In this document: positions 1 to 58,666 of the stretch, in pieces
Layout of the letters: each line of letters starts with the position of its first letter
Numbering within the stretch: the first letter of the stretch is position 1
Source of the DNA: a virus
Lineage: Duplodnaviria; Heunggongvirae; Uroviricota; Caudoviricetes
DNA length: 58,666 nucleotides
Virus record (IMG/VR): IMGVR_UViG_3300010413_000002
Span: 64,001 to 122,666 of that record
Reading direction: 5' to 3' (one strand)
Notes under the pieces: generated by a model
The model's database searches: none
Told to the model about the DNA's origin: nothing
The model's input: the letters and a program-made list of their open reading frames with translations, nothing else
Position numbers and translations under genes: made by a program

Positions 1-7608: not shown

Positions 7609-8025
7609 TTAATAAATTATTATAGTATTTAAAAATTTTTCAGCTTCTTTTTGGATTTTTTTATTTGTTTCTAAAATATTTTTATCGCTTTTACTTTTTC
7701 TTTCGTTTTTGATTTTTTGTATATCTTCTTTATTGTTTTTTCTGTATTCTATTCTTTTTTTATAAAGAGCTTTTTCAAAAGCAATACAAAGTAGATTATT
7801 CTCTTCTGCTGATAAATCAAAATTAAATCCATTAAATTTTTCATCTTTTGGATTTTCTATAGACAGTTCTATTTCGTTAGTTATATTTGATAATACAACT
7901 ACAATTTTTTTCTTATCTTTGTCTTCAAAAGAAAATAAAAACCTTGTTCTATTTAAAACTTTTTCTGGTTGATATAATTCAAACTTTTCAGCATTATTTG
8001 CTATTTCTTCTATTTTTTTATTCAT
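7609..8025 (-). CDS. Hypothetical protein
   Basis: 138-aa ORF; paralog at 1837..2201. Confidence 0.6.
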   Translation of the reverse strand: MNKKIEEIANNAEKFELYQPEKVLNRTRFLFSFEDKDKKKIVVVLSNITNEIELSIENPKDEKFNGFNFDLSAEENNLLCIAFEKALYKKRIEYRKNNKEDIQKIKNERKSKSDKNILETNKKIQKEAEKFLNTIIIY

Positions 8026-8061
8026 TTTTATTTGTTTTTATTAAAAAAATATTTTATAAAA

Positions 8062-8349
8062 TTAAAATTTTATATTTTTAAAGTCAAACTTTTTCTTTAT
8101 TTCTGTTTTAAAAATTCTTATTTTTTTATCACTATTTAAAAATTCTTTTTTTATCTTTATAACTTTTTTTGGATCTAAATTTGCGTATTCACAAACTGAT
8201 ATAAAATTATTATTATTTAAATTCATCCATTCGTTTGAGGCTTTTTTGTTTATAATAGAAGCTCTACTTGTAGCAACAGAAGATAAATCTATAAAAGCTT
8301 GTATTATTACATTTAACCAAAAATTTTCTAAAGCTTCACCTTCAGTCAT
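8062..8349 (-). CDS. Hypothetical protein, paralog family with 15085 and 55565
   Basis: VIIQAFID...W...F..VCEYANLDP motif. Confidence 0.6.
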   Translation of the reverse strand: MTEGEALENFWLNVIIQAFIDLSSVATSRASIINKKASNEWMNLNNNNFISVCEYANLDPKKVIKIKKEFLNSDKKIRIFKTEIKKKFDFKNIKF

Positions 8350-8350
8350 C

Positions 8351-9238
8351 TTAATTGTCGTATTTATTTACTAAGTTTTTTAATTCTCTCAATAAATCTT
8401 GGCTTCCATTATTGTTTATAATAGCATTATCAATATTACCATAATAACTCTCTAAGCAATTTAATAAAACTTTTTTAATTTTTTCAATATTTGGTTTTTC
8501 TCTAAGACTACTTTTAACATAAAGACCAGTTAAGTCAAGCTCTTTTTGCTCGAACCACTTTTCTAATCTTTCCAAACTCCAGTCGCCTTTTCTTATTGAT
8601 GATAAAATCTTAACATTGGAATTCAAAGTTAGAGTTCCATACATTAAAATCTCTTCACACTCTAATAAAAGTCTAACTAAATGATAAGCAAATTTTGTAT
8701 CATATCCTAATTTTTGAATACTCTTATTTCTTTTTTCGTTTTGATGTGAAGTTCTATTTTTAATTTTATTGTATTGAGAAAAAGCATAACCTCTAAATTT
8801 CTTCCAACAACCTTTATGTAAAAATAATTCTTTATTTTCTCTTATTATTTCACCGATTTCGTTTGAATAAGTTATACAATTTCTAGGTACAAATAGGCTA
8901 TCAATCATATTCGGATTATTTTCTACGATTAGATTAAAGTATTTAATAATTGAATAGATTGAAATATCGAAAGTTTGCTTTTCGTCTTTTATATGATGTT
9001 TTTGAAAAACTTCAAATTGTTTTACTTTTGTATGAAAATTATAAATATATCCATCCAAATGAGGAAATACTTCTTTTTTAGGAGGTATTGCAACGGCGTA
9101 AATATCCATATCAGAGTTATCTTTTGATACGCCATAAGCCATACTTCCCATTATAACTTCATATATAAGTCCTTCCTTGATATTATTTGATAATATCAAT
9201 AGATTTTTTTCTGCTAATTTTTTTATATAACTTGTCAT
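8351..9238 (-). CDS. Pol-beta superfamily nucleotidyltransferase
   Basis: GSMAYG-x5-SDMD motif, NPNMIDSL, GYDTKFAYHLVRLL. Confidence 0.85.
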   Translation of the reverse strand: MTSYIKKLAEKNLLILSNNIKEGLIYEVIMGSMAYGVSKDNSDMDIYAVAIPPKKEVFPHLDGYIYNFHTKVKQFEVFQKHHIKDEKQTFDISIYSIIKYFNLIVENNPNMIDSLFVPRNCITYSNEIGEIIRENKELFLHKGCWKKFRGYAFSQYNKIKNRTSHQNEKRNKSIQKLGYDTKFAYHLVRLLLECEEILMYGTLTLNSNVKILSSIRKGDWSLERLEKWFEQKELDLTGLYVKSSLREKPNIEKIKKVLLNCLESYYGNIDNAIINNNGSQDLLRELKNLVNKYDN

Positions 9239-9263
9239 TTTGGTTGTTATTTGTTATAATAAA

Positions 9264-9328
9264 ATTATATAGTGAGTTGTATTACAAATCAAGTAATTCT
9301 TGACAGTGTTTTAATAACGTTATATGAT
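9264..9328. promoter_or_regulatory. Divergent sigma70-type promoter pair
   Basis: Minus TTGATT-N17-TATAAT (9292-9264); plus TTGACA-N17-TATGAT (9300-9328). Confidence 0.7.
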
Positions 9329-9384
9329 TAAATTTAATTAAATTAACAATAAAAACAAGCAAAATAAAAACAGAAATTGTAACC

Positions 9385-10221
9385 TTGGAAAATGATTTAA
9401 AAATTAATAAAAAATACAAGATGGAAAAAGAAAATTTAATATTTATGTATAGTAAAGAAAGAAATGAATATATTGATCATTTTTTTGAAAAAGGAGACGA
9501 AAAAAAGTTAAAAAAGAAAATTAAAGAGTTTAATTCTTCTAATCTTAAATGTTTTGATCAATATTTTTATAAATTAATAAAAAACAAAGATTGTATAAAA
9601 GCTTGCAAAAAAAGCGATAAGAGATTGAAAAATTTGTCTAATATATTTATAAAAATAAAAAATTTATTGACAGAAACAAATAATATAGTAGAGAAAGATT
9701 TTTTTGCTTTTGATAAACATTATAAAAATCTCATATCTGAAAAGGGCAGATTAATAAAAGGAATTTTGTGTTTTGAATTTTTTAAGATAGAAATAGATGA
9801 ATATCCTAGTTGGGAGAAAAGAAATACAGGAGATTTTACTGTTGATGATATTGATTTCGTATTTTATAATTACGAACCAAAAAAAGAAAAGGTAATAGAA
9901 GAGTTATATAGCACATCTACAAACATACCTAACGCAATAGAAGAGATATTTGGTACAAAATATAATCATAATCCAGAAGTTGATATTGCTTTTTATAAAG
10001 TGTTTTCACGGTTTTTAAAAGATCCTAAAAAATATTTATTAATTGTAGCAGGGGCAACAAAAACAATAGGGTGTACATCAACTCATAATTGGACAAGTGC
10101 ATTTTCGGGTAATTTTCTTTTAAGATATAACGAAAAAGCTAAAGCAATTGAAAGAGTATTCGATAAAGAAAATAGTGAAACTTTAAAAAATTCAGAAGAA
10201 TTGATTAAATTATTAAAATAA
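9385..10221 (+). CDS. Hypothetical protein (probable start MEKEN at 9421)
   Basis: 278-aa ORF, no recognised motif. Confidence 0.6.
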   Translation: MENDLKINKKYKMEKENLIFMYSKERNEYIDHFFEKGDEKKLKKKIKEFNSSNLKCFDQYFYKLIKNKDCIKACKKSDKRLKNLSNIFIKIKNLLTETNNIVEKDFFAFDKHYKNLISEKGRLIKGILCFEFFKIEIDEYPSWEKRNTGDFTVDDIDFVFYNYEPKKEKVIEELYSTSTNIPNAIEEIFGTKYNHNPEVDIAFYKVFSRFLKDPKKYLLIVAGATKTIGCTSTHNWTSAFSGNFLLRYNEKAKAIERVFDKENSETLKNSEELIKLLK

Positions 10222-10230
10222 AGTTATAAA

Positions 10231-12660
10231 ATGAAAAAAGAAGGAATAACCGTACTTAGTCTTTTCGATGGTCTTTCGGTTGGTCAACTAGCACTTAAAG
10301 ACGCAGGAATAAAAGTAAACAAATATTATAGTTCAGAAATAGATAAATATGTTATAGGTATTACTCAATATAACTTTCCAAACACAATTCAGTTGGGAGA
10401 TATAAAAAAATGGAAAGAATGGAATATTGATTGGAAAGAAATTGATTTAATTTTCGGAGGATTCCCCTGTTTTGCTAAAGGAACTAAAATAATAACAAAA
10501 ACTGGTTATAAGAATATAGAAGATATTAAAATTGGAGAATATGTTTACACCCATAAAGGAAGATATAAAAAAGTTTTAAATACAAATAAGAAAAAAAATA
10601 AAATTTGGAAATTAAAATCTCAAGGAACTTTAATAACAGAGACTACTGCCGAACATCCTTATTATATAAGTAAAATGTCAAGAATATGGAATAATAAACG
10701 CAGAACCTACAAAAGAGTTTTTTCTAATCCAAATTGGATTCCAGTTAAAGAATTAAAAAGAATTGAATATTTTACTTATCTTCCGATTATTAAAATTGAA
10801 GAAAATCCTTTAAATTTAAATAAAGAGTTGTGTTGGTTATTAGGGAGATATGTAGCTAATGGATTTTATCAAGATTCGAAAAGAAAAAATAGAAAAAATT
10901 CTTATAATTATAAAATAATTATATGCGTTGGAAAACATAAAACTAAAGAATTTGAAGAAAATATAAAAACAATTAAATATACAAAAAGTGAGAACAGAAC
11001 TGTTTTTAAATATATTTTTTGCTCTATGAACTTACTATCTTTAGTAAAGAAATTAAATTTAGGAAGAAGTGCTATAAAGAAAAGAGTTCCACAGGAAATA
11101 CTTCATTTACCTAAAGAATTAGCTAAGGAATTTTTAGATGGATATATGTCTGGAGATGGATGTTATTCTAGGGAAAAATATAAAGCCACTTCTATTAGTA
11201 AAGAATTATGTATGGGTTTGAACTTATTAATAGCTAAAATTTATGAGGTTAATTCAGGCATAGTTTATTGTAAAAGACCAAAAACAACTATAATAGAAAG
11301 TAGAATAGTTAATCAGCGGGATACTTATTCAGTAGATTTTTTCACCGAAATGAAAAAACAAACACATGCTGTAATAAAAGATAGTTTTGTTTTATTGCCG
11401 ATAACTAAAATAGAAGAAACAAACGAGATAAAAGATGTTTATAATATAGAAGTTGAAGAAGATAATTCTTATTATGCTAATAATTTATGTGTTCATAATT
11501 GTCAAGCTTGGTCAAAGGCAGGTAAACAATTAGGAGATAAAGATGTAAGAGGAAGTTTAATGTGGGATATGTTAGAGATAAAAAAACACGTTGAATCATT
11601 GAATCCAAAAGTTAAGTTTCTTTTTGAAAATGTTGTTATGAAAAAAGAATTTTTAGCTTACGTTAATAAAGCTATAGGCGTACAACCCGTAAAAATTAAT
11701 AGTTCAAAGCTTTCCGCGCAACACAGACAGAGACTGTATTGGACTAATATTGAAGGAAAAGAAGAAAGTGATTTATTTCAAAAGAAAATAGGACAACCAA
11801 AAGATAAACATGTTTATCTAAAAGATATTTTAGAAAAAGAAGTCGACGAAAAATATTTCTTAAGTGACAAGATGATTAAATGTATTTTGGCGGGCGGAAC
11901 TAAAAATTATAATGTTAGTGGAGAACTCAATCCTAAAAAGTCCTATGCTTTATTAGCTACTATGTCAAAAATGCACAGATTAGGAATAGACACTTATGTT
12001 TGTTGTGCTATGAGGGGAAGACATTTGGAAAACGGAAAAAGAAAAGATATAAAAGGTTCTGAAACTAAACAACTTGTAGAAATAAGAAATGATGATAAAA
12101 CTAATTGTTTAACTACTGTACAAAAAGATAATCTATTATTAGAAAAACCAATTAAAATTGGAAAATTTGAAGAAGAGAAAGAACAATTAATTTTTGAAAA
12201 AAATAAAGATATAATAAATCTTAAAAAAGGAAGCACTGGAAAAAGTTGGTGGTTTGAACAACAAACTTATCATCCAAATAGTAAAACAAGAGCTTTAAAA
12301 TCAAGTAGTGGCTCTGGCAATATTCCTAAAGTCTTTCAAGAACCTAAAAGAATAGGTCATTTTAACAAAGGAGGCCAAGGAGATAGAGTATATGATCCAA
12401 AAGGCAAAAGTGTATGTTTGAGTGCTTTAGGAGGTGGTCGAGGAGCTTGTACGGGACGCTATCAAATTAAAAGTAGAATAAGACGACTTACCCCAAGAGA
12501 ATGTGAAAATTTACAAACTGTTCCAATAGATTTTACTGCAAAAGGCATTATTAACGAAAAAGTTGTAGATATAAGCGACTCACAACGATATAAAGCTCTC
12601 GGTAACGCTTGGACAAAAGATGTGATTGTTTGGATACTTTCTCATTTGAGATTAGATTAA
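10231..12660 (+). CDS. C5-cytosine DNA methyltransferase containing an intein
   Basis: Motif I LSLFDG, GGFP/CQ split by intein, FENV, AQHRQRLYW, RRLTPRECE, YKALGNAW. Confidence 0.92.
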   Translation: MKKEGITVLSLFDGLSVGQLALKDAGIKVNKYYSSEIDKYVIGITQYNFPNTIQLGDIKKWKEWNIDWKEIDLIFGGFPCFAKGTKIITKTGYKNIEDIKIGEYVYTHKGRYKKVLNTNKKKNKIWKLKSQGTLITETTAEHPYYISKMSRIWNNKRRTYKRVFSNPNWIPVKELKRIEYFTYLPIIKIEENPLNLNKELCWLLGRYVANGFYQDSKRKNRKNSYNYKIIICVGKHKTKEFEENIKTIKYTKSENRTVFKYIFCSMNLLSLVKKLNLGRSAIKKRVPQEILHLPKELAKEFLDGYMSGDGCYSREKYKATSISKELCMGLNLLIAKIYEVNSGIVYCKRPKTTIIESRIVNQRDTYSVDFFTEMKKQTHAVIKDSFVLLPITKIEETNEIKDVYNIEVEEDNSYYANNLCVHNCQAWSKAGKQLGDKDVRGSLMWDMLEIKKHVESLNPKVKFLFENVVMKKEFLAYVNKAIGVQPVKINSSKLSAQHRQRLYWTNIEGKEESDLFQKKIGQPKDKHVYLKDILEKEVDEKYFLSDKMIKCILAGGTKNYNVSGELNPKKSYALLATMSKMHRLGIDTYVCCAMRGRHLENGKRKDIKGSETKQLVEIRNDDKTNCLTTVQKDNLLLEKPIKIGKFEEEKEQLIFEKNKDIINLKKGSTGKSWWFEQQTYHPNSKTRALKSSSGSGNIPKVFQEPKRIGHFNKGGQGDRVYDPKGKSVCLSALGGGRGACTGRYQIKSRIRRLTPRECENLQTVPIDFTAKGIINEKVVDISDSQRYKALGNAWTKDVIVWILSHLRLD
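10468..11499 (+). mobile_element. 344-aa intein with LAGLIDADG homing endonuclease
   Basis: Starts CFAKGT, ends VYNIEVEEDNSYYANNLCVHN then Cys; LLGRYVANG and FLDGYMSGDG blocks. Confidence 0.92.
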
Positions 12661-13025
12661 TATTTACTTATTGTCAACTCGCAATAATCCTCTTCTCCTT
12701 TTAGACTTTCCATGCTTACACGACCAACATATTTTATTGTATCATCTTTTATGATTTCGTAATAACTCATACAGTCCTCGAGAAGTTTAATTTGATAAGA
12801 ATTATTTGTGCTATCTAGACATCTACCTTTAAAATAGAATTTAAAATCTAAGTTAACTTTATAATCAAATTTCGGAAACTTGTTTTTGTAAATCGAAAAC
12901 CATTGCAAATAATCATTTTTTAATTTCTTTCTAAAAGTCCAATGTTTTCCTGCATAAATTTTGTTTGTAGATACTTTAATATAGTCTTTTAGTATTATCT
13001 TAAATTCTTTTTCTTCTAATCCCAT
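12657..13025 (-). CDS. rusA: RusA-like Holliday junction resolvase
   Basis: STN...LDSTN...KLLED...IIKDD..YV acidic triad pattern. Confidence 0.7.
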   Translation of the reverse strand: MGLEEKEFKIILKDYIKVSTNKIYAGKHWTFRKKLKNDYLQWFSIYKNKFPKFDYKVNLDFKFYFKGRCLDSTNNSYQIKLLEDCMSYYEIIKDDTIKYVGRVSMESLKGEEDYCELTISKY

Positions 13026-13585
13026 AGACAGCCAACATACTTTCCAAAATTTTCAGTAGCGTTTTTTCTTCTAACACAAATCCTTTTATATTTTTTCTTA
13101 TATTGAATTTCGGAAATTTCTTTTTCAAGATAATATTTATCAGAAAGCTCATCTTCTTCTTTATCACTATTTTTTGCCCACCAAAGAATTTCTTTTAGAA
13201 TTTTTTTCCATTGTTTTTCGGTTAATGGTTTTTTAGTATCTGGATTAATTGGCATTCCGTGATGAGTTTCTAATAATTTTTCTAATCTTGGTGCTAACCA
13301 TTTTTTTAAATACCAGTCTAAATTCCAAACTTCTCTATCATCATATCCTCTAAATAATCTTTGAGTAAAATATTTTATAGCGTCACAAGCGTTTTCTATT
13401 TGATTTAAAAAATACCAATGAAATGGCAATATAAAATATTTATTATACCATTTATTTTGCCAAACTTTCATTTCTTTAAAACATTCATCAAGTGGACGAC
13501 ATTCTTTTGATGGTTCTAGTCCCATTTGCTTTTGAAAAATAGGGCTACATATAATTTTAAATTCTTTATTTTTCTTATTTTTCAT
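13016..13585 (-). CDS. Conserved-looking phage hypothetical protein
   Basis: RGYDD-x3-WNLD...HGMP...W..IL pattern. Confidence 0.6.
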   Translation of the reverse strand: MKNKKNKEFKIICSPIFQKQMGLEPSKECRPLDECFKEMKVWQNKWYNKYFILPFHWYFLNQIENACDAIKYFTQRLFRGYDDREVWNLDWYLKKWLAPRLEKLLETHHGMPINPDTKKPLTEKQWKKILKEILWWAKNSDKEEDELSDKYYLEKEISEIQYKKKYKRICVRRKNATENFGKYVGCLWD

Positions 13586-13766
13586 TTTCTTCCTCTATGA
13601 ATTGAATTCCGCATTGTTCACAATTAACATATGTTAAAAAATCAACATTAAGTTTTTTAATTTGACTTATAAAAAAACTATTATATTTATCTTGTATTGG
13701 CTTATCAATATCTATCTCTTTTTTTCTTTGTATATGTCCACATTCAGGACATCTCACTAAATCCAT
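13575..13766 (-). CDS. Small zinc-ribbon protein
   Basis: CPECG...CEQCG. Confidence 0.6.
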   Translation of the reverse strand: MDLVRCPECGHIQRKKEIDIDKPIQDKYNSFFISQIKKLNVDFLTYVNCEQCGIQFIEEENEK

Positions 13767-13821
13767 CTTATTATTCTAATTACACTATCTTAATTTTAGT
13801 GCTTTATAATAAAATGGGAAG

Positions 13822-14145
13822 TCATTCATCTTTTTTTAAATTGTCTTCTTTTGTTTCTTGTTGTAATTTTTCTTCTGTTTTTAGTTTTTTCTTTTGCTCT
13901 TCTTGTATTTTTTTAACTTCGTCATTACAAAGTTTATTAAGTTTTTTTCTAGTTGTTAATTTATTTTTTATTAATAATTTAGATAAAACAACTTGAATAA
14001 TATCAAGACGAAATGTATTATCTTCTGTTTTTTTTAGATGTTTCAGAATTTTTCCTATTACTTCTCTTGCAATTTCATCGGTTTTTTCTAATTCTTTTAA
14101 ACGTTTTTCTATTTTTTCTAATTTTTTATTTATTTGTTTTGTCAT
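13822..14145 (-). CDS. Coiled-coil hypothetical protein
   Basis: 107-aa ORF in packed cluster. Confidence 0.55.
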   Translation of the reverse strand: MTKQINKKLEKIEKRLKELEKTDEIAREVIGKILKHLKKTEDNTFRLDIIQVVLSKLLIKNKLTTRKKLNKLCNDEVKKIQEEQKKKLKTEEKLQQETKEDNLKKDE

Positions 14146-14147
14146 TT

Positions 14148-14723
14148 TTATTCTATTTCATTTAAAAATTTATCCGCTAATTTCCAATCTATAATTTTTT
14201 GTCCTCTGATATATAATTGATCGTCATTGATAACTTTTTCTAAATTTGGAATATTTGCATATTTTTTATAAATATTTTTTACAAAATCAAAATGTGCTTT
14301 TGAATGTTCAACGCTTCTATCTAATTCAGTATTGTTTTTTACTTCTGCTAAATAAGTGCTTCCAAGATGACAAAGATGCTCGGCATACTCAGAAATATAT
14401 CGATGTCCAACAGTTCCGCTACAAGCTAACATTGAACCACAAGAGTAAGCATAAGAAGATACCCTAGTTTCTATTATAATATCATTTTGTTTACAATATT
14501 CTACTCTTGAGAGTAAATCCATTAAATATCTTGCGTAACCACCATTTGAGTTTATGTCAAAAATTATTTTTCCTTTCTTTTTCTTTTTTTCTTTTTCAAT
14601 TAAAGAATCCAAATTTTGTATAATTCTTTCAGAAACGCTTTCATCAAAAACTCCATGTAAGTAGATTTTGTTATCAACAATATAATTTAAAATTTTATCT
14701 TCTTCTATTCTTCTTCTTTCCAT
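14148..14723 (-). CDS. clpP: ClpP-like protease subunit
   Basis: IYLHG, INSNGG, AYSCGSML (catalytic Ser), HL motif, final WKLADK. Confidence 0.8.
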   Translation of the reverse strand: MERRRIEEDKILNYIVDNKIYLHGVFDESVSERIIQNLDSLIEKEKKKKKGKIIFDINSNGGYARYLMDLLSRVEYCKQNDIIIETRVSSYAYSCGSMLACSGTVGHRYISEYAEHLCHLGSTYLAEVKNNTELDRSVEHSKAHFDFVKNIYKKYANIPNLEKVINDDQLYIRGQKIIDWKLADKFLNEIE

Positions 14724-14738
14724 TTTTATTATTTGTTG

Positions 14739-14812
14739 TGGAAGTGATGGGAATTGAACCCATAACCTTTTGCTTGCAAGGCAAATGCTCTAGCCAATTG
14801 AGCTACACCCCC
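14739..14812 (-). tRNA. trnA: tRNA-Ala(TGC)
   Basis: Loop CT-TGC-AA, G3:U70, A73. Confidence 0.9.
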
Positions 14813-14825
14813 TATTTATAAATAA

Positions 14826-15161
14826 TCAATTAATTTCTTTAAGAATTATTGTGCTAGGAGTAAATTTAACTTTTTTTCTTTTGGGAACTTTATAAGGTTT
14901 ATCCAAAGTTGGAATTTTTATATTTCTACTAGCGACATCTTTAACTCTTAGTATTCCTATTTTAGGCAAAGTAACTTTATTATCTAAAATTAAGTTTCTT
15001 GATATAAAATCAAAAAATTCATCTATGATAGCTTTAGCATCTGTTTTTGGTATAGAAAATTTTTTTGATATGTTTGCGATATAATTATCTTTTACTATTT
15101 TTGTCATTTTTTTCTTTTTTTTTATTAATAAAATTATAATAATCTTTTGAGTTTTTGTCAA
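14826..15161 (-). CDS. HU/IHF-family DNA-binding protein (probable start MTKIVKD at 15106)
   Basis: KVTLPKIGILRV...RNIKIP...VKFTPS. Confidence 0.8.
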   Translation of the reverse strand: MTKTQKIIIILLIKKKKKMTKIVKDNYIANISKKFSIPKTDAKAIIDEFFDFISRNLILDNKVTLPKIGILRVKDVASRNIKIPTLDKPYKVPKRKKVKFTPSTIILKEIN

Positions 15162-15471
15162 TGATTTTTGTTAGTTGTTTAGTAATTAAAGTATCTTTTA
15201 AACAATGTTTCCTTTTTTTATTTGAAACTATATTTTTATACAACTTTAAAATATAATTTGGATCTACATCTGCTAATTTGCATATTAACAAAAAATCTTT
15301 ATTGTTTTTTTTAAACCATCTAACTGAACTTTGTTTTCCGTATTTTCTTATTTTATTTTTTGTTTTTGCATTAACATCTATAAGACCTTGTGCAATAATC
15401 ATTCTATATAAATTTAAACACCTTCTGCTTTGTTCTATATTATATAGAATCTCATTATATTCGTCTTTCAT
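15085..15471 (-). CDS. Hypothetical protein, paralog of 8062 and 55565
   Basis: LNLYRMIIAQGLIDVN...WF...CKLADVDPNYILK. Confidence 0.65.
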   Translation of the reverse strand: MKDEYNEILYNIEQSRRCLNLYRMIIAQGLIDVNAKTKNKIRKYGKQSSVRWFKKNNKDFLLICKLADVDPNYILKLYKNIVSNKKRKHCLKDTLITKQLTKIIDKNSKDYYNFINKKKEKNDKNSKR

Positions 15472-15482
15472 AACCTTTAAAC

Positions 15483-15513
15483 ACTTCCCTAACTAGCAAA
15501 AATATTATTTAAT
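15483..15513 (+). promoter_or_regulatory. Candidate late promoter (ACTTCC[CG]T motif); copies at 21705, 32620, 34536, 5062 (+) and 2682, 5892 (-)
   Basis: Motif starts 55-60 nt before ATG of terminase, sheath operon, fibre, protease and 2623 ORF. Confidence 0.65.
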
Positions 15514-15538
15514 AATATTATAACATATTTTTTATATT

Positions 15539-17182
15539 ATGACAAATACTTTTACGCAAAATCGTATCAATTTAATACAAGGGTATTCTTTAGTTGATAT
15601 TTGGAAAACATTTATGTATATTACTGAATTAAGAGAATTAATACCAAATTGGCACATAGAATACATTTTTGAAAATCTTAAAAATATAATAGAAAAAAAA
15701 TCTAAAAATTTAATTTTAAATGTTCCACCAGGTCATAGTAAAACTACTATAATGATGACATTTGTTGCGATATATTTAGGAATTTATCCAGATAGTAGGA
15801 TTTTGATACTTTCTGCTGTTAAAAATGTTAGAATAAAATATGCAAGAGGACTTAGAAACATTATAGATTCAGATGCTTTTAAACAGTTGTTTAGCAATAT
15901 AGAAATAAATGAAAACGATGTTAATAGATTAGAAAATTTTTTTATTAAAAAAGTAATTGACTCTAATGGAAACATGATAGGTGGTGGACAGATAAATATA
16001 ATGTCTACAGACGCAAAAATAACTGGAACAGACTCAGAATTGGTTATAATTGACGATCCAATAGATTATAAAACTTATTTAGCTGAAGGTGTTGGTTATG
16101 TAGATAAGGTAAACAAGAATATAAATGGCTTCTTCTCAAGAAGAAGAGAGCTTATGAAGATAAAAGAAGTTCCTTTTGTTTTAATAATGCAGAGAATATG
16201 TGAAGGAGATACTACAGATTTTTTAATTAATGCTAGAAAAAGAGGAGAATGGACGCATATAGTGATTCCAATAATAGAAGAAACAAAACAACCTATAGGA
16301 CGTTCAACAAAAACTGGAAAATATCTTTATGGAAAAATATACAAAGTAAATAAATTTCGTTATGCAAGAAAATATGAAGAAGTTCTTTTTGAAAAAATTA
16401 AAAATCAAGAATCTATTGAAGAAGAAAAAGAGGCTTATCTTTATTTGGGAACGGAAAATGATTTCTATTGGCAATATTATCAAAGAGGATCTAAAAATAA
16501 AAGTTCAATATTTAATGTTAATTATATTGAAGAATATAATAAATCAGAAGTATTAATTAATGATTTTGATAAAATAATAATGTCATGGGATACTGGATTT
16601 GGAAAAAGTATGTCTGGAGACCCGTCATGTTGTACATTATGGGGTCTTAAATTATTAGAGAACGAAAGAACTAAAAGAAAAGATTTTAAAGCATATTTAA
16701 TAGATGTTTGGTTTACTCAAGAGGATTTTCCTTCATTATTAAAAAAATCTCAAGATTTAATAGAAATATACTCTCCAAATTTTATATTAGTAGAAGACAA
16801 AGCTAGTGGACAATCATTAATACAAGAATTAGAAAAAGAGTATTATGGAAAAGTTTTAGAAAATAAAGATCCAAGAAAAAATAAAAAAATTATAGCAATT
16901 AAGGTTGGATATAAATCTGGAAGTAAAGAAGATAGAGCTAAAGCGTGTTCACATTTAATAGATAAAGGTTGCATGGTCTTCCCTAAAGACTATAGAAAGG
17001 TAATATATTTATATGGAAAAAAAATAAATCCTTTAGAAGAATTAAAATATCAACTTAGAGTTTTTCCAAGCACTTCAAAAAAAATTCATGATGATGGAGT
17101 TGATAGTGTTACTCAATTTTTAAATTGGATTAAGACTACATTTGTTAAGAAAAAAAGGGAATTTAAAATATGGATCGCTTAA
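15539..17182 (+). CDS. terL: Terminase large subunit
   Basis: LNVPPGHSKT Walker A, IIDDP Walker B, SWDT and HDDGVDS nuclease motifs. Confidence 0.92.
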   Translation: MTNTFTQNRINLIQGYSLVDIWKTFMYITELRELIPNWHIEYIFENLKNIIEKKSKNLILNVPPGHSKTTIMMTFVAIYLGIYPDSRILILSAVKNVRIKYARGLRNIIDSDAFKQLFSNIEINENDVNRLENFFIKKVIDSNGNMIGGGQINIMSTDAKITGTDSELVIIDDPIDYKTYLAEGVGYVDKVNKNINGFFSRRRELMKIKEVPFVLIMQRICEGDTTDFLINARKRGEWTHIVIPIIEETKQPIGRSTKTGKYLYGKIYKVNKFRYARKYEEVLFEKIKNQESIEEEKEAYLYLGTENDFYWQYYQRGSKNKSSIFNVNYIEEYNKSEVLINDFDKIIMSWDTGFGKSMSGDPSCCTLWGLKLLENERTKRKDFKAYLIDVWFTQEDFPSLLKKSQDLIEIYSPNFILVEDKASGQSLIQELEKEYYGKVLENKDPRKNKKIIAIKVGYKSGSKEDRAKACSHLIDKGCMVFPKDYRKVIYLYGKKINPLEELKYQLRVFPSTSKKIHDDGVDSVTQFLNWIKTTFVKKKREFKIWIA

Positions 17183-17454
17183 TGAAAAAAAATAATTTTT
17201 TTAAAAAAATAAAAAATTTAATTATTAATATAATTAAAAGTATTATTAATTTTGTTTTTCCTAAAGAAGAACTAAGAAATATAGAAGGAATATATCAATT
17301 AATATTGGTTTTTGGATTGGTGTTAATATCATTTAGATTTTTAATCTTAAAAGATTTTTTTGGTATAATAAAAAATTGTTTAGTTTTTATTTGTCTTTTT
17401 TTAATAATGATTTTTGACAAGTTTTTTGATAAGTTTTTAACAAAGGAAAAATAG
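17170..17454 (+). CDS. Membrane protein
   Basis: Two hydrophobic segments between terL and portal. Confidence 0.5.
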   Translation: MDRLMKKNNFFKKIKNLIINIIKSIINFVFPKEELRNIEGIYQLILVFGLVLISFRFLILKDFFGIIKNCLVFICLFLIMIFDKFFDKFLTKEK

Positions 17455-17455
17455 A

Positions 17456-18781
17456 ATGTTTTGGAATACTAAAAATACTAAATCAAGAGAAGTAAAATCT
17501 TGTCAATTAGGCACTAATTATACAATTAGTCAATTTACTTATGATAATTATAATGTTACTTATTTAAATTTAGATAATCAATATGATATAAATCCAGTTC
17601 TAAATACAGTTGTTGGCATAGTTGCTAAAGCTATTGCAAATTTACCTCCAATTATTATTGATTCTGAAAATCAAACGATTTTAAAAGACCATCCTTTTTG
17701 GAGCACAATAAACAAACCAAACGAAGAGCAGATTTGGGAAGAATATATAAGAGATTGTGTTTCTGATTATTTATTAGAAGGAACAAGTTATACTTATTTA
17801 GGTTCTGGAAATTTTAAAGGAGAAATTGATTATATTCGTAGAATAAAACCAAGTAAAGTCAATATATATATAGATACTAAAAATGGCAATCCTGATTATT
17901 ATGATGTAATAGGATATAGTAGTACAGAAAGGTTTAAATACTATCCATATTATGATAAAAGAAGCAAACTATTAAAAATAAGTCAATATAATGCTAAAAG
18001 TTATTATTTTGGAGAATTGCCATCTGCAAAACTAAAATCAGCTTATGATGAGATACAACATTTAGAATTAGCAAGTAAATATAACCTTTCTTTCTTAAAA
18101 AAAGGAGCTAGACCAAGCTTAGCTTTAGTTGTTAACGCACAAAACGGATATGATTCTAATTTAACTGAGGAACAAAAAGAATCTATTAAACAACAAGCTA
18201 AAGAAAAATTTGGCGGTTCTAATAATGCTGGTGAGATAATAGTTTTAGAAGGTGGAATGGATATAAAACAACTTTCTACTAATATGAAAGATATGGATTT
18301 TAAAGATTTAATGGAATTTTCTTTAATATTGGTTTGTATGGTAGCTGGCGTTCCACCTGAAATGTGTGGAGTAATAAAAGCTAAGACTTATAATTCAGCA
18401 GCAGAAGCTAGAATAGCATTTTTTGATAATACAGTTATACCTTTGGCAAATCATTTTTATAAAAAATTAAATTCTTGGATTATGTATAGATACAATCCTA
18501 GTATTTATAATAAGGGTGGAAAATTTAAAAATGCAATTTTAACTTATGATAAACGTTCTATAGATGCTCTTGAAATAAGAAGATTAACAGTTGCTAAGAC
18601 ATTTAAAGAAACAGGAGCTAGTACCATAAACGAAAGAAGAGCTTTACAGCATTTAGATCCAGTTTCAAACGGAGATATTCCAATAATTAACGTTGGAGAA
18701 ATGAGGTACGACCAACAAACAAATAACGCAACTCCAATAAATAACACTACAACTAAGGAGAAAGATGACAGTAAGAGTTAA
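17456..18781 (+). CDS. Portal protein, HK97 family
   Basis: FLKKGARPS, GGSNNAG...LEGG, GVPPE, TYNSAAEA...FFDNTVIP. Confidence 0.92.
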   Translation: MFWNTKNTKSREVKSCQLGTNYTISQFTYDNYNVTYLNLDNQYDINPVLNTVVGIVAKAIANLPPIIIDSENQTILKDHPFWSTINKPNEEQIWEEYIRDCVSDYLLEGTSYTYLGSGNFKGEIDYIRRIKPSKVNIYIDTKNGNPDYYDVIGYSSTERFKYYPYYDKRSKLLKISQYNAKSYYFGELPSAKLKSAYDEIQHLELASKYNLSFLKKGARPSLALVVNAQNGYDSNLTEEQKESIKQQAKEKFGGSNNAGEIIVLEGGMDIKQLSTNMKDMDFKDLMEFSLILVCMVAGVPPEMCGVIKAKTYNSAAEARIAFFDNTVIPLANHFYKKLNSWIMYRYNPSIYNKGGKFKNAILTYDKRSIDALEIRRLTVAKTFKETGASTINERRALQHLDPVSNGDIPIINVGEMRYDQQTNNATPINNTTTKEKDDSKS

Positions 18782-19748
18782 AAATGAAATAGTTAATAGT
18801 TATTGGAAGCCAATTATAACAGTAAAAGAACAACAAGTTCATCAAAATGGTTTTCCTGAAATATCAAGTACATTAAATACTTATTTTGGAACAGGAAATA
18901 CTAGTGTTTCTGGAGACGAGATTACTATTGATATTAAACTAGATAACCAAATCAATACTCCTGAAAGTTTTTCTAATGGTAATATAATAAGATTTAAATT
19001 ACAAAATGGAAATTCAACTTATAATAGCATTAAACTTAAATTTGTTGATATAAGTTCTTTAGAGGTAGTTTTAAAAAGACCAACTAATGTTGCAACTTTT
19101 CCTGATAATTCTCTTTTGCCTTATATAAACTATTTAGCAACTTATACAACTGGAACTCCTGATTATTTTCAAATTACAGAAAGTGAAGGATACTTTACTA
19201 ATCTACTTGAAAATAATTATGTTCAATTACAAAAAACTATAGATGCAGTAATAGAATATGCTTCAAAATATACAGGACGAACTATTACTGATAGAGATTA
19301 TATATATAGTTTAAGTGATTTAGTAGATGAAGATGGAAATTATTTTACAATAACATTGCCAAAAAACGACGTTTATAATTTAGAAAAAATTACTTATATA
19401 AACACTTCTGATGTAGAAACAGAGATTGATTTAGATACGTTTTGTATTGAAGAAGACGGTGGTTTTAATGAAAAATTAACTATTACTCCAAGTGCTTTAT
19501 TAGATTTTGAACTTCCAGATGATGTTAGTGAAACAGAAACCTATCCATATAAAGTTTATTATAGTGCAGGCTATCAAAACAATCAAATTCCAGAAGCTTT
19601 AAGGCATGCGATGAAAAATCACTGTGCGTTTTTATGGGGTAATAGAGGAGATATGGTTAATTACGCTGAAATTAAAGAATACAAAACATTGGATAAATGC
19701 GATGCCGCTAAAAATCTTTATAATAAATATAAATATATTGGGGTGTAA
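18765..19748 (+). CDS. Head-tail connector with N-terminal extension
   Basis: C-half YTGRTIT...YSAGY...IPEALRHAM...AFLWGNRG (HK97 gp6-like). Confidence 0.75.
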   Translation: MTVRVKNEIVNSYWKPIITVKEQQVHQNGFPEISSTLNTYFGTGNTSVSGDEITIDIKLDNQINTPESFSNGNIIRFKLQNGNSTYNSIKLKFVDISSLEVVLKRPTNVATFPDNSLLPYINYLATYTTGTPDYFQITESEGYFTNLLENNYVQLQKTIDAVIEYASKYTGRTITDRDYIYSLSDLVDEDGNYFTITLPKNDVYNLEKITYINTSDVETEIDLDTFCIEEDGGFNEKLTITPSALLDFELPDDVSETETYPYKVYYSAGYQNNQIPEALRHAMKNHCAFLWGNRGDMVNYAEIKEYKTLDKCDAAKNLYNKYKYIGV

Positions 19749-20161
19749 TGTCTGTAAGTAAAAGAAACTATGGTAAATTTAATAATTTTAATATTGGTGA
19801 TTTTTCTCATTATATAGAAATACAAAAAAGAACTGAAACTCAAAACAATACCGAAGAAGGTGAACCAAAAATTAATTTTAAAACAATAAAGTATGCTATG
19901 GCTTTTTGGGAAGATTTAAAGCCAATAGAAGTTGTTGGAGATACAGGAGGCTCTGAAGGATTGGTAGCGAGAAGATTAAAAAATGCTTTTATAGTAATTC
20001 CTTATATGGAATCTACTATATTTAGTAGTGACATATGGATTTTATCACTAGGAGTTCGATATAGAATAGATTCTATTGATGATACTGATAAGAAAAAACG
20101 TTATTTAAAATTATATATTTGTGAAACTGGAGACGAAGATTTAACAACTTCAAAAACATAA
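19748..20161 (+). CDS. Head closure / head-tail adaptor
   Basis: GDF...IEIQ, RYRIDSIDD pattern and position. Confidence 0.65.
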   Translation: MSVSKRNYGKFNNFNIGDFSHYIEIQKRTETQNNTEEGEPKINFKTIKYAMAFWEDLKPIEVVGDTGGSEGLVARRLKNAFIVIPYMESTIFSSDIWILSLGVRYRIDSIDDTDKKKRYLKLYICETGDEDLTTSKT

Positions 20162-20583
20162 TGGCTACTTTAAATGATTTAATTGATAGGTTAGAGAGAA
20201 TAAGCCAAGATACAGAAGCTTTTAGTTCATTAGCTGATGAAATTGGCTCTAAAATGGTAGAAGAAGCAAAAAAAAGTTTATTTTTACCAAAAAGTGGAAA
20301 GCTTAATAGAATAACTGGAAAACTTAGGTCTGCCAAAGGAGAGCCTCCAGCTTATGATACAGGTGGATTTTATAGGAATACAACTCATTTTGTAAAAGTA
20401 AATAAAAGCGGACCAACTATTATAAGTTTACAAAATAATACGGTTTATGGACATCGTGTTGAAGTAGGTTACGATAGACCATATTTAACCTATGGACGAG
20501 ATAAAGTATTAGAAAATAAAGCATTTATAGAAAGAACTATTAATCAAGTTTTCTATGATTTTTTTAAAAAGAATTTAGGATAA
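20161..20583 (+). CDS. Tail completion / neck protein (HK97 gp10-like)
   Basis: RSAKGEPPAYDTG, YGHRVEVG..RPYL. Confidence 0.7.
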   Translation: MATLNDLIDRLERISQDTEAFSSLADEIGSKMVEEAKKSLFLPKSGKLNRITGKLRSAKGEPPAYDTGGFYRNTTHFVKVNKSGPTIISLQNNTVYGHRVEVGYDRPYLTYGRDKVLENKAFIERTINQVFYDFFKKNLG

Positions 20584-20586
20584 TTT

Positions 20587-21696
20587 ATGTACTTAAATAC
20601 AATAACAAAACAAATAAAAACTTGGATACCAGAGTTAACAACATTATTTTCAAAAAATCAATCAATAAGTACAATATCTGTTGTTAGTGGCTTAGCTACT
20701 GTTACTACAAGTTCTGCACATAATTTAAGTGTTGGAGATTATGTTTATATTAAAAATGCCAAAATTCCAATTAAAATTTCTAGCATAACAAAAGAAGAAA
20801 TAGATTCAGAAGTGGCAACGATAACAACTTCTTCATATCACGATCAAACTGAAGGTTATACCGAAACAGTAGAGATAGATGGTGTTTCTGATTCAAAATA
20901 CAATGGAGACAAAACATTTATAACAGATATAGATGGTTATAATTATACAATAGAAGTCGATAGCACAGCAACTCAAACGCCAGATGTAACTAATGCTTAC
21001 ATGTATATACATAAATATCAAACTATAAATGGTTGGAAAAAGGTCTTATCAGCTCCAACCGATACAACTTTTACTTATCAAGATAACAATACAAATATTA
21101 CAGCTACAATAAATAATTCAGGAATTATTTTAATAAAAAATCAAAGAATTTTTAATTGTTTAGATTTTCAAGATTCAATGAGTATGTATTGTAATAGTTA
21201 TGGAACTATAAATAAAAATACTGGTTTATTAGAAGATATAAATTTTAAAAACGATAATGAATTAACCATGTTTGTTTGTTTAGATCCTAATAATAAAAGC
21301 TTAGTTACAGTTTATAATAGTATTGGTTTTTATGAGTATATGATACATCTTTATATTTATAAACCAATGAAAAATTCTTATAAGTATTTAGCTAGAGATA
21401 GCATGAGTTTTCTTGAAACAAAAGTTTTAAATCCAATTTTAGGTAATAAAACTTTAGCTAGTGATGATTTGCATAATGTAACAGAAACAGAAACTTTAAA
21501 ATTTTTAGGTGGAAATAAGGCTTATGATAGAAATGAAGTTTTATATGTTCATAGTTTTACATGGTCATTTAGAATAAGAACAAATAAAGCAGATTTAGAT
21601 TTACCAGCAGATAGTGTTAGATTTAATAAAATTGATTTTAATTGGACTTCAGATGAAAACTCTGGAGTTTTGAATGAGTTTATTGTTGATTATTAA
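20587..21696 (+). CDS. Probable tail terminator with inserted beta-rich domains
   Basis: Position before sheath; ATVTTSSAHNLSVGD-type inserts. Confidence 0.5.
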   Translation: MYLNTITKQIKTWIPELTTLFSKNQSISTISVVSGLATVTTSSAHNLSVGDYVYIKNAKIPIKISSITKEEIDSEVATITTSSYHDQTEGYTETVEIDGVSDSKYNGDKTFITDIDGYNYTIEVDSTATQTPDVTNAYMYIHKYQTINGWKKVLSAPTDTTFTYQDNNTNITATINNSGIILIKNQRIFNCLDFQDSMSMYCNSYGTINKNTGLLEDINFKNDNELTMFVCLDPNNKSLVTVYNSIGFYEYMIHLYIYKPMKNSYKYLARDSMSFLETKVLNPILGNKTLASDDLHNVTETETLKFLGGNKAYDRNEVLYVHSFTWSFRIRTNKADLDLPADSVRFNKIDFNWTSDENSGVLNEFIVDY

Positions 21697-21764
21697 TTTT
21701 TAGGACTTCCGTGAAATTTAGTTTTCATATTTAATATGAATAATATTAATTAATAATTATCTCG

Positions 21765-22004
21765 ATGAAAAATTCAAACAACAAAATAAGAATTCAGATA
21801 AATAGTAAAAATTTTAGAAAAGGTAAAGACTTAATTTCAGTTGGAAGCAAAATTACTGTAGAAGTTGATAAACAAGGACTTCCTATTGATACCTTTTGGA
21901 AAAAAAGACTAGAAGAAGCAAAAATTGACAATAGTTTGTCTATAGTGAAAAAAGACAAAATCAAAAAAAAAGTAATTAACAACAACGACAAGGAGAATAA
22001 GTAA
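21765..22004 (+). CDS. Mu-like small pre-sheath protein (DUF2635-like)
   Basis: FWKKRLEEA..D motif directly before sheath. Confidence 0.6.
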   Translation: MKNSNNKIRIQINSKNFRKGKDLISVGSKITVEVDKQGLPIDTFWKKRLEEAKIDNSLSIVKKDKIKKKVINNNDKENK

Positions 22005-23521
22005 TGCCTAAAGTATTAATTAGCACTTTAACGCAAGGACAATATGACCTAGGTTATAAGACTTTAATGATTGGAAGTGCTACAACTGGTTCATCAGTTA
22101 CAACTGGAGAATTAGTTACAAATATAAGATCGGCGTCTGCTTTAGCAACAGCTATAGGTAATGATAACTTCTTATATAATATGGCTAGAAAATATTGGTT
22201 AGCAGATCCTAATTACGAAACACAATTAGATTATATTTTCTTAGCAGAGGAAGGTGGAGCGACAGCTACAACAATAACAACCGCAGTAAGTGGATCAGCT
22301 ACTGCTGATGGAAGTGTAACTTTGGTAGTTGGAGAAAGAGAATGGACGGTTACGGTTGCAATTTCAAATGGCGACGCTGCTACTGATGTTGTAGATGATT
22401 TTGTAACAGCATTAAATGCTTTAAGTTATTTTCCATTTACTGCAAGCAATGCTACTGGAACTTTAACGTTAACTTCTAATGTAAAAGGTGGAATTGGACA
22501 AGTTCCTGTTAAATTAACTGGTTCTGCAGCTGGAATAACTTTTGGTGCTTTAACAAACAACGCAGGTTCTACACCTCCATTAGCAACAGGAATTAAAACT
22601 ATCTTGGATGGAGTAATTGGTGCTAAATATGATATGATAATAGTAGAAGACGAAGTTGTTTTAACTCCTATTATTTCTATGCTTGATACTTATATTACAA
22701 TTAACAATGAAAATAAATCAGGAGCATTAGTAATTCCTTTAGTTGATACTTATGCTAATTTATTAACTGCACAAACAAGTTATAATAAGAGAAATATTCC
22801 AATATTTGGATTAAAAACAATAACAGATACATCTACAGAAATTAATTCAAATCATGTTTTTGCAACTCCTTGTTTATTTTTAGGATATTGGGCAGGTGTT
22901 CTTGCTGTTTGTTTAACTGACGATGCTGATTGTTCTTCATTTCTTGGAGGAGCAAATATTGTAACTGGGACGCCAAGTAATAGAAGTATTCCTTTTGCTG
23001 ATATTGTTACAACGAAGTATTATACAACAGATGCACAAGGCTGGACTCAAACAGAAATAGACGGCTTAGAAACAGGAGGAATAACAGCTTTTTATAACAA
23101 CAAAGCAGGAAATTTAGTTATTAATAATCTAGTTTCAACATATTTAACTAATGGCGATGGAAATCCTGACTCAACATACCATTTCTTTAATGATTGGTTA
23201 AGTAGCGATTTTGCAAACGGATATATGTTCGAAGCAGCTAAAGCACAAAAACATCAAAGATTAGAATCGGAAACAGCTAATGGAAAAATGATAGCTTTAT
23301 TTGCTGGTTGGTATGATACATTATCAAACGTTGAAGAAGACAGTTCTGGAAATAGATATTCAATATTAGATTCTGGAGGAAAATCAGATTTTATGGATAG
23401 TGTAAGAAATACAATGACTATTGATTTTTCTTTAGGAAGAGTAACTGTAAGTAGAGCTGTTGAAACTTTATTAGCTCAATTTAGAGAATTGAGATTATAC
23501 AATTTATTTAAACATATTTAG
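22004..23521 (+). CDS. Contractile tail sheath (Mu gpL-like)
   Basis: ATADGSVTLVVG, LETGGIT, LVSTYLTNGDGNPDSTY. Confidence 0.88.
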   Translation: MPKVLISTLTQGQYDLGYKTLMIGSATTGSSVTTGELVTNIRSASALATAIGNDNFLYNMARKYWLADPNYETQLDYIFLAEEGGATATTITTAVSGSATADGSVTLVVGEREWTVTVAISNGDAATDVVDDFVTALNALSYFPFTASNATGTLTLTSNVKGGIGQVPVKLTGSAAGITFGALTNNAGSTPPLATGIKTILDGVIGAKYDMIIVEDEVVLTPIISMLDTYITINNENKSGALVIPLVDTYANLLTAQTSYNKRNIPIFGLKTITDTSTEINSNHVFATPCLFLGYWAGVLAVCLTDDADCSSFLGGANIVTGTPSNRSIPFADIVTTKYYTTDAQGWTQTEIDGLETGGITAFYNNKAGNLVINNLVSTYLTNGDGNPDSTYHFFNDWLSSDFANGYMFEAAKAQKHQRLESETANGKMIALFAGWYDTLSNVEEDSSGNRYSILDSGGKSDFMDSVRNTMTIDFSLGRVTVSRAVETLLAQFRELRLYNLFKHI

Positions 23522-23529
23522 GAGAAACT

Positions 23530-23937
23530 ATGGCAACTATAACTTGGGAAAATGCTAATCTTAATGAATTTCCTATTATAGAAATTAATGGTGAAGTTTT
23601 TCCATACGCAGTTCAGGATGGAAAAATAGATATACAAAATTATGGCTTAAACAATATTATAACCAAAAAACTTAGTACAGGAAGTATAGTTATTTCAGAA
23701 GAAACAAATACAGATGGTGCTAAAATTGGTATACCTGTATATCAAATGCCAGGATTAAGAAAGTGGGTAAAAGATAGAACTGAAGAAGGATTGTTTACAA
23801 TAGTATTTAATTATACAAAAGCTAGTTATGTAGAAAAAATTACAAACGCAACTATTGAAAACGTTCCAACAGGTCAAAATGGTGAAACTGTAACTATGAT
23901 AGTTAGAGGAAGTGTGGTGGATGTTCAACAAACATAG
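23530..23937 (+). CDS. Tail tube
   Basis: 135 aa immediately after sheath. Confidence 0.7.
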   Translation: MATITWENANLNEFPIIEINGEVFPYAVQDGKIDIQNYGLNNIITKKLSTGSIVISEETNTDGAKIGIPVYQMPGLRKWVKDRTEEGLFTIVFNYTKASYVEKITNATIENVPTGQNGETVTMIVRGSVVDVQQT

Positions 23938-23964
23938 TTATTTTTTATTAATAATTAATTAAAA

Positions 23965-24510
23965 ATGAAAGTAAGTAAGGAACAACCAAAAAAATTAGTT
24001 TATGATTTACCAAAAGATTTAGAATATTCTAAAAACGGTAATTTTATAAAAACCAAAAAACTTTATATAAAAGAATTTGTTTATGGAGAATTAAGTTTTC
24101 TTGAAGAGAAATTAGATGATTTTTTAGATGAATTTGAAAACTATAGAGAAAAAGGTGCTGAAATTTTTGAAAAAGAAAATAGAGAAACTATTCAAGAACC
24201 AAAAGATTCAAATCCTGAAGATTTAAAAAAGAAAATTGAACTAGAGAAAGAGATAGCTAAGACTAAAAATGATATTCAATTAATGTCAGCACTTCAATTT
24301 CTTTGTGCTAAAAAAGGTGGATTACCAACAACTTATTTAAAAAAAGCTTTATTACCTTTTTTAATAAATTATATATATTGTGATGAAGAAATGACTATAA
24401 AAATCACAGAAAAAAATTTAAAAGAATTGGGATTAACTCAAAGAGGGCTTATTGATTTTTTCTTACTAGGCGAGTTGTTGCCTTGTTACATTTCATCAAG
24501 TTTAAAGTAG
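23965..24510 (+). CDS. Tail assembly chaperone (G)
   Basis: Between tube and tape measure; ends at slippery T TTA AAG TAG. Confidence 0.7.
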   Translation: MKVSKEQPKKLVYDLPKDLEYSKNGNFIKTKKLYIKEFVYGELSFLEEKLDDFLDEFENYREKGAEIFEKENRETIQEPKDSNPEDLKKKIELEKEIAKTKNDIQLMSALQFLCAKKGGLPTTYLKKALLPFLINYIYCDEEMTIKITEKNLKELGLTQRGLIDFFLLGELLPCYISSSLK

Positions 24511-24671
24511 AAAGAGATAAAGAAGCTAGAGATTTAATAAAATTCTATAAAGGTGGATTAAATATACAATATCTAAAAAAGATTACTTTAATGAATTTCT
24601 TTTATGAAATTTATCTAGCTAATATTTTAGCAAAAGAAGAAAAGGAAGCAATTAATGGATCAGCCATATAA
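24501..24671 (+). CDS. Tail assembly chaperone -1 frame extension (T)
   Basis: -1 frame open from slippery heptamer 24501-24507 to overlap with tape measure start. Confidence 0.7.
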   Translation, partial: FKVERDKEARDLIKFYKGGLNIQYLKKITLMNFFYEIYLANILAKEEKEAINGSAI

Positions 24672-26754
24672 ATTAGATATAGATATAAAACAAGAACTTC
24701 TTAAGTCTTTGGCTGTAGCTAAAAATTTAGTTGCAGGAATTAGCGAAGAAGCTTTAAAATCTAAAAAAAATCTAAATGCTTCTTTAAGAGAAGCTCGTCA
24801 AGTAATTAAAGGTGCTTATACTGCCACACAATCGATAGCAAATGCCTATAAAAGTGCCATAAGAGCTTCAGGACAATATTATCAAAATCTTCAAAAAATT
24901 AAATCAGCTTCAAAAGAAATAGCTGAAGCAAGAATACAATCCTTATTAACTTCTGGTGTTAATATAGGAGCAGCTAGAACTACTGGTTTGTTTAGACAAG
25001 CAGGAGGAACAGCTGGAATGGCAGAAATTTATCCAGAAGTTGAAGCTATTCAAAGAAGAGTAAGAGCTGGAAGATTAATAAGTGCAACTGAATTGTATAA
25101 TTTAGGCAAGAAAACTGGTATTAAATTTACCAATGGAATGCTTGATGAAATTAATAAAGCCGCTAAAACAAGAAGAGTTGATTTAAGCAGAATGGTTGCA
25201 ATAGAAAGATTAACTGGAAAAAAAATCTATTCTACTGTAGAGGCTAATACATTTGAAGGGTTTAAAAAAGGAATTAGAAGAGCTGAACCATATTTAGTTA
25301 GAAGATTTAAATCTATAATATCATTTTTTGGAATATATGGAGTAGCTCGTATAACAACTTCTGCAATACAAGCTAGAGTAGAAAGAGAACAAGCTCAAAG
25401 AACAATAGCAACAATATTACCGAATTTAGGTATTACTGGTAGTATAAGAGAGAGATTAAAGTTTGCAAAAGGAGAAATCGAAAGATTTATGAGAGAAATG
25501 TCCGGAATGGGCGTTGATCCTTTTGCATTACAAAGACCATACATGCAATTCTTAGCTGCTTCTAAAGGAAGTATAGAAGAAGCTAGAAGACAATTTTCTG
25601 CATTCATGACATTAGCTAAAGTTTATGGTTTAAATTCTGAAGGTATTAAGGGAATGACATATGCTTTAGTTCAGATGAAATCTAAAGGTAGGTTATCAAT
25701 GGAGGAACTCAGTAGACAAATGGGTAACCAATTACCAGGTGCTGTAAGAATTTTTGCTGATGCAATGGGAATGAGTTATGAAACAATGCTTTCTACTATC
25801 AAGAGTGCAGGTATTGATTCTGAATTTGCTATAAGAAAAGTAACTGATTATGTTCAAAATAAATTTCAAGGCTTAGGTAAGTTTTTGACACAAGATTTTG
25901 GAAGTGTATTGCAAACTTTAAGAGGAAATTTTAGATTACTTACTGCGGAAATGGTTTCTGGAACAAGTGGAGGAATAATAAGAGCATTTGCTTTTTCAAT
26001 GAATAGAGTATTAATTATTGCAAGAGAATTCGCTCCATTAATTAATGCTGTTTCTGTTGGCATAATAGCCTTATCTATTAGTGCCAATAAAGCTAAAATC
26101 TTAAAAGTTTTATTTGGTGCTTCCACAATAGCTCAAATAAGAACAATGCAAGGAACTATGACTGCCTTTGGAATGAGTGCTTTAATGGCTTATGGTTCTT
26201 TTGAAATTCTTTTTAATAAAATAAGGCAACTAAGTAGACTCAGACAAGTTGGTGGTAAAGGAAGTGGTATACAATTCCTTAGAGATATTTTACCTTTAGT
26301 TGGAGCTGGAGCTTTAGCTATAGGAACAACTGTTAAGGGTTTTTATCAAACTTTCACTATATTAAATAAAATTTATAAACAAACTCAATCTTATTTAATG
26401 CTAAAAAAGGGATTACTTTCTATATTAAGAAAAGAACTTTTTTTAGAAACTCTTATAGCTATTGTAAAAAATCCTGCTAAGTTAGCTATTGGTCTTGGAG
26501 TTGCTGCTGGAGTAGGAGCGGTTGGATATGGAATTTGGAAAGCTGGAGAGGCTAGAATTGAAAGAACGCAAGAAAACAATAGGCAAACAACATCATTAAC
26601 AAGAGACGCTTATAGAATTCAACCATTAGATATAAATATGAATTTAACTGGTGGGGTATCTGGTATGGGAGATTATAGCACAACAATGACAGTGGAAGAA
26701 AATAAAGATGTTGGCGTATTTAATTTTAATAATTTAACAGGAAATCAAATTTAG
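24655..26754 (+). CDS. Tape measure protein
   Basis: ALVQMKSKGRLSMEELSRQMGNQLPGA tape-measure domain. Confidence 0.92.
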   Translation: MDQPYKLDIDIKQELLKSLAVAKNLVAGISEEALKSKKNLNASLREARQVIKGAYTATQSIANAYKSAIRASGQYYQNLQKIKSASKEIAEARIQSLLTSGVNIGAARTTGLFRQAGGTAGMAEIYPEVEAIQRRVRAGRLISATELYNLGKKTGIKFTNGMLDEINKAAKTRRVDLSRMVAIERLTGKKIYSTVEANTFEGFKKGIRRAEPYLVRRFKSIISFFGIYGVARITTSAIQARVEREQAQRTIATILPNLGITGSIRERLKFAKGEIERFMREMSGMGVDPFALQRPYMQFLAASKGSIEEARRQFSAFMTLAKVYGLNSEGIKGMTYALVQMKSKGRLSMEELSRQMGNQLPGAVRIFADAMGMSYETMLSTIKSAGIDSEFAIRKVTDYVQNKFQGLGKFLTQDFGSVLQTLRGNFRLLTAEMVSGTSGGIIRAFAFSMNRVLIIAREFAPLINAVSVGIIALSISANKAKILKVLFGASTIAQIRTMQGTMTAFGMSALMAYGSFEILFNKIRQLSRLRQVGGKGSGIQFLRDILPLVGAGALAIGTTVKGFYQTFTILNKIYKQTQSYLMLKKGLLSILRKELFLETLIAIVKNPAKLAIGLGVAAGVGAVGYGIWKAGEARIERTQENNRQTTSLTRDAYRIQPLDINMNLTGGVSGMGDYSTTMTVEENKDVGVFNFNNLTGNQI

Positions 26755-26756
26755 AT

Positions 26757-28082
26757 ATGACAATAAATTATATTAGAGATTATATAACATTAAATGAAAG
26801 AAAGTTTTTTTGGATAAATTCTTCAGAAGATTATTCTAAAAAACTTGATATACAAAATATTCCAAAAACAAATATACCAGTTGTTCAATATTTAGGTGAA
26901 GGAAATAAATATATTAATTTAGAATTAAGAACTGGTGGAAAAACAAATTCTGAAAACAGCACACAACCAGAACAAGAATATATATCAGAAAAAGAATGGA
27001 TTAGAACTTTTTTAGGAACTAGAAAAGGTTTAAAAGTAAAAACCGTTTTACCAGATGCAAAAAGTTATGATTGTGTTTTATTAGAAGGGAAAATAACAGA
27101 AGATAATTCTTTATTAAATATAATAAGCTTTAATGTTAAATTATTAATTATACCAATTATTCCTCCTAGAAATATTTCGAATAAAAACGCTTTGTTAACG
27201 CAAGCCCAAAGCGCAAGAAATACCTTGAAAGAAAATATTGGAGAAAATATTCCAGATACTGTTTTTGCAGATAAAAAAGATAGTATTTTTTCTATAATGA
27301 AGAGAAATGGAATAACTTTTTATAAAAGAGGAAAAGATCTTTTTAAAAAATTTTCTAAAGGAGCAAAAGTAGTTGGAGATTATACGAGAAAAGTTCAAAG
27401 TAAATTAAATAAATTAGCACTTATAAAAAGTAAAATAATAAGTTTTTCTCAAAAACCAAGTCAATGGGTTGGTGATTTATTAGAAATAAATAGAAAAGTA
27501 AGAGAATTAGCAAATACTCCAACTCAATTGTTTAATATAATAGTAGATACTATAGGAAGAGCAAAAGTTTATTTTGGAGATACAAAAGAAACTTTAAGTG
27601 GATTATTAAGTGCATTTGATTTTACTAAATCAGAGCCTAAAACGGTAAATAATTTGAATACTTTTTATAGAAACTCTGATGAAGAAGGAATAAAAAATAT
27701 AACTAATGCCGCTTTATTGATTACAGCTTATGAAATGGCAGCAAATATAGATTATAGTAATAGTGATGATATAAAAGAAGTCCAAGAGAGTTTAAGTTTA
27801 ATGTATAATTCAATAATGGCAAATCCCTTATTAGATGAAAATACAAAGAATGCAATTTATTTACTTAAAGTAGAAGTTGACAAATTTCTTAATAATTTAT
27901 TAAAAAATGTAAACAATGTAATCATTGTAAATATATCAAGACCAACACCGTTTGATGTTATAATTTTTGATAGATATGGAAATCTTGATTTATATGACGA
28001 ATTAATTGCTTTAAACCTTGGGACTATTACTGATTTATCAAATGTTAGTGGAGACATAAAGTTATATGCAGAGCAAATATAA
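26757..28082 (+). CDS. Mu gpN-like DNA circularisation protein
   Basis: N-terminal VQYLGEG, C-terminal DRYGNL..YDELIALN. Confidence 0.75.
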   Translation: MTINYIRDYITLNERKFFWINSSEDYSKKLDIQNIPKTNIPVVQYLGEGNKYINLELRTGGKTNSENSTQPEQEYISEKEWIRTFLGTRKGLKVKTVLPDAKSYDCVLLEGKITEDNSLLNIISFNVKLLIIPIIPPRNISNKNALLTQAQSARNTLKENIGENIPDTVFADKKDSIFSIMKRNGITFYKRGKDLFKKFSKGAKVVGDYTRKVQSKLNKLALIKSKIISFSQKPSQWVGDLLEINRKVRELANTPTQLFNIIVDTIGRAKVYFGDTKETLSGLLSAFDFTKSEPKTVNNLNTFYRNSDEEGIKNITNAALLITAYEMAANIDYSNSDDIKEVQESLSLMYNSIMANPLLDENTKNAIYLLKVEVDKFLNNLLKNVNNVIIVNISRPTPFDVIIFDRYGNLDLYDELIALNLGTITDLSNVSGDIKLYAEQI

Positions 28083-29562
28083 TTATTTTGATGCTGGTAC
28101 TTTAGAAATAGAAATAGTCAGTATTAGAAATAAAAATGGACAAGATAAAATAATTGGAAAAAAACTTATACCAAATTCTGCAAAAATAGGAATAAATTTT
28201 GGCGATATATGTTATAGTATAGAATTTACAGTTCCAAATATTACAGGATATTTTGTTCCAATGATTAACGGAGTTGAAATAAAAGTATATTTAGACGGAG
28301 AATTTCGTTGTGGTGGATATATTATTGGGCAAGAAACTAAGAAAAACTCAGTATCTTACAAAGCTATTGGATATGGTTATGAAATAACAAAAACTTTCTG
28401 TCTTCCTTTAACTGGCTATACTAAAGGAATTTCCGTTAGTACCTTTATATTACAAACAATAAGACAAAATTTAATTAAGAGAAAAAAAATAATAATTGTT
28501 AGTAATGAAACAGAAAAAAGAACAGAAGTTTATACTAGGAATGTTAGAGTAGCTTTTGTTTTGTATGATCCTAATAATCTTGGAGATGAAATAATAAATA
28601 TACAAACAGAATCTAAATATGAAGAAAATATTTTATCTTATTTAAATAATTTCATAAAACCATCTAATCTTTTTATTAGGTGTCTTGGAAATTTTGATGA
28701 TATGAAAGGTTATATAAAAGAAAATATTTTAAATAATACTATAAATAATAATATTTTATCAAACAATATATCATTAGATGATCCTAATGATTTAGGTTTA
28801 AGAGAGCAAACAGTTTTTGTTTTAGAATTATATAAACCAATAACAAAACAAACTGGAGGTTCAATTACCTTAGATTCAGATAAAAAATATGATTTTTCGA
28901 TAAAAAGTGAGGGTTATATATCTGATAATATTATAAATCAGCAACCAACTTTTAGAATTGATTATTCAAATAGATATGGATGTTATTTTGCAACTTCAAA
29001 AAACCAACCAAATATTAACACAGGCACAAACAATGCTTATGCAGAAGATCCAGTCATTAACGATGGAACTGCAACAGTAATTAAATTTGATTTAAATTTA
29101 GATATTAATAGATTACAAAGTTTATTGTATTATGAGGTTAATAAAAGAATAGCAGAAAGTTTTACATATGATTGTACGGTAATAGGTTTTAGACAGGGAT
29201 TAAATATATTTAATGTAAATAATGGTATAGAAAAAGGAAATTTAGCTTTTTGGGATATAAATCACAGTATTAAAGTTACAGACAATTCAAATGGAGTAAA
29301 AAATAATCAATTTTTAATCAAAGGATTGGTAATGAATTGGGGTAAAAGTGGAGCTACAACAAATTTAAATTTAACACTTCCAAATGCTTATACTCAAGAA
29401 AAACCACCTGCTCAATTAGAAAGCGAATATTTAGATGAAATTAAAAGAGAAGAAGAAAAAAGAAAAAATTTTGTTTTTTCTAAAAAAGAAGGATATGGAA
29501 TTTATTTGGACAGAAATATTAAAAATAAAGAAAACGTAACTTTAGAAATGTTGGGTATATAA
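28066..29562 (+). CDS. Baseplate hub (Mu gp44-like)
   Basis: Position; G...TNLNLTLPNAY C-terminal pattern. Confidence 0.65.
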   Translation: MQSKYNYFDAGTLEIEIVSIRNKNGQDKIIGKKLIPNSAKIGINFGDICYSIEFTVPNITGYFVPMINGVEIKVYLDGEFRCGGYIIGQETKKNSVSYKAIGYGYEITKTFCLPLTGYTKGISVSTFILQTIRQNLIKRKKIIIVSNETEKRTEVYTRNVRVAFVLYDPNNLGDEIINIQTESKYEENILSYLNNFIKPSNLFIRCLGNFDDMKGYIKENILNNTINNNILSNNISLDDPNDLGLREQTVFVLELYKPITKQTGGSITLDSDKKYDFSIKSEGYISDNIINQQPTFRIDYSNRYGCYFATSKNQPNINTGTNNAYAEDPVINDGTATVIKFDLNLDINRLQSLLYYEVNKRIAESFTYDCTVIGFRQGLNIFNVNNGIEKGNLAFWDINHSIKVTDNSNGVKNNQFLIKGLVMNWGKSGATTNLNLTLPNAYTQEKPPAQLESEYLDEIKREEEKRKNFVFSKKEGYGIYLDRNIKNKENVTLEMLGI

Positions 29563-29563
29563 A

Positions 29564-30211
29564 ATGTATAGAGTAAAAATTAAAGAAGTAAAAGGAACTT
29601 CTAATCCATATGAAATCATATATAGAAGATATGATACTGATAAACCAATAAGATTGCCTACTGGGCAAGTTATACAAAATGATGTTCTTAAGGGTTTAAC
29701 TTATCTATATAACGATATAGGAATTGCTACGCATCCTCAAGAAGGAGACGAAGTATTAGTTATGCCAATTAATGCAACGGAATACATAGGATTTTGTGTT
29801 GATTGGCAATCAAAACCATCAAGAGCTATAAATGAATTATGTTTAGGAAATTTTAAAACAAGTAATTTTCTTAGAATAAATAACAATTCAATAAAAGCTG
29901 AAGAAAGCGGTACTAATTATATAACTTTTATTTCTTTAATTAAACATTTAGTACAAAGCGCACTGGTTGAAATTATTTCTTCAGGAACAGCTAAACTAGA
30001 AAGCTTAGGAGATTTAACTTTAGAAAGTACAGGTGGCAAGACTTCCGTAAAAGCCTCATCTGATATAGATTTAATTACAAGTTCCAATGTAAATTTAGGT
30101 AATACAGGAGGAGTTGGAGTTGCGAGAATAGGCGATACAGTTGATTTAGTTCCAGCGAGTCCAACTTATGGACAAATAATAACAGGAAGTTCAAACGTTA
30201 AAAGTATATAA
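29564..30211 (+). CDS. Baseplate central spike (Mu gp45-like)
   Basis: GIATHPQEGDEVL, GVARIGDTV. Confidence 0.7.
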   Translation: MYRVKIKEVKGTSNPYEIIYRRYDTDKPIRLPTGQVIQNDVLKGLTYLYNDIGIATHPQEGDEVLVMPINATEYIGFCVDWQSKPSRAINELCLGNFKTSNFLRINNNSIKAEESGTNYITFISLIKHLVQSALVEIISSGTAKLESLGDLTLESTGGKTSVKASSDIDLITSSNVNLGNTGGVGVARIGDTVDLVPASPTYGQIITGSSNVKSI

Positions 30212-30645
30212 TGGATAGCAATAATAAAATTATGGACTTAAAGCTAGAATTAAACAACAATGGAATATTTGATTTTGTTTTAGAAAATGGAGGTATTGCT
30301 TTTGATTATAGCATTAATACTTTGATTAATGATCTTATTTTTACAAATCGTTTAGATTTAGATTATCCATTAGGACATAAAGAAGGGTGGAAGGGCGGAG
30401 AAAGATATAGTTATGTTTGGAAATATAAACATCATTCAGCAACAGAAGATACAGCCTTGGGTTTAAAAGATGCTATAAGAAATGCTTTACAACCACTAAT
30501 CGATAATGAAATATGTAGCAATATTACAGTTGATAGTACCATATCATCAAAAGTAATAAATATAACTATTACATATTCAGATATAAAAGGAAATGAAACT
30601 GGAAAATATTATGTAGCATTTAAACTTTCAAGTACAGGTAATTAA
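30211..30645 (+). CDS. Baseplate wedge (Mu gp46-like)
   Basis: LIFTNR...GWKG...IRNALQPLID. Confidence 0.75.
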   Translation: MDSNNKIMDLKLELNNNGIFDFVLENGGIAFDYSINTLINDLIFTNRLDLDYPLGHKEGWKGGERYSYVWKYKHHSATEDTALGLKDAIRNALQPLIDNEICSNITVDSTISSKVINITITYSDIKGNETGKYYVAFKLSSTGN

Positions 30646-32009
30646 TGGCAATAAATTATACAGATTTAGAAACAACACAATCAGATGTAGATTTTTTAGT
30701 AAAGCAATATTTAGCTGATAATAGTATAAATATAGATTATAATACGGCTGAAGGAAAAGTTCCTCAAGCTTGGAATTTTGCTATATCTAATGCTGTATGG
30801 CAATTATATAGACAATTAATAGACATAATTCAACCTCAAATGTTTCCTCAAACAGCAAGCCAAGATTATCTTGAAGCTTATCATGGAAACGAATATTCGG
30901 TAAGTAGAAGAACTTCTACTGAAGCTAGAGGAGATGTTATTTTTGAAGGAGTATCTGGAACGACAGTTCCATTAGCTACTCAAATTATTGTCAATGAAGC
31001 AACATATGAAACCACAGAAGTAAAAATTATATCAACGCTTGTAGTTGATGTAACTAGCATTGTTGTTGCAGGAGGAATTGCAACGGTTACCTTAGATCAA
31101 AATATTGATATGGGTAGCGGTATGCACGTTTCTATATTAGGTGCTACACCATCTGAATTAAACGTAGTTGATGAGGCAATAAATGTAACCTTAAATAACA
31201 CATTTACTTTTACTACAACAGCAGCTCCAGGAACAGCAACAGGAACTATTACTGCAACTTTTGTTTATGCTTCAATAGAAGTTATTTCTACTGGAACTGG
31301 TTCTGGTTATAATTTAGATAACAATACCACTTTAACTTTAGTAAGCTCTGTTACGGATATAGAAGATGATTGTTATGTTGAATATAATGGAATAATAAAT
31401 GGAACGAATATCGAAACTGATGAAAATTATAGAGCTAGAATTTTAGATATAACACAAAATATACCACAAGGATTTAATGCTTCAAATATAGAAGTTGAAA
31501 TAAAATCTTTTGATAATGATAAATATGCTGATGCTAAAGTTTTTACTCCAAGAGCAGAAAGAACAGATGGGGTAGTAGAAGGTGGTTATACAACTATATA
31601 TTTTTTAAAAGCGAATAATGAAATTCCAACTTCTGGAGAGTTAACAGAAATAAAAAATCAATTATTAGATACAATATATCAAGCATATTCTTTAGAAAGT
31701 AAATTAAATGTAGTTGCACCTTCTCAAAAATTAGTTGCTGTACAAATACAATTAGATTCAGCTTATAATACACTTACAATGCAAGAGGCAGTCAATAGTT
31801 CTGTCCAAGAGTTTTTTTTAGATGACTCAACAGCTTATTTTAGAACTGATGTTTTGATTGAAGCTTTAAAGCAAAAAATAAGAGCCACATATGATAGTAA
31901 TGGTGAATTTTTAGAGGATAATTATACTTTAGTAGCTCCATCGTCAGATGTAACTTTAGCTTATAATGAATTTCCATTTTTAAGCGGAGGTGCTGTTGTC
32001 TTTATATAA
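30645..32009 (+). CDS. Baseplate J-like protein (Mu gp47-like)
   Basis: FPQTASQDYLE, GTGSGYN, ETDENYRARIL. Confidence 0.85.
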   Translation: MAINYTDLETTQSDVDFLVKQYLADNSINIDYNTAEGKVPQAWNFAISNAVWQLYRQLIDIIQPQMFPQTASQDYLEAYHGNEYSVSRRTSTEARGDVIFEGVSGTTVPLATQIIVNEATYETTEVKIISTLVVDVTSIVVAGGIATVTLDQNIDMGSGMHVSILGATPSELNVVDEAINVTLNNTFTFTTTAAPGTATGTITATFVYASIEVISTGTGSGYNLDNNTTLTLVSSVTDIEDDCYVEYNGIINGTNIETDENYRARILDITQNIPQGFNASNIEVEIKSFDNDKYADAKVFTPRAERTDGVVEGGYTTIYFLKANNEIPTSGELTEIKNQLLDTIYQAYSLESKLNVVAPSQKLVAVQIQLDSAYNTLTMQEAVNSSVQEFFLDDSTAYFRTDVLIEALKQKIRATYDSNGEFLEDNYTLVAPSSDVTLAYNEFPFLSGGAVVFI

Positions 32010-32619
32010 CAATAAAACACAAGAAGAATGTAGGAGAATATTTAGTCTTAATTTACCAAAAGGTTTAGCATATGAAGCTTCTGGCATAGAAGGCACAAAT
32101 ATGTATTATTTTGCTAAAGCTTATGGATTAATTTTGGCTAATTTTGATCAATGGCTTTCAGAAAAAATAGAGAGTTTAAAAATAACTGAGAATTCCGATT
32201 GGTTAGATTATTATTGGGATAAGTATGGAATAGGTAAGTATATATCTAAACCATCATCTGCTTCAAGACAAGTTGAAATAATTAAAGCTTTTGCTTATGC
32301 AAGAAGAGGATTGTTTACTTTAAAACAATTTCAGGATTTTTTTTTAGCTGTATTTGGAATTGAAATAGAAATAGAATTAGCTAGTGCAGCTTCATTTTCT
32401 TTTGAATATGAATTTCCATTGGTTTTTTATGGTGAAACAGATATTAATTGGACAATTGTAGTAAGAATTAAACCTGCTGATATTTTAGATCCAGGATTTA
32501 ATAATTATGAATTTGAACAATTATTCTATGAAGGAGATACAAGAAGAGATGCAATTATAGCTTTAATTGAAGAAATAGTAGATATAAATTTTAGGATTGT
32601 TTATGAAGATTTGATATAG
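31990..32619 (+). CDS. Baseplate protein (Mu gp48-like)
   Basis: LNLPKGLA motif and position after J. Confidence 0.7.
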   Translation: MLLSLYNNKTQEECRRIFSLNLPKGLAYEASGIEGTNMYYFAKAYGLILANFDQWLSEKIESLKITENSDWLDYYWDKYGIGKYISKPSSASRQVEIIKAFAYARRGLFTLKQFQDFFLAVFGIEIEIELASAASFSFEYEFPLVFYGETDINWTIVVRIKPADILDPGFNNYEFEQLFYEGDTRRDAIIALIEEIVDINFRIVYEDLI

Positions 32620-32677
32620 ACTTCCCTAAAACTTAATAATTATAGATAATTTTAAAAACAACTAAGTGAGATAATAA

Positions 32678-34219
32678 ATGTTAATAACAGCTATACCAAA
32701 ATCGGTAGCCGTTGGTACTCCAACAGATTCAAATAGATGGTTAGCAAGTGAAGCTAATCAAGTTATAGATGAATTACAAAATGTATTAGATGATACTGGA
32801 CAAACAAAATCATCTTCTGATTTATATCAATTATCAAAAGGTATTGCTAGATATGTATTTGGAAATACTTTAGCTGAAGATAGTGGTTCTTCTACTCATA
32901 GCGGAAGCGCTGATAGTTATGTTGTATTAAGAGATGGAGGAGATTCTAAGAAAATTCCAGCAACTTTATTAAGAGGAATTATCCCAATAAAAATAGTAAA
33001 TGCAAACCAAAGTAATGATGTTGCTTTACAAATCGGAACAACAGCTTCAAAAGATTGGAAAAAATTTGATATGGCTGGAAATCTAACTGAAATAGCGGTT
33101 GGAGAATTAAGAGCAAATGATATAGTTTATGCTCAATACGATACCGATGTTGGAGTTTATATTTTAAAGAAAGTTTTATCCGATGATGAAGTAAAAAATA
33201 TAGTTGGCAAATTTAATATATTAAATTTTTTAGATTTTACAACTTCAGCACCAACAAGTGGTGGCACTATCGGAGATAGATATATAAATACTACAAGCGG
33301 AACTATTTCTGCTGGAAATGTAGGTGCTAGTGGAACAACTGTAACTTTAGATAAAATTTATGAACTATATGATATTACAGCTGGATATAATTGGAGAGAA
33401 ATAGATCCACAAGATGGTGATTTTGTTTTTAATGATAATGATAAAAATAATTATATAAGAACTAGTAGTTCTTGGAATAGAAATTATTTTAATGCTAATA
33501 AATATTCAATAAGTGGATTCGTTCCAGTTAGCGGTACTACTTCAGATGAACAAGTAACCGTTTCAACTGGAATATGTCTTTGTGAAGATGGTTCAACAAC
33601 ATTAGAATTAACTTCAACTGCTACAGATATAGATTTTCCAACATTAAATGGTGGGGCTTTATCCGTTAGTACAACTTATCATTTATTTGCCTATAAAAAA
33701 AATGATAATACCTTAGGTTGGCATTTAGATACTACCTTGTCACCTACAATAAGCAGTATTAAAAGTGTTGGTGCTTATAGACGTATTGATAGTAATAAAA
33801 CTGATAGTAGTGGAGATTTATTAAAATTTTATTCAGTTCAAAGAGGACATAGTATTATTAAACGACTTGATTTAGTTGTTAATGAATACAATTCAGCTCC
33901 AACAACAACAAGGACTACAACAACATTTTCTTCAATTCCAGTAGGTTTTAAGGTTTTGGTTAAGTTAGGTGTAGCAATTGTTTCTACTGGTACGGTTCAA
34001 GGTGAATATAGAATATGTGACCCTGATACTCAAGATGTTGCAACAACTGCAATTAATTCAACTTTTGCAAATGGAGAAGCTGGAGATTCAAGTGATGGAG
34101 GTTCTCAACACGAAGTATTAAGCAACACGTCCGGTCAACTTGCACATAGAGCTAATTCTGCAACAGGTAATTTATATTTGAATTGTATAGGTTATGAAGA
34201 TTTTAGAAATTATTTTTAG
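32678..34219 (+). CDS. Tail fibre
   Basis: Mu-type N-terminal NQVIDELQNVL...QL; Ser/Thr-rich beta body. Confidence 0.8.
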   Translation: MLITAIPKSVAVGTPTDSNRWLASEANQVIDELQNVLDDTGQTKSSSDLYQLSKGIARYVFGNTLAEDSGSSTHSGSADSYVVLRDGGDSKKIPATLLRGIIPIKIVNANQSNDVALQIGTTASKDWKKFDMAGNLTEIAVGELRANDIVYAQYDTDVGVYILKKVLSDDEVKNIVGKFNILNFLDFTTSAPTSGGTIGDRYINTTSGTISAGNVGASGTTVTLDKIYELYDITAGYNWREIDPQDGDFVFNDNDKNNYIRTSSSWNRNYFNANKYSISGFVPVSGTTSDEQVTVSTGICLCEDGSTTLELTSTATDIDFPTLNGGALSVSTTYHLFAYKKNDNTLGWHLDTTLSPTISSIKSVGAYRRIDSNKTDSSGDLLKFYSVQRGHSIIKRLDLVVNEYNSAPTTTRTTTTFSSIPVGFKVLVKLGVAIVSTGTVQGEYRICDPDTQDVATTAINSTFANGEAGDSSDGGSQHEVLSNTSGQLAHRANSATGNLYLNCIGYEDFRNYF

Positions 34220-34228
34220 AGGTTAATT

Positions 34229-34534
34229 ATGATATATTTAAAAAATAAAAAAACTGGACAAATCGGAAAATTTTCTTGCTTTCAAGGAGAAAAATGGGAA
34301 AAAGCTACAAAAGATGAAATTAAAAATTTTGAATTAGAACAAGAGAAACCTAAACTAATCAATAAAAGAATATCTTATTTAAAATCTACTGATTGGTACA
34401 TAATACGGGAACTTGAAGGTAATAAAAAGTGTCCAAAAGAAATTTCTAAAAAAAGAAAAAAAACAAGAGAAGAGATTAACGAAATTGAAAAAACAACCAA
34501 AAAAGAAGACCTAAAACAATACGAAAACTTCTAG
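34229..34534 (+). CDS. Tail fibre assembly chaperone-like
   Basis: YLKSTDWYIIRELE...KRKKTREEI. Confidence 0.6.
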   Translation: MIYLKNKKTGQIGKFSCFQGEKWEKATKDEIKNFELEQEKPKLINKRISYLKSTDWYIIRELEGNKKCPKEISKKRKKTREEINEIEKTTKKEDLKQYENF

Positions 34535-34590
34535 GACTTCCGTAAACTTTTAAAGTGTGAATATAATATTTTAAACTAAACAACTAAATA

Positions 34591-35724
34591 ATGAGAGAAA
34601 ATAAAACACTTGATTTCAAGTTTGAAATCAAACAATTAAGTGAAGATGGTACTATAGAAGGATATGGTGCAATATTTGGCAACAGAGATAGACATAATGA
34701 TCTTATAGAAAGAGGCTCTTTTACTAATACTCTTTTAGAAAGTGATCCTAAAAAAATAAAAATGCTTTGGCAACACGATTCTAGTGAGCCAATTGGGTTT
34801 TGGAACGAAATAAAAGAAGATGAAAGAGGTCTTTATTGTAAAGGTCAATTGCTTTTAGAATTAACAAAAGCAAAAGAAGTTTACAAAATGCTTAAATCAG
34901 GTATAGTTGATGGATTATCTATAGGATATGACACAATAAAATGCAGATATGAAGAAGACGAAGACGGAGATCGGATAAGAACAATTAGCGAAATTTATCT
35001 TTGGGAAATTTCTGTTGTAACTTTTCCAGCAAATCCTATAGCTAATATTACAAGTATTAAATCTGTTAGTCCTTCAATGGATTTGCCAATAGCTTTAAGA
35101 GATAGAATTTGGAGCAAAACAGAAGCTGTTGGAAGGATAAGAGCTTATACAGATTCTGTAGATAGTCCAAGTACTTCTTATAAGAAATACTTTATGTATT
35201 ATGATGCAGAAAATAAAGAAAATTTTGGAGCATACAAACTTCCTTTTGTAGATATAATTAATGGAAGACCATATATAGTTCCAAGAGCTGTGTTTGCTAT
35301 AGCAGGAGGAAGAGGGGTCGTTAATGCTGATATTCCAGCGAATGAAAAAGAAATAATCAAAGGAAAAGTTAATTCTTTATATGCAAGATTTAGAAAAGAG
35401 TTTGATGATGATACAATAGTAAGTCCTTTTGAAGATAAAAAATCAATTATAGAAAATTGGGAATTAAAAGAATTTGATAAATTTTTAAAAAATTCTTCAT
35501 TATCAAATAGTGAAATAAAAATATTCAGAAAAAGATATTTAGAACTTCATAACACAAAAACTGAAGAAAAAATAAAAACAAAGTCTCCAGCGGAGATCGA
35601 AGGTGATAAAAATAAAATGTCTCCAGAGGGGGCGACAACAACTAAAAAAGAAGAATCTCCTGAGGAGAAATTAAAGAAATCTCAACAAGAGATTTTAAAA
35701 GTTTTACAAAAATATATAAATTAA
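34591..35724 (+). CDS. Prohead protease, HK97 family, with C-terminal extra domain
   Basis: MLWQHD, GLSIGY, LWEISVVTFPANP. Confidence 0.92.
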   Translation: MRENKTLDFKFEIKQLSEDGTIEGYGAIFGNRDRHNDLIERGSFTNTLLESDPKKIKMLWQHDSSEPIGFWNEIKEDERGLYCKGQLLLELTKAKEVYKMLKSGIVDGLSIGYDTIKCRYEEDEDGDRIRTISEIYLWEISVVTFPANPIANITSIKSVSPSMDLPIALRDRIWSKTEAVGRIRAYTDSVDSPSTSYKKYFMYYDAENKENFGAYKLPFVDIINGRPYIVPRAVFAIAGGRGVVNADIPANEKEIIKGKVNSLYARFRKEFDDDTIVSPFEDKKSIIENWELKEFDKFLKNSSLSNSEIKIFRKRYLELHNTKTEEKIKTKSPAEIEGDKNKMSPEGATTTKKEESPEEKLKKSQQEILKVLQKYIN

Positions 35725-35736
35725 CAGGTTATTAAA

Positions 35737-37134
35737 ATGGAAGCAAAAAAAATTGAAGAAATTTTGACAAAAGTAGAAGAGCAAAAAAAAGCTGATACTG
35801 CTAGAATTGAAGAAATTTCAACTAAGTTTGATGGAGCTATAAATGAGTTAAAAACTAAATTAGAAACGACAGAGAACGAACATAAAGCTACTAAAGAAGA
35901 TTTAGAATCTGCAAAAGTTGAGCTTAATGAATATAAAACAGCTTTAGAGAATGAAAAAAAAGCAAATGCAGCTATATTTGCAAAAGCAGAAGAACAAAAA
36001 AATAACAATAAAGAAAAAATTGTTGTTGATTATGAAAAAGCTTTCGCTGAAGCATTAAGAACTAAATCTAAAATAGATGAAAAGATTTTTGAAAAAGCAG
36101 TTGATCTTTATGTTAAAACAAAAATGGGAAATACAGCTAATGAGAACGATGTTAACAAAGTTAAAAGCGAAATTTTATCTGATGCAAAAGTTGTAGAAGC
36201 TCCTTTGTTAGAGTTAAAAACTTTAAGAGAAGGTGTTAGTCCAGATGGTGGATATATTGCTAAAAGACCAGAGTTAGGCGGAGTTCAAGTTAGAGAATTC
36301 GCTTCTTTAAACTTTAGAAATCTTGCATTTACTCAAAATATTAGTTCTGATAGCATAGACTTTCCAATTGATGATGGATTATTTGCTGCTACACATTACG
36401 GCGAAGAATCAACAAGAAGTACAACAGATACTTCTCAAATTGGTAAAGTTTCTATTAAAGCTGGAGAGCTTTGGGCAGAACCAGTTGTCACTTTAAAAAT
36501 GATTGAAGACTCAGCTATAAACATAACAGCTTGGATTTCAAACAAAACTACTCAAAAATTTGAGTTGCTTGAAGAAGAAGACTTCATGGTTGGAACTGGA
36601 TTAAACGATAGAGCTAAAGGATTATTTACTTATGATGCTTGGAGTAATTCAACAGTTTATGAAAGAAATAAGTTAGCTACTTTAACAATTACAGCCTATA
36701 CAGAATTAGCAGATGCTATAATTGATTTATATGAAATATTACCAAATAGAGCTAAAGCAAATGCTGTTTACTTAATGCACCCAACAACTTGGAGAGCAAT
36801 TTTAAGATTAAAAGATGGTATTTCAAGATATTTGTTAAATGCAAATATGCTTGCAGCAGGTTATGGTAAGACATTATATGGAAGACCAGTAGTTCTTTCT
36901 GATTATATTGCCCCAATGTTTACAATAAGTGGTTCTACAGTAACACCAATTAGTGGTGCTAAAGGTATTGCTTGTGGTGATATGAGAGAGACTTATGCTA
37001 TCGTAGATAGAATTGGTTTAACAAGATTAACAGATCCTTATACACAAAAAGGTTTTGTTAAATATGCTTCAAGAAAGAGGGTTGGTGGAGGAGTTAAAAA
37101 CTTCCAAACTTGTAAATTCTTAGCAATAGCTTAA
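35737..37134 (+). CDS. Major capsid protein, HK97 fold
   Basis: Coiled-coil delta domain, DGGY, LKDGISRYL, LYGRPV, RVGGGV. Confidence 0.93.
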   Translation: MEAKKIEEILTKVEEQKKADTARIEEISTKFDGAINELKTKLETTENEHKATKEDLESAKVELNEYKTALENEKKANAAIFAKAEEQKNNNKEKIVVDYEKAFAEALRTKSKIDEKIFEKAVDLYVKTKMGNTANENDVNKVKSEILSDAKVVEAPLLELKTLREGVSPDGGYIAKRPELGGVQVREFASLNFRNLAFTQNISSDSIDFPIDDGLFAATHYGEESTRSTTDTSQIGKVSIKAGELWAEPVVTLKMIEDSAINITAWISNKTTQKFELLEEEDFMVGTGLNDRAKGLFTYDAWSNSTVYERNKLATLTITAYTELADAIIDLYEILPNRAKANAVYLMHPTTWRAILRLKDGISRYLLNANMLAAGYGKTLYGRPVVLSDYIAPMFTISGSTVTPISGAKGIACGDMRETYAIVDRIGLTRLTDPYTQKGFVKYASRKRVGGGVKNFQTCKFLAIA

Positions 37135-37140
37135 TTAATC

Positions 37141-37165
37141 GCAAGACTATATTTAGTAGTCTTGC
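37141..37165 (+). terminator. Hairpin after capsid gene
   Basis: GCAAGACTA...TAGTCTTGC; no clear U-tract. Confidence 0.5.
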
Positions 37166-37194
37166 ATATATAAAATAAAAAAAGGGAAAATACA

Positions 37195-37653
37195 ATGCCT
37201 ATGGATATATTAAACGATACAGGTGCAGTTAAAGCATTTAACGAACAAACAATAAGCTCTGATACTACAACAAATGGTAACATAATAGACACAGAAGTAT
37301 TTCGTGGCGATATTATGGTTTTATTCAGTGGTCAATTTACCGCTGGTGATTTAACACCTTTGATTGAAGAGTCTTCTAGTTCAAGCTTTACTACATCAAA
37401 TCAAGTTGCAGATGCTGCAATTAAACCATTTATTTTAAGTGGTACAAAATATGAAACAGGACAAGAAGCAGCAGCTATAATTGACGGAACTCCTGCATTT
37501 AACAGATTAGGTTTAAAGAAAGATCAGCTAAAAAGATACATAAGGTTATCTTTAGTTTCTGCTAACTCTGCAAACGTAATTGCAAGTGGTTGGATGATTC
37601 AAGAAGCTTTAGTAAAATCTTCTCAAGGAACTGTAACTGATACACTTGATTAA
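37195..37653 (+). CDS. Probable head decoration/cement protein
   Basis: GNIIDT, KRYIRL pattern directly after MCP. Confidence 0.55.
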   Translation: MPMDILNDTGAVKAFNEQTISSDTTTNGNIIDTEVFRGDIMVLFSGQFTAGDLTPLIEESSSSSFTTSNQVADAAIKPFILSGTKYETGQEAAAIIDGTPAFNRLGLKKDQLKRYIRLSLVSANSANVIASGWMIQEALVKSSQGTVTDTLD

Positions 37654-37662
37654 AAAAACTTA

Positions 37663-37689
37663 TAACGGAGTGCAGTTAGCACTTCGTTA
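37663..37689 (+). terminator. Hairpin
   Basis: TAACGGAGTGC-agtta-GCACTTCGTTA. Confidence 0.55.
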
Positions 37690-37706
37690 AATAATTAAAA
37701 ATTTAA

Positions 37707-38192
37707 ATGAAAGTTAAAATAAAAATTGATTGTCTTGGTTCTGAAAACGGATACCAAATAAAAAGATTTAAAACTGGAATGGAATATGATATTACTAATA
37801 AATTGGCTAATAGCTTAATTAAAAGAGGGCAAGCAGTTATTGTAAATCCTAAAATTGAAGAAGTTGAAGAAGAAATAAATGCTCCTAAGGAAGAAGAAGT
37901 TATTGAACAAGTAAAAAACATAATAATTCCTGAAAAAGAAATAATTAAAGAAGTTGAAGAAGAAAAACCAATAGAAAAAGTTATAATTAAAAAAATTATA
38001 AAAAAAGAAAAAAAAAGAGAAAATAAAAAAAAAGTAAAAAAAGATGATAGAAAAATTTCTAAAAAAAAAAGTGAGGAAAAAGAAGAAAAAGAAATTGAAA
38101 AAAAAATGCTTAGTTCCTACGAAAACAAAGCAATTAAATCTTCTTCAGAAAACAAAGGAAAAGTTATTAAAAAAATTAAAATTAAGAGGTAA
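37707..38192 (+). CDS. Lys/Glu-rich protein
   Basis: Short folded N-terminus and low-complexity tail. Confidence 0.55.
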   Translation: MKVKIKIDCLGSENGYQIKRFKTGMEYDITNKLANSLIKRGQAVIVNPKIEEVEEEINAPKEEEVIEQVKNIIIPEKEIIKEVEEEKPIEKVIIKKIIKKEKKRENKKKVKKDDRKISKKKSEEKEEKEIEKKMLSSYENKAIKSSSENKGKVIKKIKIKR

Positions 38193-38198
38193 AAAATA

Positions 38199-38816
38199 AT
38201 GAGTGGAAATACATCAAAAAACTATTTTGAACAAACAGGAAGTGGTTTAGATAACAAACTTAATCTTGGTGGTTCAGTTGAATTTAAGAGTGGCTCAACT
38301 ATTGTAGATAATGGAACTTGGACTAAGAATGTTACAGATTTTGTTAAATTCTTAGGTATAAACGATGTTTTGTCTTTTTCAGCAGGCACTTGGACAACAA
38401 CAAGAGTAGCACAAGGAGATTATGTTTCTCGTAAAACTGCAGCTGATGATACAACGGTTATTGGCATAGATATTACAGAAATATTAAGAACTACAGCTTC
38501 AAAAGGATTAAAACTTACAAGTTTTGATGTCATATTTAGAAATACAACAGAAGCTCTTGATGCACATACTATAACGTTAGATAAAATTATTTACGCAGAT
38601 AGCGAAACAGTTACAGTAACTTCTGTTCCTTTAACTGGAGCTTTAGGTACTGGAATAGACGCAGATCCTCAAATTGATAATGTTGCTATTACTACACCTG
38701 CATATAATGTAACTGACGATTCTAAATATGTAATGGAATTAACAGTAAATGCAGCAGCTACTTCAGTTTATGATTTTATTGGAATCATGCTTAAATTTAC
38801 AAGAAGCGACTTATAA
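38199..38816 (+). CDS. Probable virion protein
   Basis: Thr-rich beta composition in head cluster. Confidence 0.55.
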   Translation: MSGNTSKNYFEQTGSGLDNKLNLGGSVEFKSGSTIVDNGTWTKNVTDFVKFLGINDVLSFSAGTWTTTRVAQGDYVSRKTAADDTTVIGIDITEILRTTASKGLKLTSFDVIFRNTTEALDAHTITLDKIIYADSETVTVTSVPLTGALGTGIDADPQIDNVAITTPAYNVTDDSKYVMELTVNAAATSVYDFIGIMLKFTRSDL

Positions 38817-38869
38817 TTTAAAAAGGGAATAAAAAATATTCCCTAATTAATAATTTAATAATAATTAAT

Positions 38870-39205
38870 ATGGCTACTAAAGAAGTATTAGCATATGAAA
38901 TAACAGGTACAAATCAATTTACAACACCAGTAACAGTAGTTAAAGGTGCTTCATTGAGATACGATATAACAAAAGATGTTGGAGTTACTTCTTTTTTGAT
39001 AATAGTTCAAGAAAGTTTGGATGGAGGTACTACTTGGGTTCAACGTGATAAATCCAATGAAAATCCAGTTCAGTTTTCAACTGAAGTTTCTAGTGATAGT
39101 GGCGTTCAAACATATGCACAAACTACTCTATATAGATTTGGAATTCCAACTGGTGGAACTTTTGTAGGAACTGGAAGTATTTATATAACCTTAAAGGCGG
39201 GTTAA
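38870..39205 (+). CDS. Probable virion protein
   Basis: QESLDGGTTWV motif. Confidence 0.55.
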   Translation: MATKEVLAYEITGTNQFTTPVTVVKGASLRYDITKDVGVTSFLIIVQESLDGGTTWVQRDKSNENPVQFSTEVSSDSGVQTYAQTTLYRFGIPTGGTFVGTGSIYITLKAG

Positions 39206-39206
39206 A

Positions 39207-39581
39207 ATGTGGAACACTTCAATGTGGGATGATAATTCTTTTTTAAGCGGATCTAATGTAATAATAGATTCTAGTTCTAATATTGTCGTAATTAATGGTT
39301 TAAACAATTATGTTACTAGCGAAAGTATAGAAGATGATGCCTATATAGATATACAATCAGCTACTTCTGGGTTTGGTTTTGTATTGGCAGGAAATAATGA
39401 GGAATATTGTAATTTCGTATTTGCTACAACAGGAGCAGTGTTGTTTTTATTGAGTTCAACTAATGCAACTAATGCAGATACAGATGGTAAACTTTGTATT
39501 TTTGATAATGGTACAAATGTAAGAATTAAAAACAGACTAGGAAGTGCTAAAGTTTTAAAAGTCAATATTTACTATTCGTAG
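39207..39581 (+). CDS. Probable virion protein
   Basis: Begins MWNTSMWDD, shared with next gene. Confidence 0.55.
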   Translation: MWNTSMWDDNSFLSGSNVIIDSSSNIVVINGLNNYVTSESIEDDAYIDIQSATSGFGFVLAGNNEEYCNFVFATTGAVLFLLSSTNATNADTDGKLCIFDNGTNVRIKNRLGSAKVLKVNIYYS

Positions 39582-39599
39582 TAATTAAAGGATATTAGA

Positions 39600-42500
39600 A
39601 TGTGGGATACTTCAATGTGGGATGAAGATAATGTAATTTCATCTCCTTTTCCAGAAGAAGGAGAAATAGGAAATGTTTATATAGAAACCACAGATAAACA
39701 ATTATATTTATGGGATAATGATACAGATGCTTATGTAAAAGTAGGCGATAGTACTTTTGAACCAAGAATAACAAATTTAGAAAATACAAATGTCAAACAA
39801 ACCATTTGGGAAGAAATCACGTCAAAAGGAATTGATAACACCGTCAATAACTTCAACGGAAAAACGTCTGTTGACACAACGATATGGGATAGCTCGCCTT
39901 ACAATTCTGAAGCTAAAAAAGTCGATTCGGGAGGAAATTACACGGGAGAAGACATTTTTACAGCGAGTGGCACGCATATCAAATCTATAATTGATTCTAA
40001 CGGAGATTATTTATTATCAGGAATACCAAATCCAACTCTTTATCCAAGATACGCAATAATTTATAACAGAAAAGGCACAGCAAAAGAATTTGGAGAGGAA
40101 GGAATTCCATCAAGTCAAATTTTAGAGGTTATAGAAACTCCAGCAATGGTTAGGGACGTAGAGAATTCCGAAATAAAACCAAAAAATGATGGCGACAATC
40201 TCAATATGGAAACAGGCGGCTTTAAAGATAGTAATGTTTCTATTGTTGTGCCTTTAGGAAGTGCAGACGATCCAGTTTTACAAACTCTCAAAAAGAATTT
40301 ATTAGGTGCAATAAATGAAGCTAATTTACGAATTTTATCTTCTTTAGGAAGTGGTAAATGGAGCGGATTAGTAATTTCAAAAAGTGGTACGAATAAATTT
40401 AATGTTGGAGCTGGTGTTTATGTTATTGTAGATAATTATACAGACCAAGATAATCCAACTTTTACATTTTATTTATTTGCAGGACAAAATGACATAACAC
40501 CTACATATTTACCTTTTGCAAACGCAACTTTTGTTGGAATGAGTGCAAGTGGAATTTATCAATCTCCATATTTAATTACTCCAGATCAGAAAAAAACCAT
40601 TATCCCAATTGGAACTTTAATACATACAGACCAAACAACTGTTCAATATACTTCAAGTACAGGAATAGTATTACCAAGTATTGGTCTTGAGTTTATTGAC
40701 TTTTTAAATGTTTTAGGACCAAGGTTTAATGAAAAAGGAAATGATTTTTCTGCAAATGGATCAAATGTAAATATTTCTAAATCAGAAGGTATAATGATTG
40801 GAACAGGTGTTAATTATGACAATTCGTTCAAAAATCCTCACACAAAAACTTTACCTTTTAAATCCGTTGTTTCATTTTTAAGAGTTAAGCGAGGAGTTAG
40901 CATTGCTGGAACTGTTCCGTCAACAGATATAGATACTGCACAATATGACCCTAACGGAGACGGCACTTTGGTTGATATTCCTAATGGGGAATTTGTAGCT
41001 CATAGAATAATGATAGTGCCTGAGTTTGGCACTGATGGATTAACTCTTATTCAATATGGACAAAAGAGTTATGATACTATGAAAAATGCTCTTGACTCCT
41101 TCCAAAAAGAAGAATTTGAAAAGATTGTTGAGGCAGAAAATATACATATACGTTGTGCTATAATTGTTAAACATGGAGCAACGGATTTATCGGACAGAAC
41201 ACAAGCTAATTTTGTGAATTTTGGTAGATTAGGAGAAGTCAATTTTACTCGCAACCCAAGATACGCGGAAACTTCATCAGCCGTACCAGTAATAAGCGGT
41301 ATGTCAGACCAAAGACAAGTGATTTCTTTTGTTAATAGTGGCGGTGTATTGTATGCTGATATTGGTAAATCCTGTAATTTAAAGAGAAATGACATATCGT
41401 TTATTGCTTCTGATAAATCTATTAATACTTCTGGTGGAGATTTTACAGAATGCAATCCTCAAATTGGCGATAAAATTATTGTTTATGATAGTGTAAATAA
41501 CAATGGGGCTTTTACTATTGCCTCAGTAACCTCAACAAAAATTATTGTAAATGAAACAATAATTGATGAGTCTGCAGGTTCTTATATTTTTATCGAATTT
41601 GGCGGAAATGGTGATATAACTTTCAACTTTAATGACTGGAAATATATATTAGATTGCACAACTGGTTCGGGTGTTGGTGGTCGTGCAAGAATAGCTTTAA
41701 CCGCTGGAACAGATACAGTTCCACAAGAAAATTGGCTTTTTACGATTCCAAGTGGCGAAGATGCAATTTTACAACAATCATTAACTGAACCAGATCCTGA
41801 AGATTATCCAAACGGATTAGGTATGGTTTGCTCTGTTTTTGTTCCCAGTGTTACTGAAACTGTTTCAATTGGGGCTTATAATTCTCGTAGATGGACTGAT
41901 ACAAAAAATGTTGATGGCAGAGGTGTTATTGCGACTATTTTGTCAAAATTACGCGATAGAACTGATTATAAATCGGGATTGGGAGCGACTATTACTATTG
42001 ATACAGCTCCGACTCCTGATAGTGTTGATTTTACGGTTGCGTCAGGTGTTGTAAGAGAGATATACAAACAACGTATTAATGCCTTACAATTATCTATAGA
42101 TAGTGCTTTAATTGTAAACGATCCAACTACCGCCTATAGAAAAATAACAGATTTAAATGTAATCACGGTCGATTCAACTGGAGCAAGTTTAAATAATAAA
42201 TATTTCCAATTAATAATAGCTGTCTCCTTAAATACTGATGGTTATCCCGATAGATTATTAATAAATTTACCAAATGGATCTTATATAAATGCTCAAGATG
42301 CCTTTGATGATATTAATAATTATTCTGTAACTACTTTTCCTGCTGGATTTAAATCTGTTTATTTATTATTTGCTGGTGTTTTCAAGATTACTGGAGGAAA
42401 TGTTTGGACAAACGAAGCTTTATCTTTTGGAATTAACAATATTGATTTAAGAGGTCAACCTTTAGGTGTTAAATCTAGCGGTTCTGGAACTTCTGCAGTA

Positions 42501-43928
42501 ACTGAATTTTCAGATACTAGTTTCGGTGTTTATGATGAGGGTGATAATACTAAATTATTAAGACTTCAATGTTCAGGAATATCTACTGGAACAACAAGGT
42601 TATGGACTGTTCCTAATAGAAATTTGGATTTAGGAAATCCTATTTTTGATAGTTTAGACGTTGACGATATTAATATTAACGGAACTATTATAGAAAGTTC
42701 TTCACAATTAAATTTAAGAGGCGCTACAACTTCTGGTGTCTTGGTAAATAATATTGGAGATGGAGCTAAATTTAATATTATTGCAGATCAAGGCACAGAA
42801 AATTTAAAAGAATTTATATATAAAGAACATTCAAGTGCTGGTATTATTGCTGGAGGCGGAATTTATGAAACAGTTTATTTAGATAATGGTATTGGGTTGT
42901 CTGATGATACACACTTAGTTCTTTATCAAGTTTCTGATGTTACTTTAAATAATGTGAAAGCTTTTTATAGCATTGTTTTGTTAGATGAAGCTGGAGATGG
43001 TTTGCAAACAAGATTTATAATAGACCACGACGGAGCGTTAAATTTGCCAACAAGTGGCTCTCAATACGAAATTGGTGGAACTTCGGTTTTAAATGCAACG
43101 ACTTTGGGTGTTAATATTGTGAATTCAAGCTTGACAAGTTTAGGCACGATTGCAAGTTTAGTTGCTACAACAGCCGATATAAACGGAGGTACGATTGATG
43201 GCGTAACTATTGGCACAAATTCGGCTTGTACAGATTTAATAGTTGACAATTTACAACTTGATGGAAACACTATAAGTTCTACGAATACAAACGGGGATAT
43301 AACAATTACTCCCAATGGAACAGGAAATATATTAAGTCCTAATAATATTCTAGTAGGTGATACAGGTGGATTGTATTTTTCAATTAGTGGAAACATTGTT
43401 CAATTCCATCGAGATGCTAATCCATCATATATAGACCAATTTGGAACGGGTAGTATAAGATTTAGATTTGGAGCTAGTGCAACTACACGAGTTCGTTTTG
43501 AAAATAATGGTAATATCTATTTTCCTGAGGTTTACAATAACACAACAGCTTCGTCAGCAAATAGATATATTGACTCAGCAGGTTTAGAGTATCGTTCAAC
43601 TTGTGGAGAGTATTGGAAAAAAAACTTAAGAGATATAGAAATTGATACTTCTAAAATATATGATGTTTCAATTAAAACTTTTGAAGAAAAAACTACTAAC
43701 AAAACTTATTCGAGCATAGTAGCAGATGAGAATACTTATAACGCTATTCCTGAAATAGTTATCAAATCAGACGCTTTAGCAATTGATGAAAATGGAGAAA
43801 AGTTGTTAGATGAAAATGGAGAAAGTATTATAGAAAAAGACATATACGATTCTCTTAATTGGAATTTAATTATAACAGCAATGCTTTGTGAAATGAAAAA
43901 ATTAAAACAAAGAATTGATATTTTGTAA
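39600..43928 (+). CDS. Large spike/fibre protein with C-terminal intramolecular chaperone (peptidase S74-like)
   Basis: STCGEYWKKNLRDI...IVADE...IPEIV...LNW...EMKKLKQRIDIL. Confidence 0.75.
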   Translation: MWDTSMWDEDNVISSPFPEEGEIGNVYIETTDKQLYLWDNDTDAYVKVGDSTFEPRITNLENTNVKQTIWEEITSKGIDNTVNNFNGKTSVDTTIWDSSPYNSEAKKVDSGGNYTGEDIFTASGTHIKSIIDSNGDYLLSGIPNPTLYPRYAIIYNRKGTAKEFGEEGIPSSQILEVIETPAMVRDVENSEIKPKNDGDNLNMETGGFKDSNVSIVVPLGSADDPVLQTLKKNLLGAINEANLRILSSLGSGKWSGLVISKSGTNKFNVGAGVYVIVDNYTDQDNPTFTFYLFAGQNDITPTYLPFANATFVGMSASGIYQSPYLITPDQKKTIIPIGTLIHTDQTTVQYTSSTGIVLPSIGLEFIDFLNVLGPRFNEKGNDFSANGSNVNISKSEGIMIGTGVNYDNSFKNPHTKTLPFKSVVSFLRVKRGVSIAGTVPSTDIDTAQYDPNGDGTLVDIPNGEFVAHRIMIVPEFGTDGLTLIQYGQKSYDTMKNALDSFQKEEFEKIVEAENIHIRCAIIVKHGATDLSDRTQANFVNFGRLGEVNFTRNPRYAETSSAVPVISGMSDQRQVISFVNSGGVLYADIGKSCNLKRNDISFIASDKSINTSGGDFTECNPQIGDKIIVYDSVNNNGAFTIASVTSTKIIVNETIIDESAGSYIFIEFGGNGDITFNFNDWKYILDCTTGSGVGGRARIALTAGTDTVPQENWLFTIPSGEDAILQQSLTEPDPEDYPNGLGMVCSVFVPSVTETVSIGAYNSRRWTDTKNVDGRGVIATILSKLRDRTDYKSGLGATITIDTAPTPDSVDFTVASGVVREIYKQRINALQLSIDSALIVNDPTTAYRKITDLNVITVDSTGASLNNKYFQLIIAVSLNTDGYPDRLLINLPNGSYINAQDAFDDINNYSVTTFPAGFKSVYLLFAGVFKITGGNVWTNEALSFGINNIDLRGQPLGVKSSGSGTSAVTEFSDTSFGVYDEGDNTKLLRLQCSGISTGTTRLWTVPNRNLDLGNPIFDSLDVDDININGTIIESSSQLNLRGATTSGVLVNNIGDGAKFNIIADQGTENLKEFIYKEHSSAGIIAGGGIYETVYLDNGIGLSDDTHLVLYQVSDVTLNNVKAFYSIVLLDEAGDGLQTRFIIDHDGALNLPTSGSQYEIGGTSVLNATTLGVNIVNSSLTSLGTIASLVATTADINGGTIDGVTIGTNSACTDLIVDNLQLDGNTISSTNTNGDITITPNGTGNILSPNNILVGDTGGLYFSISGNIVQFHRDANPSYIDQFGTGSIRFRFGASATTRVRFENNGNIYFPEVYNNTTASSANRYIDSAGLEYRSTCGEYWKKNLRDIEIDTSKIYDVSIKTFEEKTTNKTYSSIVADENTYNAIPEIVIKSDALAIDENGEKLLDENGESIIEKDIYDSLNWNLIITAMLCEMKKLKQRIDIL

Positions 43929-43955
43929 TCTATGGTTTAACAAAAAGGAAAAATT

Positions 43956-44153
43956 ATGAAAAAATATATAGTAAATGAAGATTTAATAAATAATTATAAA
44001 ATAATTGTAAATAAGCTTTGTGGTAATAAACAAAATATTTTTACTGCAAATGAATTATTTATACTTTCTAAGTTATTAGATACAATAGAGTTTTTTGAAG
44101 AACAAAAAGATAACAATAAAAAAAATAAACAAAATGAAAATACAATTTCCTAA
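43956..44153 (+). CDS. Hypothetical protein
   Basis: 65-aa ORF with AAGGA SD. Confidence 0.5.
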   Translation: MKKYIVNEDLINNYKIIVNKLCGNKQNIFTANELFILSKLLDTIEFFEEQKDNNKKNKQNENTIS

Positions 44154-44682
44154 AACCATAAGTGGTTGGACTATATTAGTTGCTGTTTTATCATATATTT
44201 TTGATAAAATAGTTAAAATGTTAATATTTCTTTTTAAAAACAGAGGATCTTCAAAAGAAACCGAGGAAGAGTTTATAAGAATAAAAGAAGATAATGAAAA
44301 AAGACACAAAGAAATAAAAGAATCTATTCTAAGTATAACCGAAAAACAAGATTCAATGAAAGATGATTTTAGAATTATCATGAGAGAAGAAATGAAAAAT
44401 TTAGTTTCTAAAGAAATGTTTGAAGAAAGAATTAAAAATTTAAAACAAGAAATAAATAATGATATTAAATTGAAATTTATAAAAATACAATCGGTTTGTG
44501 ATAAAGCAATTGAAAATGCTAAAAATCAAGAAATAGAAGCAAGAGGAATGAAACATCAATTAAGAGAGGTTTTTAAACCAATGATTGCAGAATATCATAA
44601 AATGAATGAGGATAAAACAAAAAAATCTATTAAAAATAAAGTTAAAAAAATATTGGAAAACAAAAATGAAGAAATGGATTAA
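44095..44682 (+). CDS. Membrane-anchored coiled-coil protein (probable start MKIQFPK)
   Basis: One TM helix then coiled coil. Confidence 0.55.
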   Translation: MKNKKITIKKINKMKIQFPKTISGWTILVAVLSYIFDKIVKMLIFLFKNRGSSKETEEEFIRIKEDNEKRHKEIKESILSITEKQDSMKDDFRIIMREEMKNLVSKEMFEERIKNLKQEINNDIKLKFIKIQSVCDKAIENAKNQEIEARGMKHQLREVFKPMIAEYHKMNEDKTKKSIKNKVKKILENKNEEMD

Positions 44683-44893
44683 AAGAATATGGGGAAGTAA
44701 GAAATCATTAACTTGGTTTGTTAATGAAGGAATGAATATTTCTTGGTTTATTAGATTGTATCTAAAACAAGAGCCATTAGGATTAGATGAATTAATAGTA
44801 TTTTCTATAATAAATTTGGTAAGTTTAATATGTCTTGGTTTGATAGAGTTTTCAAAAATTAAAATAGAATATAAAAAAGGACGAGATGTTTAA
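44606..44893 (+). CDS. Candidate holin (probable start MKKWIK at 44667)
   Basis: Hydrophobic segments, charged C-terminus, precedes spanins. Confidence 0.4.
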   Translation: MRIKQKNLLKIKLKKYWKTKMKKWIKRIWGSKKSLTWFVNEGMNISWFIRLYLKQEPLGLDELIVFSIINLVSLICLGLIEFSKIKIEYKKGRDV

Positions 44894-45113
44894 AAAAATA
44901 AAAAATTTAAAAAATTATGCCGTTATTGCAGTAATACTTGCAATTGTTTGTAAAATTTTTAAAATGGGACAAGCAAAACAAGAATTAAAACAAATAAAAG
45001 CTTATGACAAAAGAAAAAAACAAGCGAAAAAAAATTATGAAAAAACTATTAATAGCGATGGTTCTGCTAGTCGTAAGTGGTTGCATAACAAAAAATGTAA
45101 TAAAAACAGTTGA
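44886..45113 (+). CDS. Candidate i-spanin (Rz-like)
   Basis: N-terminal TM plus periplasmic coiled coil, overlaps lipoprotein gene. Confidence 0.6.
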   Translation: MFKKIKNLKNYAVIAVILAIVCKIFKMGQAKQELKQIKAYDKRKKQAKKNYEKTINSDGSASRKWLHNKKCNKNS

Positions 45114-45231
45114 ATGTGGTTGGTATGAACCAATTTATCCCCATTTAACACATAAAGAAATTGATATTTTAAATATTAATGCAATTAATACTATAAAACA
45201 TAATGATAAAGAATATGAAAAATGTCCATAA
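45037..45231 (+). CDS. Candidate o-spanin lipoprotein (Rz1-like)
   Basis: MKKLLIAMVLLVVSG-C lipobox. Confidence 0.65.
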   Translation: MKKLLIAMVLLVVSGCITKNVIKTVECGWYEPIYPHLTHKEIDILNINAINTIKHNDKEYEKCP

Positions 45232-45235
45232 TTTC

Positions 45236-45265
45236 TTGACTTTTATTTTTTATTTATTATATAAT
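45236..45265 (+). promoter_or_regulatory. Sigma70-type promoter
   Basis: TTGACT-N18-TATAAT. Confidence 0.55.
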
Positions 45266-45290
45266 ACTTTTATTAAAAAAATTAAAACAA

Positions 45291-45548
45291 ATGAAATATA
45301 AAAAAGTTTCAGAAAAAAAATTTAAAGAATTTATAAAAAATAATTCTTTAACTAAATTTGTAGAAAAAAATAGAGTTGACAAATTAAGCTTAATTTTTTT
45401 TAAAGATTCTTCTGAGGAAATTATAGCCAAATACTATAAAGATCCAGAAAAAAAAGAAACTTTTGGATTTTCAATAAAAAAGGATTATAATGAAAATATT
45501 AAACCAACTAAAAGTATTGGCAACAAAATATCTAAAAGAAAAAAATAA
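45291..45548 (+). CDS. Hypothetical protein
   Basis: 85-aa ORF. Confidence 0.5.
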   Translation: MKYKKVSEKKFKEFIKNNSLTKFVEKNRVDKLSLIFFKDSSEEIIAKYYKDPEKKETFGFSIKKDYNENIKPTKSIGNKISKRKK

Positions 45549-45915
45549 AGAATATCTAATAGCAACAAGAAATATAATAAACGCACTTCAAAATAAACAA
45601 AAAGACAAAAAAAACAACCTAACTGAACAAGAAGAAATTCAAGTTTTGAAAAATCTAAGAAAAAAATCATTAGAATCAATAGAAGCCTACAAAAAAGGAA
45701 ATCGTCAAGATTTAGTTAAACTAGAAAAGATTGATTTAAAAATCATAGAACAATTTTTACCAAAAGAATTATCCGAAGAAAAAACTAAAGAGATTATTGA
45801 AAAAGTAATTCAAAAATTAAATACTAAAGATATAGGTTTAATTATGAAAGAGTTAAAACAGTATAAAAATATTAATATGGGTCTTGCTTCTAAAATAATT
45901 AGAACCTTAATATAA
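45490..45915 (+). CDS. yqeY: GatB/YqeY domain protein
   Basis: ESIEAYKKGNRQDLV..E...IEQFLPKELSEE...DIGLIMK. Confidence 0.88.
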   Translation: MKILNQLKVLATKYLKEKNKEYLIATRNIINALQNKQKDKKNNLTEQEEIQVLKNLRKKSLESIEAYKKGNRQDLVKLEKIDLKIIEQFLPKELSEEKTKEIIEKVIQKLNTKDIGLIMKELKQYKNINMGLASKIIRTLI

Positions 45916-45985
45916 ACTAGGTGGCAGAAGGGTTATGCAACGGTCTGCAAAACTGTTTATGCGAGTTCAAATCTCGTCCTAGTTT
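45915..45985 (+). tRNA. trnC: tRNA-Cys(GCA)
   Basis: Loop CT-GCA-AA, U73. Confidence 0.88.
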
Positions 45986-45999
45986 CAAACCAAAATAAA

Positions 46000-46782
46000 A
46001 TGAATGGAAAAAATATTAAATATTATGAATTGATTCAAAATAATGAAGTTATAATTCCTAATTTACCTTTATATATTAGAATTGATGGAAGAAGTTTCCA
46101 TGTATTTACAAAAGGTTTCCAAAAGCCATTTGATTTAGATTTTATGAAAATAATGCAAAAAACTACTTCAGAATTAATTAAGGAAACAAAAGCTTGTATT
46201 GGTTATACTCAATCTGATGAAATAAGTTTAGCTTTTTATCCTAAAGACAATAATGAAATTTTTTTATTTGGAGGAAGAAAATTTAAATTAATCTCAGTCT
46301 TTTCTTCTCTTGCTACAAGTATTTTTATAAAAGAATGTTTAAAATCTAAAAATAAATTAATAAAAGAAAGAACTAAAAAAATTAATGTTTCTTTTGATTG
46401 TAGAATATATCAACTTCCAAATATACAAGAATTATTTAATGTATTTAAATGGAGAGAAGATGACGCAGTAAAAAATTCAATTAATATGCTTGCTCAAAGC
46501 CTATATAAACACAAAGAACTTCAAAACAAAAATCAAACAGAGCTTCAAGATATGATCTACGATAAAGGTTTAAATTGGAACAATTGCATTCCTGATTTTA
46601 AAAGAGGAACTTTTTTTGTTAAAGTCTTTAAAAAAAGAAAAGTTAAAAAAGAATATTTAAACAAATTTAAAATTAAAAATAAATTTTATTTTAGAGCAAA
46701 AATTGAAAAATTAAATTTAGAAGAAAATAACGGTATAACCATTGAAAAATTCAATGAATTTTATAAAAATCTTGATTATTAA
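46000..46782 (+). CDS. Thg1-like 3'-5' RNA polymerase (TLP)
   Basis: IRIDGRSFH, GYTQSDEISL, FGGRKFKL, FDCRI, WREDDAVKNSINM, FKRGTF. Confidence 0.92.
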   Translation: MNGKNIKYYELIQNNEVIIPNLPLYIRIDGRSFHVFTKGFQKPFDLDFMKIMQKTTSELIKETKACIGYTQSDEISLAFYPKDNNEIFLFGGRKFKLISVFSSLATSIFIKECLKSKNKLIKERTKKINVSFDCRIYQLPNIQELFNVFKWREDDAVKNSINMLAQSLYKHKELQNKNQTELQDMIYDKGLNWNNCIPDFKRGTFFVKVFKKRKVKKEYLNKFKIKNKFYFRAKIEKLNLEENNGITIEKFNEFYKNLDY

Positions 46783-46809
46783 TTTTTTTAAATTAATATA
46801 AAATTATTG

Positions 46810-46884
<75 letters not shown>

Positions 46885-46898
46885 CATTATAGGAGAAA

Positions 46899-47145
46899 AA
46901 TGTTTAGAATTTTTTTTAGAAAAAGATTTGTTTGTGGGCATATAGCTTATTTTGGTGCAGACGAAAAAAGCGAAAGTTTTAAAATTTGGAATACAAGTTT
47001 TAATTTTGCAGAAGACGCAAAAAAATGGTTTAAATTTTATATGTATAAACCTGTTATTTTATATGATAGAAAAACAAAATGCTTAATAAAGACAAGAAAT
47101 CTTATCAGCATTTATTTTAATGAAATAAAGGAGGAAAATGACTAA
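46899..47145 (+). CDS. Hypothetical protein (start MFRIFFRK after AGGAG; track start lies inside tRNA-Phe)
   Basis: SD and ATG downstream of tRNA. Confidence 0.5.
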
Positions 47146-47863
47146 AAAAACAGAATTAGATCCATTGGAATATTTCCAAGATTTAAAAACTAAAAAAAGA
47201 AAATGGAATACTGAAAAATTAAAATTATTATTAAATAACACTGAAAAACTTCTAACAAAAGCTTATAAATTAAATCAAGAAGAAGTTTGTAGAAAGTTAT
47301 TGTTTAATTTAGATGTAATACAAAAAGAAAAAAAAGTTTTTGATTTAGGAATAGATACTTTTATATATTCTGAAGACATCTTAGAATATATAAATGATAT
47401 TTCTAATAAAGAAGTAAAAATAATAGAATTAAAGAAATTTCCTAGAGAGATTCCTGACAATATTTCTAATAAAATTTTAGAATTAAAAGAAAAAAAAATC
47501 TTTGATGACTTTCTTATAGTTTTTACAGATTATACTGGAGAAGTAGAAAAACAAGTAGAAAAAGAAAGAAGAAGAAAAGACCCAATAATATTTGGAATTT
47601 TTACTAAAGATAAAAACTTTTGCAATAGATGTTATTTCATAGCTGACTGGGAAGATGAATATTGCGATTTGACTTTAGAAAGAATGATTGGAGAAATGGC
47701 TGAAGAAGGTATTAACATAAAACACTCCGTCGAACAAAACATCGAACTAGACGACATTAGAAGCTATATCAATTCTTTAGATGAAAAGAATAAGGTTTTA
47801 ATGAATCGTATTAGTAGAAAACCATCGTTTTTTGAAAAGGTTAGATTATGGTTAAAAAAATAA
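47138..47863 (+). CDS. Hypothetical protein
   Basis: 241 aa; KDPIIFG...FIADWEDEYCDLT. Confidence 0.65.
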   Translation: MTKKTELDPLEYFQDLKTKKRKWNTEKLKLLLNNTEKLLTKAYKLNQEEVCRKLLFNLDVIQKEKKVFDLGIDTFIYSEDILEYINDISNKEVKIIELKKFPREIPDNISNKILELKEKKIFDDFLIVFTDYTGEVEKQVEKERRRKDPIIFGIFTKDKNFCNRCYFIADWEDEYCDLTLERMIGEMAEEGINIKHSVEQNIELDDIRSYINSLDEKNKVLMNRISRKPSFFEKVRLWLKK

Positions 47864-48219
47864 GTAGAAGAATAGATTTAACTGAAGATAATCTTTTTTC
47901 TAAAGATAATTCTAGTTTGTCTGTTTATAAAACTATGTTAAAATCTAAAAAGATAATAAAAAAATATTCTAATTTTTTAAATAGAAAAATAAAACAAATT
48001 AATTCAGAAATAGATCTTTATTTAGAAGATAAATATTGTAGTATTTATTGGAAAATAAAAGAACAATCAGATAATTTTAATCTTAAAAATGAACTATTAT
48101 ACCGCTGTCATTTTTGTGGAAAAAAACTTCCACCTTTAACATATGGATTGTGTAAAAAATGCGATAGAGAATTTGGACTATCGCAAAATAATAAAATCTC
48201 TTTTGAAACTTTTTTTTAA
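47848..48219 (+). CDS. Zinc-finger hypothetical protein
   Basis: CHFCG...LCKKC. Confidence 0.55.
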   Translation: MVKKISRRIDLTEDNLFSKDNSSLSVYKTMLKSKKIIKKYSNFLNRKIKQINSEIDLYLEDKYCSIYWKIKEQSDNFNLKNELLYRCHFCGKKLPPLTYGLCKKCDREFGLSQNNKISFETFF

Positions 48220-48455
48220 ATCATTCCCAAGGCATCTTTATAGGTTTCAAGTAATTGTTCTATTTCAATTCTTTGGTCTTGATCCATTTTTCTTAAATTA
48301 ACAATTTTTTTAATTATTTTAGTATTAAAACCTAAAGCTTTAGCTTCTTTATAAATCCCACTTATTTCATCAACAAGCTCTTTTCTTTTTTCCTCTAAAG
48401 CTTCAATATTTTCTACTATTTTTTTTAATTTCAAATCAATATTGTTTTCTATCAT
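48216..48455 (-). CDS. gapR: GapR / DUF2312 nucleoid-associated protein
   Basis: IEALEEKRKELVDEISGIYKEAKALGFNTKIIKKIVNLRKMD...LLETYKDALGM. Confidence 0.88.
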   Translation of the reverse strand: MIENNIDLKLKKIVENIEALEEKRKELVDEISGIYKEAKALGFNTKIIKKIVNLRKMDQDQRIEIEQLLETYKDALGMI

Positions 48456-48491
48456 ATTTCCTTTTTTATTATTAATAATAATATTTATATT

Positions 48492-48776
48492 TTATTTTTT
48501 CTTTTTGTCAATAAAATTAAGATTATATTTTTTGTTATTTAATTCTATTATACATTTTCTTTTTATAAAATTATATTCTTTAATATTTGTTTTAAAAAAT
48601 TTAGCTTTTTTATAGCAATTTGCATAATCATTGTTATACAAAACCCCAAAAATTATTAAAAAAATTATTGAATATACGAAAATACTAGCGAATATATTAA
48701 CACTATTGTCTTTTTTATATATCATTTTTATCTGTTTTGTATTTAATATTTTTAACATGTATTTCAACATCGGCAC
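48492..48776 (-). CDS. Membrane-anchored hypothetical protein
   Basis: One TM segment. Confidence 0.5.
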   Translation of the reverse strand: MPMLKYMLKILNTKQIKMIYKKDNSVNIFASIFVYSIIFLIIFGVLYNNDYANCYKKAKFFKTNIKEYNFIKRKCIIELNNKKYNLNFIDKKKK

Positions 48777-48993
48777 TTAAAAAATCATTTTCTTCAGCTC
48801 CGATTACTTTAGATTTTAATAATAAAGAATTTTTCTTTTTCTTTTTGCACATATTAATAGCCAAACCACAAGATAAAGTTAAAATACTTTCTGATTTTTC
48901 AAAATCCTTATCTTCAAAAAAATCTCTAAATTTTCTAAAATTATCTATAATTAATGTATTTTTTTCATATTCTTCTTTTAATAATTTTTTCAT
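48715..48993 (-). CDS. Hypothetical protein
   Basis: Co-directional with cluster. Confidence 0.5.
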   Translation of the reverse strand: MKKLLKEEYEKNTLIIDNFRKFRDFFEDKDFEKSESILTLSCGLAINMCKKKKKNSLLLKSKVIGAEENDFLSADVEIHVKNIKYKTDKNDI

Positions 48994-49008
48994 TTTTTTA
49001 TTATGTTA

Positions 49009-49458
49009 TTAATCAATTTGAAAGTGTCCTCCGTCTTCTATATTTGAAAACCAACCACCCCATTTAATATTTAATCCAGTTTCATAACCAAAACGTAGTA
49101 TAATCCCAGCAATATGATGATAATATTTTATGTTCCAAGTTATTTTTCCATTTAACAATACCACAATATCTACTGCTTTACCTTTTCCTTCTTTATCAAA
49201 CTCTTGATGTTTAGATTTCTTGTTATAACCATCTTTACTTGTTACAACTTTCTTTTTATTTACTATAATCCATTTACCATCTTTAAGCTTTCTTCCTTTT
49301 TTATAAAGTTCAAATTGTTCTTCTGCTGTTCTTATTACATAAAAAACCTTTAATCTTAAAGGAGAATTTATATTAATTAAAAACTGATTTGTGTTTTCTA
49401 TGCAAAATGCTAAATTATTATTTAGATTTTTTAATAGTCTTTTGCTTCTTTTGTCCAT
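49009..49458 (-). CDS. Endolysin, M15 family L-Ala-D-Glu peptidase
   Basis: RTAEEQ..LY..GR, SKHQ, AVDIV, WGGWF, DGGHFQ. Confidence 0.88.
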   Translation of the reverse strand: MDKRSKRLLKNLNNNLAFCIENTNQFLININSPLRLKVFYVIRTAEEQFELYKKGRKLKDGKWIIVNKKKVVTSKDGYNKKSKHQEFDKEGKGKAVDIVVLLNGKITWNIKYYHHIAGIILRFGYETGLNIKWGGWFSNIEDGGHFQID

Positions 49459-49572
49459 TCTCTTCTTCTAGTTTTTTCATTAAATCGATATTTTCTTCAT
49501 TAATTGTATATTTAATTCCTAGTTTTTCTAAAAAATCTATAAACTTTTTTACTCTTTCCTTTGTTTTTCTCT

Positions 49573-49649
49573 TGGTGCGGTTTCTGCGACTTGAACGCAG
49601 GACATACGCCGTATCAGAGCGTTGCTCTAACCAACTGAGCTAAAACCGC
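49573..49649 (-). tRNA. trnI: tRNA-Ile(GAT)
   Basis: Loop CT-GAT-AC, CCA. Confidence 0.9.
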
Positions 49650-49658
49650 TCTATTAAG

Positions 49659-49713
49659 CGAGAGAGCAGGACTTTAACTCGGATAAACCGCTGTGTACCT
49701 ATCTCACTCTCTC
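49659..49713 (-). ncRNA. Possible tRNA relic / small RNA with GAGAGAG-CTCTCTC stem
   Basis: 7-bp terminal stem at promoter start site; degenerate interior. Confidence 0.35.
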
Positions 49714-49721
49714 TCTACTAT

Positions 49722-49751
49722 AGTATATAACTATTAATTCTATTTTGTCAA
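49722..49751 (-). promoter_or_regulatory. Sigma70-type promoter
   Basis: TTGACA-N18-TATACT. Confidence 0.6.
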
Positions 49752-50359
49752 GTATTAGACAAAATGTCTCTAATGTCTCTATTATCAATTTCGTTTCCTA
49801 TGCAATCCCAACCTTCATATTTTTCTCTTGAAAAAAGCTCTACTCTTGAAAATTCCTCATATAGTTTTTCTATTCTTTTTCTTACTTCATTTGGTTTTTG
49901 ACTATGTCTTTTTCTTTGAGACACCACACAAGAAGATATATAATTTGAAGTAGGCTTTAATACTTTTCCTTTAGTAAATAATAAACAAACTTCACAATTT
50001 GCTTTTGCGTAGTAGCCAGTTCCAAAAAAAAGAGTTCCATCTTTATTAGTTTTTGTCCAACTAAATCCTAAAGTCTTATAAGTAAATCCCCAAGATTCTC
50101 CTACTTTAATTCCTTCTTTTAATTTTGGAAATGTAACCCAAAGGAATAAAACTGCGTCTTTTTCACAAATTTTTTCTATATTCAAATTACATAATTCTTC
50201 TACAGTCATTAAATCATAATGACCGCCTGCCCCTCCTCCAAATTTTGTATTCTTATTGTTTCTTGCGTTGTATTTCCAAGGAGGTTAAGGGTCAGCATAA
50301 ATGATACTGTATTTCTTAACAATATCATCTTGCTGATTTCCTCCGTTCTTAAAATTCAT
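49748..50359 (-). pseudogene. MT-A70 family adenine methyltransferase with in-frame TAA in catalytic motif (pseudogene or recoded)
   Basis: Frame reads MNF...KKYSIIYADP*PPWKY...HYDLMTVEEL...LFLWVT...HSQKP...ELFSR; stop at 50285-50287. Confidence 0.85.
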
Positions 50360-50564
50360 ATTCTGTGTTTATTATTTTATATTCAAATGTTCTTTTAGGG
50401 TCTTTCATTATTTCATTAATAATCTCTAAGGCTTCTTCTATGTTTTCAAATATTATTGCTTTTTCAATTTCTGGTCTCCAAGCGTTTAATTTTTTTCCTT
50501 GATAAGAATTTAATCTATCAATTAAATAAAAATTACTTGGATATTCCCTAATTAAATAAGCCAT
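50349..50564 (-). CDS. Hypothetical protein
   Basis: 71-aa ORF. Confidence 0.5.
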   Translation of the reverse strand: MAYLIREYPSNFYLIDRLNSYQGKKLNAWRPEIEKAIIFENIEEALEIINEIMKDPKRTFEYKIINTEYEF

Positions 50565-51613
50565 TAACTTTTTCTTATGGTTATTAGAGTATCGTCCTTT
50601 TCAAGAAACGGTAAAGGTTCAAATCTATAGTAATTACCATCAAAATCATATTCTATTTCTTGTTTGAATTTAAATTTTAACTTTCTTTTTTTAGCTTCGC
50701 CAACTGTTATCTTTATTGGTTTTTTATAAGAAAAGCCTTTTTTAAATTTTTCAATTTCTTCTTCTATCTCCTCAATATCATCTCCATAAAAAACCAAAGG
50801 AGTGTTTTGTTTACTTTCTCTTAAAAAGTCTTTTATTGAAATTTTTTTATATTCGCTAGAATTAATAATTGTATTTATAATAACAAGATCATTTTCTTCT
50901 GCAAAACAATATATAGAAAAAGGAAAATTGATGCTTAATCTTATAGAATTAGAAGAATCAATATCAAATCCTAATTTTTTAAACTTCTTTTTGATTTTTT
51001 TAAATTTTCTTTTGCTTGTATTTGTTGGAATTTCCAAATATTTTCCTTCAAAATCTTCTTTTGTTCTGATTATGTTTGGTATTTTTGAATAATGAATATT
51101 TAAATTTATTGTATAAGTATGTTCTCCTTTTTCTTTGTATTCTTCTAGCTTATAGAACTGATACATGTGTTCTGGATAAAATAATTTATTGATTTCTTGC
51201 CAATGTTCTTTATTTTTGTTTGGATAAAATTGAGGAGGATTTGCTTCCACATCAGTAAATATCTTACATATATAGAATTTGTTTTTATATTCGACTAAAT
51301 CTCCAGTATAGAATGAGGTTTTTTCTATTGTAAATTCTTGTATATATTTCATTATTTGTTTAGCTTCTTCTTTTGAAGAACATTTATATTTTATTAAATC
51401 ATTATCATCTTCTTTATCTCTGCCCCAAACAAAAAGTTCTCCATCCTTTAATTCTGGATAATCATAAGAACATATACAAAACTTTTCATCTTTTGTATAG
51501 TAAGGTTTTCTGTTTCCTCTTTTTGCTCCATCTAAAAATTTACAATTAGTTATTTTGCCTTTAATAGTTAGTCCATCTTCTTGTATTTTGAGTGTATGTT
51601 GAATTTCAATCAT
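50564..51613 (-). CDS. Multi-domain hypothetical protein; N-terminal domain shared with 57244
   Basis: IQH...QED.LT.KGKI...ICS...P.L...FVWG. Confidence 0.6.
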   Translation of the reverse strand: MIEIQHTLKIQEDGLTIKGKITNCKFLDGAKRGNRKPYYTKDEKFCICSYDYPELKDGELFVWGRDKEDDNDLIKYKCSSKEEAKQIMKYIQEFTIEKTSFYTGDLVEYKNKFYICKIFTDVEANPPQFYPNKNKEHWQEINKLFYPEHMYQFYKLEEYKEKGEHTYTINLNIHYSKIPNIIRTKEDFEGKYLEIPTNTSKRKFKKIKKKFKKLGFDIDSSNSIRLSINFPFSIYCFAEENDLVIINTIINSSEYKKISIKDFLRESKQNTPLVFYGDDIEEIEEEIEKFKKGFSYKKPIKITVGEAKKRKLKFKFKQEIEYDFDGNYYRFEPLPFLEKDDTLITIRKS

Positions 51614-51624
51614 TGTTTTCCTTT

Positions 51625-51936
51625 TTAATTATATTCTTTCTTTAATAATTCTAGTCTTTTTAAGAAATTTTTATTTTCCTCATTTAAATAACATATAGAA
51701 AAAGCCATGTGTTCAAATGAGCCTTCAATTAATTCAATTTGTGAATCATCAAGACAATATTTTTCTTGAATTTTTTTCATTATTTTCTTTTCTTCTTTTA
51801 TATCTTCGAAGGAAAAATCTCCAATTTCGGATAAAAATCTATTAGTAATCGCCCCTTTAATTCCACATATTTTATAAGTTATTTCTGCTAAATCATAGGC
51901 TATTAATGATATATCGTCTAATGTAATTTTATTCAT
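51625..51936 (-). CDS. Hypothetical protein
   Basis: 103-aa ORF. Confidence 0.5.
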   Translation of the reverse strand: MNKITLDDISLIAYDLAEITYKICGIKGAITNRFLSEIGDFSFEDIKEEKKIMKKIQEKYCLDDSQIELIEGSFEHMAFSICYLNEENKNFLKRLELLKKEYN

Positions 51937-52444
51937 CTTTTTTATTTAGTTCTTGTAATAATTTTAAAGTTTCTAATATCTTATCATTGTATTGTTCTAA
52001 AATAGGGTATCTTTTGAGCTGAACTTCAGTATAATATTTTGTATAATCTTCTTCGTTAAATTCTTGAGCCATAGCTACTAAATCACAACACATTTCACAT
52101 AAGCAAATATCTTTCATTTCTGTTTGTTTATGAGGATGATGAGTTTCTAATTCACAATGTATTTCCGTAAATTCATTAAACTTCTCTTTTTCTATATGAT
52201 TATTAGATAAACCTAATCTTTGATTTCTATAATATTCATCAATTAAAACATATCCGTCTACTAATTTATTAGAAAATTTAGTTGAATCATGGTGAATACA
52301 TCTTTGCATTAATCTCCATTTATCTATTTCAAAAGGCAATTTGTCTCTATTCTTTTCTAATAAAATCATATTGTCTTGCACTCTTCTTATATGTTTTATA
52401 AGTCTATCTATAAAATTTATTTCATTTTCATTCATTGTTTTCAC
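51929..52444 (-). CDS. HD-like metal-binding protein
   Basis: KHIRRV...HHDSTK...H...HHPH...EMCCD. Confidence 0.55.
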   Translation of the reverse strand: MKTMNENEINFIDRLIKHIRRVQDNMILLEKNRDKLPFEIDKWRLMQRCIHHDSTKFSNKLVDGYVLIDEYYRNQRLGLSNNHIEKEKFNEFTEIHCELETHHPHKQTEMKDICLCEMCCDLVAMAQEFNEEDYTKYYTEVQLKRYPILEQYNDKILETLKLLQELNKKDE

Positions 52445-52857
52445 TCTCTTTTTATTATAAATAAGTCATTCTTTAAAGAAATAAGCTTAGGATCATATCT
52501 TCCGCAAATATTACACCAAGGAATTGAACAATTATAACACTCCTTGTCTGTAATTGTAAATCCATTATATTTTCTTACGAATTCTATTAAAGTTTTAATA
52601 ATTTTTTTATATATTATATCCCTTTCTTTAATTGAGTCAAACACTTTAAGCTGTTTATCTTTAATAAGATAGTTATTTATTTTGAGTTCAATCAAATTAT
52701 TTTTATTAAATACTTTTTTCTTAAAAGAAGAGTTATTTTTAAATTTTTTATTTAATCTCTTAATTTTAAATAATAATTTGTTAGGTTTTACTTTTTTTAA
52801 AATAAATTGAATATAAACCTTTTTTATTATTGGATAATCTTTATATCTATTTTTCAT
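52441..52857 (-). CDS. Hypothetical protein
   Basis: 138-aa ORF with CxxC..CxxC. Confidence 0.5.
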   Translation of the reverse strand: MKNRYKDYPIIKKVYIQFILKKVKPNKLLFKIKRLNKKFKNNSSFKKKVFNKNNLIELKINNYLIKDKQLKVFDSIKERDIIYKKIIKTLIEFVRKYNGFTITDKECYNCSIPWCNICGRYDPKLISLKNDLFIIKRE

Positions 52858-52869
52858 TTTATCCTCCTA

Positions 52870-53958
52870 TTAATTAAAAAACTCCGCTACCTTCTCATTT
52901 CCATATTCCCCATTCGTCAACTCGATTATCTCTCTTGCTGAATATTTCTTTTTTTTGACCGTTAGGCGGTTGTCTACAAAATCCTTCGTTCCAAAACTGC
53001 AAGCACCTGTACAACTACGATAGAATACTATCCATTCTTCCAAAGTCAAGACGCTGTCAAGCGTTAATCCCTCGTACTCCGACATATCCCTCTCGGACAT
53101 TTTGTAGATTAAATCAGCTTTTGCTTGTTTTAACGTATCTCCGTGAGAGTAGACGTTTCCTTTTTTAACTGCTACACAATCTTCAAGGTAGAAAATCTCA
53201 AGGTCTTTGGTTCTTCTGCTTCTCTTGACCTTTTTCTTGATACCGTCGAAGTAAGACCAATACTCGCCTTTGAATTTGTAGACGTCTCCGCAGAGTTTGT
53301 GTTCAAAAGGGAAATCATCTGGTAGTTGCTCGATTGGGTTGCTGGAGCAAGAAAACCATCCTCTTACCTCCTTAGGACAATGCTCAAGAGATGTCAGTTG
53401 GTTGTTGTAGCAAACGAAATATCCTCCTACCTCCTTAGGACAACGCTCAAGAGAAGTCAGTTGGTTGTTGGAGCAATAGAAATCTCCTCTTACCTCCTTA
53501 GGACAATGCTCAAGAGAAGTCAGTTGGTTGTAGGAGCAATCGAAATATCCTCCTACCTCCTTAGGACAATGCTTGAGAGAGGTTAGTTTGTTGTTGTAGC
53601 AATAGAAACCTCCTCCTACCTTCTTCGGACAACCTTCGAGAGATGTCAGTTGGTTGTAGTAGCAATCGAAATATCCTCCTACCTCCTTAGGACAATGCTC
53701 AAGAGAAGTCAGTTGGTTGTTGGAGCAAACGAAATATCCTCCTATCTCCTTTGGGCAACCTTGAAGAGATGTCAGTTGGTTGTTGTAGCAATAGAAATAT
53801 CCTCCTACTATTCCAAACTGCACTGGAATTTCAGTAAGATTTTCATAAGATAAATTTACGTCTCCGTCTACGTCAACTGTCAGGTCTTTGTTGATGGTGT
53901 AGTTGTATATGCTGTATTGGTCTAGCCAATCTTTGATTTGTTTTTTTGTTTTTAACAT
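52870..53958 (-). CDS. Leucine-rich-repeat protein
   Basis: 7.5 x 21-aa VGGYFxCxxNQLTSLExCPKE repeats. Confidence 0.8.
   Translation of the reverse strand: MLKTKKQIKDWLDQYSIYNYTINKDLTVDVDGDVNLSYENLTEIPVQFGIVGGYFYCYNNQLTSLQGCPKEIGGYFVCSNNQLTSLEHCPKEVGGYFDCYYNQLTSLEGCPKKVGGGFYCYNNKLTSLKHCPKEVGGYFDCSYNQLTSLEHCPKEVRGDFYCSNNQLTSLERCPKEVGGYFVCYNNQLTSLEHCPKEVRGWFSCSSNPIEQLPDDFPFEHKLCGDVYKFKGEYWSYFDGIKKKVKRSRRTKDLEIFYLEDCVAVKKGNVYSHGDTLKQAKADLIYKMSERDMSEYEGLTLDSVLTLEEWIVFYRSCTGACSFGTKDFVDNRLTVKKKKYSAREIIELTNGEYGNEKVAEFFN
53335..53808 (-). repeat. 63-bp coding tandem repeat, 7 full copies and 1 partial
   Basis: Period 63 nt read directly. Confidence 0.95.
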
Positions 53959-53962
53959 TGGT

Positions 53963-55189
53963 TTAATTTTTTGTTATTAAATAATATAATTGAGGTTGTA
54001 TATTTTCAACTGTATCTCCTAAATTTCCTACTTCAAAAGAATATTTTTCTTCAGTAATTCCTATTTTACTTAAATTATCTATCACTAACTTTTCAAACTC
54101 TTCTTTGTTAAACTCTATTTTATGATCGTTATGTCTTAATTGATCATCTAAACCATAAAAATCATTAAAATCTTTATTTGGAGTTGTAATGATCATTGAT
54201 TGAATGTTCAAATGCTTTAAAGATAAAAATATCTTTTCTATATCTTCTTTTTCATTATGCTCTATGACTTCTGATAAAATAACTTCTACTGGTTCTTTAA
54301 TTTTTATTTCTTCTTCAAATTGAACGTTATCATATTTTTTTCTTTTAATTTTATTTTCTATTAGTTCTTTAATTTTATCGTCTTTATCAAAGCAATAATA
54401 TATTTTATCTTTTATTTTTTTTGAAAATTTTAAATATTTACCTTCGCCGCAACCAAAATCTAAAATACTATTTTGAAATGATAACTTATTTTCTATGAAT
54501 TTAAATCTTTGCTGAAAATTAGTTCCAATTTCCATTTCAATTCTATCCGTGTTTATTAAATCCTTATTTTCTTCAAACTTCTTTTTACTAGTTAGAATAT
54601 TAAATTTAAATAAATATCTTATAAAATAAGGAGATTGTATCAAATTGATACAATTTAAATATTTTGTTATTATATCGTTTGAAGTTATAAATAATTCCTC
54701 TTGTTTAATCGATTCTATAATTAGCATTACACTAGCTATAGCTAATAATTCTCTTACTTTTTTCTCTGATTTTATAATTAAATACTTTTCGTAAGTTATT
54801 TCGTAATCAGTAAAATGTCTTTGAAACGATTCAATAATTTTTCCTCTAATATTTGGAGTGGCAATTATCATTTGATTTTTAAATCCTTCTTTGTCGTCAT
54901 CCGAATCTTTATTGTATAAACTATTTAAGAAATTACTTATTAATGCTAATGCACAAGTACAAGAAGTAAATTTTTGATTGCTTGTATAATTAGTCTTATT
55001 ATCATCGTCATTACAATATGGATTTACCTTAATTGTATTTTCATCATATCTTAGATTATAAGTAGTTTCGTTTGAAAACCAAGCTATTGACACTCCGTCT
55101 CTTTGTTTTTTAATCAAAGGTATTGTATTTGGGTTTTTATTAAGTATCCAAGATAATTTTGGATTTTCTGATTTAATTTGTATGAACAT
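53963..55189 (-). CDS. hen1: Hen1-like RNA 2'-O-methyltransferase
   Basis: LSWILNKNP N-terminus; ILDFGCGEG, SEVIEH, IITTPNKDFN, LRHNDHKIEF. Confidence 0.88.
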   Translation of the reverse strand: MFIQIKSENPKLSWILNKNPNTIPLIKKQRDGVSIAWFSNETTYNLRYDENTIKVNPYCNDDDNKTNYTSNQKFTSCTCALALISNFLNSLYNKDSDDDKEGFKNQMIIATPNIRGKIIESFQRHFTDYEITYEKYLIIKSEKKVRELLAIASVMLIIESIKQEELFITSNDIITKYLNCINLIQSPYFIRYLFKFNILTSKKKFEENKDLINTDRIEMEIGTNFQQRFKFIENKLSFQNSILDFGCGEGKYLKFSKKIKDKIYYCFDKDDKIKELIENKIKRKKYDNVQFEEEIKIKEPVEVILSEVIEHNEKEDIEKIFLSLKHLNIQSMIITTPNKDFNDFYGLDDQLRHNDHKIEFNKEEFEKLVIDNLSKIGITEEKYSFEVGNLGDTVENIQPQLYYLITKN

Positions 55190-55484
55190 CTTTCTCCATT
55201 TTTTTGTTTAAATATTCTATCATTCCTTCATTGTCTTTTAAGACTTTAATATTATTATATATATTAACAGGACTTAAATATGTAGCTAAAGTTTCTTCTA
55301 TTTTTTCATTACTCATTAAATAGATAAAGTATTTTTGCTTATTTCTTAGAATTTTGAATTTAAAATTTTTGTAATATAAAATTAAACTTTCTATATTTTC
55401 TTCTTCTTTGTTATAATTTATATTTGGATAAATTTTTTTTAATTCAGATTCCAATTCTTTAAAAGTATTAATTTTTTCAAACAT
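55173..55484 (-). CDS. Hypothetical protein
   Basis: Overlaps hen1 start. Confidence 0.5.
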   Translation of the reverse strand: MFEKINTFKELESELKKIYPNINYNKEEENIESLILYYKNFKFKILRNKQKYFIYLMSNEKIEETLATYLSPVNIYNNIKVLKDNEGMIEYLNKKMEKDVHTN

Positions 55485-55564
55485 TATTATTTTAATTGTT
55501 TAATTAAAATAAGAAATTATCACTATTATTTTAAAAAGTCAAGTTTTTTAAAAAAAATTTTTTA

Positions 55565-56044
55565 TCATAAATTAAGTTCAATTTGATAATATTTATGAGT
55601 ACGTTTTAATATTTTGGAAATTTTATACATATTTAAAGTATCTATCAAACAATCTTTTCTATTTTTTAAAAATTTAATTTTTTTATATATTTTTAAAATG
55701 TAATTTGGGTCTTCATTTATTATTTTGCAATATTTAATTAGGTATTTATTATTTTTTCTAAAAAATTTTTTTGCTGATTCTCTTCCTCTTTTTCTTCTTC
55801 TGTTTATAGATTTAGAGTTTATATCTATAAGCCCTTGTGCTATTATCATTCTAAATAAATTTAAATAACATTCTATCTCTTTTGATAATGAGTTTTCAAA
55901 TTTTTCTTTATTAAAAATTTTAATTTCAAAATTTTCAACATAATTAACAAAGTATGGAATTTTTTGATATTTTATTCCATTATTTAAATAACTATATTCT
56001 TTATTTATATTTTTTATATATGTTCTTTTCAAACCATAAATCAT
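55565..56044 (-). CDS. Hypothetical protein, paralog of 15085 and 8062
   Basis: LNLFRMIIAQGLIDIN...YCKIINEDPNYILK. Confidence 0.65.
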   Translation of the reverse strand: MIYGLKRTYIKNINKEYSYLNNGIKYQKIPYFVNYVENFEIKIFNKEKFENSLSKEIECYLNLFRMIIAQGLIDINSKSINRRRKRGRESAKKFFRKNNKYLIKYCKIINEDPNYILKIYKKIKFLKNRKDCLIDTLNMYKISKILKRTHKYYQIELNL

Positions 56045-56046
56045 AT

Positions 56047-57018
56047 TCAGAAATTAAAACTTTTTTGTTTCAGCTCTTCATTTAATCTGTTAATAGATAT
56101 ATCATAATAGTCTTTAAATATTTCGCAACCAATAAACTGTCTATTTTCTCGTATGCAAGCTATCGCAGTTGTTCCACTTCCTAAAAATGGGTCAAACACT
56201 AAATCATTTTTATTACTACATAACGCAATTAAATATTGCAATAATTGAACTGGTTTTACTGTTGGATGTTTGATATTAAAATCTTTATTTTTTCCAAGTT
56301 TTTGTACATTATGCGGCTTAAAACATAATAAATTTTGAGGTTTATATCCACTTAGTAATGTTACTGCTCTATTTACTTCTCTATTTTCTTTTAATAGATT
56401 ACTTCTATCTACTATATTTTCATTACAAGGTCTCCAATCATCAAATCTTTTTTGACCTTTTAAACTTTTATTTAATTGTTTTTTCAATTCTTCATCATTA
56501 ATACAAGCTAATATCATATTCTGTAAATTATCTACAAATTTCCAATTTTTAAATTCCGCAAGGCTTTTTGCAACATGTTTATAACTTCTTTTGATTTGAT
56601 TGAAATCTCTAGGCTTATCTCCTTTTAAAACTATTGAAATATTTTCGTATACCTTGCAAATATCATTTAGATAGTTAGTAATATTATTTTTATACCAAAT
56701 TATTTCTGATTTGTATTTTAAATGTTTAAAAGCATAATTATTCCATTCTGTTAAAGTTGGCTGTAATCCAAAATAAGACATAAAACAATTGTCTTTTAAA
56801 ATCCTTTCCGATTCTAAAACGAATTTTTCTATATCGATATTTGTTTCTATTTTATGTTTTAATGTATTGAAAGGAGGATCGATACAAATATAATCAATAC
56901 TTTCTTCTTGAATTTCTTTTAATAAATCAAAGCAATCGCAATTAATGATTAAAATGCTTTCGTTTTCAAAAGTTTGATATAGAAATTTATTATGTATTTT
57001 TTTTATTAATTCTTTCAT
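56047..57018 (-). CDS. Amino (N6A/N4C) DNA methyltransferase, beta-type order
   Basis: IDPPF precedes HPTVKP and VFDPFLGSGTT. Confidence 0.9.
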   Translation of the reverse strand: MKELIKKIHNKFLYQTFENESILIINCDCFDLLKEIQEESIDYICIDPPFNTLKHKIETNIDIEKFVLESERILKDNCFMSYFGLQPTLTEWNNYAFKHLKYKSEIIWYKNNITNYLNDICKVYENISIVLKGDKPRDFNQIKRSYKHVAKSLAEFKNWKFVDNLQNMILACINDEELKKQLNKSLKGQKRFDDWRPCNENIVDRSNLLKENREVNRAVTLLSGYKPQNLLCFKPHNVQKLGKNKDFNIKHPTVKPVQLLQYLIALCSNKNDLVFDPFLGSGTTAIACIRENRQFIGCEIFKDYYDISINRLNEELKQKSFNF

Positions 57019-57021
57019 TTA

Positions 57022-57234
57022 TTAAAATCCCATTTCTTCGTACATTTCCATAGCTGTTTTCTGTATTATAACTTCTTTATCTAAGTTTTCTATTATGAAA
57101 CTTAAATATTGCCTTTCTCCTTCTCCATATTTATTATATTTGAATAGTTTTTCATCTCTTGAATAAAGAAAATCTTCATTTTCCATTTTAAAAAAACAAA
57201 ATAAATCTTCTTTAATTATATCTTTTAATTTCAT
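57022..57234 (-). CDS. Hypothetical protein
   Basis: 70-aa ORF. Confidence 0.5.
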   Translation of the reverse strand: MKLKDIIKEDLFCFFKMENEDFLYSRDEKLFKYNKYGEGERQYLSFIIENLDKEVIIQKTAMEMYEEMGF

Positions 57235-57243
57235 AATAATCCT

Positions 57244-58158
57244 TTAATTGAACCATTTAATAATAGTATCACCTTTATATCCTTTTTCCCAAATATACCA
57301 ACAATAAGCTACCGCACTACTTGGATATTTTTCGAAATCTCCATTTTTGGCACAAGTCAATCTTGAACTTGATACCCAAATTCTTATTGGAGGATTTTCT
57401 TTAAACAATTCTTTTCTTTTTTTTCCTTCTAGAAAAGTTAATTTTAAAAACATAGCTACTTTTTTACCTTTTGGAATTATTTCTAAAGATTTCTCTACAA
57501 AAGATTGAGCTAGAGAATAGGGTGGATTAGTTATTATTGAACCATCCCATTTTTTATTAACTTTCAAAAAATCAATTCCTCCAGTACCATATCCTCTATC
57601 TATTAAATCCATGCTTACAACTTCATAACCAAATTTTTCAAGAACTTTGCTTATGTCACCCCGCCCACAACATGGCTCTAATATTTTATTATCAAAGCTT
57701 TCTAACTCTAATAAAAGTTCAGTAGCTTTATTTTCTGTTGCATAAAAATCATTTTTTTCTCTTTCTCCTTCTGAATGATTACTCGCTCCCAAACAAGTAT
57801 AGATACTATTTTTATTTCTAGTCCAATTTTTTTTAATTTGTTTTGATTCTTCTATAATATCATCTTTTTTATCAATAGAAAATTGATTTATGAATTTTAA
57901 CATTTTTAAAGCATCTTTCTCTGAATTGTATTTACAATGCACTTCAAAATCATCACAACCTTCAGATTCTCCCCATACAAACATAGTATATTTTGTTAAT
58001 GCAGGACTAAAAGCACTACAAATATAATTAGTTTTATTATCGCTATAATGCTTAATATTATCACCCCTTCTTTCTTCATTTTCAAAAATGGTTTTTAATA
58101 TTTTACCTTTTAAAGTAAGTTTATCTTCTTGTAGTTGTATGTTGTGTTGTATTTTCAT
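57244..58158 (-). CDS. Adenine DNA methyltransferase fused to N-terminal unknown domain
   Basis: DFYAT, ILEPCCGRG, IITNPPY, YCWYIW. Confidence 0.85.
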   Translation of the reverse strand: MKIQHNIQLQEDKLTLKGKILKTIFENEERRGDNIKHYSDNKTNYICSAFSPALTKYTMFVWGESEGCDDFEVHCKYNSEKDALKMLKFINQFSIDKKDDIIEESKQIKKNWTRNKNSIYTCLGASNHSEGEREKNDFYATENKATELLLELESFDNKILEPCCGRGDISKVLEKFGYEVVSMDLIDRGYGTGGIDFLKVNKKWDGSIITNPPYSLAQSFVEKSLEIIPKGKKVAMFLKLTFLEGKKRKELFKENPPIRIWVSSSRLTCAKNGDFEKYPSSAVAYCWYIWEKGYKGDTIIKWFN

Positions 58159-58278
58159 TAAATTAAATATCTATAATAAAATATGTTGTGATTCTTTATC
58201 TGTTTCTTTTTTTGAAAGATAAAGATAATGATTGTGATTAATTTTTATTTTCCTTTATTAATTAATAAATTAAAAATA

Positions 58279-58666
58279 TTAAATTTCTATTATCAAATTC
58301 GGATTAAATTCTTTATTTTCGTTTCTTCCTCTAATTGTTTCGTATCCTCTAGGATTCGATATGACTCTGCAATATCCTATTTTATAATCATTATTAGAAT
58401 GGATATGACCGTGTGTCCAAAGTATTATCGAAGGATTGTCTTTAATAAATTCTTCCATATCAGATACATAAGCACAATTTATTTCATTTCCTTTGTATTT
58501 TTTTGGAATTGATTTAGAACTGGGAGCATGATGTGTAATAACAACACATCTTTTATGTTTGTATTTATCTAATTGCCATTGTAGATTTTTTTTAGACATC
58601 AGATGTTGAATATAAGTATCTTCTGCTTTAAGAATTTTTTCTTTACATTGAATGTAGCTATAGTCA
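58279..58666 (-). CDS. Calcineurin-like metallophosphoesterase (5' end outside window)
   Basis: VVITHHAPS, WTHGHIH, SNPRGY; frame open to window edge. Confidence 0.85.
   Translation of the reverse strand, partial: DYSYIQCKEKILKAEDTYIQHLMSKKNLQWQLDKYKHKRCVVITHHAPSSKSIPKKYKGNEINCAYVSDMEEFIKDNPSIILWTHGHIHSNNDYKIGYCRVISNPRGYETIRGRNENKEFNPNLIIEI

Follow-up and report, generated by a model that had tools for sequence, protein, structure and literature searches.

How might a phage obtain a DNA adenine methyltransferase from a gene in which a stop codon splits the codons of the catalytic motif? The question is posed by one minus-strand gene of the window, as we call the 58,666-nucleotide stretch of viral DNA that was analysed (Table 1). 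Its frame opens with an ATG that overlaps the end of an upstream 71-aa ORF by 11 nt, runs for 24 codons to a TAA, which is its sole internal stop, and continues for 178 codons to a terminal TGA. Between 50296 and 50276 the minus strand reads GCT GAC CCT TAA CCT CCT TGG, that is, D P stop P P W; the contiguous D-P-P-W of motif IV exists only in the predicted product of a hop over the stop. The frame as a whole matches Pfam MT-A70 (PF05063) from the first to the last of 172 profile positions (2.2e-27; 96.5 bits, the cut-off being 23.9) and PHROG 359 'DNA methyltransferase' (2.8e-70), and the part after the stop, taken alone, still matches positions 8-172 of the Pfam profile (4e-26, 92.4 bits). 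The gene shares the full domain and all conserved alignment blocks with MT-A70 proteins and phage orphan N6-adenine DNA methyltransferases (PF05063, PHROG 359); it differs from them in that its catalytic DPPW is broken at the DNA level, and in a leader of ~15 codons that is absent from relatives such as P0004. The first start codon past the TAA, the ATG at 50209, gives a 153-aa product, inspection of which confirms that it does not contain the catalytic motif.

Table 1. Features of the interrupted methyltransferase gene (coordinates in the window).
Feature	Position	Strand	Basis
Recoded MT-A70 DNA adenine methyltransferase gene (predicted)	49748..50359	-	ORF reading; Pfam PF05063, PHROG 359
Start codon ATG	50357..50359	-	
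Shine-Dalgarno-like GGAGGA, 2 nt 5' of the hairpin	50339..50344	-	sequence
5' stem-loop, putative bypass stimulator, 45 nt	50292..50336	-	folding; equivalents in relatives
Stem-loop, 5' arm	50319..50336	-	
Stem-loop, 8-nt loop	50311..50318	-	
Stem-loop, 3' arm	50292..50310	-	
Stem-loop, single bulge	50298	-	
Asp codon GAC	50291..50293	-	
Take-off codon CCT (Pro24), first proline of the motif	50288..50290	-	sequence; CCN in relatives
In-frame TAA directly after the take-off codon, then C; 3-nt coding gap	50285..50287	-	sequence; stop in 14 lineages
Putative landing codon CCT, re-paired by peptidyl-tRNA-Pro, not decoded again	50282..50284	-	geometry of the site
Resume codons CCT (50279..50281) and TGG (50276..50278), Pro-Trp, completing D-P-P-W after a +6 hop	50276..50281	-	sequence; CCN TGG invariant
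Post-stop coding segment, 178 codons, remainder of the MT-A70 domain	49751..50284	-	Pfam match; dN/dS
Internal ATG (conserved Met, HYxxM block of the family)	50207..50209	-	gene callers begin the 153-aa product here
Terminal stop TGA	49748..49750	-	

The insert can be sized at exactly 6 bases because intact relatives read ..IIYADPPW.. without it: a simple pattern search located the motif in 45 of 55 IMG/VR relative loci, and in all 45 it is uninterrupted. A first-pass annotation of the DNA had described a TAA between proline codons inside DPPW, a surplus of 6 nt, an otherwise open and motif-complete frame, and a downstream product deprived of the motif, and its description stands. What that reading of a single sequence could not supply is the family context. 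A stop at exactly this codon is found in at least 13 other diverged metagenomic lineages (at least 14 with the window), and the interruption is therefore beyond chance. The stop is TAA in 8 of the 14 lineages, TGA in 4 and TAG in 2, and apart from it each of these genes has an ATG of its own and a complete ORF. One related lineage has been assembled independently in five contigs, all of which carry the stop. No second lesion was found in any of the 14 lineages, no sense codon (or Trp) occupies the stop position in any MT-A70 context searched, and none of 269 homologous proteins has a two-residue insert at the site. The truncated database proteins P0026, P0030 and P0176 were considered as further stop-bearers and rejected: their DPPW is intact, and the start codon ahead of it was wrongly called or is missing. 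Among cultured phages in INPHARED, blastn gave no match to the cassette and only trivial matches to the window.

The geometry of the site is as constant as the stop itself. The codon directly 5' of the stop, which would serve for take-off, is always CCN (CCG in 10 lineages, CCT in 3, CCA in 1), and the CCN TGG at which decoding would resume is invariant across all 14. As presumptive landing codon, 12 lineages have CCN and 2 have CUN. Exact identity of the take-off and landing codons is seen in only 6 of the 14 lineages, and in 6 others the two differ at the third base. The matched codons on which the first-pass annotation laid weight are thus a property of those 6 lineages, the window among them, but not a general rule; judged from these sequences, landing would require a codon that can pair with tRNA-Pro (CCN, twice CUN), not strict codon identity. 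Insert length is 6, 7 or 9 bases, which corresponds to coding gaps of 3, 4 and 6 nt. The 7-nt class, which is one contig (L402), reads CCG TAA T CCG CCT TGG, with the C-terminal part in the +1 frame and both parts full length; the 9-nt insert (L401) reads CCG TAA TTA CCG CCG TGG. A CCG-to-CCG hop would give DPPW in both. More generally, a tRNA-Pro hop from one CCN to the next would yield DPPW in 12 of 14 lineages and for all three insert lengths, and landing at +6, +7 or +9 would do so in all 14 if the two CUN codons are admitted. These two lineages, L057 and L122, have CUG or CUU at +6, where landing would need a G.U pair at the middle position; a perfectly pairing CCU at +9 would give DPW instead.

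The insert is accompanied by an RNA structure that the first-pass annotation, for all that it saw of the stop and its flanking codons, had missed, and that is the putative main stimulatory element. The stem-loop ends one base 5' of the take-off codon, and its 3' arm is made up of the YSIIYA codons plus positions 1 and 2 of the Asp codon. Its MFE is -20.9 kcal/mol (z -7.2); with flanks it is -27.5 kcal/mol (z -6.45), a value reached by none of 200 shuffles. Equivalent hairpins are present in all 14 stop-bearing lineages, with compensatory changes that fall at synonymous sites. Mean MFE is -19.6 (z -6.1) for 12 stop-bearers and -5.3 (z -0.07) for 36 intact homologues (Mann-Whitney p 1.9e-7); the hairpin is absent from P0004, the closest intact relative, and from intact genes that adjoin a nuclease gene. 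In the hairpin alignment, 70.9% of cells are paired; slid controls reach 34-48%, and none of 500 shuffles attains the covariation score of the real alignment. As a candidate nascent-peptide signal, the encoded stretch [YF][ST]IIYADP varies hardly at all (12 of the 14 lineages have YSIIYADP), but it is at once an enzyme motif and the source of the hairpin's 3' arm. The Ser/Thr at position -7, a residue within that motif and arm, is more conserved in stop-bearers than in intact genes, and the upstream Ser codon switches between AGT and TCN among lineages.

Other signals are less in evidence. The GGAGG just 5' of the hairpin in the window is able to pair with the CCUCC of the landing and resume codons, and similar purine-rich elements lie beside the hairpin in only some lineages. 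Downstream windows of 30, 45 and 75 nt fold no better than those of intact homologues, giving no indication of a 3' stimulatory structure or barrier; neither a conserved take-off (A-site) stem-loop containing the stop nor a Shine-Dalgarno-like element before the landing site was found, and no Rfam family matches at the site. Pairing of CCUCC with downstream GG-rich codons was also considered as a signal and discarded, such pairings not being conserved.

Selection on the gene is best judged by comparing the window with L057, a 71% identical relative that has the same insert. Their dS is equal on the two sides of the stop (1.6 in the N part, 1.45 in the C part), dN/dS is 0.15 and 0.135, respectively, and it is 0.073 over the 26 codons that lead from the stop to the conserved Met, the first possible restart. 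On these estimates the window gene is under purifying selection on both sides of its stop. The alternative outcome, an insert unique to the window and under relaxed selection, is contradicted by these low values and by the occurrence of the insert in at least 14 lineages. Since the cassette seems to be mobile between genes, intact bodies in some lineages could reflect recent invasion, and it is chiefly the comparison of the window with L057 that carries the selection argument.

Taking these comparisons together, we think it probable that the full-length MT-A70 methyltransferase is made by programmed translational bypassing in the form of a short 'stop-hop'. A hop of tRNA-Pro from CCU to the next CCU, restoring ..YADPPWKY.., as the first-pass annotation had proposed, is the best-supported reading because the stop is conserved, the 5' hairpin is specific to genes with the insert, the 7- and 9-base variants also lead to DPPW, and purifying selection is seen on both sides. 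After 24 codons, the ribosome would hold peptidyl-tRNA-Pro on the first CCU in its P site, with UAA in the A site. Termination would be slow, it is proposed, because the nascent chain ends in Asp-Pro and the base after the stop is C; stop codons that come after Pro are decoded at a particularly low rate (PMC3082878). The 3' arm of the hairpin, just unwound and still within the E site and exit channel, would pair again with the 5' arm behind the ribosome and so pull the mRNA forward; the tRNA-Pro anticodon would release and re-pair 6 nt downstream, and decoding would restart at CCU UGG to produce ...YSIIYADPPWKY..., with its canonical catalytic motif. It is the hop as such, along with the pulling by the hairpin and the efficiency of the event, that we infer from the comparative data. 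In the tRNA-Pro(UGG) that the phage encodes, the anticodon loop is an ordinary one of 7 nt. Speaking against a hop are the CUG or CUU at +6 in L057 and L122, the third-base mismatches in 6 lineages and the lack of a detectable A-site or 3' structure.

The relatives also suggest how such an insert may have arisen. In L087, L174, L153 and L402 a gene for an I-Ssp6803I-like PD-(D/E)XK nuclease lies directly upstream, and remnants of it are found in the same place in the L085 group and in L154; none adjoins the window gene and none was found in its 122.7-kb genome. The relatives' nuclease matches PF11645 above cut-off, and the best PDB match of its structure model (pLDDT 86, built from a 32-sequence alignment) is I-Ssp6803I itself (2OST; E 5e-7, TM 0.62-0.65). 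The cassette is scattered over the family tree, a single clade being rejected (AU test p 3e-6). Between L087 and L154, dS is 0.27 in the 5' cassette, far below the 1.78 of the gene body, suggesting recent transfer of the cassette. Judging from these relatives and not from the window genome, the insert and hairpin leader are likely to be the gene-proximal end of a mobile, nuclease-headed cassette, of which the window phage would have kept the bypass part without the nuclease. Because the insert is linked, in the relatives, to a homing-endonuclease-like gene, it may shield the DNA of the conserved motif from the nuclease, with the hop rendering it harmless, instead of serving to limit the output of methylase, as the first-pass annotation had supposed. 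More distant homologues of the same nuclease family also stand before N6_N4 methylases that are intact, an arrangement that would be equally in keeping with a restriction-modification-like pairing.

Within the window, programmed readthrough would achieve almost the same result as a hop: a near-cognate tRNA would decode the stop to give DPxPPW, with two extra residues in the catalytic loop. The insert is in frame there, Pro-stop-C is a poor terminator context (PMC3082878), and the two products would differ by just those two residues (PMC5009743). The relatives make readthrough decidedly unlikely. It cannot explain the 7-base insert of L402, which breaks the reading frame; each of the three stop codons would be read as a different residue, the protein of the 9-nt variant would be longer by three residues, no homologue has a sense codon or a two-residue insert at the site, and the conserved signal is a hairpin on the 5' side, with no 3' structure found. 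To an assembly or sequencing artefact, or an alternative genetic code, we attach virtually no credence. The window does come from a single metagenome assembly, but the feature recurs in many independent assemblies from different projects, which effectively refutes the artefact that the first-pass annotation had allowed for. As for the code, TAA ends 99 of 138 long ORFs of the whole genome, ARAGORN finds 21 ordinary tRNAs and no suppressor tRNA in it, at no locus is one type of in-frame stop over-represented, and in 5 of the 14 lineages (L057, L131, L153, L154 and L401) the interrupting stop is also the one that ends the gene.

The insert could instead mark a dead or switched-off gene, as a footprint or a scar of immunity to the nuclease, with a 24-aa peptide and possibly the motif-less 153-aa protein as its products and with gene bodies that look intact because the cassette invaded them recently. 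The scattered distribution of the cassette and its apparent recent transfer between L087 and L154 accord with this idea, as does the window genome, in which an insert without a nuclease could be a relic. We nevertheless consider it unlikely: with the insert shared by the window and L057, dS equal on both sides and dN/dS at 0.07-0.15, including the 26 codons ahead of the first possible restart, the gene does not look abandoned; nor has any of the 14 lineages acquired a second lesion. The stop stays a stop, in a geometry that always permits a DPPW product, and a costly 45-nt hairpin with compensatory changes is retained only where the insert is present. The excision footprint that killed the gene, which was the first-pass annotation's own alternative, accordingly finds no support. 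A switch at the DNA level, the hairpin and short CCN repeats promoting precise deletion of 6 bases in a subpopulation that alone makes the enzyme, might be read into CCT TAA CCT, a 3-bp direct repeat around 3 bases, and into the proximity of intact relatives to stop-bearers on the tree. Such a switch would be one-way, since re-insertion is not plausible. Identical repeats occur in no more than 6 of the 14 lineages, the hairpin is next to the segment to be deleted and does not span it, and stop alleles dominate every assembly, including the five independent contigs of one lineage, all of which leaves this explanation highly improbable.

To our knowledge, natural programmed bypassing has been documented in very few systems: T4 gene 60 and its homologues, the byps of yeast mitochondria, and a candidate in phage phiHau3. 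The stop-hop proposed here resembles the bypass of T4 gene 60 (10.1101/2022.08.31.505936; 10.1101/2024.12.09.627546; PMC5009743) in the stop immediately after the take-off codon, the matched landing codon, the presumable retention of the peptidyl-tRNA, the 5' stem-loop formed by mRNA leaving the ribosome, and an added N-terminal leader that provides part of the signal. For gene 60 the 5' side of the loop is quoted as lying 26 nt from the take-off codon, a distance that recurs in 7 of 12 lineages. The differences are chiefly of scale and equipment: a gap of 3-6 nt and a hop of 6-9 nt here, 47 and 50 nt in T4; tRNA-Pro here, tRNA-Gly in T4; and here no A-site stem-loop, Shine-Dalgarno-like element ahead of the landing site or 3' barrier was detected. 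A nuclease gene upstream in relatives and a 5' cassette much younger than the gene body recall the mobile bypass cassette of T4 mobA/gene 60, and the relatives' nuclease is likewise intact, decayed or lost while the bypass part persists. That nuclease is I-Ssp6803I-like PD-(D/E)XK, whereas MobA is HNH; the host gene is a methyltransferase that is not split in two, and the window genome has no nuclease at all.

Closer in size are the synthetic stop-hops of E. coli (Weiss et al. 1987, reviewed in PMC5009743), in which matched codons flank the stop and 9 nt specify one amino acid, in frame. Those hops are established, and the 2016 recoding review knows of no natural in-frame case (PMC5009743). 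They are low-level events that have no stimulatory signals, whereas in the present family natural genes maintain the site, accompanied by Pro-stop-C and by a 5' hairpin that is strong and conserved. The terminase of Streptomyces phage phiHau3, with its candidate 10-nt bypass (PMC10732093), also has a short coding gap in a phage gene and a proposed 5' stem-loop with a flanking Shine-Dalgarno-like sequence, comparable with the GGAGGA next to the window's hairpin. For phiHau3 the proposed trigger is UUA, a rare sense codon linked to the supply of host tRNA, and the reading frame is lost across the gaps; in the window the trigger would be a stop codon, in another gene family and other hosts.

If the stop-hop is real, these genes would be a natural in-frame case of a decoding event known so far only from artificial constructs. 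Their signal is very small and sharply defined, and it comes with natural 'mutants' in gap length (3, 4, 6 nt), stop, landing codon and hairpin sequence. The family opens the questions of whether refolding of the exiting mRNA can drive a ribosome forward, what minimal pairing suffices for landing and how stalling at Pro-stop feeds recoding. Should the nuclease link hold, bypassing would have been taken up on more than one occasion by selfish endonuclease cassettes, giving them entry to the most conserved, otherwise untouchable part of a gene. As a tentative conjecture, which may well prove wrong, a minimal portable signal (a hairpin abutting the E site, Asp-Pro-stop-C and a nearby CCN) would suffice for efficient bacterial hops of 6-9 nt and would have evolved as the 'immunity plus repair' end of an I-Ssp6803I-like cassette homing into the DPP[W/Y]-coding DNA of phage methyltransferases; the genes would then form the earliest known family of natural in-frame stop-hops, and one that parallels T4 mobA/gene 60 independently. 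For the interrupted genes, gene callers report motif-less fragments of 150 aa, and because of this, active methyltransferases, and probably other recoded phage genes, would be missed. When the whole genome was scanned for matched codons around a stop together with a 5' hairpin, the methylase site ranked first; the same scan turned up one weaker candidate, outside the window.

At 50296-50276 on the minus strand, the methyltransferase gene reads GCT GAC CCT TAA CCT CCT TGG. The catalytic motif of this MT-A70 family is uninterrupted (..IIYADPPW..) in every IMG/VR relative in which a simple pattern search located it (45 of 55 loci); exactly six extra bases therefore lie within the motif of the window's gene, as the first-pass annotation had held. 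What it had said of the rest of the gene also stands: apart from this single internal stop the frame is open, and the earliest start codon past the TAA (ATG 50209) yields a 153-aa product that lacks the motif. The frame covers the whole Pfam MT-A70 profile (2.2e-27), matching PHROG 359 ('DNA methyltransferase') as well. A 39-aa ORF starts at an ATG (50328) 10 nt past a GGAGGA and closes with TAATG, overlapping the internal ATG 50209; the related contig L057 is arranged alike, closing with TGATG. The ATG of this small ORF owes its presence, at least in part, to the 5' arm of the hairpin described below (GAUGAU pairs with the Ile-Ile codons). The shorter of the two ORFs lying upstream of the methylase is kept at the same position in L057.

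Features of the window that are referred to in the text
Feature	Position	Strand	Remarks
tRNA genes	2687-5060, 7385-7535, 14738-14812, 45915-46884, 49573-49649		
M15-type peptidase or endolysin	49009-49458	minus	149 aa; PHROG 465
Methyltransferase frame	ATG 50359 to TGA 49750-49748	minus	24 codons, TAA, 178 codons; no further stop
39-aa ORF	50209-50328	minus	+1 frame
CCUCC of landing/resume codons	50280-50284	minus	pairable with GGAGG
Hairpin	50336-50292	minus	-20.9 kcal/mol; with flanks -27.5 kcal/mol, z -6.45
GGAGG	50339-50344	minus	within GGAGGA, just 5' of hairpin
Two ORFs upstream of methylase	50349-51613	minus	71 aa and 349 aa; no Pfam/PHROGs match

The insert, whose presence in homologues the first-pass annotation had proposed to check, is shared: the same codon is interrupted in other, diverged lineages. 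Among truncated database proteins the nearest is P0005 (71% identical), encoded on L057, a 1.4-kb ENA contig that reads GAT CCT TGA CTG CCT TGG (ADP-stop-LPW) at the motif. When IMG/VR and the metagenome contigs of JGI/ENA were scanned with IUPAC patterns and the matches screened for the C-terminal domain, at least 10 more diverged lineages with ..Y[ST]IIYADP-stop-[PL]PW.. came to light. In each of these the MT-A70 ORF has an ATG of its own, 14-42 codons upstream, and is complete but for a single internal stop. In one lineage the stop is present in all five independently assembled contigs. TAA, TAG and TGA are all represented, and the next base 3' of the stop is always C in the twelve 6-nt-insert lineages listed. 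Among the matches listed, none has Trp (TGG) at the stop position in MT-A70 context, and in 269 homologous proteins there is no case of two residues inserted at the motif site. Intact members of the family vary the second motif residue (DAPW, DCPW, DLPW, DIPW and DVPW in P0004, which is L058:455-1018, P0109 and others). A tandem pair of MT-A70 genes in a conjugative-element-like locus with ArdC and MobL (L062-L065, e.g. L062:2317-3426) has a second copy with intact DPPW, called at 141 aa because there is no ATG, GTG or TTG upstream of the motif; it may use a non-canonical start or have lost its start.

Folding of the flanks brings out a long hairpin that reaches the Asp codon and stops 0-1 base ahead of the take-off Pro codon. 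Over a 48-nt window, the mean minimum free energy in 12 stop-bearing lineages is -19.6 kcal/mol (mean z -6.1), compared with -5.3 (z -0.07) in 36 intact DPPW homologues (Mann-Whitney p 1.9e-7 on z); over 54 nt, all 12 stop-bearers fold, at -12 to -29.5 kcal/mol. The 3' arm consists of the codons of YSIIYA(D) and the 5' arm of codons of the variable N-terminal leader, and synonymous differences in the former between lineages are matched by changes in the latter: the third base of the Ala codon, for example, pairs A-U, U-A or G-C. In a MAFFT alignment with several rows out of register, 70.9% of cells are paired, vs 34-48% for slid partners; in the same alignment double changes occur in seven pairs and the covariation score exceeds that of all 500 shuffles. 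P0004, which is 75% identical and has the motif DAPW, is the closest intact relative; it lacks the hairpin and has an ordinary Shine-Dalgarno and a short N-terminus. No comparable folding signal was found 3' of the stop and no Rfam family matches the site. The GGAGG just 5' of the window's hairpin could pair with CCUCC in the landing and resume codons, leaving C-CCU-UAA looped out; such Shine-Dalgarno-like elements beside the hairpin are present in some lineages only (the window, L057, L068, L131 and L153).

Between the window and L057, both with the insert, dS is 1.6 in the N part and 1.45 in the C part; since the insert is common to both and dS is the same in the two parts, it is older than their split. 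The corresponding dN/dS values are 0.15 and 0.135, falling to 0.07 over the 26 codons from the stop to the first possible restart codon; purifying selection has therefore kept the whole frame, before the stop as well as after it, a point that the first-pass annotation had suggested should be looked at. Upstream of the stop, both AGT and TCN serve as the Ser codon, and synonymous variation at Ile, Tyr, Ala, Asp and Pro leaves the peptide unchanged. The stop-bearers do not form one clade, each having its own intact near relatives: well-supported branches require at least four changes, and the AU test rejects monophyly (lnL difference 313, p 3e-6). Between L087 and L154, dS is 0.27 in the 5' part and 1.78 in the gene body, and nucleotide identity drops from 78-89% within the cassette to 55-66% behind it. 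Given this scatter and these drops, leader, hairpin and insert appear to behave as a mobile module that moves between methyltransferase genes.

How might the stop be passed? The record (122,666 bp with direct terminal repeats, the window being its second half; 25.7% G+C) has 21 ordinary tRNA genes (a single cluster holds 15) and no suppressor tRNA among those of the whole genome, in which TAA terminates 99 of 138 long ORFs. (Its tRNA-Pro(UGG) is of ordinary appearance; a tRNA-Ile(GAT) lies ~100 nt downstream of the methylase gene.) An alternative genetic code is excluded: several lineages use one and the same stop codon to interrupt the gene and to end it, and at no locus is one type of in-frame stop in excess. 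On sequence, it is the gap-length variants that decide between a hop and readthrough. Variable-gap scans yielded two additional insert classes, of 7 bases (L402: GAC CCG TAA T CCG CCT TGG) and 9 bases (L401: GAT CCG TAA TTA CCG CCG TGG), both with full-length N- and C-terminal parts, with hairpins of -24.6 and -24.4 kcal/mol and with CCG as take-off and landing codon alike. The 7-base class is known from one contig (101 kb, the same as that of L354). Readthrough fails for L402 because its insert shifts the remaining 181 codons to the +1 frame, so that no full protein could be made; in the other classes it would put 2-3 residues of varying identity into the catalytic loop.

A hop of peptidyl-tRNA-Pro from the take-off CCN to the next CCN, in contrast, is predicted to restore D-P-P-W in 12 of the 14 lineages listed, at all three insert lengths. 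The exceptions are L057 and L122, with CUG or CUU at +6: to land there the tRNA would have to form a G.U pair in the middle of the codon, and a landing at +9, on the perfect CCU, would yield DPW. C to U at the second position is the only single-base change of CCN (position 1 or 2) that keeps pairing with the GG of the anticodon. CCG serves as take-off codon in 10 of the 14 listed lineages and stands at the equivalent place in 3 of 17 low-GC intact homologues, a suggestive bias in a comparison that ignores phylogeny.

Once CCU occupies the P site and UAA the A site, termination would be slow, because Pro precedes the stop and the base 3' of it matters (PMC3082878). At this point the hairpin would have the loop-proximal part of its 3' arm outside the ribosome and its lower stem still in the E site and exit channel; most lineages have a one-base bulge ~12 nt upstream of take-off, with an upper stem of 7 bp and a lower stem of 11 bp on either side. 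As the lower stem zippers up, it would drag the mRNA forward by the few bases required, a 'driver' role that has been argued for pairing of exiting mRNA in T4 gene 60 (10.1101/2024.12.09.627546). The loop-to-take-off distance quoted there for the 5' stem-loop is 26 nt; here the 5' loop side stands at 26 nt in 7 of 12 lineages. By analogy, the site may work in the manner of a miniature gene 60 bypass and of the synthetic stop-hops described by Weiss et al. It differs from gene 60 in tRNA, nuclease family and host gene, and is without the A-site stem-loop, Shine-Dalgarno-like landing aid and 3' barrier. A 2016 review of recoding knew of no natural in-frame stop-hop (PMC5009743), and neither an interrupted DPPW nor a methyltransferase with bypassing turned up in full-text searches of the literature. 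[quoted passage not shown]

In four relatives (L087, L174, L153 and L402) a 154-164-aa PD-(D/E)XK protein (PF11645) is encoded directly upstream of the stop-bearing gene; remnants persist as the last 53 codons in the L085 group and the last 30 in L154. The best PDB match of a model from 32 homologues (pLDDT 86) is 2OST (E 5e-7, TM 0.62-0.65), confirmed as the homing endonuclease I-Ssp6803I. The window's own genome lacks such a nuclease, which leaves its cassette an orphan. The same pattern, of nuclease intact, decayed or lost while the bypass part is kept, is described for MobA in the gene 60 preprint, according to which the insert shields a conserved target from the element's own nuclease. 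As at MobA, the insert may protect the motif DNA from the linked nuclease. The five closest IMG/VR nuclease homologues all lie just upstream of MT-A70 genes, one of them insert-bearing; the other four lack a hairpin, have DPPW intact and are diverged in the sequence ahead of it (LLCD, IFSD, ILAD). More distant homologues (L359-L393, e.g. L359:2501-3633) lie directly upstream of, and overlap, N6_N4-type methylase genes with intact DPPY, so that the nuclease family is regularly paired with methylases of two unrelated families. Because this pairing would also fit a restriction-modification-like module, the origin of the cassette is left to inference; the purpose of the arrangement may be enzyme throttling or nuclease immunity. 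The window's closest relative has LLCDAPW in place of IIYADPPW, resembling the diverged flanks of nuclease-adjacent intact genes (L355: LLCDPPW).

The genome's second-ranked site with matched codons around a stop and an upstream hairpin (G000:C1, ~40459 on the plus strand, outside the window) reads AAT TAA AAT between open stretches of 145 and 59 codons, with a hairpin z of -5.4, and may represent the normal end of a gene plus its terminator. The region's only nucleotide similarity to known phages is that of the M15-type gene to Fusobacterium phages JD-Fnp2, 3 and 5 (77.5% over 80 nt), a weak hint as to the host.

Follow-up and report, generated by a model that had tools for sequence, protein, structure and literature searches.

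The window analyzed here, a 58,666-nt stretch of a caudoviricete genome (positions 64,001 to 122,666 of IMG/VR record IMGVR_UViG_3300010413_000002), carries on its minus strand a predicted MT-A70 N6-adenine methyltransferase gene with a stop codon inside its catalytic motif. The translated frame matches the Pfam PF05063 profile along its entire length (positions 1–172 of 172) with E = 6.1e-27 and a score of 95 bits (cut-off 23.9). The following features of the window are referred to below:

49748–50359, minus strand: MT-A70 N6-adenine methyltransferase gene, predicted from translation and Pfam PF05063; 203 codons with a single in-frame TAA as codon 25
50288–50359, minus strand: coding segment 1, 24 codons, MNFKNGGNQQDDIVKKYSIIYADP
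50339–50344, minus strand: Shine-Dalgarno-like GGAGGA inside the open reading frame, 2 nt 5′ of the hairpin
50292–50336, minus strand: extended RNA hairpin; 5′ arm 50336–50319, loop 50318–50311, 3′ arm 50310–50292
50288–50290, minus strand: take-off codon CCT (Pro24), in the P site while TAA is in the A site
50285–50287, minus strand: in-frame stop TAA in the sequence, the proposed skipped codon
50282–50284, minus strand: proposed landing codon CCT, to be re-paired by peptidyl-tRNA-Pro without a second decoding
49748–50281, minus strand: coding segment 2, from CCT TGG (P-W of DPPW) to TGA
50207–50209, minus strand: internal ATG chosen by gene callers, giving a 153-aa product that lacks DPPW
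7385–7461, minus strand: phage-encoded tRNA-Pro(UGG) found by ARAGORN, with a normal 7-nt anticodon loop and a U.U closing pair

The minus-strand frame opens at ATG (50359), passes through TAT GCT GAC (GAC at 50293–91), CCT (50290–88), TAA (50287–85), CCT (50284–82), CCT (50281–79) and TGG (50278–76), and closes at TGA (49750–48). Its ATG overlaps the stop of an upstream 71-aa open reading frame (ATGAATTTTAA), and the start overlaps likewise in L058, the closest relative that shares the interruption. Catalytic motif IV is therefore split in the genomic frame as D-P-stop-P-P-W, and becomes contiguous only if TAA and one CCT stay undecoded. A contiguous four-residue motif is present in all 56 IMG/VR homologs and in every full-length protein among the 120 nearest in the database (DPPW in 89, DPAW in 3, others once each), so the window carries exactly 6 extra bases. 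The initial annotation had described the locus in these terms, and the sequence bears it out: positions 50296–50276 read GCT GAC CCT TAA CCT CCT TGG, the excess is exactly 6 nt, the 203-codon frame is motif-complete with one internal stop, and the product from ATG 50209 is 153 aa long and lacks DPPW. Readings of the site as a +1 or −1 frameshift were rejected, as the alternative frames soon hit stops and lose the motif.

The site stands out in its genome and recurs in a separate assembly. At six places in the 122.7-kb genome an in-frame stop lies between open stretches with one and the same codon on either side of it, and only the methylase site has a strong upstream hairpin (−20.9 kcal/mol, versus −0.4 to −9.6 kcal/mol at the others), which argues against a chance occurrence. 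The Logan assembly SRR14699974, whose reads are possibly from the same sample, contains an identical 153-aa truncated open reading frame with equal spacing to its neighbors (139 nt and 289 nt). Close relatives of the window were sought in annotated phage records, which returned tRNA matches only; an exact 29-mer of the site had no match in IMG/VR, where near-identical records perhaps lie outside the search set; and no further cassettes were found elsewhere in the genome of the window.

Carrier lineages and selection on the interrupted frame

The stop recurs at this position, again with 6 bases in excess, in 13 other diverged MT-A70 lineages from independent samples, giving at least 14 carriers, which read (I)IYADP-stop-(P/L)-P-W. 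Identical carrier sequences turn up again in contigs of several samples. The stop itself varies by lineage (TAA in six, TGA in five, TAG in three), and the flanking codons are constrained: the codon before the stop is CCN in 14 of 14, mostly the strongly pairing CCG, the codon after it is CCN in 11 and CTN in three (L058, L119 and L140) and nothing else, and CCN TGG follows. The base 3′ of the stop is consequently C in every carrier. Neither a sense codon at the stop position nor a six-residue motif occurs in the 56 IMG/VR homologs and 120 nearest proteins, and pattern matches with TGG at that position were never MT-A70 genes.

Carriers other than the window and L058 came from a pattern search that required I-Y-A-D-P, so the set is biased to that context. 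A scan of IMG/VR for D-P-stop-P-P-W-x-Y without the I-Y-A requirement yielded L073 as the only genuine case, and a pattern search of 185,579 species genomes returned no MT-A70 carrier. Several apparent carriers were discarded: none of the short (141–158 aa) database homologs qualifies, TGA encodes the Trp of DPPW in L067–70 and L157, L063–66 have an open frame that lacks a canonical start, the TTG starts of L158 and L160 were miscalled, and L159 has a shift in an A8/A9 run. Between carriers, a 60-nt island (−48 to +12) is 84–90% identical and the flanks on both sides are about 50% identical; long co-conversion tracts were rejected as an explanation, the similarity being limited to this island. 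The peptide KKYSIIYADP is conserved in carriers, and equally so in non-carriers.

Purifying selection acts on both sides of the stop. Comparing the window with L058, the closest carrier, at near-saturated synonymous sites (pS 0.63–0.70), we obtained omega values of 0.15 for the codons upstream of the stop (segment 1; pS 0.66), 0.08 for codons 26–50 between the stop and the internal ATG, and 0.15 for the part of segment 2 beyond that ATG. Codons 26–50 are thus the most constrained part of the gene, and they have no start codon of their own. An omega of 0.08–0.15 on both sides, together with retention of the stop in 14 lineages, argues that the interrupted frame is used and is not an error. The central proposal of the initial annotation, a stop that is bypassed in translation and is no lesion, is the one that the comparisons favor, given 14 lineages, selection on both sides, three different stop codons and the absence of any sense codon in its place. 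The annotation had also suggested checking whether homologs share the 6-nt insert and show purifying selection on either side of it: 13 further lineages share the insert, and such selection is seen in the comparison with L058.

RNA signals upstream of the stop

An extended hairpin abuts the take-off codon. In the window its 3′ arm is formed by the codons for S-I-I-Y-A-D with one bulged A and ends one base before the take-off codon, and across carriers the hairpins span 15–22 bp and end on the last base of the Asp codon (position −1), directly against the take-off Pro codon. The window hairpin has a minimum free energy of −20.9 kcal/mol (z −7.1), or −27.7 kcal/mol with flanks (z −6.9), and lies in the 0.05% tail when all of the genome's 60-nt windows are compared. 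A hairpin is present in all 14 carriers (−15 to −30 kcal/mol, z −3.0 to −9.5) and absent from 43 non-carriers (mean −9.4, median z 0), with a Mann-Whitney p of 1.6e-8. Basal helix runs are likewise longer in carriers, at 6–9 bp versus 4–5 bp in non-carriers, which is the level of shuffled sequences.

Covariation supports the same helix. Across carriers 97.9% of cells pair, against at most 43% in slid registers, and double changes occur in three of seven hairpin pairs, with the partner of the Ala third position forming U-A in seven carriers, G-C in six and A-U in one. None of 500 shuffles attains the observed values, RNAalifold recovers the same helix, and the G.U pairs indicate that the folding molecule is the sense RNA. 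On the 3′ side, the 60 nt that begin at the landing codon are unstructured (median z −0.03), RNAalifold returning only a 2-bp element there. An in-frame CUG in the 5′ arm was considered as a start codon and dismissed, as the window reads CAG at that point.

A Shine-Dalgarno-like motif accompanies the hairpin. In 11 of 14 carriers, where 1.2 would be expected (p about 5e-10), a 5-mer of this type occurs no more than 16 nt 5′ of the hairpin. In linear sequence the motif is 45–60 nt from the landing codon, and it is brought near that codon only with the hairpin folded. The GGAGGA of the window can also pair with the landing CCUCC, but this outer helix was discarded as a conserved element, L124 and L135 keeping the motif with no possible pairing. 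The covarying hairpin against the take-off codon and the motif 5′ of it are the strongest signals at the locus, and both had escaped the initial annotation.

A candidate hop over the stop codon and its alternatives

On these sequence patterns, we consider it probable that the cassette, comprising the Shine-Dalgarno-like motif, the extended hairpin, CCN, a stop, C(C/U)N and CCN-UGG, programs a hairpin-aided +6 hop by peptidyl-tRNA-Pro that restores DPPW. A translating ribosome would synthesize ...Y-A-D-P and pause once UAA occupies the A site and peptidyl-tRNA-Pro sits on CCU in the P site, where a C-terminal proline would make a poor context for termination; a C-terminal Pro-Pro motif is known to impair termination (PMC3834316). 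At this pause the 3′ arm of the hairpin, the S-I-I-Y-A-D codons, would still be within the ribosome, and its G+C-rich basal helix could re-form only if the mRNA advances. The pull of refolding may then help the tRNA quit CCU and settle 6 nt further downstream, at the first codon with which its anticodon can pair (CCU in the window, CCN or CUN in relatives). Decoding would restart at CCU UGG and yield a full-length product with an intact ...YADPPWKY..., which lends the hop indirect support as the one product that would have the four-residue motif of the family, and ribosomes that terminate would release a 24-residue peptide. Because the 3′ arm would lie inside the ribosome at take-off, a driving role for the hairpin can be argued by analogy only.

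A CCN or CUN codon after the stop can pair with an NGG anticodon if a middle-position G.U is allowed, and is also the earliest downstream position at which re-pairing could occur. Identical take-off and landing codons, on which the initial annotation had based its proposal, turn out not to be the conserved feature: they occur in only 4 of 14 lineages, and what is maintained is CCN before and C-pyrimidine-N after the stop, the latter being a codon on which tRNA-Pro(UGG) could re-pair. Against a +6 hop, landing on CUN in L058, L119 and L140 needs the middle-position G.U pair, and the same three lineages offer a perfectly matched CCU at +9, where landing would give DPW. We nevertheless reject landing on the last CCN at +9, under which the codon after the stop would be free to vary, yet that codon is always CCN or CTN. 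Also against a hop, the CCG that most carriers have as take-off codon pairs strongly, the 3′ or A-site stem-loop that gene 60 needs is absent, and synthetic stop-hops are inefficient, at about 1%. From its anticodon, we infer that the phage tRNA-Pro(UGG) could be the hopping tRNA, as it should be able to read every CCN codon. More generally, we infer a +6 hop rather than readthrough, and the hairpin as its driver, its efficiency and the identity of the tRNA are proposed on the same footing.

Programmed readthrough, with the stop read by a near-cognate tRNA and a product that acquires a six-residue loop DP-X-(P/L)-PW, is the best-surviving alternative and in our judgment an unlikely one. It, too, accounts for a frame that stays open and for selection on either side of the stop, and it accommodates the invariant C after the stop, a weak termination context in bacteria, the following codon then being simply Pro or Leu. 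All three stops are used, however, which indicates that no particular inserted residue is selected, and six lineages use UAA, the least leaky stop. No sense codon or six-residue motif is tolerated at this point in the homologs searched. The conserved signal is also a 5′ hairpin with no 3′ structure, whereas known readthrough stimulators sit 3′ of the stop. The genome encodes no suppressor tRNA, as none of its 21 tRNAs has a stop anticodon, and TAA is its main stop codon, ending 116 of 162 long open stretches; stop reassignment and a cognate suppressor are ruled out by this usage and tRNA set.

That the stop truly terminates, leaving a split, regulatory or decaying gene with a 24-aa peptide and perhaps a catalytically dead 153-aa product from ATG 50209, appears quite improbable. 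Gene callers predict exactly these products, but codons 26–50 would then be untranslated for lack of a start and yet are the most constrained (omega 0.08), and the 24 upstream codons are constrained as well. The interruption has moreover outlasted synonymous saturation and is found in 14 lineages, all of whose frames are complete and retain the motif, and the carrier-specific hairpin and Shine-Dalgarno-like motif would go unexplained. Were termination real, the 153-aa product might serve in DNA binding or in regulation.

That the 6 nt are lost from the RNA itself strikes us as very improbable. Here the hairpin, folding behind RNA polymerase, would shorten the RNA–DNA hybrid and let the nascent ...CCU realign on the next CCU, so that some mRNAs lack UAACCU. 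Polymerase pausing and forward translocation are known effects of a hairpin that forms behind the enzyme, as in intrinsic terminators, and in the window the hairpin ends right at a short direct repeat, CCN...CCN. The two codons differ in 10 of 14 lineages, however, often at the third base, which would leave a mismatched 3′ end, a difference that wobble pairing on the ribosome tolerates. A polymerase jump also gives no reason for the skipped triplet always being a stop, and we know of no natural example of one. Finally, an error of assembly or sequencing, or a recent insertion that inactivated the gene, such as a transposon footprint (the initial annotation had weighed an excision footprint), has a negligible chance of accounting for the site: the window is a single metagenome-derived record, but an independent assembler (Logan) arrives at an identical gene structure, the insert is shared, with different stop codons, by 13 other lineages from many samples, and there is purifying selection on both sides with co-evolved RNA signals.

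Nuclease linkage and relation to known bypass systems

In 6 of the 13 other carrier lineages, a PD-(D/E)XK nuclease gene or remnant (Pfam PDDEXK_5) lies directly upstream of the methylase; such a gene is found at 0 of 68 non-carrier loci, and the genome of the window contains no nuclease homolog at E ≤ 1. Pfam matches to the nucleases exceed the cut-off (E = 3.6e-10 and 6.2e-8). Between carriers the nucleases are 62–86% identical, versus 28–54% for the methylase bodies. The sole PDB match is 2OST_A, a 'putative endonuclease', which is weak (E = 0.19) but collinear and of equal length, and which we take to be the homing endonuclease I-Ssp6803I; an AlphaFold model of the nuclease has a pLDDT of 34, too low for use. 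The initial annotation had conjectured a bypass that limits methylase output, whereas this linkage in relatives suggests another origin for the insert, as a passenger of a selfish nuclease. The 6-nt insert may have begun as a target-site disruption that protects against the nuclease, the uninterrupted MT-A70 sequence being TAYGCNGAYCCNCCNTGG, with hopping rescuing the methylase. The broader proposal, of a natural in-frame stop-hop family that is the first of its kind, its cassette spreading between unrelated methylases with a homing-type PD-(D/E)XK nuclease whose target the insert disrupts, we regard as tentative and, on sequence comparisons, rather doubtful.

A close parallel is bypassing in phage T4 gene 60 and its homologs (bioRxiv 10.1101/2022.08.31.505936; 10.1101/2024.12.09.627546). 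As in the carriers, a stop in that phage gene immediately follows the take-off codon, and the tRNA that takes off is also cognate to the landing codon. Both have a 5′ stem-loop formed from mRNA leaving the ribosome, at similar spacing (26 nt from take-off to the tetraloop in gene 60, 23–28 nt from take-off to the loop in most carriers), as well as an insert within conserved coding DNA and a Shine-Dalgarno-like element, whose part in landing is only putative in the carriers; a nuclease gene is linked to each, mobA in T4 and, in 6 of 13 relatives here, a PD-(D/E)XK gene of putative homing type. The systems differ in the gap, which is 50 nt in gene 60 and 3 nt here (a 6-nt displacement), in the tRNA, which is Gly in T4 and Pro here, and in the position of the Shine-Dalgarno-like motif, 6 nt before the landing site in T4 and 5′ of the hairpin here. 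Gene 60 needs a take-off/A-site stem-loop, whereas carriers have neither such a stem-loop nor a 3′ barrier, and in contrast to gene 60 no carrier-specific nascent-peptide signal was identified. No sequence similarity to gene 60 was seen, and the host gene is a methylase and not a topoisomerase subunit.

For matched codons, stop-hopping in E. coli is well documented in synthetic constructs (Weiss, Dunn, Atkins and Gesteland 1987; reviewed in 2016 in PMC5009743). Peptidyl-tRNA leaves a codon that precedes a stop and re-pairs on a matching one just past it, as it would at CCU UAA CCU in the window, with 9 nt specifying one amino acid; these hops were engineered and low-level, and lacked stimulatory signals. 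The window site, in contrast, is natural, is conserved in 14 lineages and comes with a covarying 5′ hairpin and a Shine-Dalgarno-like motif. The same review held natural stop-hops to be unknown and suggested that they may hide among presumed readthrough events (PMC5009743). The byps of Magnusiomyces capitatus mitochondria resemble the insert in being short non-coding elements within coding sequence that are skipped in translation, and are thought to derive from mobile DNA, at 27–55 nt with many copies in many genes of one mitochondrial genome (cited in PMC5009743). Here, by comparison, a single 6-nt insert occupies one homologous site in one gene family of many phages. Hairpins at the 5′ edge of a shift site, refolding behind the ribosome, reportedly favor forward and disfavor backward mRNA movement (Cho et al. 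2013 in PLoS One; Hu et al. 2016 in NAR). That work dealt with +1 and −1 shifts, both in constructs and at viral sites, whereas for the carriers we propose a hop over a stop.

Natural bypassing is known from few systems, T4 gene 60 with its homologs and the yeast mitochondrial byps, and single-stop hops only from synthetic constructs; the methylase site is, on its sequence, the best candidate so far for a natural ribosome hop over a stop codon. A minimal cassette with three separable signals would make a small experimental system, which could probe whether mRNA folding at the ribosome exit pushes the ribosome forward, a point debated for gene 60. Automated gene calls split these methylases or cut them short, leaving the methylation capacity of phages under-annotated, and an in-frame stop in a catalytic motif does not automatically mark a pseudogene. 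Should the nuclease link hold, bypass inserts would have become associated with selfish nucleases more than once, and the carriers would represent a second, independent and minimal version of the T4 gene 60 arrangement, a selfish nuclease paired with a translationally bypassed immunity insert.

An in-frame stop within the catalytic motif of MT-A70 methylases

The 122,666-bp IMG/VR virus record, of which the window is bases 64001–122666, has direct terminal repeats and a G+C content of ~26%, and all 21 tRNA genes of this 122.7-kb genome fall in the window, 15 of them clustered. Codons 21–28 of the window MT-A70 gene read TAT GCT GAC CCT TAA CCT CCT TGG (Y A D P stop P P W). The initial annotation described this site exactly: six extra bases contain the sole internal stop of the gene, and the product from the next ATG (50209) lacks the catalytic motif. 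In alignment, a two-residue gap lies opposite 'stop-P' in 56/56 IMG/VR homologs, and among the 120 closest database proteins every full-length member has a motif of four residues (DPPW 89, DPAW 3, and DAPW, DPCW and DLPW one case each).

Features of the methylase locus and tRNA genes (window coordinates)
50359 (ATG) to 49750–49748 (TGA), minus strand: MT-A70 methylase gene, matching the Pfam MT-A70 profile end to end (E=6e-27)
50209–50328, minus strand: 39-codon open reading frame in the +1 frame, with its ATG within the hairpin 5′ arm, reading across the stop region
2687–5060 (plus strand), 7385–7535 (minus strand) and 49573–49649 (minus strand): tRNA genes
7385–7461, minus strand: tRNA-Pro(UGG), with an anticodon loop (CUUGGGG) of the normal 7 nt
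About 100 nt 3′ of the methylase gene, same strand: tRNA-Ile(GAU)
49009–49458, minus strand: 149-aa open reading frame downstream of the tRNA, with a weak, below cut-off match to Peptidase_M15_4 (D-Ala-D-Ala carboxypeptidase family, E=0.0014), which may encode an endolysin-type enzyme

A separate Logan assembly of SRR14699974 contains an identical 153-aa truncated open reading frame with matching neighbour spacings of 139 nt and 289 nt. The closest carrier of the interruption, the syntenic contig L058 from another sample, encodes a protein 71% identical to the window MT-A70 and shares the upstream 71-aa open reading frame and overlapping start; its site, GAT CCT TGA CTG CCT TGG, keeps the stop position and 6-nt excess with a different stop and a different following codon. 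Between the two genes, synonymous sites are near saturation (pS 0.63–0.70), and omega is 0.15 for the 24 pre-stop codons, 0.08 for the 25 codons from the stop to the internal ATG, a stretch lacking its own start codon, and 0.15 for the remainder. The proposed check on homologs bears out a 6-nt insert common to diverged MT-A70 lineages with purifying selection on both sides (window versus L058), and the second assembly, diverged carriers and low omega rule out an artefact and the suggested alternative of a killed gene. On these comparisons, the interrupted frame is likely decoded to full-length methylase.

Degenerate pattern scans recovered 12 further diverged MT-A70 lineages with the same interruption, one from IMG/VR and the rest, several of which recur identically in different samples, from metagenome contigs in JGI and GenBank. 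As 12 of the 14 carriers came from a pattern demanding I-Y-A-D-P, 14 is a minimum and is skewed towards that context; the pattern did not include the 5′ arm, SD-like motif or nuclease described below. The codon preceding the stop is CCN in 14/14 lineages, the stop is TAA in six, TGA in five and TAG in three, and either CCN (11 lineages) or CTN (three) comes next, followed by CCN TGG. The matched flanking codons emphasized in the initial annotation therefore hold as CCN-stop-CCN in 11/14 lineages and as identical codons in only 4/14. The stop position is itself under selection, since it remains a stop while changing among all three stop codons. Pattern matches with TGG in place of the stop were never methylases, and no MT-A70 carrier occurred in one genome per each of 185,579 prokaryotic species.

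Other MT-A70 genes differ in separate ways. In L067–L070 (about 1420–1445) and L157 (about 60–75), TGA encodes the Trp of DPPW (GAT CCA CCC TGA), so these contigs apparently use a TGA=Trp code, and gene callers truncated the genes at an internal Met equivalent to that of the window. L063–L066 (e.g. L063:1369–1500) have tandem MT-A70 genes, the second with an open frame running through KKYSIIYADPPW and no ATG, GTG or TTG from the preceding stop to the motif, and may use an unusual start or coupling to the first gene. One further gene, in L158:640–720 and L159:500–578, has an A8 versus A9 run immediately 5′ of KKYQIIYADPPW that takes the L159 copy out of frame with its TTG start and could be phase variation or homopolymer error.

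A conserved hairpin 5′ of the stop

In carriers, codons for S-I-I-Y-A-D immediately before the take-off proline (the CCN preceding the stop) form the 3′ arm of a hairpin, and the 5′ arm lies 17–41 nt upstream within an N-terminal extension that uninterrupted homologs mostly lack.

Structural elements of the window cassette
50336–50292, minus strand: hairpin of 18 bp with one bulge and an 8-nt loop, ending one base before the take-off codon
50340–50344, minus strand: SD-like GGAGG
50280–50284, minus strand: proposed landing CCUCC, which can pair with the SD-like GGAGG, enclosing the hairpin and looping out C-CCU-UAA

The window hairpin has an energy of −20.9 kcal/mol (z=−7.1; −27.7 kcal/mol, z=−6.9 with flanks included) and ranks among the ~five most stable 60-nt folds genome-wide, with tRNAs among the others. 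All 14 carriers have the hairpin (MFE −15 to −30, z −3.0 to −9.5), whereas the corresponding region of 43 non-carrier homologs is no more stable than shuffled controls (mean −9.4, median z 0.0; Mann-Whitney p=1.6e-8, 14 versus 43). Covariation in the basal helix involves the synonymous third bases of the Tyr, Ala and Asp codons, and the pair opposite the Ala third base is U-A in seven lineages, G-C in six and A-U in one. Across this helix 97.9% of cells are paired and 3/7 pairs show double changes; 0/500 shuffles match the observed values, slid registers reach ≤43% paired, and RNAalifold independently recovers the same helix. Since the 5′ arm differs by lineage in both reading frame and peptide (VGV, GLH, NQQ), pairing is the conserved feature, and the presence of G·U pairs identifies the folded molecule as sense RNA. 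On the 3′ side of the stop, carriers show no similar structure (median z about 0).

Of the 14 carriers, 11 (versus 1.2 expected, p~5e-10) have an SD-like motif, a pentamer of AAGGAGGTGAT, ≤16 nt before the hairpin on its 5′ side. In the window, the landing stretch CCUCCUU is also the anti-SD sequence of 16S rRNA. The outer helix between the SD-like motif and the landing region is seen in about 8/14 carriers; it is not conserved, as L124 and L135 retain the motif without a pairing partner, and retention of the motif does not depend on it. The cassette is a sharp 60-nt island of 84–90% nucleotide identity in six carriers, with both flanks at ~50%.

The +1-frame ATG in the window 5′ arm is probably a by-product of GAUGAU complementing the Ile-Ile codons AUCAUC, and seven carriers have similar out-of-frame ATGs. 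Outside the window, three 60-nt regions on the minus strand of genome C1 (16431–16525, 49611–49670 and 51529–51616) match the cassette hairpin in stability (−23 to −27 kcal/mol, at a genome G+C content of 26%).

Proposed decoding of the interrupted frame

Because the frame is identical before and after the stop, an in-frame hop, readthrough and true termination are the only possible readings. On the sequence evidence we lean towards full-length decoding by a +6 hop, which would yield exactly the family's DPPW motif. Peptidyl-tRNA-Pro would pause on CCU with the stop in the A site; a C-terminal Pro-Pro motif is known to hinder termination (PMC3834316). The upper part of the hairpin would by then have re-formed outside the ribosome, and its G+C-rich basal 9–12 bp could not re-form because the 3′ strand would still be in the exit channel; zipping of these pairs would draw the mRNA forward until C(C/U)N at +6, the first downstream triplet pairable by an NGG anticodon, was reached. 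The take-off codon lies 23–28 nt from the hairpin loop in most carriers. The phage tRNA-Pro(UGG) could read all CCN codons, and our guess is that it is the hopping tRNA; it has a U·U mismatch at the anticodon-stem closing pair and an encoded CCA end. Counting against a hop, identity of the take-off and landing codons is confined to 4/14 lineages, and the three CUN carriers require a middle-position G·U pair for +6 landing, or else +9 landing to give DPW.

Readthrough, which would yield DP-X-(P/L)-PW, is less likely: none of the homologs accommodates six motif residues or a sense codon there, all three stops including UAA are in use, the conserved signal lies 5′ rather than 3′ of the stop, and the genome, in which TAA is the main stop, encodes no suppressor tRNA. 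Hairpin-driven transcriptional realignment is a minor alternative that leaves unexplained both the constant stop and why the two Pro codons are mismatched at their third bases. True termination is contradicted by selection on codons 26–50.

A linked nuclease and relation to known bypassing systems

Carrier methylase bodies do not form a clade in trees of about 180 columns with long branches: an AU test with arm-encoding residues excluded rejects monophyly (delta lnL 158, p=7e-7), and a quick tree of 153 sequences requires at least three changes. Five lineages have a PD-(D/E)XK endonuclease gene (Pfam PDDEXK_5, E=3.6e-10) immediately upstream of the cassette. The L115 lineage has a 3′ remnant of the gene, as do L125, L134 and L139, which belong to the lineage in which L137 has it whole, giving six lineages in total with gene or remnant versus 0/68 non-carrier loci (331 kb). 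L137 and L125 are 99.9% identical except for a 1,395-bp segment of L137 (320–1714, against L125 642–659) that contains nuclease codons 1–124, most of the gene, and has an 18-nt overlap at the junction, so the nuclease is present or absent within one population. The nuclease is 62–86% identical among carriers and the adjoining methylase bodies only 28–54% (84% versus 28% for L130 and L137), suggesting that nuclease and recoding module behave as a single unit that adjoins, at the insert, unrelated methylase bodies. The sole solved-chain match of the nuclease profile is weak but collinear (2OST_A, E=0.19), a chain we take to be the homing endonuclease I-Ssp6803I. The window phage and L058 have no nuclease homolog and carry an unrelated 71-aa open reading frame at that position.

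This pairing of nuclease and recoding module resembles the T4 mobA/gene 60 cassette, whose bypassed insert, as cited in 10.1101/2022.08.31.505936, shields the donor against the nuclease it encodes. The 6 nt may, by analogy, disrupt a nuclease target located where the DNA of MT-A70 genes is most conserved, and we consider it a tentative possibility that cassette and nuclease are, or once were, mobile together. The gene 60 likeness extends to a stop directly following the take-off codon, a landing codon cognate to it, a 5′ stem-loop and an apparent nuclease link, and the mRNA-pulling role now proposed for the gene 60 5′ stem-loop (bioRxiv 10.1101/2024.12.09.627546) is the spring and pull role proposed here for the carrier hairpin. 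However, the defining 50-nt gap and A-site stem-loop of gene 60 are not in the cassette, which therefore falls outside that family. Matched-codon stop-hopping has been established with synthetic constructs; for its natural in-frame counterpart, a 2016 review by Atkins and colleagues states that 'no occurences are known' (PMC5009743). Full-text literature on bypassing or hopping, MT-A70 and in-frame stops in methylases yielded no description of this cassette. We rate the cassette as belonging with programmed translational bypassing.
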